From positions 832,001-896,000 of the forward strand of contig CAWDSK010000003.1 of assembly GCA_963804995.1 (NCBI GenBank): a DNA stretch of 64,000 bases, given 5' to 3'. Source of the stretch: an uncultured Acidobacteriota bacterium. GTDB taxonomy: Bacteria; Acidobacteriota; Terriglobia; UBA7540. Shown here piece by piece: positions 1-64,000 of the stretch. Under the pieces are notes generated by a model that was not told the origin of the DNA, searched no databases, and worked only from the letters and a program-made list of their open reading frames with translations. How positions within the stretch are numbered: the first letter of the stretch is position 1; each line of letters starts with the position of its first letter. Made by a program: the position numbers and the translations under genes.

Positions 1-1
1 T

Positions 2-1360
2 GATGCGGCCTTTACGCGCTTTACCGCCCTCCTTTTTGGGCTGGATCCGGGCAATGACCTGCAGCGGCGCTGCCGGCTCCATCCGCACTCCCGGCATATC
101 CTCCGCCTTGGGCGCCGGGATCCAGGATTCGTATGAGGAAGACGGCTCGAAGACCATCTCGTCATCGACCGGCTCGGAATCGCCGCCCAGGACCATAGTG
201 CCGCTGCCGACGCAGTTATTAACACCAAGAGGCGAGCTGATCGACAGCGTTTTCCGGAACGTGGAGAAGTTCCGCAGTTCTTGCTCCGTAAGGTCGATAT
301 GGTCCGGCAGCCACGGCTGGTCGATGCAAACCCCGATATAGTGCTCCTCGTCTCTATCGGGGCTGGTCAACGCGAAGATATAGCCGAACTTCAGGGTGGC
401 GCCCGCGGGAGTCCGGATAATCTCCGCCACGGTACTGCCGCTGGTGAGACTGGCCGAATGGGATCCTCCCGGCCACTTGCTGGTTGCCGAAGCGCTCACG
501 GAGGTACTTGGCAGCATGCACCGTTCGCCAACCTGCATGGAGGTGGTGCAATTCGTCCCGGAAGTGCCGGCGGGCCCGAAGACGATTTCGAAGTGATGCG
601 TTTCGTTGTGTTGGAGTTCATCATTGCGGATCTTGGCGTCGAACACACTCCGGAATATGAGCGGTTCGCCGCCGATGGTCACCGCGGCTTGTCCCGTGAT
701 CGCACTCGCCGTACCCTTGGGCCGATGGTGGCCGTACCAGGCGCGAATATCGGCCGGGGCGCGCTGGTCGCTCTCCGTATAATTAACGTGCGCCTTGCCC
801 TCATCGTCCGTCACAACGACCGGAGGGTCCACATTGCCGTTGGTCGTGCCTTCCAAGCTTCCCAGGGGCTCGTACCTACCCGGCTCAAAATGAATCTCGC
901 GTTGCTTCAGCGGCACGCCGTCACAATCCAACATTTCCATGCCCACATCCGTGGTTTCGCCCTCGTCCAAGATTCTTTTCGACGGCCGGAGGTTGAGCAT
1001 CCCGTCGGGGTTGCTGTGAGCGAGGCCGGGATCACCGTCGCGCTTCTTCTTCACCCATTGCGTGACGATGGTAGCCATCGGACTGAGCGCTGCCCCAAAC
1101 GCGTCCCCGGCGCCCTCCTGAATGTGCATGTCCCTCGTAATGAGCTTGGGGGAGGATTGACCCTCGGTCATTTTCGCCCGCGCGAGGCGACCTATGCGGA
1201 ACAGCTCCCGATAACGCAGGATGGGGTTGGGATCGGTGGGCCGGGGCACTTTCACATCAAATTCGTACAAGGCAATCGAGCCAAGACCGCAGTCGCAGGT
1301 CCATAGCGCACGGCCCAGCAACAGGGCCAGACTCATCAACAACAGTGTTGGTTTTCTCAC
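2..1360 (-). CDS. Large secreted protein, 5' part (runs off window start); possible Ig-like (Big-1-like) module
   Basis: Hand-translated, missing from the ORF track because no stop lies in the window: GTG at 1360 after GGAGG; MRKPTLLLMSLALLLGRALW signal-like start; open to base 2; VVVTDDEGKAHVNY resembles an Ig-like strand motif. Confidence 0.75.
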   Translation of the reverse strand, partial: MRKPTLLLMSLALLLGRALWTCDCGLGSIALYEFDVKVPRPTDPNPILRYRELFRIGRLARAKMTEGQSSPKLITRDMHIQEGAGDAFGAALSPMATIVTQWVKKKRDGDPGLAHSNPDGMLNLRPSKRILDEGETTDVGMEMLDCDGVPLKQREIHFEPGRYEPLGSLEGTTNGNVDPPVVVTDDEGKAHVNYTESDQRAPADIRAWYGHHRPKGTASAITGQAAVTIGGEPLIFRSVFDAKIRNDELQHNETHHFEIVFGPAGTSGTNCTTSMQVGERCMLPSTSVSASATSKWPGGSHSASLTSGSTVAEIIRTPAGATLKFGYIFALTSPDRDEEHYIGVCIDQPWLPDHIDLTEQELRNFSTFRKTLSISSPLGVNNCVGSGTMVLGGDSEPVDDEMVFEPSSSYESWIPAPKAEDMPGVRMEPAAPLQVIARIQPKKEGGKARKGRI

Positions 1361-1478
1361 GGTACAAGCTACCTCCGTTCTGGCGCGATGACAGTGTCGC
1401 AAGAATACTTCCCGCCCTGCTCTTAACCGAAGCCCACGATCAAAGAGAGTAATCACCCTCAACGCCTGGCGCCGTGCC

Positions 1479-1565
1479 TCACTGCTTCACCAGTTCGACG
1501 CGGCGGTTCTTGGCGCGGCCGTCCTCGCTGTCGTTGGACGCCGCGGTAGAGTAAGGCCCGCCGCA
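1479..1565 (-). pseudogene. C-terminal remnant of an OmpA-family peptidoglycan-binding domain
   Basis: Frame reads GPYSTAASNDSEDGRAKNRRVELVKQ*, the typical OmpA C-terminal NRRVE motif; no upstream part of the domain or start. Confidence 0.8.
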
Positions 1566-1885
1566 CTCTTGCCCGTGCCAGGCGATGTTGTTGGCGTGGA
1601 CTTGGAACAGGCGAGATAACTGCCTGCCCATATGAGAACGAATGCCAGGAACGAAACACGCAAACGGATTATGGGAATCCTCCCTTTCTGAGAGTCTTAA
1701 GAACCTCAGGTGATACTCAGAGCGCAGTTTATCCAGGAACGGTGCACCGTTTGATTAAGCATCGCTGTACTAGATATAATTTGCACAGTCCATCGTACTC
1801 TGAATGACCCCAGAATCTGATGGCCGAGTGGCACACGCGCTCCGGCAGGCCGGGCGGCGGAGCGCGCCGCCCGGCTGCCAAGAGT

Positions 1886-2629
1886 TCATTTGGGAGTTAC
1901 TTCTCCTTCGCGGTGCTCTTCCCAAGCGCCTCTCTCATCGGCTATCGACTCGTCGATATTGAATTTCACGAGCTCGCCGGAGTCCTTGGCGACCCACGCC
2001 GCGACCTTGATTGCCTTACATTGTGAGGGGTTTATGACGTCATATTCAAACTTCTGTGCGGCGGTGACGGTGGACGAGTCAAAGGTGAACTTGTCTGCGG
2101 CAACTCCGCCCACCGTGTCGGAGCCAGCCTCTGTAGCAAACTCAGCCAGCAGGTCGATCATGATTGTAGATCCGGTCACGTTCGCCATCAGGCTTAACTG
2201 CGCTCCCCCCCAACCTAATTCGTCGCTCTTCTTGGCGTTATGATCTTCCTTCTTTCCTCCCCACATGGAGGTGACGATCATCTCGTCGGGAGAGACGTCC
2301 GCCTCCAGAGTCACGGCGCCCACTTGTGGCTTGAGGGTCTTGTTGAAGTCATAGCTCTCGGTCACGTTCTGCTGGCCCTTGTAGGAATAGTGGAACGGCG
2401 TTTTGGGGTGCTCCATCGCAGCCGCCAGGATTTTGATGCTCTTGCGCAGTCTTTCTGGTACCGTGTTGACCGTCGGGCGGGAAGCCCCTTGCGTCGCGGT
2501 CGCTTGCGACTTGGCGGTGGGCGGGGCGCTGCTTTTGCAGCTCGCCAACAATCCTGCCACCACGAGGCAGGCCATCCCGATAATCCAGCCGCGCTCTAAA
2601 AGCGTCGGCAGCTCTTTCGTTTTCAACAT
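1886..2629 (-). CDS. Lipoprotein of unknown function (possibly LolA/LppX-like beta fold)
   Basis: ATG 2629 after GAGGAGGA; lipobox LLASC; GSDTVGGVAADKFTF and AWVAKDSGELVKF motifs; GC-rich hairpin at about 1844-1879 after the stop. Confidence 0.75.
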   Translation of the reverse strand: MLKTKELPTLLERGWIIGMACLVVAGLLASCKSSAPPTAKSQATATQGASRPTVNTVPERLRKSIKILAAAMEHPKTPFHYSYKGQQNVTESYDFNKTLKPQVGAVTLEADVSPDEMIVTSMWGGKKEDHNAKKSDELGWGGAQLSLMANVTGSTIMIDLLAEFATEAGSDTVGGVAADKFTFDSSTVTAAQKFEYDVINPSQCKAIKVAAWVAKDSGELVKFNIDESIADERGAWEEHREGEVTPK

Positions 2630-2708
2630 GAGTCCTCCTCCGCAAGACCCGCGAGGTGCGCGTTCTTGCAAGTGTGGTTTTTGAACGACCAATTTTAAAA
2701 GGAACAGA

Positions 2709-3026
2709 CACCGAGCGTCCCTCGGGTGCCACGTAAACGATGCGGGTCATTTTGCCTTCCAGATGCTGGCTGTTGGTAAACTTCTCGTCACTCCGCTTGC
2801 CGAGCGGAAGTGTGAAATCATCGAACTTTTTAAAGTTGTCACGGGCTCCTCCTGGAATGATCGATTGAGGTGGAAGCGTGCAGGAGTTCCGGTCGGCGCT
2901 GCGGGACTCATTCCGGGCCGTCGCAGCGGCTTTGGGTGCCGGTGTTTGCAGGGGAAAGGCGGCGCGCAGGCTTACACTCAAGAACAAGAAGAGGAAACAG
3001 GACGGCACAGGAGCGACACTGCGCAT
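2709..3026 (-). pseudogene. N-terminal remnant of a DUF4892/OmpA-type protein
   Basis: Signal peptide, then FDDFTLPLGK...SQHLEGKMTRIVYVAPEGRSV, resembling the N-terminal domain of DUF4892-OmpA proteins; similarity stops abruptly at about 2709. Confidence 0.6.
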
Positions 3027-3547
3027 GGTTTCCTCCCGCCGAGGGAGATCAGCCGGAATTTCCGATTTCAACCTTACCTTTGCGCAGCATTATGCGTCGG
3101 CCTCCCTGCCAGGTCAAGCTCTTTGCCATTTGAAATCGCAAATACGGCTTAATTCCCTTTTGAGGCCACCGCCTGGTCGGAGGGCCACTCCTACATGCGG
3201 GGAGACGGGTAACATCAAAATACCGTTTTAGCGAATCAAACCAAAAGACCCATCACCGTGGCAGAAGAGACTGCTGACGTGCTGTCCTGCCAGCAACCCT
3301 TCAAGCAATTCTCGCGCAATCAAAGATTCGGACTGAAAAGTCGCCTTCACGTCCAGTGGCCGCCACTTGGTCGTAAAACGGCCGAACCGCGCTTCTGGGG
3401 TGGCCCGTGATGGGGGCCGAGGCGGCGAAATCCACATCCGAAATGTAGAAACTCCAGTGTGTGGGACATGTCCCACCAAGGCCCAGACTTTCCCTAACCG
3501 CGGGATTTCCATCCTTATGATTGGCTCTCCCGTGATGCCTATTCCAC

Positions 3548-3577
3548 TTGACAAGGCTCGGCGCGCCAGCGGAGAAT
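3548..3577 (+). promoter_or_regulatory. Putative sigma70 promoter of the TPR gene
   Basis: TTGACA-18-GAGAAT; conserved in paralogous copy at 31351-31379 (TTGACA-17-GAGAAT). Confidence 0.55.
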
Positions 3578-3698
3578 CGCCCCGGAGAGCGTGGCATGGT
3601 GGGGAATTGATCCGCCCGACGATTTCCGGTCTTGACTGCACGTGGAACGCCTTCAATTGCCGGCAACCCCTTTTGGCTGCCTTGCTCAAGGAAGTAAA

Positions 3699-5376
3699 GT
3701 GCAGCATCCCCGCGATCATTTGCGTCGGTGTGTAGCCTCGGCTACCCTGCTGATTTGCTCCTACCTCCCAGCCGCGTCCGTCCCCACCGCCTGCGCCCAA
3801 GCGCCGGAAAACCAAGCGCGCGAATTCGAACGCAAGGGCGGGTTGGCCCTCGAGCAAAAAAACTACGCCCTCGCGGCACAAGACTTCCAAGCCGCGTTAA
3901 AACTCGACCCCAACTCGGCGAGCGCCCACTCCGGGCTTGGCCTTGCCCTCCGGGAGAGCGGAAAGCTTCGCGAGGCCACTAGCGAATTCCAAACGGCTGC
4001 GAAGCTGGAGCCGAAAGCGTGGGAGCCGCGCTACCTGCTGGGGCAAACTTATATTCTGCGCGGTGACTTCCCAGACGCGGTCGTGGCGCTCCGGCAGGTT
4101 CTCGAAATCCAGCCCGGCTTTCCGGACGCGCTTTACAACCTGGCGATGGCCGAGGGGAAAACCGGAGACCGCCGCGCCGCCATCAAGGACTTTCGAAGCC
4201 TCATCGCCCTTCAGCCGCGAGATCCCAGCGCCCATCTCCAACTGGGCCTCTTGCTGCGGGATACCGGAGACCGTTGGGGCGCCATCACCGAGTTCCAGTC
4301 CGCCTCAGCTCTCCAGCCCGGAAATCTCCCCGCCCGCGCCGACCTTGCCTGGACGCAGGTTGACCTGCAACATTTTGATGACGCCCTGGGGGAATTCCAG
4401 GGGGTGTTGCAGATCGATCCGCGTTACGCGCCTGCGCACTATGGCATCGGAGTGGTGCGCGAGCTGACCGATGCGGATGACAGCGGCGTGTCGGAATTCC
4501 GGGAAGCGATACGCCTGCAACCCGACTTCGAGCCCGCGCATCTTCACTTGGCGCGTGTCCTGGTGGGGCAACGCAGTTTGACGGAGGCGCTGGCGGAGCT
4601 GGAAACCGCGGCTCGAACTCACGCCCAACGATCCGGCCATCCCCTTTGTGAGGGGCCTGTATTTCAAGAGTAAGGGCGACCCCCAAAAGGCCCTCGATGA
4701 ATTCCGCAAATCGGTCCAAGGGGCCCCGCAGAACCCCGAAGCCCACTACGAACTGGGGCTGCTCTTGCGGCAGAAAGGAGAGTTGGAAAGCGCCGCAGGG
4801 GAATTCCGCAAGGCCATTGCTCTGAGTCCGACCGATGGGCCTTCCCTTCTCAATCTCGCTCAAATCCTCAGCCTGCAAGGGAAGAAGGAGGAGTCGCAAG
4901 AAGCGATGCGGAAGTTTGGGGATTTGCGAAGAAGTCGCGACACGGTCAGGACGATGCAACTTTACAACGATACGGGCATCCGGTTGGTGGAACGGGGCGA
5001 CCTGAACGGCGGGATCGGATATTTTCGAGCGGCCGTGGAGCTCAGCCCGGATTCTTCAGAAATGCATCGCAACCTGGCGAAGGCCCTTTTCCAGGCGGGC
5101 CAGTGGGAGGAATCGAGGAAAGAGTATGAAACCGCCGTCCGCCTTAATCCTCGCGACTGGCAGGCGCATGTTGGTCTGGGCGAAGTGCTGGCACAACAAA
5201 ACCACGTGGCGGAGGGCATCAAGGAAGTGGAAACCGGTACGCAACTGAACCCGCGCTCCGCCGCAGCGTACGAATTGCTGGGTCGCCTCTACCGGCGGGT
5301 TAATGACCCGGCGCGAGCGGAGGCGGCGCTGGCCCGGGCCAAGGCGCTTGAGCCGGAAAGCAACATTCGAAAGTAA
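3699..5376 (+). CDS. Secreted multi-TPR protein (one apparent +1 frameshift at about 4611)
   Basis: GTG 3699 after AAGGAAG; serial TPRs (ALKLDPNSASAHSGLGLAL etc.); ORFs 3642-4673 and 4648-5376 join as ETA-LELTPNDPAIPF if one G is removed. Confidence 0.85.
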
Positions 5377-5668
5377 TAGGCAAGTTTGGAGGCAGGCGCA
5401 TAGGCGTTAAAATAGGCGCCGAATTGCTCCCGCGAGATTAAGGTGCATTTTTCGAAAACAAGCCCACGTTGCGGAAACTTCCCTGGGTAGGCAACTGCAC
5501 GTCAAACTGAGCACGCGCATTGTTTCGGGTGCTCTGCCAAGACTAACTTCCTCGAAGGCGACTTCGGGACCGGAATAACTTCCGAATACCCCGTGGCTCG
5601 GGCGGAATCCGAGTTCGAGGGGTTTATTGCAAGGTGGCAGCGTTCCAAGCAGCCGAGGCGTGACCGTC

Positions 5669-5941
5669 CTATCGGAATGCGAGGACCTGGGGAAAATGAA
5701 TGTTCAGCTTAAAGCAAATAAAGAGAACCAGGATCGCGCCCAGTGTTGAAAAAATGAGGCCGGCGGGATGATATCGTTCGTTTGTCGGGCGCCAAATCAC
5801 GTGGGTAACGGCTCCGCCGATGATCGAGCCGATGATGCCGAGCACGATCGTCCAGAAGATCGTCATATGCTCGTGCATCACCGATTTCGCGATAACCCCC
5901 GAGATTAGCCCAATAAGAACATACCAGATTAAGTGAAACAT
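5669..5941 (-). CDS. GlsB/YeaQ/YmgE-family (transglycosylase-associated) membrane protein
   Basis: MFHLIWYVLIGLISGVIAKSVM...TIVLGIIGSIIGG...STLGAILVL; GGAGG RBS. Confidence 0.85.
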   Translation of the reverse strand: MFHLIWYVLIGLISGVIAKSVMHEHMTIFWTIVLGIIGSIIGGAVTHVIWRPTNERYHPAGLIFSTLGAILVLFICFKLNIHFPQVLAFR

Positions 5942-6201
5942 ACTTTTTCCTCCATCATTTGTCTTCACAATGTCGCTGAGTATCACCCAGGGCTTGGCAA
6001 TCAACCGGACATTACTATGGCATTGATCGGCTTTCCAATCGGAGATCGTCGCCGACGGAAAGCCCCTGGATCCTCCGTCGGCTCGTCTCCGCACGCAAAG
6101 GATCTCTTTGCAGTATGCGTACATCCGGAATGAATGGTCTGTTCACAATTGACCAATCGGTCAGATTTTTGTTTGGACCGTTGGCGAAGCACTACCGGAC
6201 G

Positions 6202-6282
6202 CTATCCTCGCCAGCGAGAATATCCCCAGCCTCCACCACCTAGCAAAAACAACACCAAGAGAACAATCAATATAGTTTCCAT
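6202..6282 (-). CDS. 26-aa small membrane protein (DUF3309-like)
   Basis: Hand-translated METILIVLLVLFLLGGGGWGYSRWRG*; GGAGGT RBS. Confidence 0.75.
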   Translation of the reverse strand: METILIVLLVLFLLGGGGWGYSRWRG

Positions 6283-6611
6283 GTCTTACCTCCGCTGTAA
6301 GAGGAAGCCGCTGGACTCATCCCAACCGCAGCCCTCTTGTTTCCCACTTGCAACGTCATCATGGGCGCAACGAAGGCGGGTGTCTGCCCGATTGTGACCG
6401 CGTGTTTGTGTCTTTGTGCACACCTCCCTCTGGGTAAGGGGCTCGAAAAGATTACTACGGTGATGACTCATTTTGACCAGGGCAATGAGCAAAGCTGTAC
6501 AGACAGTGGAAAGAAGGACGGACAAAATCCAAGTTTGTAGGGTTCTAACGCCAGAGGGAAATTCGTGAACAAGTTGGATTTGCTGAATATTCTTGATGCA
6601 GCGAGGTTTCG

Positions 6612-7196
6612 ATGAATCTAAATCTGATGGATCCGAAGCTGATTGTGCTCGCCGTCGCGGTGGTTCTGATCATCGCAGTGCTTGCTTGGCTGTACGTGCG
6701 AAAACGCAGGAGTACGACTGCAGGCCTGCGGCAAAGATTTGGGCCCGAGTACGAGCGGGCGCTGCGGGAGCATGGATCAGAACGAAAAGCAGAAGCGAAA
6801 TTAACGGATCGCGAGAAGCGGGTTGAAAAGCTCAACATTCGCGATCTTGATCCCATGGAACGCGAACGTTTTTCGAAACAGTGGGAGTCCGTACAGTCTC
6901 GTTTTGTCGATTCCCCAAAGGGGGCAGTCACAGAAGCCGATGACCTGCTGTCCTCTTTAATGAAAACTCGTGGCTATCCCGTATCCGATTTCGATCAACG
7001 TGCCGCCGACATTTCTGTCGACCATCCCCGAGTGGTGGAGAACTACCGGTCTGCGCATGAGATTGCGATGCGCGTTGGTAAAGACAAAGCAACTACGGAA
7101 GACCTGAGAACAGCGATGATTCATTACCGCTCACTATTTGAGGAACTGGTGCAGGTACCAACGACTGTTAAACAAAGAGAGGTGCCTAATGGCTGA
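6612..7196 (+). CDS. Membrane-anchored conserved hypothetical protein
   Basis: N-terminal TM; LRQRFGPEYER, WESVQSRFVDSP, TEDLRTAMIHYRSLF motifs. Confidence 0.85.
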   Translation: MNLNLMDPKLIVLAVAVVLIIAVLAWLYVRKRRSTTAGLRQRFGPEYERALREHGSERKAEAKLTDREKRVEKLNIRDLDPMERERFSKQWESVQSRFVDSPKGAVTEADDLLSSLMKTRGYPVSDFDQRAADISVDHPRVVENYRSAHEIAMRVGKDKATTEDLRTAMIHYRSLFEELVQVPTTVKQREVPNG

Positions 7197-7602
7197 ACTG
7201 AAGAGAAAAGAAGGGGAGCTTACGACGGCTGACCTGGCGAGCTACGGCGGTACGCAAAAGCAGCCCGACGGACCCAAGGTGGTGAAAGCCCAAGAGCCGG
7301 AGACCCCGCATAGATCGGCGGCAGTCTCAGAGCCGATGCCGTTGTTTTCTGAATCGGAGATGACAGATTTCCGATCGCAGTGGAGCAAGGTACAAACTGG
7401 TTTCGTGGACGAGCCGCGCCAAACGGTCGCAGAAGCAGACAAGCTGGTAGCTTCGGTGATGCAGCGACTCGCGGAAGGTTTCGCCAACGAGCGATCGGGC
7501 TTGGAAAAGCAGTGGGACCGCGGCGACAACGTGTCCACTGAGGACCTGCGGATTGCCCTACAGCGCTATCGTTCCTTTTTTGACAGATTGCTGAAGCTGT
7601 AA
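7189..7602 (+). CDS. Soluble paralog of the preceding protein's C-terminal domain
   Basis: Overlaps previous stop; WSKVQTGFVDEP and TEDLRIALQRYRSFF align with the upstream gene. Confidence 0.85.
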   Translation: MAELKRKEGELTTADLASYGGTQKQPDGPKVVKAQEPETPHRSAAVSEPMPLFSESEMTDFRSQWSKVQTGFVDEPRQTVAEADKLVASVMQRLAEGFANERSGLEKQWDRGDNVSTEDLRIALQRYRSFFDRLLKL

Positions 7603-7642
7603 GGACGAACACGCCTTCGGACTCAGGAAGGAGAGTTACAAC

Positions 7643-7780
7643 ATGTTTGTCATTCTCTTTATCGTTCTATTGGTGGCTTGGCTTTTGGGCTTTCTCGCCT
7701 TCCACGTTGCGGGGAGCTTGATTCACCTACTACTCATTGTGGCCGTCATTTGCTTGATCGTGCATTTCGTGCGGCGCTGA
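7643..7780 (+). CDS. lmo0937/DUF5670-family small membrane protein (45 aa)
   Basis: Hand-translated MFVILFIVLLVAWLLGFLAFHVAGSLIHLLLIVAVICLIVHFVRR*; AAGGAG RBS. Confidence 0.85.
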   Translation: MFVILFIVLLVAWLLGFLAFHVAGSLIHLLLIVAVICLIVHFVRR

Positions 7781-7945
7781 AGCGCCGCGTAAAACACAAC
7801 GGTGCGTTACCGGCCCGAGGCAATCCCCGACTGACAGGCGGCGACCGGGGGTGAGAAGGAACGCGTTCACCTCCGGTTTTTCCACGCAGCGCTCCGTCGG
7901 GCGCAAGACTGGAGGTTCAATCCTATGTTCCAGCAAAGGAGAAAT

Positions 7946-8491
7946 ATGAAAACCCACAAACTCTGCTTAAGCATGCTCGCTCTGCTCGTAGTCGGGCTCC
8001 TCGTAGGGTGTTCAACGTCCACGAAGTCGCCCGACGTTTCTGACAGCATTCGCAAATCGCTCGATCAGGCTGGCTTCAAAGATGTCACTGTAAGTCAGGA
8101 TCGCGACAAGGGCATAGTAACGCTTGGCGGACACGTCGCGGCAGAGGCGGACAAGGTACAAGCCGAATCTCTCGCAACGTCAATCGCCGCTGGGCAGGTT
8201 GTCGCGAATCAGATTGCCGTGATTCCTCCCGGCGTCGAAAGCGAGGCTAAGACGGTGAACTCTGATCTCAACGCGGGCATCGAGAAAAACTTAGACGCGG
8301 CGCTCATCACCCATAGGCTTCACAGGGATGTGAAATTCAATGTCAAGAATGGGGTCGTCACCCTGACCGGTGAGGTCAACTCCCAGGCCCAGCGCGCGCG
8401 GGCCGAAAAGGTCGCTTCTTCAGTTCTAAATGTGAAGCAGGTGGTGAACGAGTTGGAGATTAAGAACCCGAAGGCCACGTCGTCGAAATAG
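7946..8491 (+). CDS. Dual BON-domain (OsmY-like) lipoprotein
   Basis: Lipobox LLVGC; two GxVTLxG-V...A..V..V.N.L BON motifs; AAGGAG RBS. Confidence 0.9.
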   Translation: MKTHKLCLSMLALLVVGLLVGCSTSTKSPDVSDSIRKSLDQAGFKDVTVSQDRDKGIVTLGGHVAAEADKVQAESLATSIAAGQVVANQIAVIPPGVESEAKTVNSDLNAGIEKNLDAALITHRLHRDVKFNVKNGVVTLTGEVNSQAQRARAEKVASSVLNVKQVVNELEIKNPKATSSK

Positions 8492-8765
8492 AGTTACCTG
8501 CTCCAGGGAATCCGGCGCGGCCCTGAGTGTGTCCCGAGATTTGAGGGACCACAAGTCATCGGTTGCTGGCGCGATCGGCTGCCGCGCCCTTACCGTCACA
8601 GCCAGGAGCCATGCTAGCGGCGACGAATGCGGGTGTCTGCTGAATCGTGAACACCTTCCTTCCGTCGTCCCCCCCGATTGTCGGCAAGGATGCCAAAATG
8701 GAATCTCATCCTTGAAGTTTGTGAGGGGCTACGCTGTTATTTTGGCGCATCGGAAAAGTTGGCGC

Positions 8766-8957
8766 TTACTCCTGCAGGACGGCGCTCAGGAGGGAATTGT
8801 TGACTTCAAGGCCGCCGTCATACCTGATGAAGCCACGTTTCCTGAATCCGTTCATGAAACAATTGATCCGGGAGCGTGTTATGCCGATCATTTCCGCCAG
8901 CATCTCCTGCGATACTTTGGGAAGCATTTTCTGAGGTTGGGGTTCCTTGCCATACCC
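8766..8957 (-). pseudogene. C-terminal HTH remnant of a Crp/Fnr-family regulator
   Basis: Hand-translated YGKEPQPQKMLPKVSQEMLAEMIGITRSRINCFMNGFRKRGFIRYDGGLEVNNSLLSAVLQE*; no cNMP domain upstream. Confidence 0.8.
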
Positions 8958-9350
8958 TGGCAGCGGCGGCCTAACTCCTGGTTGCCGGACAAGCGCCCGT
9001 CAGGATCCAGAGGCGGGGTTGTTGGAAGCGAAAGACGAGCTCCTAGCGCATTGTCGGCCACTCGGAAACTATCCCGAAACGGGGTTCTGGGAATCAGCTC
9101 CTGGGTTGTCGCCCCCGCGTTTACCGATCCACGCAACTCTGGACGGTTGACGGGCTGCTCGAAAACAAATCACCTGGCCGGTAACGGCCTACGAGTAGGG
9201 GTGCGAGGCACCTCCAGTCCGGCTTATTTTAACGCCTATGGGAGGCAGGCGTCCCTCCTGTCCCCTCGGCCGGACCGACTCCGCCGCTCTGAAATTATCA
9301 GCCGAAAAAGATAATTGAAAAGGATTGGCAACTGAAAGGCGAGGGGGCGC

Positions 9351-9449
9351 GCGACATGACAAGATGTCGCTCGCCTTTAAGTCGGATTGGACTCATTGCG
9401 AATGATGAAATTCTAATTGTAAGAATTACGAACAATGACATTTTGTCGT
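9351..9449. promoter_or_regulatory. Two ATGACA-N3-YGTCRY palindromic boxes (candidate operator)
   Basis: ATGACAAGATGTCGC 9356-9370 and ATGACATTTTGTCGT 9435-9449; same motif at 31662 and 54820. Confidence 0.45.
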
Positions 9450-9508
9450 CTGACATCACTTATTTTTCCAGCCTGCTGGACATCCGCACCCAAAACCTTG
9501 TTCCTAGC

Positions 9509-9537
9509 TTGACACTCCAGGTTGCCGGGCATACCGT
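9509..9537 (+). promoter_or_regulatory. Putative sigma70 promoter of TonB-dependent receptor locus A
   Basis: TTGACA-17-TACCGT; conserved at 31817-31845 (TTGACA-17-TACCCT). Confidence 0.6.
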
Positions 9538-9713
9538 ACGCTGGTTATAGTGCACGAATTTGTAATATTTCCCTGCGTAATTTAGTGCAGCGATGACCGT
9601 TTCCGGCAGGAATAGATCAAATTACGCCGTGTGCACACGGCCGCGCGACGTGGGGATTGGCAGTGGAGCGGCGGGTCTTGGGTGAAGTTCAAATGCAACA
9701 AGGAGGCCAGGTC

Positions 9714-12700
9714 ATGCGACTTAAGTGTTTCTGGTTCTTATGCTTGGCACTTTTATGGTTAAGCGCAGGCGGCGCACTCTATGGCCAGGAAATCAGGGGA
9801 TCGATTGTGGGGAATGTCACTGATCCTTCTGGCGCAGGGGTCCCCGCTGCTCAAATCACGATCAGGAATGAGGGCACGGGGATCGAAACCAAAGTCACGA
9901 CCGGTGCTGCCGGAACCTATACCGTTCCTGACTTGCTGGCGGGAATCTACTCGGTTACCGCGGTCAAGGAGGGATTTAAGGCCTTCCATGCCACCGGAAT
10001 TCAGCTTCTCTCCGCCCAGACCACACGGCAGGATGTCGTGCTGGAGGTGGGGGCAGTCCAACAAACAGTGGAGATCGTTGCACGAGTGCAACTTGTGCAA
10101 ACGGATTCTCCCACCATCGGGGGCACACTTCAAGTGCGTGAACTGACCGACCTTCCCTTCATTACCACGACCATGGATGGTCTGTTCAACCTGGTGCCAG
10201 GAATGTCCCAGGGGGAGAAGAATGGAAACGCCAACCCCGCCATTGGTGGCGCTCCGTTCCTCGGCTCGAGCAACTTCACCCTGAACGGGATCACCACCAG
10301 CAACCCCGGGCAAGGTGGAGGAGGTAACGTCACCTACATCGGCTCCAACGAAATGATCGCCCAAGCGAACCTGCCTTCGATCGGAACCATGCAGGAGTTC
10401 AAGGTCGATAGCTCGGTGGTAGGCGCCGATGAGCGCTCTCAAACCGCAGTCAGCGTGGTGACGAAGCAAGGAACCAACAAGTTTCACGGCACCGCTTACG
10501 AGTACAACGAGAACAAAGCCACCGCGGCGAACGATTTCGAACTGAACGCCTCTGGCCAAACCCAGAACCCCTTCAACCGGAATCAGTTCGGGGTGAATGT
10601 TGGCGGTCCCATTCTTCGCGATAAGCTCTTCTTCTTCGTGAATTACGATGGGATTCGGGAGATTCATCCTTCGCCCGATGCGGAAAACTTCCCTTCCATG
10701 GCGATGCGCCAGGGGGATTTTTCCGCCATGTGTGATCAGTACAACGGGAGCGGAGTCTGCACCGATTCGAATCCGAACTCTCTCCAAAACGTCCAACTCT
10801 ATAACCCCCTCACGGGTCAGCCCTTCGCCGGGAACATCATTCCCCCGAATATGATCACTTCCCAGGCGAAGATAATGGACGCCTTCATGCCCGCGCTCAC
10901 CGTTCCAACATCTAACCCAAATTCCCTCGGGCTCCCCAATGACCCCGCAAGCAATTGGTACGGCGCCATTCCTCTCCGGTTCGGGACCAACAACGAGCAA
11001 GGCCGAATCGATAGCCAGTTGGGGACGAAAGACTCGGTCGTAGCATTCGCCCAACTGTCACGCGGCCTCCCGTGGTTCTATGGGTACCAAGGTCCGGGGA
11101 ATTACGGTAACTGGGTGAACCATGGTTATAACTGGCTCAACTTCAGTTTGACGGAGACCCACACCTTCGGCTCCGGGATGGTCAATGAATTCCGGGTGGG
11201 GTGGGTGCATGCCTACAGAAATAAGGATGGGCAAAACACAGGTTTTCACCCCTGGGATATTTTCCCCGGAATGCCGCCTTCGGCGAGTCTGAGCGGAGGC
11301 TTGCCCGCCGTCAACCAATCCGGATATCGGGGATTGTACGATGTGGGAGTCGCCACAGGAAGACAAGATACCGTGGACTGGGTTGACAACTTTACGATGG
11401 TGCACGGCCGTCATACCCTCAAGTTCGGGTTCGAGGAAAGCGGGTACAAAGAGTTTGACCAGGGAGGCCTGAGCGGCCAACCGCCTTTGGGCACGATCAA
11501 CTTTTCCGGGCAATGGACCGGCGGCTCAGGATTTCCTGCAGTTGTCGGGACATCCCCCGGAAATGCCTACGCGGATTATCTGCTGGGCTATGCTGACTCC
11601 AGCAGTTACGGAGTCAATACCCAACCTTACCTGACGAGCCGTCAATGGGACGGATACGCACTAGACACCTGGAAGGTTTCGTCGCGCCTTACGGTCAGTG
11701 CCGGTGTGCGGTACATCTATCAAAAGCCCTGGGTATTCCGGGACCATAATGCGACGTTCTTTGATATTGCGAACAACAAGTTGGTCTTGCAGGAAAACTT
11801 GAGTACTGCCACGGCCCCGCCGGGTGCAGATCCCAGAAAATTCGCACTCTATCCCTTCGAAACCACCCAGTCTATCGGGGCTTCGCTCAACTATTTCAAT
11901 GATGACAAGAATAACTGGGCGCCGCGCGTCGGCTTCGCCTTCCGTCCGTCCAGTGACAACCGAACCGTCATCCGCGGCGGGTACGGTGTGTACTACTCCT
12001 TTAACGCGGACTGGGTGGGGTGGAGAGGTCTTCAGTCCATGCCTCCCTGGGGCGCCACCAACTCGTTCTCCAGCAACTTACCCGGGGGGCCAGACCTACC
12101 CGCGGCCGGCTACCAGCCAGACCTCACATTTGCAAATCTCTTTCCCAGCGGCCAGATTGGGGGAATCTCGGCGAACCCCAGCCTCACTGTGCTGGACCAG
12201 AGGCAACTGAATCCTGTCTCGCAGCAGTGGAACTTAACCTTGGAGCGGCAGGTGGGCGAGAACTGGTCATTTCGTGGCACTTATTTGGGTAATTCCACCC
12301 GCCACATGGTGACCGACTTCAATTCCGGGAACAACATCAACGCTCCGGTGGTGCAACAGCCGAATGTGCCGGGCCAAGCCCAGCAGATCTTGCAACCCTG
12401 GAGCAGCATCAACTATTACACGTACTCGGGAATTGACAACTTCAACCAGATGCAATTGGAAATACAAAGGCGCTTCAATCACGGACTGATGTTCCGAACC
12501 GAATATGACTGGACCCGTCAACTGAGCAACGCCAACCCGTATGGGTCTCCGCAAGACCCCCACAATCTGGGCGCCAATTACGGCAATGACCCGCTCGTCT
12601 ATCGGCACAGATTCCTGACCTACTACGTCTACGAGTTGCCGGTGGGCCAGGGTAGAAAGTTCCTGGGCAATATGAACAAGTTCGAGGACGGCGTGCTGGG

Positions 12701-13190
12701 CGGCTGGCGCCTTTCCGGCATCACCACCTATCACAGTGGCGAGCCTGTGACCGCTTTCCTGAGCATCCCCTCAGGCTTCACGGGTTGGTCGGCAACCTGG
12801 CCGGATTGCGTCCCCGGCCAACTTTACTCTCGCGGCTCGGGTCATGACATCATTAACGGAGTTCCTTGGTTTAACCCCGGGGCGTTCGCTCCTCCTCAGC
12901 CTTTTGCTTGGGGGAACGCTCAGCCTATGCAGATGTTTGGTGCGGGCTTCGGGGATTGGGACTTCAGCGTGATGAAGCAGTTTAAACTGCCCAGGAGTGA
13001 GTCGAACAAGTTGGAGTTCAAGGTGGACTTCTTCAACCTTCCCAACCACCTCAATCTGGGTGATCCCAACAATTACATCGCTGACGTACGAGATGGAGGC
13101 CCGGCTTCTCCCAAGACCGGCCAAATACAGAGCGAGGGCAATGGCTATGCGCCACGTCAGATCCAGATAGGCCTTAGGCTGTTCTTCTAA
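9714..13190 (+). CDS. TonB-dependent receptor with N-terminal carboxypeptidase-regulatory-like domain (paralog A)
   Basis: ATG after AAGGAGG; signal peptide; GSIVGNVTDPSGA, VVTKQGTNKFHG, NQFGVNVGGPI, NNWAPRVGFA, C-terminal RQIQIGLRLFF. Confidence 0.95.
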   Translation: MRLKCFWFLCLALLWLSAGGALYGQEIRGSIVGNVTDPSGAGVPAAQITIRNEGTGIETKVTTGAAGTYTVPDLLAGIYSVTAVKEGFKAFHATGIQLLSAQTTRQDVVLEVGAVQQTVEIVARVQLVQTDSPTIGGTLQVRELTDLPFITTTMDGLFNLVPGMSQGEKNGNANPAIGGAPFLGSSNFTLNGITTSNPGQGGGGNVTYIGSNEMIAQANLPSIGTMQEFKVDSSVVGADERSQTAVSVVTKQGTNKFHGTAYEYNENKATAANDFELNASGQTQNPFNRNQFGVNVGGPILRDKLFFFVNYDGIREIHPSPDAENFPSMAMRQGDFSAMCDQYNGSGVCTDSNPNSLQNVQLYNPLTGQPFAGNIIPPNMITSQAKIMDAFMPALTVPTSNPNSLGLPNDPASNWYGAIPLRFGTNNEQGRIDSQLGTKDSVVAFAQLSRGLPWFYGYQGPGNYGNWVNHGYNWLNFSLTETHTFGSGMVNEFRVGWVHAYRNKDGQNTGFHPWDIFPGMPPSASLSGGLPAVNQSGYRGLYDVGVATGRQDTVDWVDNFTMVHGRHTLKFGFEESGYKEFDQGGLSGQPPLGTINFSGQWTGGSGFPAVVGTSPGNAYADYLLGYADSSSYGVNTQPYLTSRQWDGYALDTWKVSSRLTVSAGVRYIYQKPWVFRDHNATFFDIANNKLVLQENLSTATAPPGADPRKFALYPFETTQSIGASLNYFNDDKNNWAPRVGFAFRPSSDNRTVIRGGYGVYYSFNADWVGWRGLQSMPPWGATNSFSSNLPGGPDLPAAGYQPDLTFANLFPSGQIGGISANPSLTVLDQRQLNPVSQQWNLTLERQVGENWSFRGTYLGNSTRHMVTDFNSGNNINAPVVQQPNVPGQAQQILQPWSSINYYTYSGIDNFNQMQLEIQRRFNHGLMFRTEYDWTRQLSNANPYGSPQDPHNLGANYGNDPLVYRHRFLTYYVYELPVGQGRKFLGNMNKFEDGVLGGWRLSGITTYHSGEPVTAFLSIPSGFTGWSATWPDCVPGQLYSRGSGHDIINGVPWFNPGAFAPPQPFAWGNAQPMQMFGAGFGDWDFSVMKQFKLPRSESNKLEFKVDFFNLPNHLNLGDPNNYIADVRDGGPASPKTGQIQSEGNGYAPRQIQIGLRLFF

Positions 13191-13209
13191 TGGTTCGGGG
13201 TAACTGAAG

Positions 13210-13268
13210 GGGAGACACCTGTCTCCCTGTTTTTGAGGGCTACGTTTCGGAAACGGGACGTAGCCCTC
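13210..13268 (+). terminator. Rho-independent terminator plus second hairpin
   Basis: GGGAGAC-ACCT-GTCTCCC then TGTTTTT; GAGGGCTACGTTTCG-GAAA-CGGGACGTAGCCCTC. Confidence 0.7.
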
Positions 13269-13550
13269 TGCGTTGGTCCCGGCAACTGGACGCTGCTACC
13301 CTCAGGACCACCGCAATAGACATTGTTTGTTGCGCACCAGCCTCAGGGGGTAAAATCCCGACGTATGGTGGAATTTGCACAGGCAACTGACACGGATTGA
13401 AGTATCCTTAAAGTGACGGAAGAGCAAGCTGAGGATTCGAGGGATTTATCATCAAGTGGAACCCCGCGTGGAGGCCCCCATCTTCACCACTTTTCTGGCG
13501 TACAGCTTAATACCTCTTCCGAACCTAATTGATAATATGGGAGGCGAAAC

Positions 13551-14957
13551 ATGGCAAACCGGAGAGAGTTTCTGACATCAATCGCTGCCGCAGCGTCCGC
13601 GGCTACGGCCCCAGGGGGAGCGCTCCTGGCAGCCCGGATGCCCGCCGGAGCGTCATCCCCTGGCTCATCGGCGGTAGCAGGCAGCCCGGCCGCACTCGCC
13701 ATTAACGGAGGAAAGCCGGTGCGCGAGGCCCCGCTGTTTGGCGGCGGATGTGGCATCGGGACGGAGTATTACGATGTGGAGGAGCGGGCCCGCCTGGTGG
13801 AGGTATGGGAATCGCATAACCCCTTCCGCTGGTACGGGTCCGGCTCCCAAGAGCCCCTGCAATGCGCAACCTTTGAGAAGGAGTTCGCCGAGCGGATGCA
13901 CCGCCGCTACGTGCTGGGGGTTACCTCGGGGACGGCCGCGCTCATTGTCGCGGTGGCGGCTCTTGGCATCGGCCCGGGCGACGAAGTGATTCTCCCGGCG
14001 TGGACGTGGTATTCGTGTTACGACGCCATTGTTCTGGCGGGCGCGCTGCCGGTCTTTGCCGAGGTTGACCGGTCATTGAATATCGACCCTGACGACATTG
14101 AACATCGTATTACACCCCATACTAAAGCCATCATGGCGGTGCATCTGGAAGGCTGTCCCGCCGATATGGACAGGATCCTGCCCATCGCCCGCAAACACGG
14201 AATCAAGGTGCTGGAAGATTGCGCGCAGAGCCTGGGGGCAAGCTACAAGGGCAAGCCGGTGGGTTCGATGGGGGACGTCGGCATCTACAGCTTCCATTAT
14301 TGCAAAACCATCACTTCCGGCGAGGGCGGCGCCGTGGTAACCGACGACCCGATCATCTACGAGCGCGCCTGCCGTTTCCACGATTTGGGGCCGCTGCGGC
14401 CGACCCTTGAAAAGCGGCTGGGAGGGTCGAAGGTCGCTGGTTTTGCCGGGGCGCAATTCCGCATGAGCGAGTTTACCGGAGCGGTTCTGGTCGCTCAGAT
14501 GCGCAAGCTTGACACCATCGTCGCTGCCATGCGCAGGAATGGGCGCCGGGTCTTCGAGGCCCTCCACGATTTGCCCGGCGCTCACTATCGGCATCTGCCC
14601 GACCCCGAGGGTGATCTGGCACAGAGAGTTTATCTGGAATTTCCCAGCCAGCAACTTCGTGACCGGTACGTCCGGGCGATGAAGGCGGAAAATGTTCCGG
14701 CTAACCGTCCCAGCGGCTCGGAACTCCTCCCCCTCGATCCTATCGTCGAGAAAAAGGCTACGGCGCATCCGGCTTGGCCGTCCTTCACATCGCCTCGCGG
14801 GAAAGCCATCCGTTACGGGGCTGAGGCTTGCCCGCGAACCATCGACATCCTCAATCGGTTCGCATCGGTTTGGATCGGTCCCAAGTTCACCGAGCAGGAT
14901 ACTCAAGACATCGCCACGGCCATCAAGAAAGTTTATCCGGCTATTGTGAACTCGTAA
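13551..14957 (+). CDS. DegT/DnrJ/EryC1/StrS PLP sugar aminotransferase with Tat signal peptide
   Basis: NRREFL; SGTAAL, GPGDEVI, LEDCAQSLGA, YSFHYCKTITSGEGGA (PLP Lys). Confidence 0.92.
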   Translation: MANRREFLTSIAAAASAATAPGGALLAARMPAGASSPGSSAVAGSPAALAINGGKPVREAPLFGGGCGIGTEYYDVEERARLVEVWESHNPFRWYGSGSQEPLQCATFEKEFAERMHRRYVLGVTSGTAALIVAVAALGIGPGDEVILPAWTWYSCYDAIVLAGALPVFAEVDRSLNIDPDDIEHRITPHTKAIMAVHLEGCPADMDRILPIARKHGIKVLEDCAQSLGASYKGKPVGSMGDVGIYSFHYCKTITSGEGGAVVTDDPIIYERACRFHDLGPLRPTLEKRLGGSKVAGFAGAQFRMSEFTGAVLVAQMRKLDTIVAAMRRNGRRVFEALHDLPGAHYRHLPDPEGDLAQRVYLEFPSQQLRDRYVRAMKAENVPANRPSGSELLPLDPIVEKKATAHPAWPSFTSPRGKAIRYGAEACPRTIDILNRFASVWIGPKFTEQDTQDIATAIKKVYPAIVNS

Positions 14958-15048
14958 GCGCTTGATGGAGCGCTCCCATCCATCAGCAGGGGCGGCTCGC
15001 CGTCCTCACCAACCAGCGTGGCAGGTTGGGGCATGATGGCTCGCCAGG

Positions 15049-17259
15049 TTGTTTATGGAGGGATTTATCAAAATCCCAATTGCATGGCTAACCGGCGGCC
15101 GGGGTGTCCTTACCCTGCGACTGTGTGGGCGCTCGCGATCACTCCACTTCCCCACCCTTCTGGCGCTGGCGGCAGTTCTCCTGATCTTCCCTCGCGGTCC
15201 TGCCTTGGCCGAAGATTCGAGGCCTGCCTCGGTCATCCTCATTTCCGTTGACACCCTGCGCGCCGATCATCTGGGATGCTACGGCTATCGGGCTCTGCCC
15301 ACCCCACACATCGACGCGATGACGGCCGGCGCCACTTTGTTCTGGAACATCAGCTCCCAGGTTCCGCTGACTCTGCCCTCGCACGTCTCGCTGCTCACCT
15401 CCACCTACCCGTTTTCGAATGGCGTGGAAGACAACGGAGAAGTCCTGGCGCCGGGTGCGGTGACGCTGGCGGGCTTGCTGAGATCTCGCGGGTACCGGAC
15501 AGCGGGGTTTGCAGGGGGGTTCACTCTTGACCGCAGATTTGGGGTAGACCAGGGTTTCGACTTCTACGACAGTCCTTTCGACCTCAACCCCCGGCAAGAC
15601 ATCGACCAGCTTGACCTGAAACGTCCCGCCGAGGAAGTAACCCGGAGTGCGCTGCATTGGTTACAGAACAATTCAGAGCATCCGTTTTTCCTTTTCCTGC
15701 ACCTTTACGACCTCCACAAGCCTTACCGCATCACGCCGGACATCCGCACTCGATTCCAGGGCCGCGAATACGATGGCGAGCTCAGCTATGTCGATGCGAC
15801 TCTGGGGGACTTCTGGGCGTTCCTCACGTCCAAGGGCCTGCTCGATAGGAGCTTGATCATCTTTCTCTCGGACCATGGCGAAAGTTTGGGAGAGCACGGC
15901 GAGCGGACACATGGCTACTTCATCTATGAAAGTACGCTGCGAGTGCCGCTGATCATTCGTTGGCCCCGGGGGAGCGCGCCTTTCCCCTCGCGCGTCAACC
16001 CTGCGGCCAGCTTGCTCGATGTGGCGCCCACCATCCTGCAATTCCTGGGTGTTCCCGCGCCACCTCAATTTCAGGGGCGGAGTCTCCTGGAATTGTTGGA
16101 CCAGAAGATGCCGCCCACTCCTCGCGAGGTATACAGCGAAACCCTGTATGCCCATTATCATTACGAATGCGCCGCAATGCGCAGCTTGAGGGTCGGAGAT
16201 TACAAGTACATCGACGCTCCCCAGCCGGAATTTTACGATCTCGGCGCCGATCCTGGGGAACGGACTAATCTCTCCGCGCGGTCGACCTCCCTTGCCCTTG
16301 CCTACCGCGAGCGCTTGCAACATCTGCGCACCCGATTTGCCTCCACCCATCCGGCGCAGCCCAACGCCGTCAGCCCGGAAGTAGCGCGCGCCTTGAGCTC
16401 GCTTGGCTACGTGGCTGCCACGAGCGGCCATGTCGCCGACGATGATTCGGGGCCTGATCCGAAAACCCGGCTGGACGATTACCTGAAGACGGAGGAGGCA
16501 ACCTCACTGGCCATTTCAGGGCAATTGCAGCAGTCGGTGGAAATGCTGAAAGGCGTCCTCGCTAAAGACCCTGATCTAATCGACACGCGAAACCTTTTGG
16601 GACTGTTCGAACAGAAGCTGGGCAGCGCGGAGGATTCAGCCGAGAGCTTCCGGAAAGTGCTGGAGCGCGAACCGTTCAACCTCATGGCCCATTACAACCT
16701 GGGGATCCAATACTTCCAGCTCCATCGGCTCGATGACGCCGCCAGGGAACTTCAGGCGACCCTGACGATCGGGTCAGCTCGAGGCACGGCCGCCGACAAT
16801 CTCACCCAGCCGGCAGGGGAGCTCCTCGGAAAAATCTGGATGGAGAAAAAGGACTTGGCGCGGGCCCGCGAGCAATTTAACCATCTACTGACGGCGTTCC
16901 CACGGGATTTTGCCGCTCATTACAACTTGGGTTTCCTCGCCGCCGAGGACAGGAATTGGGGAGAAGCGACGCAACAGCTCGGCGCCGCGCTGGAAATTGA
17001 GCCGAACAATCCTCAGGCCCACAATGCGCTGGGCACGGTCTATCTCAACAAGGGGAACTTGACGGAAGCGCGCGCCGAGTTCAGCCTGGCCACCAAGTTG
17101 GAACCCAAGTATGCGCAGGCCCATTACAACCTCGGCTTGGCTTTAAACAAGAGTAAGATGAGGGATGAAGCCGCCCGCGAGTTCAGAAAGGCACTGGAAG
17201 CTGATCCCAAGTTCCTCCCAGCGCGAAAGGCCCTGGACGAAATGACGCACGGCGAGTAG
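15049..17259 (+). CDS. Sulfatase-like hydrolase fused to C-terminal TPRs (start uncertain)
   Basis: ILISVDTLRADHLGCYG, PLTLPSH, LSDHGESLGEHGE, LRVPLII; about 7 TPRs. Confidence 0.9.
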   Translation: MFMEGFIKIPIAWLTGGRGVLTLRLCGRSRSLHFPTLLALAAVLLIFPRGPALAEDSRPASVILISVDTLRADHLGCYGYRALPTPHIDAMTAGATLFWNISSQVPLTLPSHVSLLTSTYPFSNGVEDNGEVLAPGAVTLAGLLRSRGYRTAGFAGGFTLDRRFGVDQGFDFYDSPFDLNPRQDIDQLDLKRPAEEVTRSALHWLQNNSEHPFFLFLHLYDLHKPYRITPDIRTRFQGREYDGELSYVDATLGDFWAFLTSKGLLDRSLIIFLSDHGESLGEHGERTHGYFIYESTLRVPLIIRWPRGSAPFPSRVNPAASLLDVAPTILQFLGVPAPPQFQGRSLLELLDQKMPPTPREVYSETLYAHYHYECAAMRSLRVGDYKYIDAPQPEFYDLGADPGERTNLSARSTSLALAYRERLQHLRTRFASTHPAQPNAVSPEVARALSSLGYVAATSGHVADDDSGPDPKTRLDDYLKTEEATSLAISGQLQQSVEMLKGVLAKDPDLIDTRNLLGLFEQKLGSAEDSAESFRKVLEREPFNLMAHYNLGIQYFQLHRLDDAARELQATLTIGSARGTAADNLTQPAGELLGKIWMEKKDLARAREQFNHLLTAFPRDFAAHYNLGFLAAEDRNWGEATQQLGAALEIEPNNPQAHNALGTVYLNKGNLTEARAEFSLATKLEPKYAQAHYNLGLALNKSKMRDEAAREFRKALEADPKFLPARKALDEMTHGE

Positions 17260-17439
17260 GGCCGTTAGGGTGGCACGACGGATATCCCACCCACGCGTAT
17301 TCCAAGTACACCCCGAGGGTCACCTTGACGCTCGGCATCTGAGAACAAAGTCGCATGCGCTAATTATCACCCATGCGAATCTGTGGGTAGGTAATAGGTA
17401 ACTGGTGTCCCTACCCCAACTGAATCATAGGAGGTCGTC

Positions 17440-18975
17440 ATGATAAGGAAGACTCGGTTCGGATTTCTCGGCGCGGTCGCGATTCTGACCCTGCAGGTGC
17501 TGTTCGCTACATCCCTGGCCACGGCCACAGTGTGGCACGCCGCCACAGGGGCCAAGGGTTCGGATGCGAATCCGGGCACTGCGGAACGGCCGGTCAGTAC
17601 CGTGGCCAAGGCTGTCTCCCTCGCCAAACCGGGCGACACGGTGGAGTTCTCACCCGGCACTTACCCCTGCTCCCAGGTAACGGTTCCGGATGGCCGCGCG
17701 GACCTGCCCATTCTGCTGCGGCGGGAGGGCAAGGGAAAGGTCATTTTCACCAACAACGGCAGCGGGAACATCCTGGTCGTGGGATCCTACAATACGGTGG
17801 ATGGCATCGAGTTTGAAATGGTCTCGGAGCATCCCCGGGGCGCCGGGATCAAAGTGCTCCGAAAAGAACATGTCATCATTCGTAACTGCCGTTTCTTCGC
17901 CTGCCAAATGGGAGTAAGTACCCGAAGCGCGCACTATCTCAGTATCACCAATTGCGAGATGGCATATTCCGGGGCCTATGGAATTCACATTGACGGCTCA
18001 GGACAGGACGTCCCTGGGCACTTGGATCTGACAGATGAAAACCGCTATGTTGAGGTGCGGAATTGCTACCTCCATGATGCGGGATGGAATACCGATGGCA
18101 CCGAAGGGTACGGATTCACCGCCAACGGCGCGGCGGAATACGTGGTGGTGGAGAACTGCCAGATCGACAACAACTCGGGAGACGGGATCCTGTACGAAGA
18201 CTGGACCGTGCACTCGACCGCGCGTTACAACGTCATCCGGGGGACGGGGATTGCGGCTATCTGGATAGACAACGCTAGCATGTCCATTTTCGACAGCAAT
18301 TACCTGGAGGGAAACAATGTGGGGGTGTGGCTTTCCGGCGAAGAGAGCAGCAACCGGTTCCTGGACGACTTTATTTCCATCCGCAATAACATCATAGTGC
18401 ATAACGACTGGTCTGCGATCGACCCCTCGGTGTATGGGAAAGCGATTTTCCTGATCACTTCAAATACCCGGGACACGTACTTCGACAACAATACCGTGGC
18501 CTTCAATAACTGCGAGCGGGTGGTGGGCGTACGTAAGCCTCCACCGGTAAACGAGTTCCGGAATGTCTGGTTCCGCAACAATATCTTCTGGGGAAACACG
18601 GGGGGCGTCGGCGCGGACCGAGAGGAAGACTTGGGCGGGTTTCGCTTCCTCAACAATCTCTGGGACAAGCCCTACCAGGGGGATGAACAGGCCAAAACCG
18701 GGGACCCACTGTTTGTTGACCCCCAGGCGCATAATCCGGAAGGGTACAAACTCCAGAGCAGTTCCGCGGCGCGGAGCCAGGGAATGCTCCTGTATGAGAA
18801 CCCGCTGGATTTCTGGAACGGCGCGCGGCCGCACCTCTCCAAAACCGAGAAGTACGATGTCGGCGCCCATCAATTCGGCACCACGGGCGCGGCGCACATC
18901 GGGCTTGACCTCACTACTTTCCCGTTCGAGGTGCCGGCCTACCAGCTTCGTTTCAGGGCCAGGCCGAAGCGCTAA
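17440..18975 (+). CDS. Secreted right-handed parallel beta-helix protein (pectin-lyase-like)
   Basis: Signal peptide; GSDANPGTAERP, PGDTVEFSPGTY; repeated IRNC/ITNC/IRNN rungs; DPLFVD and DVGA. Confidence 0.88.
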   Translation: MIRKTRFGFLGAVAILTLQVLFATSLATATVWHAATGAKGSDANPGTAERPVSTVAKAVSLAKPGDTVEFSPGTYPCSQVTVPDGRADLPILLRREGKGKVIFTNNGSGNILVVGSYNTVDGIEFEMVSEHPRGAGIKVLRKEHVIIRNCRFFACQMGVSTRSAHYLSITNCEMAYSGAYGIHIDGSGQDVPGHLDLTDENRYVEVRNCYLHDAGWNTDGTEGYGFTANGAAEYVVVENCQIDNNSGDGILYEDWTVHSTARYNVIRGTGIAAIWIDNASMSIFDSNYLEGNNVGVWLSGEESSNRFLDDFISIRNNIIVHNDWSAIDPSVYGKAIFLITSNTRDTYFDNNTVAFNNCERVVGVRKPPPVNEFRNVWFRNNIFWGNTGGVGADREEDLGGFRFLNNLWDKPYQGDEQAKTGDPLFVDPQAHNPEGYKLQSSSAARSQGMLLYENPLDFWNGARPHLSKTEKYDVGAHQFGTTGAAHIGLDLTTFPFEVPAYQLRFRARPKR

Positions 18976-19041
18976 GCCGGTATCGCCCCGTTCCACGACG
19001 AATCGGCTCGGTCCTCCGTAACATGGATAGGGACAATTGAC

Positions 19042-20949
19042 ATGAAAGAAACAATGAAGAACACCCTGGGGCGTCGAGAATTTATCGACACATTATTGGC
19101 CGGCGGCAGCCTTGCCGGGTTCGGCCTGGGGCGGGACCAGCGGGGCCAGGGCCCGTCGACCGCGGAACATACCTTTGGATGGAAGGGCGAACACTTCCTG
19201 CTGGACGGAAAACCCTTTCAGATAATCTCCGGCGAAATGCACTACGCGCGGGTGCCGCGTGCCTACTGGCGCGACCGCCTGCGCAAGATCAGGGCGATGG
19301 GACTCAACACGGTTTGCACCTATATGTTCTGGAACGTGCATGAGCCGGAGCCGGGCAAATTCAACTTCGAAGGAAACCTGGATGCCGCGACTTTTGTCCG
19401 CACCGCGCAAGAGGAAGGACTCTGGGTCCTGTTAAGGCCTGGTCCCTACTCGTGCGCGGAGTGGGACTTCGGCGGATTTCCGGGCCGCCTGCTTGCGAAT
19501 CCGGACATGAAAGTCAGAAGCCCGGACCCGCGTTTCCTCGAAGCTGCGGCAAGGTACATGCATGAGGTAGGCAAGCAACTGGGGCCACTGCAGATTACGC
19601 GTGGCGGACCCATCCTCATGGTCCAGGTGGAAAATGAGTACGGCTCGTTCGGCAAGGATAAAGTGTATTTGAATGCCGTTCGCCAGATGATTCGCGACGC
19701 CGGCTTCGACGTGACCCTCTACACGTCCGACGGCTCGCAACCCGAGGATCTGAGCGGAGGAACCCTGCCGGAGGCGCTCTCCGCCATCAACTTCGGTGCA
19801 ACCGACAATCCAGCGCCTGAATTCGCCAACTTTGCCAGGTTCCGTCAGAACGTGCCGCGCATGTGCGGCGAGTTCTGGGTCGGTTGGTTTGACCACTGGG
19901 GCGAGCAACATCACGTCATCTCGCCACAGGTTGCGGCCAAGGGACTCGACTGGATGCTCTCCCGTGGCATTTCCGTAAGTCTCTACATGGTGCACGGCGG
20001 CACTTCGTTCGGCTTCATGAGCGGAGCGAACTACAGCCGCGCTTACCAGCCCGACATCTCAAGCTATGATTACGATGCACCTCTCGACGAGGCCGGCCGC
20101 CCCACCAAAAAGTTCTTCGCTTTGGGTGAGGTCATTCGCAAGTACCTGCCGGCCGGAACGAAACTACCTCCTCTCCCCGAGCCTCTGCCCATCATTGCCA
20201 TCCCGCGTTTTGAGCTGAAGGAAAGGTCAGACATAGGTTATCTCCTGGGCCCACCGGTGCAGTCCGAGAGGCCGCGGACGATGGAGGCGCTGGGGCAGTC
20301 CTATGGCTTCATTCTTTACCGCGCGAAGTTGGATAAGGCGATGCGCGGCCGGCTGGTGATCAAGGAGGTAAGAGACTACGCCGTGGTCTACCAAGGAGGC
20401 CGTCGGCTGGGGACTCTGGACCGCCGCCTGCACCAAGCCAGCCTCAACGTGGACTTGGCGACCGGCTACCTGGACATCCTGGTGGAAAACATGGGTCGAA
20501 TTAACTTTGGCCCGCACCTCGTGGACGATCGCAAGGGAATCACCGAACGTGTCACGGTCGATGGCCAGGAACTAACTCCCTGGGAGATGTACCCGCTGCC
20601 GCTCGAAAACCTGTCGTCACTCGCTTTCTCTTCGGTGACTGAAGCGGCGCCGCGGTCCTCCAGCAAAACTCCGACCGGTCCGACATTCTACCGAGGCGCT
20701 TTCGATTTGGATTCGATAGGCGATACTTTTCTCGACATGCGCGGATGGGGCAAAGGATATGTTTGGATGAACGGCCATAACCTCGGGCGCTATTGGCGCG
20801 TCGGCCCGCAGCAGAGCTTGTTTGTTCCCGCCCCGTGGCTGAAGAAGGGCAAGAATGAAGTCATCGTCCTGGATCTTGAGGAAGCCCAAGGGAGGTTGCT
20901 CGAAGGGCGCAAGGAAGCGGTATGGGGAACTCAGGTTAGTGCGGGTTAA
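19042..20949 (+). CDS. GH35 beta-galactosidase with Tat signal
   Basis: GRREFI; SGEMHYARVP, RPGPYSCAEW, GGPILMVQVENEYGS, GEFWVGWFDHWG, SYDYDAPL, NLGRYW. Confidence 0.95.
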   Translation: MKETMKNTLGRREFIDTLLAGGSLAGFGLGRDQRGQGPSTAEHTFGWKGEHFLLDGKPFQIISGEMHYARVPRAYWRDRLRKIRAMGLNTVCTYMFWNVHEPEPGKFNFEGNLDAATFVRTAQEEGLWVLLRPGPYSCAEWDFGGFPGRLLANPDMKVRSPDPRFLEAAARYMHEVGKQLGPLQITRGGPILMVQVENEYGSFGKDKVYLNAVRQMIRDAGFDVTLYTSDGSQPEDLSGGTLPEALSAINFGATDNPAPEFANFARFRQNVPRMCGEFWVGWFDHWGEQHHVISPQVAAKGLDWMLSRGISVSLYMVHGGTSFGFMSGANYSRAYQPDISSYDYDAPLDEAGRPTKKFFALGEVIRKYLPAGTKLPPLPEPLPIIAIPRFELKERSDIGYLLGPPVQSERPRTMEALGQSYGFILYRAKLDKAMRGRLVIKEVRDYAVVYQGGRRLGTLDRRLHQASLNVDLATGYLDILVENMGRINFGPHLVDDRKGITERVTVDGQELTPWEMYPLPLENLSSLAFSSVTEAAPRSSSKTPTGPTFYRGAFDLDSIGDTFLDMRGWGKGYVWMNGHNLGRYWRVGPQQSLFVPAPWLKKGKNEVIVLDLEEAQGRLLEGRKEAVWGTQVSAG

Positions 20950-21413
20950 AGAGAATCAATCTCCCCGGAGGCGCGGGAAGAATTGGCATGTTAGAGGTGA
21001 ACACTTCCGCCCTCGGTTTTTTCATCTTGTGTCCCACGGGGCCTAAATTTGGTGGGAACTAGCCCGCTATACCCCGCTAATGCGCACTACTGGGACGATG
21101 GAGCCTGCCGCCGGTGGCTGGGTCATCAGACATATTGGCTGAAACCAGCGAGCTTGGGGCACCCACGGCAAGCTGCGGCGCAGGTCCATTTTGGCCGCAT
21201 GACTGAACAAATCTTCCAGCGGAATGGACAAGTGGTGCGTTTTACCCCGCTTTATGTTTGCTGAGTGAACAATACTCGGATACAGTCGGGCGACTTCCTT
21301 CTGGGCGCTTCCACCGGTTGCCGAGCGCCCAGAGGGCACCAGCAGCTATGGCGAGATGTCACCCCCGCGACCTCTCCGCCACGGCGCCAGGAATTCTGTC
21401 GGAGGGCACTGAA

Positions 21414-21707
21414 ATGAAGAAGGCGAAGCGCATTTCTCGACGAGCTTTTCTCGCGGCCGCATCGGCGGTCAGCGGCATGGCAGCCACCTCACACCCGACC
21501 CTGGCATCGAGTTCGACGGACAAGCCCGCGCTGCTGGGAGGCCCGCCCGTCCGCACGGACCCTTTCCCTTCACCCTCGTGGCCGATTTACGGGGCGGAAG
21601 AGGAACAGGCTCTGGTGGACGCAGTGCGCAGCGGGAGTTGGTTCCGCGGGTATAGCGAACCATCGACCGTGAAGCGGTTTGAGGCCGCCGAGTTAGCCAA
21701 AGCCTGA
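21414..21707 (+). pseudogene. Truncated (97 aa) Tat-exported DegT-family aminotransferase
   Basis: ISRRAFL; PALLGGPPVR...WPIYGAEEEQALVDAVRSGSW...VKRFE, then stop before any PLP motif. Confidence 0.8.
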
Positions 21708-21737
21708 TCGCAGGATTATGATAGGGGTGAACATCAA

Positions 21738-23069
21738 ATGGAAAAGTACAAACAATCCGCCGAACTCTTCACGAAAAACCGCAACTTCATTCCGGGAGGC
21801 GTGGTTTCTGTCAATCGCGCCACGCAACCGGAGATCGCGTTCAACAAAGGGCAAGGTGCTTACCTCTGGGATGTCGATGGCAATCGGTACATTGATTACC
21901 ACGCGGCGTTTGCCCCCCATTTCCTGGGGCACAATGATCCTGAGGTTACTGAGGCTGTCATCCGGGTATTGCGCGAGGGGGCAAGCCTTTATGGATCCGG
22001 AACCACGGTCCTGGAGGGCCGGCTGGCCAGGCTGCTTTGCACGCATATTCCCTGGGTTCAAACCGTCCAATTCTTGAACACGGGAAGTGAAGCCACCTAC
22101 CAGGCCATCCGCGTAGCGCGTGCTGCGACGGGAAGGGACAACGTCATCGTCATGCAGGGGGGATACAACGGCTGGCACAACGATGTGGCGTGCAACCTGA
22201 TGACGCCCTTAGAGCGGCTGGGACCGCGCCTTTCGCCCGGTGAATATCCCTTCGTGCCCATCAGCTCCGGAATACCAATCGCCCACCAGAAGCTGATCCA
22301 TCCCATCAACTTCAACGATCTCGCCTCCGTCGAATATGTTTGCGAGAAATATCCCATTGCCGCACTTATAACTGAGCCCATCCTGCAAAACCTGGGAATC
22401 ATTAAGCCCGCTCCGGATTATTTGCAGGGACTGCGACGGTTAGCCGATCATTACGGGTTTGTGTTGATCTTCGACGAAGTCAAAACCGGCTTCCGGCACG
22501 GTGTCCGTGGTTATGCAGGGATCGCGGGCGTCGCCCCCGACCTGGTGGTTTACGGCAAGGCCGTGGCCAACGGTTATCCCATGGCGGTAGTGGGTGGGAA
22601 GAAGGAATTGATGGATTTCTTCGTCCATCCTGACCCTCAAAAACGCGCCCTTCTGGCCGGCACCTACAACGCTCACCCCGTCCCCACCATCGCGGCCATT
22701 GCTACGATCGAGCGCCTGCTGCGGGACGATGGCGCGGTCTATCGGCATGTCGAACTGCTGGGCGGCGAAATGCAACAAGGCCTGGAAGCCATCTTCGCCA
22801 AGCTGGGTTTGACTGCCGTGGTGGCACGCCAGGGCTCCGCTTTCTGTATCTATTTTATGGATCATTGTCCACAGGATTGGCATGACCTGGCCTCCCACCA
22901 TGATTTCACACGCGATGAACGGATGCGGCTGGGGCTGATTGAGCGGGGTGTCTATTTCTTCCCCCTGGCCGTAAAGCAATGCTCCATCTCCTTTGCTCAC
23001 ACTCGGGAGGACGTGCAGTTCACCCTGGAGCAAGTCCAGAAAACCTTGAACTCGACCCTGGAGAAGTAA
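21738..23069 (+). CDS. Class-III PLP aminotransferase, GSA aminomutase-like
   Basis: IPGGV, GQGAYLWDVDGNRYIDY, NTGSEA, LIFDEVKTGFR, YGKAVANG, AGTYNAHP; YNGWHN replaces YHGH, so probably not HemL itself. Confidence 0.85.
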   Translation: MEKYKQSAELFTKNRNFIPGGVVSVNRATQPEIAFNKGQGAYLWDVDGNRYIDYHAAFAPHFLGHNDPEVTEAVIRVLREGASLYGSGTTVLEGRLARLLCTHIPWVQTVQFLNTGSEATYQAIRVARAATGRDNVIVMQGGYNGWHNDVACNLMTPLERLGPRLSPGEYPFVPISSGIPIAHQKLIHPINFNDLASVEYVCEKYPIAALITEPILQNLGIIKPAPDYLQGLRRLADHYGFVLIFDEVKTGFRHGVRGYAGIAGVAPDLVVYGKAVANGYPMAVVGGKKELMDFFVHPDPQKRALLAGTYNAHPVPTIAAIATIERLLRDDGAVYRHVELLGGEMQQGLEAIFAKLGLTAVVARQGSAFCIYFMDHCPQDWHDLASHHDFTRDERMRLGLIERGVYFFPLAVKQCSISFAHTREDVQFTLEQVQKTLNSTLEK

Positions 23070-23074
23070 ACCCC

Positions 23075-25201
23075 ATGCGTTCCATGAGGCGTGACTTGGG
23101 GAAGTCCTTTTGGCGCGTGCGGCCGCAGCTTGACCCGCCGCGGATGCTCGCGCTCGCACTGTTTGTGGCGCTGGCTGGGTGGGGCGCCGCACCCCTCCGG
23201 GCCGCTGAGGCCTTCCAGCCGCGTGCCGTGCCCCTGGTGACCACCGACCCTTACTTCAGCATCTGGTCGTTTGCGGACCACCTCACGGACGACGTTACCC
23301 GCCACTGGACCGGCACGCCGCAATCCCTTGAAAGCATGGTCAGGATCGATGGCGCCTCCTACCGGATTATGGGCAGGACCCCGCTTGAAGAGGCTCTGCC
23401 ACAAGTGGGGCTGACCGTCTTTCCCACCCGCACGATTTATGAATTCGAAGGAGCGGGAGTCCACGTTACGCTGACCTTCCTCACCCCGCTCCTGCCCCGC
23501 GACCTGGAGGTCTTCTCCCGCCCCGTCACTTATCTGATTTGGGAAGTCCGTGCCGTGGACGGCCGCGAGCACCAGGTTTCCGTTTACTACGCCAACTCCG
23601 CTCAGCTCGTTGTCAACACGGAAGACCAGCCGGTAGTGTGGTCGCGTGAAACCATCGGTGATCTCAGGGTTCTGCGCATGGGATCGAAGGCGCAACCGGT
23701 TCTGGCCAAATCCGGTGATAATCTCCGCATCGACTGGGGCTACCTGTATGCGGCCGCGCCGATCAGCGAGAAGGCTTCGGGCGCCCTCGCGAGTGCTGAT
23801 TCCCAACACCGGGAGTTTGTGGAAAAGGGCAGCCTGCCTAGGGCGGACGTACCTGCCATGCCCCGCCCCGCCCAGGGCGCACCCCTGATGGCTTGGGCGT
23901 TCGATATGGGCCAGGTGGGCGCGGAGCCCGTGGCCCGGCATCTTATCCTGGCTTACGATGATGTCAGTTCCATCGAATACTTTCACCAGCCGCTGCGCGC
24001 GTATTGGCGCCGCAACGGTGCGCAGGCTGCCGATCTCCTCACGACGGCCGAGCGGGATTACAACTCGCTGCGGACCGAAAGCGAGCAGTTCGATCGACAT
24101 CTCATGGAGGACCTTACGCGGGTGGGCGGGGAGAAATACGCGCGTCTCGCGGCGCTAGCTTACCGGCAAGGCCTGGCCGCGCACAAGCTGGTGGCGGCCC
24201 CCGACGGCCAGACCCCTTACTACTTTCCCAAAGAGAATTTCAGTTGCGGTTGTATCGCTACCGTGGACGTCATCTATCCGGCAGCGCCCGTGCTGTTACT
24301 TTTGAATCCGCGCCTCCTGGAGGCATCGCTCGCGCCGGTAATGGACTACGTCAAGTCAGGAAAGTGGCCTCTTCCCTACGCGCCGCACGACCTCGGCATC
24401 TATCCACTCGCCAATGGAGTTGACCCCGCCAAAATCGAAACGATGCCCGTGGAGGAATCCGGCAACATGCTCATCCTCTTCGCCGCCATCGCCAAGGCCG
24501 AGGGAAACACCGCATTCGCTGAAAAGTACGCGTCCATTCTCGAGACATGGGCCGATTACCTTGTCGAGAAAGGGCTTGATCCCGAAAACCAACTTTGCAC
24601 CGATGACTTCGCGGGACACCTGGCGCACAACACGAATCTCTCCATTAAAGCCATCCTCGGCCTGGGCTCCTACGCCGCGATCCTCGAGATGCAGGGGAAA
24701 AGAGAGTCAGCCGGCCGGTACCGTGCCAAAGCGCAGGAATTCGCCAAGCGCTGGGTGGAGATGGCAGGCGACGGCGACCATTACCGCCTGGCCTTTGATA
24801 AGCCCGGCACTTGGAGCCAGAAGTACAATCTGGTGTGGGACAAGATTCTGGGGTTGAATCTCTTTCCTCCGGAAGTCGCTCGCAAGGAAATCGCCTTTTA
24901 CGAAACGCGCCTCAACCGCGACGGCTTGCCCCTCGATAGCCGCAAAAGTTATACGAAACTCGATTGGGAGCTTTGGACCGCCACCCTGGCGGAATCACCC
25001 GCGGATTGGGAAAAACTTGTCGCCCCGGTCTACGATTGGGTCAGCCGATCACCCACCCGGGTTCCCCTCACCGACTGGTATTGGACCCGCGATGGCGCGC
25101 AGGTGGGATTCCAAGCGCGTTCCGTAGTGGGAGGAATCTTCATCAAGATGCTGTCGGATCCCGCTACCTGGAAGTCCTGGTCCGACCGGACGAGCCACTG
25201 A
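23075..25201 (+). CDS. Glutaminase A-like secreted protein (DUF4964/DUF5127/DUF4965/DUF1793)
   Basis: PRAVPLVTTDPYFSIWS, KENFSCGCIATVDV, APHDLGIYP, MPVEESGNM, NQLCTDDFAG, SQKYNLVWD, FQARSVVGG. Confidence 0.88.
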   Translation: MRSMRRDLGKSFWRVRPQLDPPRMLALALFVALAGWGAAPLRAAEAFQPRAVPLVTTDPYFSIWSFADHLTDDVTRHWTGTPQSLESMVRIDGASYRIMGRTPLEEALPQVGLTVFPTRTIYEFEGAGVHVTLTFLTPLLPRDLEVFSRPVTYLIWEVRAVDGREHQVSVYYANSAQLVVNTEDQPVVWSRETIGDLRVLRMGSKAQPVLAKSGDNLRIDWGYLYAAAPISEKASGALASADSQHREFVEKGSLPRADVPAMPRPAQGAPLMAWAFDMGQVGAEPVARHLILAYDDVSSIEYFHQPLRAYWRRNGAQAADLLTTAERDYNSLRTESEQFDRHLMEDLTRVGGEKYARLAALAYRQGLAAHKLVAAPDGQTPYYFPKENFSCGCIATVDVIYPAAPVLLLLNPRLLEASLAPVMDYVKSGKWPLPYAPHDLGIYPLANGVDPAKIETMPVEESGNMLILFAAIAKAEGNTAFAEKYASILETWADYLVEKGLDPENQLCTDDFAGHLAHNTNLSIKAILGLGSYAAILEMQGKRESAGRYRAKAQEFAKRWVEMAGDGDHYRLAFDKPGTWSQKYNLVWDKILGLNLFPPEVARKEIAFYETRLNRDGLPLDSRKSYTKLDWELWTATLAESPADWEKLVAPVYDWVSRSPTRVPLTDWYWTRDGAQVGFQARSVVGGIFIKMLSDPATWKSWSDRTSH

Positions 25202-25492
25202 GCTGATACTCCATCGGTATTGGGAGAAAAAGATCAATGAGGCAGCACGGAGCGGGACATCGATTCGGCAGTTTTGTAGGTAGCGCCGGTTGAAAGAGAG
25301 CCAATTCTACTGGTGGCAGCACGCTGGCTTTAGAACAAAAGTACCCCCCGTAGAGCGCCCTTACCAACTCCACGCAGTGAACCCAGCTCCCAGCAGAGCC
25401 ATCAATAACGCACCAACCCCTTGTTTCCCGCGAGGGACAGTTCAACCTCCGCGCCACCCGCGAGACTCCTTACCCGATCGACCAGCAGGGCC

Positions 25493-25987
25493 CTACTTCG
25501 GCAACTCGTATTCGCCCTCGCCTTCCCAAGTTGACGTACCGTCAGCGGCACCTTTGCCTTTGCTGGTCGCCTTGCCCTTAAGCCCTTTGAGTTTCCCGCT
25601 GCCGCCCACGAAGGTCGCTGTGCATTCCCCGTTTTCCGTCGCGCCCTCCTTCAGGACGAAAGAGCATTGGAGACGGCCGTAGAACTTGTCTCCGTTAGTC
25701 ATCGTGCCGATTCCATATCCTTGGACACGCGCGCGATTGCCGCTGACTTCGCTGAATTCCGTATAGACGTCCTCCTTGCTTTGCACTCCCGCGATTTCGA
25801 GGGGTTTGGTCCAAGTACACTTAGTCTGGCTGATCACAAATGAATGGTTGGGGCGATCACCCACATCGATAGCGTGCTGTTGGTCGGGTTTGCCACACTG
25901 CAACGTACCCGAAATCTTGGTCTGCGCCCTGGCGACTGCGGCCAGCGCGAAAACGATGAGAAACGCAAACATGATCTTTGCCTTCAT
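25493..25987 (-). CDS. Secreted beta-rich hypothetical protein
   Basis: AAGGAGG RBS; signal peptide; FVGGSGKLKGLKGK...EGEYELP. Confidence 0.8.
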   Translation of the reverse strand: MKAKIMFAFLIVFALAAVARAQTKISGTLQCGKPDQQHAIDVGDRPNHSFVISQTKCTWTKPLEIAGVQSKEDVYTEFSEVSGNRARVQGYGIGTMTNGDKFYGRLQCSFVLKEGATENGECTATFVGGSGKLKGLKGKATSKGKGAADGTSTWEGEGEYELPK

Positions 25988-26000
25988 ATAACCTCCTTGG

Positions 26001-26474
26001 CTATTTCGTCAATTCGAACTCATCGATGCAGGGTTGGTCGGGTGCTGAGCGGAACTTCAGACGACCGGAAAGCTGTGGGAAGGTTTTCTTCAATTCGGCA
26101 AGCTCTACCGCCACCGACTGGCTGCATGCAGCCTCGATGGTCTGGTCGTCCAACCCTGCGTTCTTGAATCCTTCGTAGAAAGGGCACTGGAAGCATTTCA
26201 CTTTTATTGACGTGGGCGTCTCTTCAAGCTCATAAGTATACCCACATATCTGGTAGAGCCCGGAGCCGACCGAAGCGAGTGTCTTCATGTCGAACTCTTT
26301 GTCGCCCAACCGTTCCTTGACCGCCCTGGCCACCATGGCGCCGACGACTTCACCATGCTTGGCGTACAGCGAAAGGGCCTTTTCCAGGCCGATCTCATTG
26401 GCAACGTCTTTAAAGAATCCACCCAGTAAGGTGGACATGGCCTTAGCCGCATTGAACGCATCTTCTGTCGCCAT
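26001..26474 (-). CDS. ATC-hydrolase/V4R-like small Cys-containing protein
   Basis: GGAGGAG RBS; EIGLEKAL, CFQCPFYEGF, later C...C pattern. Confidence 0.65.
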   Translation of the reverse strand: MATEDAFNAAKAMSTLLGGFFKDVANEIGLEKALSLYAKHGEVVGAMVARAVKERLGDKEFDMKTLASVGSGLYQICGYTYELEETPTSIKVKCFQCPFYEGFKNAGLDDQTIEAACSQSVAVELAELKKTFPQLSGRLKFRSAPDQPCIDEFELTK

Positions 26475-26910
26475 AGCTCCTCCTCCTTCTTTCGTCATTT
26501 CCGTTGCTTCCGACCGCCGCTGCGAATCCCGGGACTTCGGACCCGCGCAGAGGACGGGCCACTACGTCATTCGTCATCTATGTTGCCGCTGCGCAGATGT
26601 GGCGGGCCCTACTGACCGCAAGCACCAGGAGACACGGCTGAGGGCGGCGCCGCTGGGATTGCCACCTCAGCCGCGCTGTCGCCAACCAGCTCTGCGAGAA
26701 GGCGGTCATAAGAACGTTCGTTGCCCGCCACATGGCTACTTTCTGCGGCGGCACCTCCATGGTGTCAGTGAGATACGCCGATGCTACGCGCCGTCCAGCG
26801 CTAAGTCAAGCGAGCCTATCGGGGCAGATGGGCTCACCGGACGGTTACGCGCAATTAATGGACGCTACCACCGAGGCAGGACCGCTGGAGCTTCACAGCC
26901 TATTTGCCCC

Positions 26911-28424
26911 CTAATCCAAAACATTATTCTTGCCTTTGGACTCATTCACAATCACCCGGTTGAAATTCCCCTGGATGGTATTCCGCTCACAGGTAGTGTA
27001 ATCGGTCTTCGGCCCCAGGTAGATTGCCACCCGCTCGCCGGCGCGTCCCTTGGCGCGAGTTTCCCGGAGGGTGTTGGATTCCAGCGTGGTGTGTTGTGTG
27101 GTGCCCAGGATTTGGACCCCGAAGCCTGCCTTGCCGGGCGCCCCGTTGTCTTCGAAAACGTTTTCACGAAAGGTATTCCGGCTCCCGGGGTTATTCTCGC
27201 TTTCGTTGCGGATATAGACGCCCGACCTGCCATTCAGGCGCACCACGTTCTTGGTAAAGTTGTTGTCAGTGTCCCGGAATCCGATCGAGATGCCATCCTG
27301 GCCGTTCGACCAGGATTGGTTTTCCTGAAAGACCCCGTGCTGCACGTGCCAGCAGAGATATAAACCATCCATGGCATTGTCGTGAATCTTATTGCGCAGT
27401 ACGGTCGGCCGCAAGGCTACGGTCCCCAGATGGATGCCCAGGCCGGCGTTGCCGTAGGTCTCGCAATCCTGGATCACGGGATCTTCCACAAATTGCGTGC
27501 TGATTCCATCCGATCCGAAGTTGCGCGTCACGATATTCTGAATCGTGAATTTCTTGGAACGGAAAATGTACACGGCGGCGTTGCCACAACCGTTGTTCCA
27601 TCCCGTCTCCTGGTGGTTACCCTCCAAGGTGAGGTCGCTAACACTGAAGCCTTCCACCCCGGTCCCCCAAATCAGCGGGAAGGCAGTCGCAACCTCAGGG
27701 GATTTTTGCACCATGTAGTCCACATCGAGAATCTGATCGAAGAAGAGAGTGGAGCCTTCAATATGGTCGATGGTTTTCACGACGGCGCACCAGCCTCCGC
27801 GGTCGGCCTTGTCAATCAGCGTGACCCCCATGCCGGGTTGAAAGCCCGCCGCGTTTTCCACCGTGGCCTGCGACTGGGTGCTCTCCGCGTCGATGGTGAT
27901 CCGGGTCCTCAGGGCCGGCCCTTTCTTCAGAATGGTTTTATCCTTCCCTTCCCCTTTGAGCGCCACGTGGCTCGCCAGGCGTATCGCATTGGAGAGCGTG
28001 TAAGTCCCGGCCTTGATCAGAACGGTTCCCCCGCCCGCAGCGGCCACGCGGTCCACCGCTTGCTGGATGGCGCGGTTGTCGTCGCCCACCACATCCGCAT
28101 TCTCGTGGCCGACCGTGACGGTCAAGGGCTTCTTCTGCCCACTGCCACCCGGTGAACAGCCCATCCCGCCCAGCAGCAATACCAAAACGGCAAAGCCCAG
28201 CGCGGCGGTGCCGCAACCAAAATCGTGCCATGGCCGTCCCGGCCATGCTCTGAGGCACGGGCGGGACGCCCGTGGCACAAAATCATCGCGGTGCGAAAAG
28301 AAGTTCGGGAATAGTATTCTAGGGAACAGCGGAACGGAGTCCACCTCGGCCGATTCTTAGCCGGCGTCCGATCCACTTTCGAACCATAACCATGATCGTG
28401 CCTTCCAGGAAATGCGGTTCGCAT
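26911..28424 (-). CDS. Right-handed beta-helix lipoprotein; 5' end interrupted by a 122-bp element
   Basis: Lipobox GMGC; DDNRAIQQAVD...GGGTVLIKAGTY; N-G-DG rungs; RBS-bearing ATG 28424 is in frame only after removing 28197-28318; alternative GTG at 28344. Confidence 0.8.
28197..28322. mobile_element. Non-autonomous 122-bp element carrying a REP-like doublet
   Basis: Flanked on minus strand by CTAG/CTGG; end GCGGCGGTGCCGCAACC recurs at 39516, 62740 and partly 61557; internal GTGCCATGGCCG...CACGGGCGGGACGCCCGTGGCAC. Confidence 0.65.
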
Positions 28425-28495
28425 GTAAAACCTCCCGGTAGTTCAATCTGCTACCGCTTATCGCATAATTACTAATGTTAACGTGCCGTCCCCGT

Positions 28496-29965
28496 TCACT
28501 TGCCTGCGTGGGCCTTCTGAAGCTGTTCAACCTTGGTGTAATAATCCTTGTCGAATTGCGCCAAGGCGGCTTTCGATACGCCCTGACTCCATTGCTGGCC
28601 TTCCCGCCAGATGAAGACATTATTTTTGAGCGCCGCGTCAATCGCCCCGGCAGTGGGCACCACATCGAAATACTTGCCGGACTTCGGGGTGCTCGAATCA
28701 TAACCTTGTTGCCGGTTCGATCCGTAGTAGCACCAAACGCCCACGGCGTTGCTGATGTTAAAACCACTCACGGTCCAGCGCAGGAAATCGTTCAGCTTCA
28801 GCCCCCACACTCCCGCTTCACCCCGCAAGATGTAGTCCGCGTAGGTGTCGAGGAAGGGACAATAGATGCGTCCATCCTCCAGCGGATCGCTGCTGCAATG
28901 CACATAGAGAATCCGGTCGTCCCCCAGGATTTCCCGGGTTCGCCGCATCACCTCGTAGGACTTGCGGAAGTCCATGGAGATGCCGTCGAAATACAGGCCA
29001 TCCACTTTGTACTCGTCCAGGATCCGCTTCATCTCGGCAAAGATATCCGGGGCCGCGGAGTAATACGGGCTCACATAAACCACCAGCTTCATACCCTGCT
29101 TGTGAACCTCCTCGCGCACACGAATGAATTCCTGCAGGTTGAGCGGCACGTGTTTGGGCGCAAGCCAGGGCTGGGGATGGCCGCGATAGGATTCGGTATG
29201 CTTGATCGGGATGAGTCTCTCTTTGACATCCTCGGGAGCATCCTTCCAGATATAAGCATGCAAGGTATAAACCTTGCAGTGCTGGGCCGCCACTTCAATC
29301 AGATCGTTGCCGGGGTACGCTCCCGCGCCCTCCAGTTCATTCGAGGTATAATCCGCGGGCAGACCGTCGTGCTCAATCGCTTGAAAGGCCCGGCGCCAGT
29401 TATACGGCCGCGGTGGAAAAACCGAAAGCCACGCCTCATCACCCCCGGCAAAATCATAGGCGATGTCCCACGCAGGCTTGGTGAAAACCGGGGCCGACGG
29501 CTGCTTCTTCGCCACGGGGTAGATTCCAAACCCTCCCTCGGCATCCATGAGAATCCATTTGCCCTGTTTTTCGAAGTGATAGGCGGGGTTGAAAAAACCC
29601 TTGAAGCTGGTCTTAGTGTTCTGGTTAGTCTTCAGAATGACCACGCTATCGCCCTGGAAAGTCAGGGTGCCCGCCCGGCAGGAGACCGTGCAGGAAAAGC
29701 CGTCCTGCTTCTGGATGTGGAAAGGTCCCACGGCCGGGGTGAAGCTGATTTCCAGCACGCGTCGCTCGCGAGGAATGCGCTGCCGGCACTGGATGGCGCC
29801 CTGGCTATCGAGCTCGAACTTCGCGCCCGTGGTTACAACTTCAATCTTGCCGCTTTTTTCGGTTGCCGATTCGATCCGCATTCCCAGTGCGGCTCCCGGG
29901 GTTTGCTGAGCGTTAAGGTTTAAGACGCATAGGAGGAAAAATAAAACCGAGCATATCATCCTCAT
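28496..29965 (-). CDS. Secreted putative glycoside hydrolase (TIM-barrel-like, family unassigned)
   Basis: Signal peptide; VHKQGMKLVVYVSPYY, YKVDGLYFDG, LYVHCS, ILRGE. Confidence 0.65.
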   Translation of the reverse strand: MRMICSVLFFLLCVLNLNAQQTPGAALGMRIESATEKSGKIEVVTTGAKFELDSQGAIQCRQRIPRERRVLEISFTPAVGPFHIQKQDGFSCTVSCRAGTLTFQGDSVVILKTNQNTKTSFKGFFNPAYHFEKQGKWILMDAEGGFGIYPVAKKQPSAPVFTKPAWDIAYDFAGGDEAWLSVFPPRPYNWRRAFQAIEHDGLPADYTSNELEGAGAYPGNDLIEVAAQHCKVYTLHAYIWKDAPEDVKERLIPIKHTESYRGHPQPWLAPKHVPLNLQEFIRVREEVHKQGMKLVVYVSPYYSAAPDIFAEMKRILDEYKVDGLYFDGISMDFRKSYEVMRRTREILGDDRILYVHCSSDPLEDGRIYCPFLDTYADYILRGEAGVWGLKLNDFLRWTVSGFNISNAVGVWCYYGSNRQQGYDSSTPKSGKYFDVVPTAGAIDAALKNNVFIWREGQQWSQGVSKAALAQFDKDYYTKVEQLQKAHAGK

Positions 29966-30235
29966 CGCCACACTCCTTTTTCCCGCTGTCTCGTTGGCAG
30001 CGCCAGCCACGGTCTCGCGAGCCTTGACCGCCGGCTCTTCTCATGCAGGGCTGGGGGCCGGAGCATCTCCGCTTCGGCCTTCCGGCGCCCGGCATTGTCC
30101 CTCATTTCCATTCTGAATACCATTCAAGACACTTCGGATCGTTTTCACATCCTGCCCACGCTAAGGGCCACCACGATTCCGAACCAGGGCACAGGGCTCC
30201 CTAAAAACCAACCGGCCATCATCGAGAACGGCCTT

Positions 30236-30328
30236 GGTAGTGTCGTCCTAGTTTGAACGTAGCGCCGGCTTCCAGCCGGCATCGAGCCCCGATGCATCGG
30301 GGCGCTACGTTCAAACTAGGACACTACC
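30236..30328. repeat. About 90-bp palindromic MITE/REP-type element
   Basis: GTCCTAGTTTGAACGTAGCGCC...GGCGCTACGTTCAAACTAGGAC; near-identical copy at 53248-53336. Confidence 0.8.
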
Positions 30329-30424
30329 CCGGTCTTACTAGCGTGCGCGTCAGCAAAGAATTTGTGCTAGTATGGGGCCCTAAGCACAAAGGGCTGAACG
30401 ACTCCGATACGAACGGGTAATCTT

Positions 30425-31237
30425 ATGTCGGATACGAAGGTCACTTCCGTTCCGGCCATAGAGCGTGCGCTCACGGTGCTGGAGTTTCTCGCTCAGTCGA
30501 AATCCGGGTTCTCGACTTCCGAAATAAGCCGCAGACTCGGACTTCCCAAGAGCTCCACCTACCTGATCGTAGGAACCCTGGAACGACTGGGTTTTCTACA
30601 AAAGAACAGTCATACCGGCAGATACTGTTTTGGCCTGAAGCTGATTAACCTCAGCCGCAGCGCGCTCGAGAACCTGGACCTGCGGGAAGAGGCTAAGCCC
30701 TTCTTGCAATCGCTCATGCAAGAGACCCAACTTACGGTCCATATGGCCGTACTGGAGCGCACCGAGGCAGTCATTATTGAGAAGATTCCAGCGCCCGGGG
30801 TGATCCCGTTAGCCTCGTGGGTCGGTCGGAGGCTGGACGTCAACAGCACGGGTGTCGGCAAGGCGCTGCTCGCTTTCCTGAGCGAGGAAGAACTCGACGA
30901 AATCGCGAGACTCAAAGGCTTCCCGAGGCGCAATGACAGTACAATTACTTCCCTCGGCGCCTTGAAGCGGGAACTTGCCCAAGTCAGAGCCCGGGGTTAT
31001 TCCCTGGATGATGAGGAAGACGAAATGGGTCTGCGTTGCATTGGGGCCCCCATTTTTGATTCCAACTCTAAGAGCATTGCCGCAATCAGCGTGGCAGGAA
31101 CGTTAAGTCAGCTCCCATACGAGCGTATTCCAGCTTTGGCGGGCCAGGTAAAGCGGACGGCAGCGCAGATCTCTTCGCGGGTGATTAGCAATTGGAAAGA
31201 ATCTGCGGCTCGAGCCGTTGGGGCTGTGAACTCTTAA
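30425..31237 (+). CDS. IclR-family transcriptional regulator
   Basis: AIERALTVLE...LGLPKSSTY HTH; STGVGKALLA, RARGYSLDDEE, GLRCIGAPIF, AAISVAG. Confidence 0.95.
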   Translation: MSDTKVTSVPAIERALTVLEFLAQSKSGFSTSEISRRLGLPKSSTYLIVGTLERLGFLQKNSHTGRYCFGLKLINLSRSALENLDLREEAKPFLQSLMQETQLTVHMAVLERTEAVIIEKIPAPGVIPLASWVGRRLDVNSTGVGKALLAFLSEEELDEIARLKGFPRRNDSTITSLGALKRELAQVRARGYSLDDEEDEMGLRCIGAPIFDSNSKSIAAISVAGTLSQLPYERIPALAGQVKRTAAQISSRVISNWKESAARAVGAVNS

Positions 31238-31499
31238 AACCCTCGTTAGCCCTCATAGATAACAAGTAAGCGCCGCAGGAGCGATCGAAGACTCCCCATG
31301 ACCGAATGGTTTCGGACCTTATGATGACCCGCCAGTAATCATTATTCTACTTGACAAGGGTCATCCACTGACGGAGAATCCCCCCCGAGAGCACGGCATT
31401 GTGGGGAAGTGATCCGACCGACGATTTCCTGTCCTGACTGCACGTGGAAGACCTTCAATTGCAGTTAACCCGTTTAGCTGCCTTGCTCAAGGAAGTAAA

Positions 31500-31643
31500 G
31501 TGAAGCGTCCCCGCGACCACTTGCGTGGATGTGTCGTCGCTATTGCCCTCCTGCTTAGTTCCCGCATTCTACCCTTGCCTGTCGCCGCCGCACGAGCCGA
31601 AGCGGCGGGGAACCAAGTGCGCCAATACGAACGAGACGGCTGA
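31500..31643 (+). pseudogene. 47-aa remnant paralogous to the N-terminus of the TPR gene at 3699
   Basis: MKRPRDHLRGCV...NQVRQYERDG* aligns without gaps to MQHPRDHLRRCV...NQAREFERKG; same promoter, leader and RBS. Confidence 0.8.
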
Positions 31644-31816
31644 AAGGCTTGCGCGTGCGACATGACAAAACGTCGCTAACCCTTAACTCCAATAGGACTC
31701 ATTAGGAATATTGTATCGCTAATGTTTGAAGGAAGAATGAGGAAAGTCATTCATAAGCGTGACAACAGATATTTTCCAACCTATTGGACAGTTGCCCCTG
31801 AGATCTTGTAACTGGC

Positions 31817-31845
31817 TTGACACTCCAGTCAATGAGGCATACCCT
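31817..31845 (+). promoter_or_regulatory. Putative sigma70 promoter of locus B
   Basis: TTGACA-17-TACCCT, homologous to 9509-9537. Confidence 0.6.
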
Positions 31846-31965
31846 GCGCCGATACTGTCGGATGCCGCCCGACATGGGAACGAACCAGTAGGAGGCGGCG
31901 CTGGATCAAAACGATACAACCGCAGCGACTTTTAAATGCCCGGTGGGTGTCTGAGGGTACTTTCC

Positions 31966-33363
31966 ATGAGCAGAAGCCGCTTACTGTTGAGCGCAAATCT
32001 TAGGGGAGTGCAGAGGGGGACGCTGCCGCCGTTGCTTGTCGCGCTACTTGCCGCTGGACTGAGCTTTGCGGCGCAGGCTGTGGCGGGGCCGCTCGATGTC
32101 CGGCTGTCGGGCTTCAAACCGGTGGAAGGAGGATTGCCGCCGGGGTGGAAGACCTGGGCGCCGCGAGCCGAAGTCATGCCACGAACCTTCATCGACACTG
32201 TCCACTTCCGGACTGGGCCGGGCTCTCTGGCGGTAAGTGGCAACAGCAATCCGGCGGAGTTGGGTGGCTGGGAGTACGTGGTTGAGGGTGTCAAGCCAGG
32301 CGCCTGGTATCACTTCGAGGCATGGTACAAGGCGGAAGGCCTGACCTACGAGCCCGTGCAGGCGTTCGCCAAACTGAACTGGATGGGCGCGGATGGTAAG
32401 CGGGAGGGCCCCCCTGACTTTCCCACCACTGTGAACCCCGAAGGCGGTTGGACACGGCTAACCCTTGATCTTGCGGCGCCTGAGAAAGCGAGCGCGGTGA
32501 AAATCCAGCTCCTTCTGGCCAATGCTCCCCAAGCCACCGTTTGGTGGGACGATATCTCGTTTGAAGGAATTCCGGCGCCACTGGCACGGCCTGTCAGGAT
32601 CGCAACCATCAGGTTTGAGCCGAAGGGCGCCGGCTCAGCCGCTGAGGCAGTACGCCGCTGCCTCGAGGTCGTCGACAAGACTGTTACAGGCCCAACCGAT
32701 GTAATTCTGATGGGCGAGACGATCACTTGGGCAGGGACAAGGGGTTCGTACCGCGAGGTTGCAGAACCGATCCCCGGCCCGTCGACGGCGCGGCTGGCCG
32801 AAGTGGCACGAGCCCGCAAGACGTATATCGCGACCAGCTTGGTCGAACAGGAAGGGCCGGCGTTCTATAACACGGCGGTGCTGATCGATCGCGAGGGCCG
32901 TCTGGTGGGCAAATACCGCAAGGTGAACCTGCCGTACGATGAATTCGAAGATGGCATCACACCGGGCAGCAAGTATCCAGTCTTTCAAACCGATTTCGGA
33001 AAAGTCGGCATGATGATCTGTTGGGACTCGGAGTTCCCGGAACCGGCGCGTGCCCTGGCCCTCCAAGGCGCGGAAATCATTCTCATGCCCATCTGGGATT
33101 GGAGCGCCCCGCTCGTCCTGGCTCGGGCCATGGAAAATCAAGTATTCATCGTCACTTCGTCATACGGCGACCCCTCCGTGATTCTTGACCCCGAGGGGGA
33201 ACAAGTTGCTTCTGCGAAAGAGGAAGGCGCCGCCGCGATCGCGACCATTGATCTCAATCGGCGCTATAAGTCGCCTCTGGTGAATCTAGGAGTCATGCGC
33301 GAACGGATCGTGCGTGAGTTACACGCTGACATTCCGGTGAAGCGGCCGGGATTTGTTCAATGA
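31966..33363 (+). CDS. Secreted carbon-nitrogen hydrolase (nitrilase superfamily) with N-terminal CBM-like domain
   Basis: Signal peptide; PPGW...VKPGAWYHFEAWYK...VWWDDISF beta-sandwich; triad ILMGE / YRKVNL / MICWDSEFPE. Confidence 0.88.
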   Translation: MSRSRLLLSANLRGVQRGTLPPLLVALLAAGLSFAAQAVAGPLDVRLSGFKPVEGGLPPGWKTWAPRAEVMPRTFIDTVHFRTGPGSLAVSGNSNPAELGGWEYVVEGVKPGAWYHFEAWYKAEGLTYEPVQAFAKLNWMGADGKREGPPDFPTTVNPEGGWTRLTLDLAAPEKASAVKIQLLLANAPQATVWWDDISFEGIPAPLARPVRIATIRFEPKGAGSAAEAVRRCLEVVDKTVTGPTDVILMGETITWAGTRGSYREVAEPIPGPSTARLAEVARARKTYIATSLVEQEGPAFYNTAVLIDREGRLVGKYRKVNLPYDEFEDGITPGSKYPVFQTDFGKVGMMICWDSEFPEPARALALQGAEIILMPIWDWSAPLVLARAMENQVFIVTSSYGDPSVILDPEGEQVASAKEEGAAAIATIDLNRRYKSPLVNLGVMRERIVRELHADIPVKRPGFVQ

Positions 33364-33509
33364 ACGCCTTTAACCTTTACCCCCGCGCGGTGTTGCGCAG
33401 CGTCTGATTTATTTAGGTTCCACCGTGCTGACACGACCGCGCGACAAGGGGATTAGCAGTGGAAAAACGGGTCTGGGTAATACGTTTAAATTGATAAGGA
33501 GGTTGGGTA

Positions 33510-36500
33510 ATGCGACTCAAGAGCATCTGGTTCTTAACCCTGGCGCTTTTATATTTGGGCGCGGCCGTTGCGCTCTACGGACAGGAAATCAGGGGATCCA
33601 TCGTCGGGAACGTCACCGATTCAACCGGTGCAGCAGTTCCCCAGGCCCACATCACTGTGAAGAATGAAGGCACCGGAATCGAGTCCAGGACAGCTACCGA
33701 CGGTTCCGGAACCTATACTATTCCCGACCTGCTGGGGGGATTGTACACGGTCATGGCCGTCAAAGAGGGGTTCAAGACCTACCAGGCTACCGGAGTTCGG
33801 CTCCTCTCCTCGCAGACAGCCCGGCAAGATGTGGTGTTACAGGTCGGGACGGTCCAGCAGACCGTGGAGGTCACCGCGCACACGTCACTGGTGCAAACGG
33901 ATTCTCCCACCATTGGCGGAACGCTCCAAACCCACGAACTGGCGGATCTCCCCTACATCACGACGACGACGGATGGACTGATGAACCTCGTGCCGGGGAT
34001 GTCGCTGGGAATCAGCAATGGAAACTCCAATCCCACGATCGGTGGTGCTTCCTATTTTGGTATGAGCAACTTTACGGTTAACGGGATTAGCACCAACAAT
34101 CCCGGACAGGGAGGGGGCGGCAACGTCACCTACGTCGGCTCCAACGAAATGATCGCCCAGGCCAACCTGCCTTCGATCGGGACGCTGCAAGAGTTCAAGG
34201 TTGACGTCTCAGTGGTGGGCGCTGAATACCGCTCGCAAACCGCCATCAGTATGGTGACCAAGCAGGGAACCAATAAGTTTCACGGGCAGGCCTACGAGTA
34301 CAACGAGAACAAGTCCCTGCTTGCCAACTCCTTCGACTTAAACAAATACAATGAAAACCAATACCCCTTTAACCGGAATCAATTTGGCGCCACGGTGGGG
34401 GGGCCGATCCTTAAGGACAAGCTGTTCTTCTTTGCCAACTACGATGGCATACGGGAGATCCACCCCCAGCCTATAGCCGCAAATTTCCCCACCCAGGCCA
34501 TGCGCCAAGGGGACTTTTCAAATCTGTGCGACACCTGGAGCGCGGGGCTCTGTACCGACACGACCTACGGCCAGCAGTTGTATAATCCGCTAACGGGGCA
34601 GCCGTTCCTGAACAATCACATTGATGCGGGGATGTTTGCCGCCCAATCTCAGGTGCTGGGCGCCTATATGCCCCTGCCCAACGTCAATTTTGCTCCTACT
34701 CCGGTACCCGGTACGAGCTCCGTGATTTATCAGGGGTCGCCTAATGCAATGTACGATTGGGCCAGCGCCGTCCCTCTCCGCTTCGGAACCAACAACGCCC
34801 AATTGCGCCTGGACGGACAGCTTGGAAGCAAGGACTCCATCGTGGTCTTCGCCACGATGTCGAAGGGGGACCCCTGGTTCTTTGGCTACGCCTGTTGCGT
34901 AACCTATGGAAGCTGGTCAGACCATGGTTACAATTGGTATAACTCCAGCGCCACGGAGACCCACACGTTCGGCCCCGGCACGGTCAACGAGTTTCGGCTG
35001 GGATGGGTGGAATCCGTGACGCGCTCCTACGGCCAAAACCTTGGTTTCGAGCCCTGGAGCCAGTTCCCAGGAATACCCTCCAGCCCCGACCGAGGCCTGC
35101 CGACCATCTACATCGGTAATTATGGAGGAACGAACTACGGCGGCACTATCAGCGACGTGGGCAAGGCCCACGGGCAGCAGAAGACTATCGACATCGTGGA
35201 CAACCTTACTCTGGTCCGGGGCCGGCACACGATCAAAACCGGCGTTGAGGAACTTGGATACAAGGAAAACGACTTCTGCTATTTCACCTGCGTAGGGCCC
35301 TTGGGCAATTTCAGCGCCTCAGGGCAATGGACAGGCAACCGCGGCTGGAACTTTGGCGGCGCTCCTCAGTCGGCCGGGAATGCGTTCGCCGATTTCATGC
35401 TCGGCGATGTTGATTCCTCCGGTTACGGTTCACCCCTCAGCCAAAACTTTTACGATCGGGAATGGGATTTTTACGTTCAGGATACCTTCAAGGCCTCGCC
35501 GCGCCTGACCTTGAGCTATGGCGTGCGCTATATGTACCAGAGGCCCTGGACGTTCCGGGACCATAACGCAACCTTCTGGGATCCCGCTAGCAACCAGTTG
35601 GTTTTGGCTGAAAACTCCAGCACGGTTACGGTTCCTCCCGGGGCAGATGCTGCACTCGTGTCCGCCTACCCGTTCGAAACCACGAAGCAGCTTGGCGCCT
35701 CGATCAATAACTTCACGAACGATACGAACAACTGGGCGCCGCGCGTAGGCTTTGCTTATCGCCCCTCCAGCAACAACAAAACGGTCATCCGCGGTGGGTA
35801 TGGTGTGTACTATGCCTTCAACGCGGGCTGGGTGGGGCCGCTAGGAAGCCTGGAGGACATACCTTGGGGACCCGCCGCGAACTATTCTTCCCGGTTGCCC
35901 GGCAATCCCACCACGGCTTACCTGCCTGACATAACCTTCGCCGATCCCTTCCCCACGGGCCTCGTGGCGGGCGCGCCGGCGAACCCCTCCTTCACGGCGA
36001 TGGATCGACACGAAATCAATCCCGTATCGCAGCAGTGGAACTTAACGGTGGAACGGCAGGTCGGAGACAACTGGTCGTTCCGGGGCACTTACATGGGGGA
36101 CCAGGGACACCACTTGGTGGATACCGGCGCGAATCTGAATAAGCCCATTGTCCAACAGCCCAATGTGCCCACCCAGTTGCAACTTCCTTTCCAACCCTGG
36201 AGCGGCATTGCCTGGACCACCTATTCGGGAACCAGCAACTTCCACCAGCTTCAACTCGAAATGCAAAAGCGGTTTGCGCACGGATTGATGTTCCGAGCTG
36301 AGTACGACTGGTCCCGCAACCTTGCCAACATGAGTGGAGATAACACCTTTGTGGGTTTACAGGATCCCTGGAACCTGCGCTCGGAGTACGGTAACGCCCA
36401 ATTTCAGTTCCGTCACCGGTTCATAGCGTACTATATCTACGAACTCCCGGTGGGCCACGGTAGGAAGTTCCTCGGAAATGTGAACAAGTTCGAGGATGGC

Positions 36501-37004
36501 GTGCTGGGCGGCTGGCGAGTCTCCGGCATCACCACGTATCACAGCGGTGATCCGATCTCACCGAGCTTCGAGAATCCTCAGACCCTGGTCGGTTGGCAAG
36601 CGCTCCGGCCAGACCGTGCCGCGGGTGTACCGCTTTACAACGACCGTGGATCGGGCCACGACACGGTCCATGGTGTGCAATGGTTCAACCCGGCGGCCTT
36701 CGTTCCTCCCCAGCCGTGGAATTACGGCAACGCCGCGCCCTTCTCGATTTTTGGTCCAGGGTTCGGTGAGTGGGATGTCAGTGTGTTGAAGCAGTTTCAA
36801 CTACCCAAGGGCGAGTCCAACAAGCTGGAGCTCAAAGTGGACTTCTTCAATTTTCCCAACCACTACAGCCTGGGTGACCCTAGTGTGGGTGTCGCTGATA
36901 TTCGGGATGGAGGTTCTTCTGATCCTGGCACCGGCAAAGTCTATGGAGGAGCCGGCCAATATCAACCCCGCCTGATCCAGATTGGATTGAGGTTGTTGTT
37001 CTAG
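33510..37004 (+). CDS. TonB-dependent receptor (paralog B)
   Basis: Colinear with 9714-13190 with long identical blocks (NPGQGGGGNVTY.GSNEMIAQANLPSIGT); ends RLIQIGLRLLF. Confidence 0.95.
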   Translation: MRLKSIWFLTLALLYLGAAVALYGQEIRGSIVGNVTDSTGAAVPQAHITVKNEGTGIESRTATDGSGTYTIPDLLGGLYTVMAVKEGFKTYQATGVRLLSSQTARQDVVLQVGTVQQTVEVTAHTSLVQTDSPTIGGTLQTHELADLPYITTTTDGLMNLVPGMSLGISNGNSNPTIGGASYFGMSNFTVNGISTNNPGQGGGGNVTYVGSNEMIAQANLPSIGTLQEFKVDVSVVGAEYRSQTAISMVTKQGTNKFHGQAYEYNENKSLLANSFDLNKYNENQYPFNRNQFGATVGGPILKDKLFFFANYDGIREIHPQPIAANFPTQAMRQGDFSNLCDTWSAGLCTDTTYGQQLYNPLTGQPFLNNHIDAGMFAAQSQVLGAYMPLPNVNFAPTPVPGTSSVIYQGSPNAMYDWASAVPLRFGTNNAQLRLDGQLGSKDSIVVFATMSKGDPWFFGYACCVTYGSWSDHGYNWYNSSATETHTFGPGTVNEFRLGWVESVTRSYGQNLGFEPWSQFPGIPSSPDRGLPTIYIGNYGGTNYGGTISDVGKAHGQQKTIDIVDNLTLVRGRHTIKTGVEELGYKENDFCYFTCVGPLGNFSASGQWTGNRGWNFGGAPQSAGNAFADFMLGDVDSSGYGSPLSQNFYDREWDFYVQDTFKASPRLTLSYGVRYMYQRPWTFRDHNATFWDPASNQLVLAENSSTVTVPPGADAALVSAYPFETTKQLGASINNFTNDTNNWAPRVGFAYRPSSNNKTVIRGGYGVYYAFNAGWVGPLGSLEDIPWGPAANYSSRLPGNPTTAYLPDITFADPFPTGLVAGAPANPSFTAMDRHEINPVSQQWNLTVERQVGDNWSFRGTYMGDQGHHLVDTGANLNKPIVQQPNVPTQLQLPFQPWSGIAWTTYSGTSNFHQLQLEMQKRFAHGLMFRAEYDWSRNLANMSGDNTFVGLQDPWNLRSEYGNAQFQFRHRFIAYYIYELPVGHGRKFLGNVNKFEDGVLGGWRVSGITTYHSGDPISPSFENPQTLVGWQALRPDRAAGVPLYNDRGSGHDTVHGVQWFNPAAFVPPQPWNYGNAAPFSIFGPGFGEWDVSVLKQFQLPKGESNKLELKVDFFNFPNHYSLGDPSVGVADIRDGGSSDPGTGKVYGGAGQYQPRLIQIGLRLLF

Positions 37005-37026
37005 AGAGCTCGAATTGTGTAAGTAC

Positions 37027-37052
37027 GGGGGGAGGCGCCTGCCTCCCCCTTT
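37027..37052 (+). terminator. Terminator hairpin between convergent genes
   Basis: GGGGGAGGC-GCCT-GCCTCCCCC-TTT; homologous to the 13210 hairpin with an A-T to G-C compensatory pair. Confidence 0.65.
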
Positions 37053-39476
37053 CATTCGTACCTGAGCGCCACCAGGGGATCGACCTTGGTCGCCCGGCGC
37101 GCGGGGATATAGGTCGCCAGCATCGAGGTTGCGACCAGAAGCAACGCCACGCTCACGAAGATCAGTGGGTCGTCAGGCTGGACTTCGAACAGCAGCGTAG
37201 TCAGCAGCAGGCGGGAGGCTGCGAGCGCGCAAGCGAGCCCCGCCAGCACCCCGGCCAGAACCGGCCGCATACTTCGGCCGCTCACCCAGCGCAAAATGTC
37301 TCCACGCGTTGCGCCGAGCGCCATGCGCACGCCAATTTCCTGCGTCGACTGCGTCACCAGGAAGGACATCACACCGTAAATCCCCACCACCGCCAGCAGC
37401 AGTCCCATGCCGGCGAATAAGGAGAGCAAGGCGGCGTTGAACCGCGCCCTCTGTGCCAGCTTCCCCACGCGCTGGTCCATCGTCTCGATGGTGACGGGCA
37501 GGGTGGGGTCGATTGCGGCAATTTCTTTCCGTAGCCATGGCGCCATGGCGCGGGGACTTAAGCTGGTGCGGACCAGCACGCTCGACGAGCGCGTGGCATC
37601 GTCAGGCGATTGCGTGCGCACCAGATAATATTCCGGGTCGGGTGCGGCGGCCAGCCCACCGTTCTTGGCGTCTGCCGCAACCCCCACCACCGTATACCAC
37701 GGTCCGTTGGAACCTGGCTGTAGTTGTTGGCCTACCTGGTCAAGGCTTCCGAACAACTTTTTGGTCAACGACGCGCTCAGAATAATCGCGTGGGCATTCA
37801 GATTGCGGTCCTCCTCGCGGAAGCCCCGGCCGCGCAGAATGGGGATTTTTAGCGCGGAGAAATAATCCGGCGTCACGGTTCGGTAAACCACGGTGCCGCC
37901 GGTTCCTTTCAGGTAGGGCTCGTGGCCTCGCACTTGAATTGTGCCGTATATCATGGTGAGCGCAGGGCCGCCCGGTGGAAGAGAATCACTTAGGGCGAGG
38001 GCTGTAACTCCCGGCAGCCGTCGCAAGCGCGGCTCAAGTTCGTCGAAGAATGCCACCACTTGCTCTGGTCGCGGATAACGCTGCTGGCCGAGGACAAGGT
38101 TGGCGGTTATCACGTGAGAGGTTTCGATCCCCATGGGATCATTCTGGAGCTTCCACAGACTGCGCAGCAGCAGGCCCGCCCCCGCCAGCAACACCAAAGA
38201 AATCGCCACCTGGGCCACCACCAGAAGCTGACGAAACCAGGAACGCCGGCCGGCCACCACTTGCCGGCCGGTCAGCGCCTCAGCGGGAGGCAAATGCAGC
38301 ACAGGGGCGAGTCCGAACAGAGCGCCCGAGAGCAGTGAAACAGCAAGAGTAAATAGCAGAACGCGGAAGTCGAGGGTCGCTTGCTGGAGGCGTGGGATGC
38401 CTTCCGGGGCGATAGCCAGGAAGCCCCGCAACATCAGACCTGCCAAGACACAGCCCAGCGCTCCCCCGGTGACCCCCAACAGAACGCTTTCGGTCAGTTG
38501 TTGGCGGATCAGACGCGGGCGGCCCGCTCCCAGGGCGCTGCGCAACGCCACCTCACGTTGGCGGGACGCGGCCCGTGCCAACAGGAGATTGGCCACGTTG
38601 GCGCAGGCAATCAGCAGCACCGCAAACACTGCGGCGAGCAAAATCCAGGCGGCCTGCTTTGAATCATGGGTTTGTCGATCTCGGAGCAATTGCACCCGCA
38701 GATGTATGTCCTTGCGGAATTGCGGTGAAACCCACTGGAGCGATTGCTGGAATAGGGGATCGAGCGCGCCGAGGGCCTGAGCAGGCGTGATCGCAGGTTT
38801 GAGCCGGGCGAAAGCATAGATCAGGTTGGCAGTGTCGTGGCGCGGCGAAAGTTCCGCCTCCGTGAACACTTGCGGGACGATGACCTGGGCAGACGTAAGG
38901 CTGGGCAATTCGAAATCCGCGGGCAGCACGCCGATAATTCGCGTGGGCTGCGCATCCAATGAAAACGTGCGGCCAACTACGCCCGGCTCGCCTCCAAAAC
39001 GGCTCTTCCACAGGCCGTAAGAAATCAGGGCGACCTTGGGCCCGTTCGGCCGGCTCTCGTCGGGCGTGAAATTCCGTCCCAGGAGCGGTTGCATGCCGAA
39101 GGTCGAGAGGAAGCTGGATTCCACTTTCGCGCAAACCATGCGGACAGGGTTCTGCTCCGTCAAATCGCAATCAGCCACCCCGCTCCAGGAACGTCATGGA
39201 TTCGAATGGCGTTTGGGCGGCGCGCCAGTCAACGTAGTCATAAGACATGACAAACTCGTTGGGATCAATGGGCGCCAACATGCCGAGAGAGACCAGGCGA
39301 TCCGCCTGAGGATACGGAAGGCTACGAAACAAGAGACGGTCAACCACACTAAACACGGCAGTGGTTGCGCCGATGCCGAGAGCCAGCGTCAACACCGCGA
39401 CAGTGGTGAAACCGGGACTCTTCCCGAGCATGCGCAGACCGTAACGAAGATCTTGCACCAGGGTTTCCATTACCAT
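37052..39476 (-). CDS. ADOP-family duplicated ABC permease (MacB_PCD/FtsX), apparent +1 frameshift at about 39190
   Basis: [66 protein letters not shown]; joins as [11 protein letters not shown] if one T is removed. Confidence 0.9.
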
Positions 39477-39513
39477 CTCCTGAATCGAGCCATTGGGTCA
39501 TCCCGCCTTTGAG

Positions 39514-39800
39514 CTAGCGGCGGGGCCGCAACCAGGGCGTGCCACGGCCGACCTGCCCCGATTCATCGGAGTCTTGGCCGTGCCGGTCACGGGCGGGAGA
39601 AGCTGTGAAAAAATCCCATCAAACCTTTCACCGCGGAGACGCTGAGGCGCAGAGGCTTGAAAACAAAGGGTCATTTCTCTGCGTCTCAGCGTCTCAGCGG
39701 TGAAAATGGTATTTTTTCACACCTTCGGACGCCCGTGGTACATCGTAGGGGCCAGCGGCGCTGGCCCGGGCCGAACGGTCGCCGCGGCGACCCCTACGTC
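39514..39800. mobile_element. Nested repeat complex: REP-like element containing a 128-bp MITE (39599-39726) with GGA duplication
   Basis: TIRs GAAGCTGTGAAAAAAT / ATTTTTTCACACCTTC (1 mismatch); GGA on both sides; internal CACCGCGGAGACGCTGAG hairpin. Confidence 0.75.
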
Positions 39801-39836
39801 ATTGAACCAAAACTTACGGCATTGCGGCGAAAACCC

Positions 39837-41001
39837 TTAAGCCGCATTCTCGTGCGCCGCCCGTAAGACCTTCCGAGCGTTGTCGCCGTACACTTTCTTG
39901 AGGATGTCGTCCGGCAGACCCAAACCGTACAGCGGCCAGTGGTAGGCAAAGGCTCCGGTGGTGGTCTGGAGTTCCGTATCCCATTCGTAAAAGTGCTCGT
40001 CGAGTGTCTCCAGAATCCGGAAGGTGGCGCGAAACATCGGCCGCGTGTAGGCCATGTCCGTCCCGTAGAGCACCCGGTCGGAGTGACTTTCGATAAACTG
40101 AGCTGCGAATCTTGCAATCGGCGACATCTCCGCGAAGCGCGCCCCCAGGTCAACATAAAGATTGGGATTGCGATCCAGCATTTGGCCCAGGCGCGTCAGG
40201 TCGTACTCCAGGTTGGCAATGTGGCACGCGATGACCGTCGTCCGGGGATGCTTTTTTACGGCGCGCTCCAGACTCTCAATCAGTTCGTCGTGCCCCAGGA
40301 CGCCCGGACCCGTGGTGATTCTCCACGTGTAGCAATTCATGAGCCCGTCATTGGTATTGTCCATGGGCTCATAGGCCCAGATCGGATCCGAAACGTGGAT
40401 ATTGATGGGCATCCCCAAGCGCGCGCATTTGTCGAAGAGGGGATCCATGCGCGCGTCATCCACGTGCAGGCCGGAGCCCTTGGGGGCGCTCCAGATGCCG
40501 GTGCCTTTGTCGCCTATTTCCCCGACTCCAAGAGCCCCCCGGCGATGGCACTCCTCCAGGGCCTTCACGGCGTTCGGGCCGAATCCCGGCTGGTCGCAAC
40601 CGGAAAGATCAAAGCCGCACCACAGGTCGAAACGGTCCGGATACTTGGAGAACAGTTGGCTCATCGCGGAAACTTTTTCCGGACTGCCCGTCCTGACGAA
40701 CGTCACGGTCTTCTCCACGCCCGCCTCGTCCATAAGTTTGACCACCTCGTTCGAGGTGTTGCGGAGAGCGAACCCATTCCGCATGAAAGTGCACATCGAT
40801 GGCCGGATACTTCGCCTTGGTGACTTCGGTTTTGGGAACCTTGTAGATAGATCTCGGGCGGTAGTCCTTCAGCAGGAGCTTATCCGGCGAGGTCTCAGGC
40901 TCGTTCGCGGGGCTCGGGGCCTGCCGCGCCAGCGCGGATCCCGGTCGCATCACGGCGGCCGCTCCGGAAAACATCATCCACTGTCTGCGATTCATGGGCA
41001 T
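39837..41001 (-). CDS. Amidohydrolase_2-family protein with Tat signal, apparent +1 frameshift at about 40750
   Basis: MNRRQW; IDVHFH, GVGE, INIHVSDP, IACH, RVLYGTD, KVYGDNA; joins as HLDEVVKLM if one A is removed. Confidence 0.88.
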
Positions 41002-41172
41002 TCCTTAGAAATTGAGACTACCCAGGAGGCAGGTTGGCGCCCCGACCAGTCGGGGCGCCAGCCGGCCTCTCAACCGTTATCCCAACATTGGCAGCAGGTA
41101 TAGTATCTTTACTCGATACTTAATGCGTGTGCGCCCGTATGTAGCATTGTAAAGACGAATGTGAACATTCGA

Positions 41173-42087
41173 TCAGGAAACCACGCTGAGAATTCGCCGG
41201 ACACGGTCGCAATTTTCCTTTATCTCGTCTTTATACCGGGGATACATTCCCACCACGACGCAGTCTTTTTCCTTGATACTGTCAAACGCTTCTTGGAAAG
41301 CTGCGTCAACGGCAGCGGGCGTATGAGTGACGCGGCCGGCGGCCAGAATTTTGAATAGGAAGCAGGTCTTCTGAGTCTGCCGGGCGACCTTATAGGCGCG
41401 CGCAGGATCGGTTTCGAGGTAGAGTTCCCAAGCCGGCACCGGCAGCACACCCAAGAGCTTGCGAATTTCCTCCGGTGTTCGCCTGCGGTTGTAAGCACAC
41501 AGCATATAGAAATCAACGTCCCACCCTTTATCCTCTATATACTCGACCACCTCGGGCATGTGGGTTCCAACCCCGACCAGGACTCCTCCCTGGCGGAGCT
41601 TTTTGGTGTACTCCAAAACCTGGTCCATCTTTCCTTCGCGGAACAGATCGTCAGTCAATTCGCCATGATGATACAAAGCCGTCACGCCACTGCGCCGTAC
41701 CGTCTCCTCCACCGGATGCTTTTCGATGTCCACGGCAATGAGGTGCATCTTCCCGCCCTTGGAGTGGAAAAGTTCCAGGTCCGCCAACGAGCGGTCGCGG
41801 TGGCTGTATTGATAGGCATTGATTCCGTTCTGCTGACACTGTAAAAGAGTTTCACACACGCGCTCGGGGGTATTCCACTCAACCATGACCTGATCCAGTA
41901 TGTGGTTGAAGTGGGAGTACCCATAAAACTGGTTGCTGCCGATGATTAATCGGCTGATGTCATATTTGCCGAACCGTACTTTGGGAAGCGATCCCGTAAC
42001 AACTTCCGGCGCTCCCATCAGGGGATTGCCTGCCAGCGCTGCCACCGCTCCCACCGTGGTTTTGAGGAAGGTTCGTCTGCTACTCAT
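41173..42087 (-). CDS. Tat-exported aldo/keto-reductase-like protein
   Basis: SRRTFLK; LPKVRFGKYDISRLIIGSN, VGVGTH, FKILAAGR. Confidence 0.75.
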   Translation of the reverse strand: MSSRRTFLKTTVGAVAALAGNPLMGAPEVVTGSLPKVRFGKYDISRLIIGSNQFYGYSHFNHILDQVMVEWNTPERVCETLLQCQQNGINAYQYSHRDRSLADLELFHSKGGKMHLIAVDIEKHPVEETVRRSGVTALYHHGELTDDLFREGKMDQVLEYTKKLRQGGVLVGVGTHMPEVVEYIEDKGWDVDFYMLCAYNRRRTPEEIRKLLGVLPVPAWELYLETDPARAYKVARQTQKTCFLFKILAAGRVTHTPAAVDAAFQEAFDSIKEKDCVVVGMYPRYKDEIKENCDRVRRILSVVS

Positions 42088-42221
42088 GGGATTTTCACCT
42101 CGTTGGCCGCTCGAAAGGTACTCTGTGAGCTAACTTCCCCACTACTGTCCACTACACCGGGCAGGAGTGCAAAAAGGAAGCCAAATCATGCTTTTGATTC
42201 CAGATCGCGCAGGGGATTCAG

Positions 42222-44441
42222 TCAAAAGGTCCCACTTTGTCCATGATGATCGTAAAGACCACCCAGCAGGGGAACAGCCGTTTGGTCTTCCACGTGTGCG
42301 GTCGGAACGCCGGCGCCGGTCAATACGACGGGCAGTGGGGGTAGTGCATCCCCTTCGTGGGAGCCATCCGAAAATTGCTTCATCCTCTCCTGAACGTTTC
42401 TCCAGTATTGGTATTCGGCATCCCATTGCCCCAGGGCGGAGTCCATACGGTAAGGCGTGTATTCAGCAAGCCACTCACGCCGGTATATGGATCGAAGGCC
42501 CGTGAGCGTGTCCATTAAATCAACTAAACGGGAATGGTCGGGATACGTGACTTGCGATCCCCATTCGTTCCACCACAATTCGTCATTGGGGCGGCGGGGT
42601 CCGAGGTGTTGCCACATTGCTACCAGTTCCGGCGCCGTCTGAAACTTTTGTCCAGCGTAGTCGAGAAGCTGGCTGCCGAACAAAAGGCTCTCCAGCGTAA
42701 CGGGATCGCCTCCCCGCGCCAACGCCTCCTCAAGATGCTCTTCGGCATCTTCGGCTTTGAGCCGCGTCGCGCGCAGGTCAGCGAGATGCTCCGTGGTTCG
42801 CTTGAGCATTGCCGGAGAAAAAGGGTTCGCCCACATGGCCAGCATACTTTCATCACCGAGCACCTTCTGGAGCTCGAATTCCGATTCCGTCAGGTCTTTC
42901 AGGGCGGCGGCCACTTCCGGCGCAACCGTTGGAGCGTACAGGAGCCGTGCGTAATCCGAGAAAAATGCCTCTCGATCCATGGGCGCTGACTGCCAAGCTG
43001 CCGCCGCGCCATAAGCCATGCCCGGCCACGCTGTGCGCAGTAGATTCTGCGCGTCATCGGTCCAGATGGTATTAATCAAACCCATCGTGCCTGCCTTGCG
43101 CCCGGAGGCCAGAAACGTATCGATGTTTTCGAAGCTCCGCGCATAATCGGGCATAACCTGGTTCCAGCAGGTCACCCCGGTAGCGATCATATTCGGGATA
43201 TGTCCGGCGGCAAGCGGTCCCAGCCAATGCTCGTAGTGCGACTCGGGACCCGGGTCATACTCCCAAGCCACCGCAATGAGTCCGGGAGGAAGTTGGGAGA
43301 CTATCGCCGGATACTTCACCATGATGTCACCCCAGGCCATCACGGTTTTCCCATGCTGCTTAAAGAGATTGTCCACGTTGCTCAGTTGCCGGACGAACAA
43401 CTCCGCAGGCTGTGCGGCGGTCCCATGTTCCTGGGCCGCGATTTCAATCTGAAAGGTTTCGTCAAATCCAATGTGGACGAAGGGGCTGGGGAAGAGCCGC
43501 ACGAGCTGACTGACCCAGTCGGTGAGAAGCGTCATCACCTTCGGATTGCGAGGGTCGAACTCGGTGCCGTGGGGCAAGTCAGAGAGGTCCGAGTATTTCT
43601 CGACCCGGAATAAATCGTGGAGGTGGCCGAAAAGCTCGAGGCAAGGGACCACGTCAATGTGCCGCTCGCGCCCGTAAGCAATGATCCTTCGGACCTCATC
43701 CTGCGTGAACCGGCCTTCGGGATTGATGAGACGAAATCCCTTCAACTCGATACTCGCCTCACTGTAAAAGTAATATTGGTTGGATTTCCAGCGCGCCAGA
43801 AAATCAAGCTGGCGCTCGACTTCCTTTTCCGTGGGCAGCGCGCCGTGGCTCATATCCATCATCACGCCGCGATAAACCAGCGACGGCCAGTCTTTAATCT
43901 CCACGACAGGCAGAACCCCCTGCGCGCCCTTCCCTTCCACCAACTGTTCCAGCGTCTGAACTGCATAATACAATCCGGCCGATGAGCGGGCGCTGGCCTT
44001 CGCGCCATCCGCGGTGACCTTCAACGAATAGGCCTCGCGTGAGTCCGGCCCGGGGTGCTCGCCAGGAACCGGCAGCGCGTCGATGCCTCCCGTGCGCTCA
44101 AGGACTATTCCGTGCTCGCACCCGCCCCCTTCCCTAACGGGGATGGAAACTTCCGCTCGCGCCGACAGGACATTCGAAAGATCTTTGGCCGCAAACCGGT
44201 CTTCAGAGGCAGGGGTCGAAGCAAGGCAAATGGTTAGGCCCCGTAATGCCAACTTGCCGGCTCCATAATGGATTTCCTGCGGGCGGGGCAATAAGGGATT
44301 GTGCTCCGCCGCGCACGTACCGGGAAGGATCAATATCAGCACGAACAACATTCCAACGATTTTTCGAAACAGCGCCAGTGCGCAGAAGCCCTGCGAATAT
44401 AGGCGCGATCTCTGACTTTGTTTAAACGCCGATGAGGCCAT
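42222..44441 (-). CDS. GH20 beta-N-acetylhexosaminidase
   Basis: LLPRPQ, EAYSLKV, DWPSLVYRGVMMD, HIDVVP...GH, catalytic HIGFDE; GGAGGA RBS. Confidence 0.9.
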   Translation of the reverse strand: MASSAFKQSQRSRLYSQGFCALALFRKIVGMLFVLILILPGTCAAEHNPLLPRPQEIHYGAGKLALRGLTICLASTPASEDRFAAKDLSNVLSARAEVSIPVREGGGCEHGIVLERTGGIDALPVPGEHPGPDSREAYSLKVTADGAKASARSSAGLYYAVQTLEQLVEGKGAQGVLPVVEIKDWPSLVYRGVMMDMSHGALPTEKEVERQLDFLARWKSNQYYFYSEASIELKGFRLINPEGRFTQDEVRRIIAYGRERHIDVVPCLELFGHLHDLFRVEKYSDLSDLPHGTEFDPRNPKVMTLLTDWVSQLVRLFPSPFVHIGFDETFQIEIAAQEHGTAAQPAELFVRQLSNVDNLFKQHGKTVMAWGDIMVKYPAIVSQLPPGLIAVAWEYDPGPESHYEHWLGPLAAGHIPNMIATGVTCWNQVMPDYARSFENIDTFLASGRKAGTMGLINTIWTDDAQNLLRTAWPGMAYGAAAAWQSAPMDREAFFSDYARLLYAPTVAPEVAAALKDLTESEFELQKVLGDESMLAMWANPFSPAMLKRTTEHLADLRATRLKAEDAEEHLEEALARGGDPVTLESLLFGSQLLDYAGQKFQTAPELVAMWQHLGPRRPNDELWWNEWGSQVTYPDHSRLVDLMDTLTGLRSIYRREWLAEYTPYRMDSALGQWDAEYQYWRNVQERMKQFSDGSHEGDALPPLPVVLTGAGVPTAHVEDQTAVPLLGGLYDHHGQSGTF

Positions 44442-44576
44442 GCTTCCTCCGATGCGACCTGGGGTGGGAAATTCGAACTCGGTTCTTTGTGTTGCCAGCG
44501 GATCAATTCGAGTCTGGCTCATCAAAAGCCTGGACGCTTTCCCCCAACGGTTTTGAGGCCTGCATAATACAACTAA

Positions 44577-44803
44577 CTAGTGTCCTGAGTCAGAAGTTCG
44601 CTGACAAAGTCTCACTGGCTTCAAAGGGGACCCCCTCACCCGTCCCGCCCCGGCTGATGAAAACGCCGGCGGCGGGCCACCCTCTCCCCCAAGGGGGCGA
44701 GGGCAGTAATTTCAAATGAACTCTCCCCTCGCCCCCTTGGGGGAGAGGGGCCGGGGGGAGGGGGTTTTCCAATAATCAGCGAACTTCTGACTCAGGACAC
44801 TAG
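44577..44803. mobile_element. 227-bp MITE with perfect 28-bp TIRs bounded by CTAG
   Basis: CTAGTGTCCTGAGTCAGAAGTTCGCTGA ... TCAGCGAACTTCTGACTCAGGACACTAG; internal CCCTCACCC/TCTCCCCC REP-like hairpins. Confidence 0.88.
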
Positions 44804-44838
44804 TGTTCGAGCTTACTAGATCCAGCGGACGCCCGCAG

Positions 44839-46071
44839 CTATCTAAACTCTCTCCAGGCTTCGATCATGGCTTCGACGCTCGACCAGGGCGTATCGGGAT
44901 CAAGCGAGCATACCGGCGCCAGTATAAATCCTGTGGGTCCCAATTGCTGGATGGCCTTCTCCACTGCCTGCCGAATCTCCTCCCGCGAGCCGCCATGCAA
45001 CGTCACGGCGTTGCTGATTCCTCCGGCCACGGCCAGGCGTCCTCGGAATTTATCTTTAACGTCTGCCAGACTGCCGCGCTCTTTCGTCGGGTCAACATAG
45101 AAGAGCAGATCAATATTTGCCGCCAGTAGTTGCTCGGCCATATGCAGCGCTCCTGTGGTCATGACATAGATGAAGAGGGCGCCCGCCTGGTGCGTCAAGT
45201 GGGACATGCGCTCGATGCCTGGCGTCAGGAAGCGCTGGAAGAGAGCTGGAGACCAGAAGTCCGTTGAGCTGTACCAACCATATTGCACAACCGCGTCCAC
45301 CCCGCCCACCTCCAACATCATCTCCGTCCGCCGCCGGTCAAAGTCGTAAATCAGGTCGACGAGTTCCTGGAAAAAGTCTGGCTCGGTCATGGCGGCCAGG
45401 ATCGCGCGCTCAACCCCACACAATTGCGTTATGGCGTCCATGCCGAAGGCGCTCCAACCCAGGACCAGCACGCCCAACTCTTGGGCGAATTGCCGGACCC
45501 TGGTCATCCTGGCGCGGTACTCGGCGAGTTGACTGGCACTGGGGTCCCGCAAAAGGTAGCGCAGCTTGGGAAGATCTTCGGGGCCTACCACCGCGTGCCG
45601 CACGCCGCGCGACACATTGAAGTCCTCAAACAACGCGACGTGGCCGGGCTGCACCACCCAGCCCGGAGCACGTTGTTCATCCGTCCGCCGAACCACGTGG
45701 CGCAGCGTTCCCGCTGGAGTGTCGTATTCGCGGCACAGCAGCCAATAGCGCTCCGAGGGCGTGGGCGGTTCCTGCCAATCGCGGATTCGCACATGCGGGT
45801 GGATTCCCCAAGGGGGCGCGACCTCCAGCACATCGTCTACGCCGAGGCTTGCCCAGCGGCGGACGCGCTCCACATCATGCTCAACGCTCCACGGCTCCGG
45901 CCACGTATGATCGTGCTCCTGGCGCATGGAGTACCAGTGCCGGACTTCCCGGCTGTTCTGCTGCCATCGTAAGTAAGGGGGAACCCCGACGCCAAAGCAC
46001 TGGCAGTAGAGAGGAATATGATCCGGCTTCTCATGCTTGATCGCGGCCAGTAAACGCTCGCGGGAATTCAT
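44839..46071 (-). CDS. Uroporphyrinogen-decarboxylase/cobalamin methyltransferase (URO-D-like) family protein
   Basis: MNSRERLLAAIKHEKPDHIP, YDTPAGTL, FWSPALFQRF, AVAGGIS, GFILAP...DTPWSSVEAM. Confidence 0.85.
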   Translation of the reverse strand: MNSRERLLAAIKHEKPDHIPLYCQCFGVGVPPYLRWQQNSREVRHWYSMRQEHDHTWPEPWSVEHDVERVRRWASLGVDDVLEVAPPWGIHPHVRIRDWQEPPTPSERYWLLCREYDTPAGTLRHVVRRTDEQRAPGWVVQPGHVALFEDFNVSRGVRHAVVGPEDLPKLRYLLRDPSASQLAEYRARMTRVRQFAQELGVLVLGWSAFGMDAITQLCGVERAILAAMTEPDFFQELVDLIYDFDRRRTEMMLEVGGVDAVVQYGWYSSTDFWSPALFQRFLTPGIERMSHLTHQAGALFIYVMTTGALHMAEQLLAANIDLLFYVDPTKERGSLADVKDKFRGRLAVAGGISNAVTLHGGSREEIRQAVEKAIQQLGPTGFILAPVCSLDPDTPWSSVEAMIEAWREFR

Positions 46072-46101
46072 GGGGTTTCGATCTCCAAGACTCCTGGCAA
46101 T

Positions 46102-46313
46102 CTAGTGTGGTGTCCCGGTTAATATTTGACAAGGCTGTCCGACCCCCTCACCCCCCAGCCCCTCTGTCGCCGCGGCGACCGAGGGGGGAGTTAATTTTCT
46201 TACCCTCGCCCCTTTGGGGGAGAGGGTGGACCGCCGCCGGCGTTTTCATCAGCCGGGGCGGGACGGGTGAGGGGGTCGCGAATAATCAACGAATTTCTGA
46301 CTCAGGACACTAG
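46102..46313. mobile_element. Related CTAG-bounded MITE with hybrid ends
   Basis: Right end CGAATTTCTGACTCAGGACACTAG matches the 44577 TIR; left end CTAGTGTGGTGTCCCGGTTAATATTTGAC matches 62778; core inverted relative to 44577. Confidence 0.82.
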
Positions 46314-46352
46314 TTTCTGAGTGACGATGCAACGTGCGGAGTTGCAAGCACC

Positions 46353-49028
46353 TCATGGCTCAAGGGTGGTTTTGGGTACGTTCCATCCCTCCACTTCAAT
46401 CACGGGCGCGGCTCCCTCTAAATCCTGCCTCCGATAACTGGCACTGACCTCCCGCTTCTCCCCCGGCATCAAGGAAAGATAGTTGTCCTCCCACAAAATG
46501 AGCGCCACTTCTTCCCCTTGCGGCCCCTTCTTGATTCCCACGTGCACAAAAAACGCCAGGTGGTTCGTGGGATTCTCAATCGTGACGGTGGTGCGGTCTT
46601 CATCTCCCTGCTGCTCCGTGCGGCTTTCCGCTTTTAACGGCACAGCGGGCAATCCCTGAAGACCGCTCAGATCCCCGAAGGAGAGGGTGGGTGTGTACCA
46701 ATAAAAGTGCTCGTTTGCCCATTCCACCACATCCGGCTTGGTAGAGAGCCAATAAAAGTTGGTGCTCGCTAAGTGGCCGTCCGCGTCCTCGAGCCTGAGC
46801 CTGACGAAGTAGGCGGTAGAGAGACCTGCCAGTTCTGGAATGGTCACCACCTTGGTGGAGCTGTCAGCGGGAACGTCCACCGTAGTTTCGCGAGAGAATT
46901 GCGGCGTCAAATCCAGATTGTAGACTTCCGCCCTCGCCTTCAGGTTTTGGAACCCGTGGTAGGCCGAGTTCACCACCACGATGGACCGATCGTCATAAGA
47001 GTATTGGATATGCAAAGGCTCGCAGGCCTTCTTGGTGCCGAAGTAGCCTCCCCCGGGGTAGAGATAATAGTCGTAAAGGTGAAACATCACGGAAGGCCAG
47101 GCGTTGTTCAGCATTTGCCGCAAAATTCCCGTGGAGGTGTATTTGTTCCGCGCATAGGCCTCGTACATGGCGCGCTCACCTTCGTAGGCAATGACTTGAC
47201 CCTTCATGACGAAGTCTTCGAGACCCTTGGCCTGTCCGTAACGCGCATCCATGGCCCGTGTAAAGAGTGAGAGGTTGAGGTACGGCTCGCCCGCGATGTG
47301 CAGGTTCCAGTAATCGTTGAGGGGCCACACGTGATCTTCCGGCAAGAACTTGCGAAGGCTTTGGACGGGCGGGATCGTGGGGCCGGGGCTCGTCTCCGTG
47401 TTGAAGCCGAATGCCCCGCCGCGATGCTTGTCCATCAGCCAGTACGACGGCGGAATGTAGCCGTAGGGCCCGCGCATCTTGACTCCCGTCGGACCCGTCA
47501 GAGAGGTGGCAGTTTCGGTGGCCGAGGAAAGGTAGGGGTTCGGCCAGTTCTCCTCTTTGAGCACTTTGATGTATTGCCCTTCCACCGTGGCGGAAGGCGG
47601 CTTGTTGTCGGCATTCAGCCAAGCCAGAAGACAAGGATGGTTCCGGAAGCGGCGAATCTGGTCGCGCAGGGACTCCGGCCCCACGGTGTATTCCTCGCCC
47701 TTCCACTCTTTCCACCTTTCCCAGTGGTCACAACAGCACCACCCTGGCAGCAGCAAAATGCCGGCACGGTCACACAGATTCAAAAAGTTTTCGTCCTCCA
47801 GCTTTCCATCCATGCGAATGGCATTCAGATGCATGTCTTTGACATAGCGGATTTCCGCCTCCTGCCTCGCTGCGGAGGGCCGCAAGAGCATGTCAGACCA
47901 CCACCCGGCGCCGCGAATCAGCAACTTCTGCCCGTTGACTCGGAATAGCCGATAACCCTTGTCCGTCAGTTCCGAGCTGACTTCGCGAATGCCAAACGGC
48001 ACGGCTTGCCGGTCTGACACCTGGCCCTTGAGTTCGCAGGTGAGTTGGAGGTCATAGAGATTTTGCTCGCCCATCTGCCAGGGCCACCAGATACGCGGAC
48101 GGGATAGGTTGAGCCGGGGGAACCGTTCGGGGGTGAACGTCACCACGCTTGACTCCCGAGGGCCGAGGGCGAAGGGTTGCGTGAATTCCGCATCCGCGAT
48201 TTGGCCCCTCAAGACTCCCTGGACCGCCCCCCCACTGGTGTTCCTCAACTCCGCCGTCACCGTCAGATGAGCCGTCTCCAAAGAAGGTAAATCCAGGTGC
48301 GTGACCACTTGCGGGTGACGAAGGGCAACCGGCCCGCTGGTGGTGATGTAGACCTCGTGCCAGATGCCCATGTTCTTGTCAGGAGGGCCCGGGTTCACGT
48401 TCACCCAATTGATCGACAGGTTGTCCGGCTGCGGCGGGAAAATTTCGACAGCCAGAACGTTCGCTGCTCCAACCTTTGCGCCCTCCGTGATGTTGAATTC
48501 AAAAACGCGATAGGCGCCCGCCACCTTTTTGGAATCCGCGATCTGGCGGCCGTTGAGCCAGATGTTGGCCCGATAATTGATGCCCTCGAAGTCCAGCCAA
48601 ATCTGCTTCCCTTGAGCAGCGGTGGGAATCTGGAACTCCGTGCGATACCACCAGGGGACGCGATAGGGGCTGTCGGGCGGCATGAGGTGGTTTGAAAAGT
48701 TCTCCGTGATGCTGCTTCCCACGGGATAGTCGGTTCCCGGGAGGAGCCGCATGTTCAGGCCGAAATAGGGATCGGGAACGACCCGGTTGTCAACAAGGGC
48801 AGCGAGTACCGTGGAGGGTATGGAGGTAGGGTACCAACCCTGGGGCGTGAATCCTGATGCGGAAATGATTTCCGGTTTCTCCTGGACTTTCGCCGACGAT
48901 TGAATCATCCATCCGGCCTTGAGGTATTGTCTCGAACTGGGTTCGTTCTCACTCTGCGCTTTGGCCAACCCACCCAGCACCGCCAACATCACCCATGCGG
49001 TCGCAAGTAAGCGATATGACTTCGTCAT
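46353..49028 (-). CDS. GH2 exo-beta-D-glucosaminidase (CsxA-like)
   Basis: Signal peptide; WWYRTEF, PPDKNMGIW, LIRGAGWWSDMLLR, GWCCCDHWE, GVKMRGPY, GFNTETSPG, MLNNAWPS. Confidence 0.88.
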   Translation of the reverse strand: MTKSYRLLATAWVMLAVLGGLAKAQSENEPSSRQYLKAGWMIQSSAKVQEKPEIISASGFTPQGWYPTSIPSTVLAALVDNRVVPDPYFGLNMRLLPGTDYPVGSSITENFSNHLMPPDSPYRVPWWYRTEFQIPTAAQGKQIWLDFEGINYRANIWLNGRQIADSKKVAGAYRVFEFNITEGAKVGAANVLAVEIFPPQPDNLSINWVNVNPGPPDKNMGIWHEVYITTSGPVALRHPQVVTHLDLPSLETAHLTVTAELRNTSGGAVQGVLRGQIADAEFTQPFALGPRESSVVTFTPERFPRLNLSRPRIWWPWQMGEQNLYDLQLTCELKGQVSDRQAVPFGIREVSSELTDKGYRLFRVNGQKLLIRGAGWWSDMLLRPSAARQEAEIRYVKDMHLNAIRMDGKLEDENFLNLCDRAGILLLPGWCCCDHWERWKEWKGEEYTVGPESLRDQIRRFRNHPCLLAWLNADNKPPSATVEGQYIKVLKEENWPNPYLSSATETATSLTGPTGVKMRGPYGYIPPSYWLMDKHRGGAFGFNTETSPGPTIPPVQSLRKFLPEDHVWPLNDYWNLHIAGEPYLNLSLFTRAMDARYGQAKGLEDFVMKGQVIAYEGERAMYEAYARNKYTSTGILRQMLNNAWPSVMFHLYDYYLYPGGGYFGTKKACEPLHIQYSYDDRSIVVVNSAYHGFQNLKARAEVYNLDLTPQFSRETTVDVPADSSTKVVTIPELAGLSTAYFVRLRLEDADGHLASTNFYWLSTKPDVVEWANEHFYWYTPTLSFGDLSGLQGLPAVPLKAESRTEQQGDEDRTTVTIENPTNHLAFFVHVGIKKGPQGEEVALILWEDNYLSLMPGEKREVSASYRRQDLEGAAPVIEVEGWNVPKTTLEP

Positions 49029-49197
49029 GAGTCCCCCATACTTCACCTGGAATCTTCTTCTTCAACGCTATTTTCAACATTGAGTAATCTCTTCGCCGGG
49101 TCTTATACACCCGTCCCGTGTCAACTAAAAGCGTATTTTGGTGGTGGTGTCATTTGGGAGGTGGAGGATCGGCTGAAACTTGTTGTCGAGGGGCGGT

Positions 49198-50404
49198 TCA
49201 GGCTGCGGGGGCGGCTGACAAGACCCTCACGGTCTCTCGCGCCACCATCAATTCTTCATTCGTGAAAACCACGAGAAGGGTTACGGGCGAGCCGGCTGTG
49301 GAAATGATGCGGTCCCCACGCGCGGGCAACCGGTTAGTTTCCTGGTCCAAGTTGATCCCCAGGAATTCCATTCCAGAACAAACCTGCTCGCGCGTGCGCC
49401 AGGAGTTTTCTCCGATGCCGCCTGCAAAGGCTACGGCGTCAAGCCCGCCCATGGCGGCCGCGTACGCTCCGAGATGCTTTTTTATTTGATAGATGTATAC
49501 GGCAAGCGCCGTCGCGGCGCGCGTGTGCCCTTCGGCAGCGGCTTGCTCAAGATCCCGCAGGTCGTTGCTGAGGCCGGAGATTCCCGCCAGGCCGCCCTGC
49601 TTACAGAGCAGGCACCCCATTTCAGCCGGACCCAGCTTCTCCTGATCCATGACCCGCAACACCACAAACGCGTCCAGGTCTCCCGCCCGTGAGGATTGCT
49701 CCAGTCCCGACTGCGGTGAAAATCCATGGCTGATATCCACGGACTTGCCGTTGTGGATGGCGCAGATTGACGAACTTCCGCCCAAATGGCAGGAGATGAG
49801 GCGCAAGCCCTCGGCCGAGCGGTTGAGAAGTTGCGGCACGCGCTGCGCAATATAGCGGTGCGATGAGCCATGAAAGCCGTAGCGCCGCACACCATATTTT
49901 TCACGCCATTCGTGAGGCACGCCGTAAAACGAAGCCCGGTCCGGAAGGGTTGAGTGAAACCCCGTTTCAAATACCGCCACCATGGGCACGCCGGGGAGAA
50001 GTTCGCGGAAGATCTGCATCGCCTGAATGTAAATAGGATTATGGACCGGCGCCACGGGAACAAAATCCTGCATGGCGGTAAGCAGCTTGTCGTTGACAAG
50101 GAAACTGCCGCAATAGTGCGGGCCGCCGTGCACAGCCTTGAATCCCACGGCGGCAATCCCTTGATTCGAGGCGCCCCCGCACGCCCGCGAGACGATCGAC
50201 CAGAATCTTGATGGCGGCCCGGTGATCGGGAATCTGGGCCGTGCTCCGTGATTCCTCCGTCATACCGCTCTGCCAAGTGATGACCTGCGATTCGGTGCCG
50301 CCGATGCGGTCGATCTTGCCGCGCGCCAGGACGGTTTCATTGTCAGTTTCAATGAGCTGATACTTCAGCGAGGTCGAGCCGAGATTGGGAACCAGAATTC
50401 GCAT
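49198..50404 (-). CDS. ackA: Acetate/propionate kinase, apparent +1 frameshift at about 50160-50190
   Basis: MRILVPNLGSTSLKY, GFKAVHGG, APVHNP, RRYGFHGSSH, CHLGGSSS, FAGGIGENS, TNEELMVARE. Confidence 0.88.
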
Positions 50405-50434
50405 GACGACTCTCCTTGCCTTATGAAAGCCCGT

Positions 50435-50521
50435 GTAGCGCGGACCTGTCTTGTAGGTCCGCGGCTCGTTCCGTAGGGGGGCGAGGAAAAGCCGCGGACC
50501 TACAAGACAGGTCCGCGCTAC
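50435..50521. repeat. REP-type doublet with perfect 32-bp inverted arms
   Basis: GTAGCGCGGACCTGTCTTGTAGGTCCGCGGCT and its exact reverse complement; GTAG end. Confidence 0.85.
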
Positions 50522-50611
50522 GCTTCTCGCTGGCCACGTGGTCACCGTAGCGGCAAGTTTACCTCGCCATGTGGCGGCGTCCCGATTAGACCGGGATGAA
50601 TTCCGTCGCCT

Positions 50612-51532
50612 CTACGAAGGCTGCCGCTGGTGATGCATGGCGAGAAGGGCCAGGCAGATGGAATGAATCTTCGTCTCCGGCGGTTCGGCCCGGGATAGCA
50701 AGACCAGCGGCACGCGAGCGCCCATGATGATGCCACCGGACTGGCCTCCCGCGAAATAGGTTATGGCGCGATAGAGAATGTTTGCTGCTTCGATATTAGG
50801 CGCAATGAAAACATCCGTGGCCTCCACGACGGGGCTTTGGATGGATTTCCGTTCGGCGGCGAATCGGCTGAGCGGCACATCCAGCGCCAAGGGGCCTTCG
50901 AGGTAAGCGCCCGAAATTTGTCCACGCCGATTCATTTGCACCAGCGCCGCCGCATCCACGGTGGCAGGCATGGCGGCGTTAACGAATTCCAGCGCGGTGA
51001 GCAGCACCACCTTCGGGTTCGCTGATGCCGAGGGCGTGCGCGACATCGATGGCGTTGCGGCAGATGTCGGCCTTCTGCTCCAGCGTGGGGGCAATGTTGA
51101 TCGCGGCGTCGGTCATGACCATCAGCCGCGGTATCCCCGGCGCCTGGAACACAATCACCTGGCTCAACAGTTTCCCGGTTCGCAGGCCGTGTTCCTTATC
51201 GAGAACCCCGCGAATCAGGTGGGCCGTGGTTACTTTTCCCTTCATCACCAGATCCGCTTTGCCTTCTCTCACCAGACCCATCGATTGCTGAATCGAGGCT
51301 TCCTCACTCGGGCGTGGAAAGGAGCATCTCCGGGCGCAGTTTATAGCCGACTTTATTCGCCGCCACTTCAATTTTGGCCGGATTGCCAACCAATATCGCC
51401 TCTGCCAGCCCCAGCGGTTCTGCCTGCGCCAGGCTCTCCAGCACGTCAGGGTCATGCGCCTCGACGACGGCAATCCGCGCGGGTCCGTATTGTTCGAGCC
51501 TGCTCAATCAGTTCGTGGAAGTTTTGAATCAT
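50612..51532 (-). CDS. ptb: Phosphate butyryl/acetyltransferase, three apparent +1 frameshifts (about 51493, 51312, 51023)
   Basis: Fragments MIQNFHELIEQA / RIAVVEAHD...ILVG / DLVMKG...TDAAINIAP / NPKV...EGPLALD...GARVPLVLLSRA concatenate to about 305 aa. Confidence 0.8.
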
Positions 51533-51661
51533 TGGGCCATCCTCGCCGAGGCACACAACCCCTGCACATTCACCTCGCACTGCAGAATTGCCAAGTGGAG
51601 AGTTGCTTCTCAGACGCTGTCATCTGACGGCGCCATAACCTGGATTTCGCACTACGGGTTT

Positions 51662-51852
51662 GGAAGGGCGGGGCTTTACAGGTTGCGGAAAAACTCCTCA
51701 CCCCGTCATCCTGAGGAGGCGAAGCCGGTCCTGAGCATAGCGAAGGAAGGACCTCTGTATTTGCCTGAATGTTCAAATACGGGGGTCCTTCGCTTCGCTC
51801 AGGATGACACCATGGGGGCGTTATTCCGTAACCGCTGAAGCCCCGCCCTTCC
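51662..51852. mobile_element. Three-layer nested inverted-repeat element
   Basis: Outer GGAAGGGCGGGGCTT/AAGCCCCGCCCTTCC; middle GGTTGCGGAAAAAC/GTTATTCCGTAACC; inner GTCATCCTGAG/CTCAGGATGAC. Confidence 0.75.
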
Positions 51853-51893
51853 GGCAGCCCCCACGACTCTTTAAGCATTTTGAGAAACCCGGG

Positions 51894-53130
51894 TTAACTG
51901 GCTTTGGCAGCCTGGCTCAGCACCCGGTCCACGATGGCTCGGAATTCGCTCTCGGTGAGCAGATCCTTCTTCTCGAAAGATTTTTCTTTGATCAGGCGCA
52001 CCATCTCCATCATCTGCTCTTCGTTCGCTGCGAGGTTTAGCTTCTCACACCACTCCTGAACGGAGGCCAGTCCACTGTTTTTGCCCAGCACAATTGAGAC
52101 CGGTTGCTGCCCCACCAATTCCGGAGCGAACGGAACGAACTCGAGAGGGTGCTTGGCGCGGGCCTTGCGGACGAATCCCGCCACGATTCCCGATTCCACC
52201 TGATAGAGCATGTCGCCCACGATCGGCCGGTTCCCGGGGATGTGCACCTTGGCCAGGTCCAGAACGAAGCGCGAGGTCTCACACATCTTCTCCGTGCGGA
52301 TGCCCAGGTTCACGCCATACTGGCAAAGGAGGGAGAGCACCACGTCTTCCATGGGAACGTTGCCGGCGCGCTCGCCCAGGCCGGTGATGGTGGTGTGCGC
52401 CACGCTGGCTCCCGCCGCCAGCGCATAGATGGTGTTGGCCACGCCCAGTCCGAAATCCTGATGGCAGTGAATCTCCACGGGCTTCTTCAGGCGTTTGACG
52501 GCCTTCTTCACCACGTGGTAAACCGCTTCCGGCGTGCATCCGCCAAAGCTGTCGGCGATGGTGAAGGCATCCATGTGGCCTTCCGTCGCCACGCGCTCCA
52601 CCAGGTCGAGCAAACGCTCCACTTCCGTGCGAGTGGAGTCGATGGTGAAGAAGACCGTGTACAGGCCGGCTTCCTTGGCGGCCTGCGTCGCCTCAATGGA
52701 AGACTTTCATGGCGCGTTCGAGCGGCCATCCGTAGGCGTTCTTGATGATGTGTTCGCTGGACGGAATCTCAACGATCACGCCCTTGCAGCCACACTCCTT
52801 GGCGGCTTTGATGTCGTCAATCACACAACGCGCAAAAGAAAAGATTTGCGCCTTAAGTCCCAGGCTGGCGATGTCGCTGATTGCCGCCCGGTCCTGAGGA
52901 GACACGGCCGGCATCCCCGCCTCGATGCGATGCACGCCCATGGCGTCCAGCCGCTTGGCGATCTCCACCTTCTCTTCCCGGCGGAATACCACGGCCGTCT
53001 GCTGTTCGCCATCGCGCAGGGTCACATCGTGAATCTTGATCTTTGAGGGAAACTTGAATCCCTTGCGAACTTCGGGTAAATAACACCAAGGGCTGACAAA
53101 CCACTTCTTGGTCTTCCACGGCTGTTGCAT
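51894..53130 (-). CDS. DRE-TIM metallolyase (homocitrate/isopropylmalate/citramalate synthase-like, no regulatory domain), apparent +1 frameshift at about 52701
   Basis: HDVTLRDGEQ, IEAGMP, HCHQDFGLGVAN, GLGERAGN, PIVG, VLGKNSG; joins as KV-SIEATQAA if one T is removed; GGAGG RBS. Confidence 0.88.
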
Positions 53131-53247
53131 GACAACCTCCAACGGAATTTATGAAAGCGAGACTTCCCGGGGCTTCCCATCCGGAACCCTGGGCAGGTGC
53201 GATTGTACACCGGCTCAGGCAAATTAGGGGTAGTTACTGCTGGGCGG

Positions 53248-53336
53248 GTGCTGTCCTAATTTGAAATGTAGCGCCGGCTTCCAGCCGGCATTGAGCCCCG
53301 ATGCATCGGGGCGCTACGTTCAAATTAAGACAGCAC
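53248..53336. repeat. Second copy of the 30236 palindromic element
   Basis: Shared core GTAGCGCCGGCTTCCAGCCGGCAT.GAGCCCCGATGCATCGGGGCGCTACGTTCAAA. Confidence 0.8.
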
Positions 53337-53551
53337 TACGTGGCGGTGGGGGTGAAAGCTGGGAGGGGCAGGGCGGCTGGAGTCTACACCGGCCGAGGGG
53401 GGGCCCCGGCTGTAAGAATCAACGCTTCGGCGCCGGTCGCGAGCGGCGTCAGCTTATGGAATGGTGTTGGCACGCGGTATCTGAGCCCCACTGGATTGCA
53501 GCGCGCTCACTGCATACCCAGCAACGCTCGCGTGCTTCACCTGGCAGCTCG

Positions 53552-53908
53552 TCACGTGGCTAACCACTCCATCGCTGCGCATTGATTCGGAACAACCGCG
53601 ACTTGTACTCCTCTATTCCACAGGACGTTCTCGAAGTACTTGTCGACCCCCCCTACAGGAGAGACGATGGCGATTCTGAAGGCCAGTTTCCAGACTTCCG
53701 AACAATGCTCACCGAGCCCATGCATGTCCAGAATTGGAACGTTTCCGGCAACCCCGGTGATATCGAGAATTACTCTCTGCTTGGCGCGTTTTTTACTCTC
53801 TTCTTTTACGGTGTCGAACAGGGCGTATAAATCTTCCAGACTGTATTGGCCCACCGCTTTTATTGACAGATGAGAGTCAACGTCATGCACCTGTACTTCC
53901 AGGCTCAT
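53552..53908 (-). CDS. STAS/SpoIIAA-like small protein
   Basis: RVILDITGV, RIAIV, YFENVLWNRG, AMEWL pattern; AAGGAG RBS. Confidence 0.7.
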   Translation of the reverse strand: MSLEVQVHDVDSHLSIKAVGQYSLEDLYALFDTVKEESKKRAKQRVILDITGVAGNVPILDMHGLGEHCSEVWKLAFRIAIVSPVGGVDKYFENVLWNRGVQVAVVPNQCAAMEWLAT

Positions 53909-53992
53909 AGTTCTCCTTCTAGTGGATTGTCTTGGGCTGACTGGAGGCGGCCCGCGAAAAATCCCTTGTGGGCGCCGGAGCCAGGATCGGCG

Positions 53993-54367
53993 TCACACAG
54001 AGTATTCGGAGTCCCCGTGTACAGGGAGGACCGACTGGAGTCTCTCCACTTCACGCTCCAGGCTTTTGCTGGCGCCCTGGGCGGCCTCCAAATTGCCTAT
54101 GGCTGCCATCGCCTCGAGCTGCACGGCGGATTCATACACCCTTTTTGCTGAGACGTTTCGTGCGGCGGCTTTGGCAAGGCGCGCGGTTATCCCCACGGCA
54201 ACAAGGTTTCCCCGCGCCATCCCTTCCCGAATATCAGCCAAAAGGGAGGGCCAAGCAGCTTGCACCAGACCCACAACTTCGGCGAGAAATTCCCGGTCAC
54301 CCCCGACACTGCGCAGCGCCAGGGCCTCATTAAAAACTTCGGCGTGCTGCTCCATTGTCTCTCTCAT
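53993..54367 (-). CDS. Hpt-like domain protein apparently lacking the phospho-His
   Basis: ALRSVGGDREFLAEVV...ARLAKAAARNVSA...AVQLE; AH.LKG motif appears as ARLAKA. Confidence 0.7.
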   Translation of the reverse strand: MRETMEQHAEVFNEALALRSVGGDREFLAEVVGLVQAAWPSLLADIREGMARGNLVAVGITARLAKAAARNVSAKRVYESAVQLEAMAAIGNLEAAQGASKSLEREVERLQSVLPVHGDSEYSV

Positions 54368-54394
54368 TTTTTTCCGCTTCCCGGCGAAACTCAC

Positions 54395-54625
54395 TTATGA
54401 ACCCCCGGGGACCAGCCCCAGTTCAAGCGCCGCCGCATCCCTCAGAACTTGCACCGCCTCCGCGACCTTGTGGAATTCAGCAGACTTGTCAAAAAAAAAG
54501 CGAGCCCCGCTCTGCAGGCATTTTTGGCGATATTGCCGACCGCTGTAGTTGCTCAGCATGATCACGATCGGCATGATCTCATCTTTCTTCATACCTTCGA
54601 GTACAGGGACATGCAAACCTCTCTT
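54395..54625 (-). pseudogene. C-terminal half of a response-regulator receiver domain
   Basis: IVIMLSNYSGRQYRQKCLQSGARFFFDKSAEF; N-terminal acidic pocket and phospho-Asp not recognisable. Confidence 0.65.
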
Positions 54626-54987
54626 CATTTCCTCCTGGAAGGGCCTGCCCAAAGTGCCAGGCAGGAGCGGGAATAGTTTTAGCAAGCGTTGCGCGGATCC
54701 GTTGTATAGGTCCGAGGCCTTTCGCACCGGAAGGCGGGCACTCGCCTCTTGGGAAGGTATACACAAGATTATTATCTCTGTCAACAAGAAAATAAATCTA
54801 CATCTTAAAGCTATAGATTATGACAAAACGTCATAACCTTTTCGTAAAGGTAGGGAAAATCCTTTAGGAGGGTGTCTAATTGCCCGAACTCCTCCCTGCG
54901 CGCCAGCCCGGCCATTGTCATTATTATATTGACAGGTTGATAAAAAAGAATATGATGCACATCAAAGCAAGGGGTTGAGTTCGTTTA

Positions 54988-55632
54988 ATGGATTGGACGC
55001 ACCTGCGAAGGTACCCGCGAGTATCGGTGGACCTCCCGGCCGTGTACACCCTCAATGACCGCGTAGGACAAACTCGCATTTTGACTCTCGGCGGTGATGG
55101 GCTCTTCCTGGCGATTCCCGAGCCCATAGCCTTGGGCGCCAGGCTTTCGATTGGGTTCCGGCCTGCGAAACACTTTCCCTACTTGGAGGTAATGGCAGAA
55201 GTTCGTAACCTGATTCCCGGCAAAGGCATGGGGGTAGAATTCATCAAGGTCGATCCCCAGTATCGTCAGAGATTGATGACGTTCATACTTCACCGGATCG
55301 GAGATACCCGGCAATTCCCTCGGGCCCCGCTTGCCGTACAAGTTGAGCACGGGGGAGTGACACAAATCGGCTTTTCAAGAAACATTAGCGTGGGCGGTAT
55401 GTTCATTGAGACGAAAGAGCCGGTCGCCACGGGCACGCATCTCAAAATACGTTTTAATCTTGATGACGGCGGTCCGATCATCGTCGTTGGCGGGGAGGTC
55501 CGCTACGCTGCCGGGAAGATAGGCATGGGCGTGCAGTTCCTTGACCTTCTACCTGATGACCAGAACCGCATCCAGGTTTACCTCACCAGGGGAGACGCCA
55601 GCACCGGACTTCAACAGGAGACTTCCGCATAA
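54988..55632 (+). CDS. Tandem PilZ-domain protein
   Basis: RRYPR...GMGVEF and RQFPR...NISVGGMFI...GMGVQF. Confidence 0.9.
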   Translation: MDWTHLRRYPRVSVDLPAVYTLNDRVGQTRILTLGGDGLFLAIPEPIALGARLSIGFRPAKHFPYLEVMAEVRNLIPGKGMGVEFIKVDPQYRQRLMTFILHRIGDTRQFPRAPLAVQVEHGGVTQIGFSRNISVGGMFIETKEPVATGTHLKIRFNLDDGGPIIVVGGEVRYAAGKIGMGVQFLDLLPDDQNRIQVYLTRGDASTGLQQETSA

Positions 55633-55715
55633 CGATTTCTCGCTCGAATAGGATAGGGCAAGCAACCTACGGCGACAACGTGCTCGGTGGGCAAAATAAC
55701 CTGGAAGAGATAGTC

Positions 55716-55898
55716 ATGCCGTACGAGACCAATATTGAACTCGCCCAAGAAAAAATGCTGCAAGCGGAGAGTGCACTAGAGAATTACTTCCGAAGTGCCG
55801 CGTACGATCCTGAACAGGCGAGACAACTTATAAATGCGGAGACAGTCGCCAGGGATGAATACATCAGGCAGGTGGCCCGTCTGTATCCAATCAGATAG
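55716..55898 (+). CDS. Small helical hypothetical protein
   Basis: ATG after GGAAGAG; amphipathic 60 aa. Confidence 0.5.
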   Translation: MPYETNIELAQEKMLQAESALENYFRSAAYDPEQARQLINAETVARDEYIRQVARLYPIR

Positions 55899-55949
55899 TG
55901 GACTTGTGGCACTCTAGGCGAGTGAAGAACGGAACAGAGAAAGGGCAGC

Positions 55950-56342
55950 ATGAGTACTCAAGCGCAGCTTTTAAGAAAGGCCCGCGACTTCCTGTCTAAG
56001 GTTACGTTAAAAAAGGCCCCAGAGTATCAGGTGTTCTGCCCACTGGAATTGAGGAAATCATTTAAGCAAAAGCGCGCCGAATGGCCTAAATGGTCGGAAC
56101 TTCCTGGTGTTTACTATGTATTAGGAAAAGATGGATCGGTACTCTCCATTGGCGTAGGAACGGCCTGGTACGGAATAGTATGGAAGGTTGAGCAGACTAT
56201 CAAGCGCGAACACCTCCCAGAGAAAACGAGAGCGGGGGGAATACTGTTCGATAAGTCAGACTTGTCTTGGGCATTTTCATTGGAGAAGTTCCTGAAACAC
56301 GCCATTAAGCCACCACTCAATATTCAAAGAGGACCAAAGTAG
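55950..56342 (+). CDS. Hypothetical protein, degenerate GIY-YIG-like
   Basis: PGVYYVLGKDGSVLSIG ... LEKFL ... PPLN pattern. Confidence 0.5.
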   Translation: MSTQAQLLRKARDFLSKVTLKKAPEYQVFCPLELRKSFKQKRAEWPKWSELPGVYYVLGKDGSVLSIGVGTAWYGIVWKVEQTIKREHLPEKTRAGGILFDKSDLSWAFSLEKFLKHAIKPPLNIQRGPK

Positions 56343-56353
56343 CCCGCTACCCG

Positions 56354-56590
56354 TCACTTCTTTCCGGTGGTGCTTGGGGTGGGTGACGGTGCGCGAGGGG
56401 CAGGAGCGGGAGTAGTCGGAACAGGCCGTCGCCCTCTATCCTCTGTTGTCGTGGTGGCATGGTCCACCATATGAATAGCACCACTGGGCTCGACAGGAAG
56501 TAATGTTATTCCCACCGGTTGGCGTCCCTGTAAGACCCTATCGGTAAACACCGGCTTAACTTCTGGCTTGTTGGTATTATCTTCAGTCAT
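56354..56590 (-). CDS. Small Pro/Thr-rich hypothetical protein
   Basis: TGATG coupling with upstream gene; GGAGG RBS. Confidence 0.55.
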   Translation of the reverse strand: MTEDNTNKPEVKPVFTDRVLQGRQPVGITLLPVEPSGAIHMVDHATTTTEDRGRRPVPTTPAPAPRAPSPTPSTTGKK

Positions 56591-57078
56591 CAGTTGATCC
56601 TCCGAAAGTTTTTAAACACGAATACCATTGTACAGATTATGCCCAGTAAAAAGAAACCTCCTCCGAGGACGCTGCACCAACTGACAGCCTTTGACCACAG
56701 ATTTTGCTTGGCAAAGTACTCATCTTTTTTCTCAATGTAGTATTTTCGTACATGTTCCAGGTTTAGCTTTAAGGCCTGGACGCTGATCTGAAACGAAAAT
56801 AGCGTCACGATAATACAGACGACGAAGCTCATCCACGAAACGTAAAGCCAAGAAACACCTACCGCGGCCTTAAACGGCACGAGATCCTTGATGAATGCCA
56901 ACGAAAGGGCAAGCGCCCCACTGGAGAGCGTCAGCAAACTTTTATCGAACTGGTCTGTGCTCGCCTGGATGTCTTGCCATGCCTGCTTCCTGTGCTCGTT
57001 AAAAAGCTCCAAACGTGTATCAGATACGGATTGTATGGCCTGGTCATCTGCATGGGCGGGTTTTGACTGGTTTCGCAT
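56590..57078 (-). CDS. Three-TM membrane protein of unknown function
   Basis: GGAGGT RBS; FDKSLLTLSSGALALSLAFI plus two further hydrophobic segments. Confidence 0.75.
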   Translation of the reverse strand: MRNQSKPAHADDQAIQSVSDTRLELFNEHRKQAWQDIQASTDQFDKSLLTLSSGALALSLAFIKDLVPFKAAVGVSWLYVSWMSFVVCIIVTLFSFQISVQALKLNLEHVRKYYIEKKDEYFAKQNLWSKAVSWCSVLGGGFFLLGIICTMVFVFKNFRRIN

Positions 57079-57152
57079 AAACCTCCGCCCTCCTTAACTA
57101 TGGGATGAGTAGCGGCAGTCGCCACAAACTCCTCTTGGCGCTACATCCGAGC

Positions 57153-58907
<1,755 letters not shown>

Positions 58908-59364
58908 TTAACCCGTAGCAGCGCATGGGTTGCTCCCCGCTTATGCGGGAATACTCGTTCACGCTGCACCATCGCCAAGGTGTGGAAACCTGCGCCGCTG
59001 GAGCAGGCGCACCGTGACGAAAAAAGAATCGATCGGAAAGAAACGGGCGACGCAGCCGCGACACACCGCTCGAATACAGCACCGTTGTCGGAATGGCCAG
59101 TCAAGCTATGCCTGCTTCGGGCAGTGTCCTAAATGTGTGTTGATTTCTCGTGGCGGCCTCGGAAGGTAGTATCGCCACCGCCTCATTCGGAAGAAGTTCA
59201 GCCGAGCTACAAATATTCGGACAGAACATGCCACCCTTTAAGGGAAAATATCAAGGGGGTAGGGCCGTTAGTTATACAAGGCATAATTGATCGTTTCAGG
59301 TGGGAAACTTGCGAGGCTTTGTTGGCGGGACGGCTCCCCCCTTATATCACTAACTTCCTATATT

Positions 59365-59433
59365 TGGTCGGGGCGCGCCGATTCTGACGGCGGACCTCTT
59401 GGCCCAAGGCAAGCACGCTACCTAGCTGCGGCT
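59365..59433 (-). pseudogene. Degenerate tRNA-Pro(TGG) lacking the 5' acceptor strand
   Basis: Minus strand ...CGCAGCTAGGTAGCG T GCTTG CCTTGGGC CAAGA GGTC CGCCG TCAGAAT CGGCG CGCCCCG ACCA; Pro-type 3' end, altered T-loop. Confidence 0.7.
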
Positions 59434-59465
59434 GCGAGAAGATGGGAAAGGGGCGGTCGAAACTT

Positions 59466-59562
59466 TGGTGTGCCCGGAAGGATTCGAACCCTCGACCAAG
59501 GGATTTCCTGGGCCGCCCCTCTCCAGATTCGGTCCCGTGCTTTCCCACTGAGCTACGGGCAC
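59466..59562 (-). tRNA. tRNA-like gene (97 nt) with a 29-nt anticodon loop; isotype undetermined
   Basis: GTGCCCG TA GCTC AGTGGGA AAGC A CGGGA [CCGAATCTGGAGAGGGGCGGCCCAGGAAA] TCCCT TGGTC GAGGG TTCGAAT CCTTC CGGGCAC A CCA. Confidence 0.7.
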
Positions 59563-59667
59563 ACTTTGTTTTGAGATGCTAAAACCCAGCAAGAGGTTGC
59601 ACTCAGCATTGCCATGCTCAATCTCTAAAAGCGTTTGGCCTTCATTCCTCCCGCGCCCCCCTGCCCA

Positions 59668-59943
59668 TCAAGTCAGTCCTCGGCACCGAGCCGTCCTGAG
59701 TGGGAGGATTGCCAGGACGGAAGTGGGATGACACGCCCACCAAGCAAGAAAGCCAAGCAATGCCACCCAGCCCAGGAATTGCAGCCATGGCATAATGCGG
59801 GGGACCCAGTCAGGCGTTCTGTGCTTCCATGCCCAATGATCCTCCCTCGCGATCTGGTACTTGATCTGGTATCTAGCGGCAAGGTAAGCCCTTGTTCCCC
59901 ACGAAAGCAGACACACGCTAAGACACCCCGCTTCTCCAACCAT
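59668..59943 (-). CDS. Small membrane hypothetical protein
   Basis: GAGGTGG RBS; hydrophobic C-terminal segment; no family recognised. Confidence 0.35.
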   Translation of the reverse strand: MVGEAGCLSVCLLSWGTRAYLAARYQIKYQIAREDHWAWKHRTPDWVPRIMPWLQFLGWVALLGFLAWWACHPTSVLAILPLRTARCRGLT

Positions 59944-60014
59944 CTTCCACCTCGGAGGTTGCGAGGTTCGCGGACAAGAAATTATGCCCGACCCCTCCCT
60001 GGCGATCCCGACTT

Positions 60015-60353
60015 CTACGCAGCTTTCCTGGTCTCGTGGCTTTCTGCGCCTGAAATTATTGTGGGGGCGAGTGCCTTTGCCATTGCCTTCGCGGTCGCGA
60101 CTGCAACGAACGCTCCCACAAAGGCACCCAGCAAGGCCGGAATCAAGTATATGTCGGCGATTTTGACTCGCTCAAACCAGTGACCGATGATGGGTGAACC
60201 CAGCCAGGCTCCCACCCAGCCGGCGATCACCTTAACAAGAAAGCCATCGAAACTCTCCAGGACCCGATAGCGAACCAGGTAATGGATCACGAAGGCTGCA
60301 ATCACGCCTGCCACCAACAAAACCAAGAATGCCCGGAAATTCATTCCGATCAT
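60015..60353 (-). CDS. GlsB/YeaQ/YmgE-family membrane protein
   Basis: GAGGAGG RBS; KVIAGWVGAWLGSPIIGHW, LIPALLGA. Confidence 0.8.
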   Translation of the reverse strand: MIGMNFRAFLVLLVAGVIAAFVIHYLVRYRVLESFDGFLVKVIAGWVGAWLGSPIIGHWFERVKIADIYLIPALLGAFVGAFVAVATAKAMAKALAPTIISGAESHETRKAA

Positions 60354-60507
60354 GTTTCCGCCTCCTCAACTAACCACTCTTGGGACCTCGGTCCTTCACA
60401 CAAAGGAACATCAAGAAATGAGTCCCACCGCTGAATCACGAACACCGAGCAGCTACTATCATCCGCACTGAAAACTGAACCACCCGTTATCGCGTAGCTC
60501 CGCTCAT

Positions 60508-60936
60508 TCAGGCCGCAATGCTCTGAACCCGCGGATGGTTTTCTAAAACTCGGCCTATTTCCAAAACCGTCAACGGCTCGACCAAATAATCCACAGCCCC
60601 CAACTGCATTGCCTCCAGGTAGCAGCCCATGTCAAGGCACCGCGCCACGACCAAGACGGGCAAGCTGCGGTTGGTCTCTGTCGCGCGCTTCAGCACACAG
60701 CTCCCTTCGAAGTTGGGAGTCCCCTGACTCACCATAACGAAGTCGAAGACTTCGTCCGCCAGGCAGCGGACAGCCTCCTGATAAGAGTTGCACGCCCGGA
60801 CCCGATACCCATACCCTTCGAACATGTTGAAATAATATTGAAGATCTCCGGGGTCTTCGTGCACTAGGAGCGCTTTTGCTCTCGGAACACGGAGAGGTTG
60901 TGTGCTCTCTTTTTGGTTCGTGCCTCTCGGCCGCAT
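60508..60936 (-). CDS. Atypical stand-alone receiver-domain protein
   Basis: AGGAGGT RBS; REC fold pattern ALLVHED...FDFVMVSQGTP...EAMQLGAVDYLVEP. Confidence 0.8.
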   Translation of the reverse strand: MRPRGTNQKESTQPLRVPRAKALLVHEDPGDLQYYFNMFEGYGYRVRACNSYQEAVRCLADEVFDFVMVSQGTPNFEGSCVLKRATETNRSLPVLVVARCLDMGCYLEAMQLGAVDYLVEPLTVLEIGRVLENHPRVQSIAA

Positions 60937-61659
60937 AAGTCACCTCCTAAGTGTCGGCCATCCGTGTTCTACCCTCGGCGGAAGAAACTCATCTTGCGGG
61001 CCGTTCCCTGGGCTTTCGCCCCTGTTGCCAATGACACAGCCTTTGCGCACACAAGGCGATCAATCGGCGCGCTCACCGGGAGTTATTTGTTGCCTCGTTA
61101 AATCGTCTGCACGCAGGAAATTTCGCCAACCGCAGGGGCGGGCGCCGTTCTATCAACAACTCGGCGACGCAGGCACACACAGGGATAGTGAGGTCTGGCG
61201 TGAGGATGTCGTCTGTCGGAGGAAGTCAGCGTCACTGACTACTGGAAGGTCGCCCTTCCCTGGATCGACGAAGATCAGCAATGGCACAAAGCGGAACGTA
61301 TAGCTCATTGAAGACCTCCGTATATGCAACAGCTTACTCCCAAAAAGTTCCAAGTCAAGCCGAATAACCTCGCGCACTCTGCGGCTCTTAATATGATAAA
61401 CATACACTGTATTATTAACACACGGCTTTGCCGCCTGGCAGTACAGGGAAGAGGGAACGGAAGGACAGGGAACAGGTGGAAAGTGACGACAGGTTAGTCG
61501 AGAGGGGGCTTGCTCAAGAACTGCCCCCATGCATCGGGACAAAAGAACGTAGTGCGGCGCGGCGGAGCCGCAAGGGAATTGTAGCGCCGACCTCCGCTTG
61601 GTGAGGTCCGCGGCTTTCAGCCTCAGGCCCTCGCGTTCTCATCGGCTGGCCATCGCACC

Positions 61660-62633
61660 CGTGGTAGGGCAATAGAGCCTCATCCCGGTCCACCTTGCGG
61701 GCCACACTGTCTCCCACCGCGTTGATTCGACGCGCCGCACCGAGGACCCGCACCCCCCGATAGTCGATGAATTCGCCGAAGGCCACATCGCTCTCGCGGG
61801 CCACGCGCGACTCAAAGGATTCCCCGTTCGAGCGGTCGGCGGAAAACCGCCTCCACTCCCTGAATGCTGAGGCGCGGAGAATAGATGAAGGCATCACGAT
61901 CTCTCTTCCACACAATCAGAGTCTCACTGGTGCGAGTGGGGAAGCTTTCGAAGGCAATCAGGGGGTCAATGTCCTTCCAGGTGTCCGACACCATGACCAC
62001 CGCCCCCAGCTTACGCGGGGAAACTTGAGCCGGTGTCAAGGCCTCGCCCCCGGCGATAACCGCAACCGAGTATGCTACCCAGACGTGCCCCCGTTCCATG
62101 CCGAAGCCGTCCACCCGCAAGGCGCCGGTGGGCTTGACCTGCTGACAAGCATCCTGCACCGCGGGGAGCATTTCTGGGCGGATGCCCACCTGCGCCGCGA
62201 TTCGGCAATGGCTGTCCAACACGGCGCCGGCCAGATATCCAAAGGTTTGGCGTACGGCCGCAAGTTCCCTTTCCACGCCTTCCTGGGCAGCCGTTGACTT
62301 CCCCACGCTGCCCGAACTCGAAAGCAAGCGTGGGGTGTAAGGGTCCCTTATAATCAGCTCAATGTCCGTCCGTCGCTCCTTGAGCCAAAGGGCACCGGAC
62401 TTTACCCGCGCCTCCGCAGAACTGGACAACTGCACATTCCAGTAGGCGAGAGTGTCAAGGTAGCCCGCGCGCAAGTCGTGCCAGATGAAACCCACGACGA
62501 CCAGGGCCAAAAGCAAAAAGCTGATCGCATAACGCCAGGAGATCTTACTGAGCGGACCCGGTGTGACACGACTTGCCGCGTCAGGTCGGCTGCCGGCCGC
62601 AGCATCTTTCTTTCCTGTTTTAAAAAGATTCAT
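61660..62633 (-). pseudogene. Truncated sensor protein: TM plus Cache-like periplasmic domain, no signalling output
   Basis: TM, WLKERRTDI, TRTSETLIV, then after a +1 shift (about 61828) DYRGVRVLGA...KVDRDEAL; second TM and kinase domain absent. Confidence 0.65.
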
Positions 62634-62777
62634 ATGAGCACCACGTCAAGGAATATCATTATGGCGCTAACGGTATTGCTAATCAATGAATCGTTAAGAA
62701 TTCCTGATGAAGGTGCAGCATTCCTGGGGAAACCTGCGCAGAGTGGCGGAGCCGCAACCAAACTGGAAAAGGCGCTG

Positions 62778-63016
62778 CTAGTGCGGTGTCCCGGTTAATA
62801 TTTGACGAGGCTGTCCGACCCCCTCACCCCCCAGCCCCTCTGTCGCCGCGGCGACCGAGGGGAGAGTTAATTTTCTTGCCCTCGGTCGCCGCGGCGACAG
62901 AGGGGCTGGCCGAGGCGTTTTCATCAGCCGGGGCGGGACGGGCCTACGCCCACCGAAGGGGTACCTGGAGACGTAAACGTCATAAGCTTCGGCCCGCAGG
63001 CGGGTGAGGGGGTCGC
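62778..63016. mobile_element. Third member of the CTAG MITE family with an internal insertion; right end lost
   Basis: Left about 100 bp nearly identical to 46102; extra GCCTACGCC...CTTCGGCCCGCAGGC inside GGCGGGACGGGTGAGGGGGTC. Confidence 0.75.
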
Positions 63017-63528
63017 CCATGAAGCAATCGACGAGCAGCCAGCGAAGCACGATCCAACCACAACCAAACGATCAAACCGTTCTTATTGTCGTAATGCAAC
63101 AATTGACACAAAATCCTTGCTAAAGAAACAAGAAATTACCGTAATGCAAGGCAGAGTGTGCGCGTTCCAAATTCTGCGGCTTCAATAGGGTGAGCGTTGG
63201 CGTGAAAACCAGGGGTGGGAAATCTGCAGATCCGGCCCTGCGAAGGACGAGGAGTTGGGGCTCTGCCTCGCGTGATTTCTAACTCTACTTATGTGGACCC
63301 ACGACTTTTTGTCAATGCAGAATTGTCCCACTTGTTGCCCTCCGCGGGGCATAGCGGGCGAGGTCCCACATACTTTCCCAAACTCATGCGTTTTTGTCAT
63401 GTTACTTTCCATATGCGGCTCCGTCGCGTTAAGCTATCCCCTACCCTCCGCGACTTCGCTTATCCCCCAAGCTGCGGAACGCATCGGCCAAATGCCGGCG
63501 CGCAATCTTGGATCACCAAGGAGCGGAA

Positions 63529-64000
63529 ATGAAACAAATCAACCGCCGGGAATTTCTCGCCATCGGCACAATTCCAGTTTTGGTTCCGAGCGCGGTTAGC
63601 GGATTGGAACCACGCGCGGTGGAACCCCTGGGCGCTCGCATCACTATGCAACAGGGACGCCCCACTCTGTTTCTGGATGGCCAGCCGGTGCTCCCCGATA
63701 TTTATGCCTTGGGCCATTGCCCCGGTTACCGCTTCGCTTGGGAAGAGAGAGCGCAATACAGCGTCGCCGAATTCGCCCGCGCCGGAGTGCGGCTTTTCCA
63801 GGCGGAGGTGTGGATGGAACATCTCTGGCCCTCCGAGCGCGAGTTCAGCATCGAGCCCGCCCGCAAGCAGGTCCGCGGCATTCTGGACGCCTATCCGGAG
63901 GCTGCCGTCATGCTGCGCCTGCAAGTCAATGCACCGGCCTGGTGGAACGAGGCGCATCCGGAAGAATGCGTGCAGTGGGCGAACGGACCGCTCGAGAATC
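63529..64000 (+). CDS. Tat-exported GH42-like glycoside hydrolase, 5' part (runs off window end)
   Basis: Hand-translated MKQINRREFL...GRPTLFLDGQP...FARAGVRLF...MLRLQVNAPAWWNEAHPEE; AAGGAG RBS. Confidence 0.7.
   Translation, partial: MKQINRREFLAIGTIPVLVPSAVSGLEPRAVEPLGARITMQQGRPTLFLDGQPVLPDIYALGHCPGYRFAWEERAQYSVAEFARAGVRLFQAEVWMEHLWPSEREFSIEPARKQVRGILDAYPEAAVMLRLQVNAPAWWNEAHPEECVQWANGPLEN

Follow-up and report, generated by a model that had tools for sequence, protein, structure and literature searches.

The window, that is, the whole stretch of 64,000 nucleotides analysed here, carries on its minus strand a tRNA-Ala-like gene of 97 nt running from 59562 to 59466 (Rfam tRNA, 48.3 bits, E 2e-8). 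An earlier reading of the letters alone, referred to below as the sequence-only reading, had described a near-canonical cloverleaf with a 29-nt anticodon loop containing 22 extra nucleotides. This description was confirmed, with the loop exactly as it had been quoted and the gene placed on the minus strand. The encoded CCA occupies 59466-59468, A73 lies at 59469, and the 3' strand of the acceptor stem at 59470..59476 has a C at position 70 (59472), giving G3-C70. The expanded loop at 59504..59532 is closed by the stem 59533-59537 / 59499-59503. The 7-bp acceptor stem, A73, CCA, U8, A14, G15, G18G19, the 5-nt variable loop, C48 and the TTCGAAT T-loop listed by that reading were all seen, as were C33 and the mismatches at 13-22 and 27-43 to which it had drawn attention. 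Judged as a decoding tRNA, the gene has the consensus D-arm, T-arm and acceptor stem together with CCA; the place of a 7-nt loop with U33 is taken by 29 nt with C33.

ARAGORN did not call the gene with default settings, and called it only in the mode with introns allowed, a check that had been proposed from the letters. An Rfam scan of 5 kb gave no match besides tRNA below E 0.07. The gene is a single copy in the 7.55-Mb genome (92% complete), whose best-scoring ordinary tRNA is tRNA-Ala(CGC) and which has its own separate tmRNA. The stability of the folded 97-mer is unremarkable (z -0.91 against shuffles), and therefore the case made here rests on homologs, not on folding energy. A weak -10-like hexamer (4/6 matches) is located at 59576..59581 on the minus strand, 13 nt upstream of G1. 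It is absent from the output of the consensus promoter scan, and the transcript of the window copy would start near 59569.

The surroundings have a defence-island context. A gene for an N6/N4 DNA methylase fused to an Mrr-like nuclease domain is located at 57153..58904 (minus strand), and a lone 24-nt IS-like end at 59119..59142 (plus strand) lies 310 nt downstream of the tRNA-like gene, with no partner in the window at 6 or fewer mismatches. Repeated DNA was also observed in the window. The stretch 59631-61375 has a 91% identical second copy at C1:15242-16991; the similarity ends 68 nt before the tRNA-like gene, and the copy on C1 has no such gene. Short dispersed MITE-like repeats with dozens of 75-95% identical genome copies are found at about 46090-46315 and at 62780-63440. 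Additionally, an ORF of 130 aa at 55950-56342 (plus strand), GIY-YIG-like by eye, has a 78% identical copy on C4 and gave no match in Pfam, PADLOC or NCBIfam.

Members and distribution of the family

The homolog search suggested by the sequence-only reading yielded ten distinct homologs with an expanded loop. Together with the window copy they form a family of 11 distinct sequences (window, L260, L287, L302, L295, L292, L335, L327, L339, L340 and L343), identical homolog sequences being counted once. All five homologs with a named host belong to Acidobacteriota, and the host of the window is accordingly probably a member of this phylum too. A search pattern for tRNAs whose anticodon arm is long returned one homolog from 133 family genomes and two further ones from 401 class genomes. 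A scan of 185,579 species genomes, in which the insert motif was not demanded, returned 57 loci, 35 archaeal and 22 bacterial, the search patterns demanding a CACCA end. Six of the 22 bacterial loci are titled Terriglobia, Acidobacteriaceae or Bryobacterales, and five of these six have a helix of 9-12 bp between the anticodon loop and the 3' trailer, referred to as the loop:trailer helix. The 16 other bacterial loci are mostly assembly duplications or tRNAs with long variable arms. Five new members came from a metagenome scan that gave 41 loci (36 distinct).

The element was found in none of 28 same-genus genomes, and in 401 phylum genomes it was seen nowhere outside the class. One known member and two non-members came from a second family sample of 231 genomes, and a direct DNA search of 60 relatives returned ordinary tRNA 3' ends only. 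Viral contigs searched with four patterns (118, 36, 30 and 3 loci) contained no clear member, and no match was found in PLSDB plasmids with one homolog as query or in GenBank phages with the window copy as query. The model R1, which gives the window copy 98.3 bits and was built partly from it, found no new member among the 150 matches listed of 2,145 in 133 genomes; eight genomes of this search enter the counts as no-match denominators only. Since ordinary tRNAs also receive high R1 scores, diverged members may have been masked.

One borderline relative, L258, was kept out of the 11. Its tRNA-like gene at L258:1494-1588 has alanine identity, a self-folding loop of 26 nt and no trailer helix, and it is accompanied by a terminator of the family type, an IS-like end upstream and a convergent dCTP-deaminase-like gene. 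Other unusual tRNA genes were observed as well. Viral contigs L021-L138 and L217-L246 contain many phage tRNA-like genes with expanded anticodon arms, among them a recurring 113-115-nt type (L054, L090, L107, L111 and L135) and Tyr genes with 12-32-nt inserts (L033, L036 and L052). Archaeal intron-bearing tRNA-Trp genes of Acidilobaceae and relatives (L248, L255, L266, L267, L277, L280, L282, L286, L294, L296, L297 and others) have a common GGCTCC motif about 10-20 nt past CCA, which can pair with the 3' end of the loop in those genes. Eight 'Tyr with intron' calls of ARAGORN were rejected as copies of one repeat and not tRNAs.

Cloverleaf and loop:trailer helix

Across the 11 members, 98.3% of the 231 cloverleaf cells are paired, a level reached by 0 of 500 shuffles, in an alignment that had been fitted to the structure beforehand. 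Two-sided changes occur at 11 of the 21 cloverleaf pairs, all five pairs of the anticodon stem among them. Judged from these aligned members, the cloverleaf is under selection in the family. The 7/5 acceptor/T architecture and the 5-nt variable loop are present in all 11 members, and G51-C63 of the T-stem in nine. Each of the ten homologs has G3-U70 (pair 3-70 over the 11 members: GU 10, GC 1) and A73, and A73-CCA is common to all members. The window copy retains A73 and has G3-C70 in place of G3-U70, beside a U2-A71 pair that is itself a two-sided change relative to the homologs.

The anticodon loop measures 25-32 nt in 11/11 members. It begins with a 5' part of 7-14 nt, mostly pyrimidine-rich, which is followed by the helix strand and then by a purine-rich 3' part of 6-10 nt. 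The CTGG/CCAG hairpin within the loop, emphasized in the sequence-only reading, is not what the family conserves: members do not share the internal hairpin, and the insert of the window copy pairs with the trailer over 12 bp. When the gene is folded with its flanks, the loop strand at 59513..59524 pairs with the trailer strand at 59445..59456 (both on the minus strand, with one G-U at 59521), 12 nt of the loop insert thus being joined to a 3' trailer located 9 nt past CCA. The intervening linker lies at 59457-59465 (minus strand) and is AU-rich and 8-13 nt long in all 11 members. By chance, at least 12 bp are reached by 73 of 20,000 random genomic 30-mers (0.4%) and by 348 of 20,000 shuffled trailers (1.7%). 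The 12-bp helix of the window copy by itself is uncommon and not decisive.

A helix of 9-12 bp with compensatory changes is present in 11/11 members, the window copy and all ten homologs, members having been selected partly by its presence and the metagenome pattern having demanded YGGY in the loop. Among controls, at least 9 bp were found in one of 35 archaeal intron tRNAs and in one of 16 other bacterial matches. The mean helix is 10.2 bp with the own trailer versus 7.5 bp with the trailers of other members, a difference attained in 0 of 200,000 permutations; in 3 of 11 rows no other trailer pairs as well as the own one, and in 9 of 11 none pairs better. With the helix register set sequence by sequence, 75 of the 77 cells of the seven core pairs are paired, and GC/AT swaps are present. 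G-U pairs occur on the RNA strand in 7/11 helices, and the opposite strand pairs better in 1/11. In terms of energy, the nested fold reaches -47.8 kcal/mol, to be compared with the sum of -22.5 (cloverleaf) and -24.6 (helix), loop penalties not yet counted. Both a cloverleaf with a pseudoknot and a nested fold, in which the acceptor stem is open, are compatible with these energies, so that the trailer is able to serve as a lock.

Beyond the trailer strand, seven of ten homologs have a strong hairpin, which is absent from the window copy. On the other side of the gene, a -10-like hexamer with at least 5/6 matches is found 6-14 nt upstream in six of the nine homologs with upstream sequence. A TTGACA-box motif (GGA-N-TAT-N-TTTGACAAAC) was also observed upstream of L260, L292, L295, L327 and L335. 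It is longer than a plain -35 element and possibly represents a regulator site; it was not found in the window at 3 or fewer mismatches.

Neighbouring genes and transcripts

Around the members, 92 ORFs are present, of which 36 were scanned against Pfam. A convergent PIN, PIN_10 or DUF4411 gene was found within 1.5 kb of seven of the ten homologs. The Pfam scan identified a PIN gene at L260, L302, L295, L335 and L340, a PIN_10 gene with DUF433 at L343, and at L327 a DUF4411 gene, presumably PIN-like; the calls for L260, L335 and L343 (3/7) score under the Pfam curated cut-off. The same seven homologs carry the terminator hairpin, which is common to the RNA and the convergent PIN-type gene. The PIN frames of L260, L295 and L302 extend to within 6-10 nt of CCA and overlap the terminator and the trailer. 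As a control, a convergent PIN gene was found at 0 of 53 ordinary tRNA loci (143 convergent ORFs; L009, which has no ARAGORN call, and L367 left out); these loci are partly orthologous, many being tRNA-Ala(CGC) loci with one common neighbour, so that 0/53 overstates their independence. In the genome of the window, which has 59 PIN matches, a PIN gene lies near 1 of 46 tRNAs, on the same strand. Thirteen other loci with homologs of two of the PIN proteins all lack the RNA. The PIN neighbours belong to several unrelated PIN families and are already provided with protein partners. PADLOC and NCBIfam gave nothing above cut-off for them, a PDB sequence search with one PIN gave no match, and a five-PIN alignment was uninformative.

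A different gene beside a PIN module was observed in a class relative. The region 1501-1612 of L200 contains a 112-nt tRNA-like gene with an expanded anticodon loop, without alanine identity or a trailer helix, which likewise converges on a DUF433/PIN_10 pair. The association of unusual tRNAs with PIN modules may extend beyond the family described here.

Four of the 11 members, L287 and the window copy among them, have neither a PIN neighbour nor the terminator; for the window copy, the nearest PF01850 gene is 118 kb off. L287 is located inside an element of about 330 bp that ends in 24-bp inverted repeats and is bordered by an 8-bp direct repeat, and the inverted repeat that flanks it has the sequence of the lone 24-nt end in the window. 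The flanks of L287 and the lone end may stem from an IS256-family MITE, which would have terminal inverted repeats, an 8-9-bp target duplication and a matching transposase; the ends of the one IS256 in the genome are only loosely similar. The absence of terminator and PIN gene from four members, together with the IS-like ends at L287 and in the window, suggests that these are displaced copies. With C70 for U70 and without terminator hairpin or PIN neighbour, the window copy may be a weakened allele, and it is regarded as a divergent, possibly weakened family member.

In the soil metatranscriptome X7, one contig of 348 nt (depth 8) covers 59229-59569 with the insert intact and no joint; it comes from one study, is unstranded and possibly DNA, and contigs drop short or rare forms. 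With 17 other letters and 1 gap relative to the window, it derives from a close relative of a different strain. The 3 in-gene changes listed all restore or strengthen pairs: a U at position 70 gives G3-U70, a C at position 63 gives G51-C63, and an A converts the G-U of the helix into A-U. The contig ends at 59569, 7 nt upstream of G1, at the start that the weak -10 box would predict, and X7 has no coverage of 59570-59900. As support for a transcript start, this end is a weak hint from one study. No joints were seen in 4 runs, in which the loop is covered by the one contig. Runs X1, X2 and X11 gave ordinary tRNA 3' ends or other stretches, not the element, and their small word shares are no evidence of habitat. 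The sequence-only reading had staked its proposal on expanded-loop homologs and a transcript; the former number ten, and the latter is represented by this one unspliced contig.

Splicing, related systems and possible functions

From the letters, three explanations had been put forward: a short intron needing an endonuclease and RtcB, a non-decoding tRNA mimic, and a decayed gene. The intron was not borne out. The absence of a canonical bulge-helix-bulge (BHB), already remarked upon, was verified, as no BHB-like cut pair restores a 7-nt loop in the window copy. A BHB-type cut pair was found in 1 of 12 sequences of the family and borderline relative, in relaxed form only, versus 11 of 35 archaeal controls, a figure which indicates that the sensitivity of this test is low. 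Of the two enzymes sought in the 92% complete genome, EndA (PF01974) gave no match, with matches in 4 archaeal controls, and RtcB was found in 2 copies, one within a tRNA array; RtcB was also matched in 6/10 bacterial control genomes, so its presence is not diagnostic. None of the splice positions tested yields an anticodon common to the family, and the contig of the relative is unspliced. With regard to group I introns, whose ribozyme core has a few hundred nt, the insert has 22 nt and the Rfam scan returned no intron family. Eubacteria are described as having no protein-spliced tRNA introns, their tRNA introns being group I only, in the part of PMC4090602 consulted. The family resembles the archaeal and eukaryotic short tRNA introns treated there in the size of the insert (18-25 nt) and its anticodon-loop position, and trailer pairing is also used by split and permuted tRNAs (same part of PMC4090602). 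Unlike BHB introns, it has no restoring BHB in the window copy, no EndA, and anticodons that mismatch the acceptor identity.

Compared to bacterial tRNA-Ala (RF00005), the cloverleaf, G3-U70, A73, CCA and G-rich D-loop are shared. Unlike that tRNA, the family has a loop of 25-32 nt and a conserved trailer helix, the NGC anticodon is not conserved, and the distribution is accessory. Among other RNAs, the tRNA-like domain of tmRNA is an alanine-charged mimic without an anticodon, pseudoknot I of the dicistrovirus IRES pairs an anticodon-like loop with downstream RNA, and the type III RNA antitoxin is a pseudoknotted RNA beside a nuclease toxin. The family differs from these and from bacterial Y RNAs in its full D-arm; neither a tag frame nor repeats nor a Ro60 neighbour were seen. 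The constant toxin linkage of a type III-like system is not observed, as 0/13 PIN-homolog loci carry the RNA and 4/11 members are without a PIN neighbour.

The closest known case is that of the acidobacterial allo-tRNAs and polycistronic irregular tRNAs of Mukai et al. (PMC5389517), which share the phylum and the soil setting. According to the part of that study consulted, some have G3-U70, they often lie near toxin-antitoxin genes, and some are charged yet kept out of translation. They have 8/4 or 9/3 acceptor branches, long V-arms, E-loops or long D-loops (same part of PMC5389517), whereas the family consists of 7/5 tRNAs in which the variable loop is short, the anticodon loop is expanded and a trailer helix is present. 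The structural features of allo-tRNAs, 8/4 or 9/3 branches and a long V-arm, are replaced by 7/5 in 11/11 members, and the position near toxin-antitoxin genes is seen for 7/10 homologs and not for the window copy. In the portion of the PMC5389517 supplement covered, only 2 rows contain GTAGCTCAG, both being D-loop expansions and non-members. The trailer is not mentioned in the excerpts of a review of non-canonical tRNAs (PMC7609411), and full-text literature searches, with subscription papers outside their scope, did not return a description of the architecture. The family is real and conserved, and apparently an undescribed variant of non-canonical tRNA. A tRNA-Ala body with a trailer-locked anticodon loop is an architecture missed by default ARAGORN and not found in Rfam, and the family offers a small and testable way into the question of why unusual tRNAs are retained next to toxin-antitoxin genes in Acidobacteria.

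Comparison of the members establishes, at the level of sequence, a cloverleaf kept by compensatory change, an alanine identity and a trailer-paired loop of 25-32 nt, as well as, in most members, a promoter-like site and a terminator hairpin common with a convergent PIN-type RNase gene. The best reading is that of a small accessory family of tRNA-Ala-derived, probably non-decoding RNAs of Terriglobia, and it is very probable that these RNAs are functional tRNA-Ala mimics, either non-decoding or latent. The mimic proposed from the letters is thus the option that gained support, from the covarying stems, the conserved alanine identity and the PIN adjacency of most members. The precursor would adopt a tRNA fold in which loop and trailer form a pseudoknot; the CCA end would be freed by RNase P together with cleavage of the AU-rich linker, and AlaRS would charge the mimic with alanine. 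The trailer strand would stay on the loop or be released, constituting a lock, and the RNA would be incapable of codon reading. The conserved alanine identity implies a free CCA end, so that the trailer would have to be cut away, and the conserved helix implies that the trailer would matter before or after the linker cut. The RNA body would bind a nuclease, and the paired loop would resist or gate cleavage. The window copy would be a displaced allele, perhaps partly active, with terminator, PIN neighbour and U70 lost.

As the mechanism of such a mimic, a role as a charged, non-decoding and stable tRNA-shaped bait for, or modulator of, the tRNA-cutting PIN/VapC nucleases of defence islands is tentatively preferred over the alternatives below, and may well prove wrong. 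According to part of PMC8421152, VapC toxins cleave the anticodon loops of tRNAs, and a sponge role has been proposed for extra tRNAs. However, alanine identity is unnecessary for a decoy, and the PIN link runs one way, the 13 other PIN-homolog loci being without the RNA. If true, a decoy would represent a new control route for anticodon nucleases.

A latent missense tRNA, the bolder alternative, is unlikely. It would derive from an ancestral tRNA-Ala(GGC) with an insert between U33 and G34, masked by the trailer. Under stress, a PIN nuclease would excise the insert and RtcB would seal the ends, and the product, alanine-charged with a non-alanine anticodon, would arrest the cell by mistranslation as an abortive defence. 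The loop ends are tRNA-like (YU at 32-33 in 9/11, A37 in 11/11, G at the 34-equivalent in 10/11), L260 still reads GGC, which would point to an old insertion at 33/34 of tRNA-Ala(GGC), and a 33/34 cut would give Ser, Ala, Pro, Thr, Tyr, Leu or Ile anticodons on an alanine body. Two RtcB genes and the PIN neighbours are available, and acidobacterial allo-tRNAs have been proposed as missense suppressors near toxin-antitoxin systems in part of PMC5389517. On the other hand, there is no BHB-type or other common cut signal and no EndA, C33 is found in the window copy and in the X7 relative (no change being listed there), the unspliced form alone was seen in contigs that drop rare or short forms, and the G and A at the 3' end of the loop may be structural in a region that is purine-rich throughout. 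A bacterial tRNA 'pro-toxin' of this kind, an alanine-accepting tRNA with a trailer-masked, short non-group-I intron at 33/34, PIN excision and RtcB sealing that deliver a missense tRNA on demand, is decidedly unlikely; if true, it would be a new mistranslation-based defence switch. Splicing, if true, would overturn the rule that bacteria have no protein-spliced tRNA introns and suggest a job for bacterial RtcB.

It is also unlikely that the family represents a one-transcript RNA toxin-antitoxin or addiction unit, in which the charged mimic would be harmful with a free loop, through AlaRS or EF-Tu titration or an A-site jam, with its own trailer as labile antidote and the PIN genes as fellow cargo. 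Patchy presence (2/133 family genomes, 3/401 class genomes), the copy within an IS-like element, the stand-alone promoter-terminator unit of many members and the existence of PIN homologs without the RNA are consistent with this. However, toxicity of the mimic is only hypothetical, the strictly convergent layout with a common terminator in 7/10 homologs suggests co-location beyond chance, and three PIN ORFs end within the trailer region.

AlaRS reads G3-U70 (part of PMC5389517), and G3-U70 and A73 in 10/10 homologs, with the anticodon free, would suit an alanine donor for non-ribosomal alanylation of lipid, cell wall or peptide, barred from translation by its blocked loop. This role is very unlikely, as no aminoacyl-transferase gene was found in the 36 of 92 neighbouring ORFs scanned, the T-stem is tRNA-like (G51-C63) with no visible weakening for EF-Tu, and the PIN link is left unexplained. 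A tRNA gene in decay or a scar left by integration, the trailer match being the remnant of a DNA inverted repeat, is highly improbable and largely refuted for the family: the G3-C70, C33, two stem mismatches, missing terminator and nearby lone IS-like end of the window copy, and absence of the element from all 28 same-genus genomes, would agree with it, but ten homologs have compensatory changes in all variable stems and the loop:trailer helix, G-U pairs favour the RNA strand, the changes of the X7 relative all improve pairing, and U2-A71 of the window is a two-sided change. Decay, as raised from the letters, is thus rejected for the family and possibly applies to the window copy as a weakened allele.

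Several other candidates were rejected. A tRNA-Ile2 ortholog was considered, the 3' 40 nt being 87.5% identical to the tRNA(CAU) of a relative and the assembly of the window having no intact Ile2, and it was discarded because no splice gives CAU, the downstream flanks of the tRNA(CAU) loci have no counterpart here and the homologs are of the alanine type. For an att-site remnant, no second copy of either half was found in the genome and no PF00589 integrase within about 200 kb on the contig. A cis-regulatory leader was dismissed, as the downstream genes vary between members.

Outside the window, on the minus strand, two tRNA-Ile2(CAU) 5' halves ending at the anticodon loop were observed at G000 C1:70212-70251 and C1:141696-141735, and after each of them comes about 1.3 kb of island DNA at 87% identity. 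Although ATA codons are used, neither an intact Ile2 gene nor a 3' half of it is present in the assembly. These half copies possibly reflect elements whose integration site is the anticodon loop, the restored gene then lying in a gap. Tandem integrated islands on G000 C6 are marked by repeated 3' parts of tRNA-Phe, tRNA-Val and tRNA-fMet (C6:815616, 843324, 886849; C6:1993112, 1993429; C6:371861). Additionally, a 26-tRNA array at G000 C5:1304904-1309125 encloses an RtcB gene and resembles the stress-induced L-arrays described in part of PMC8421152.
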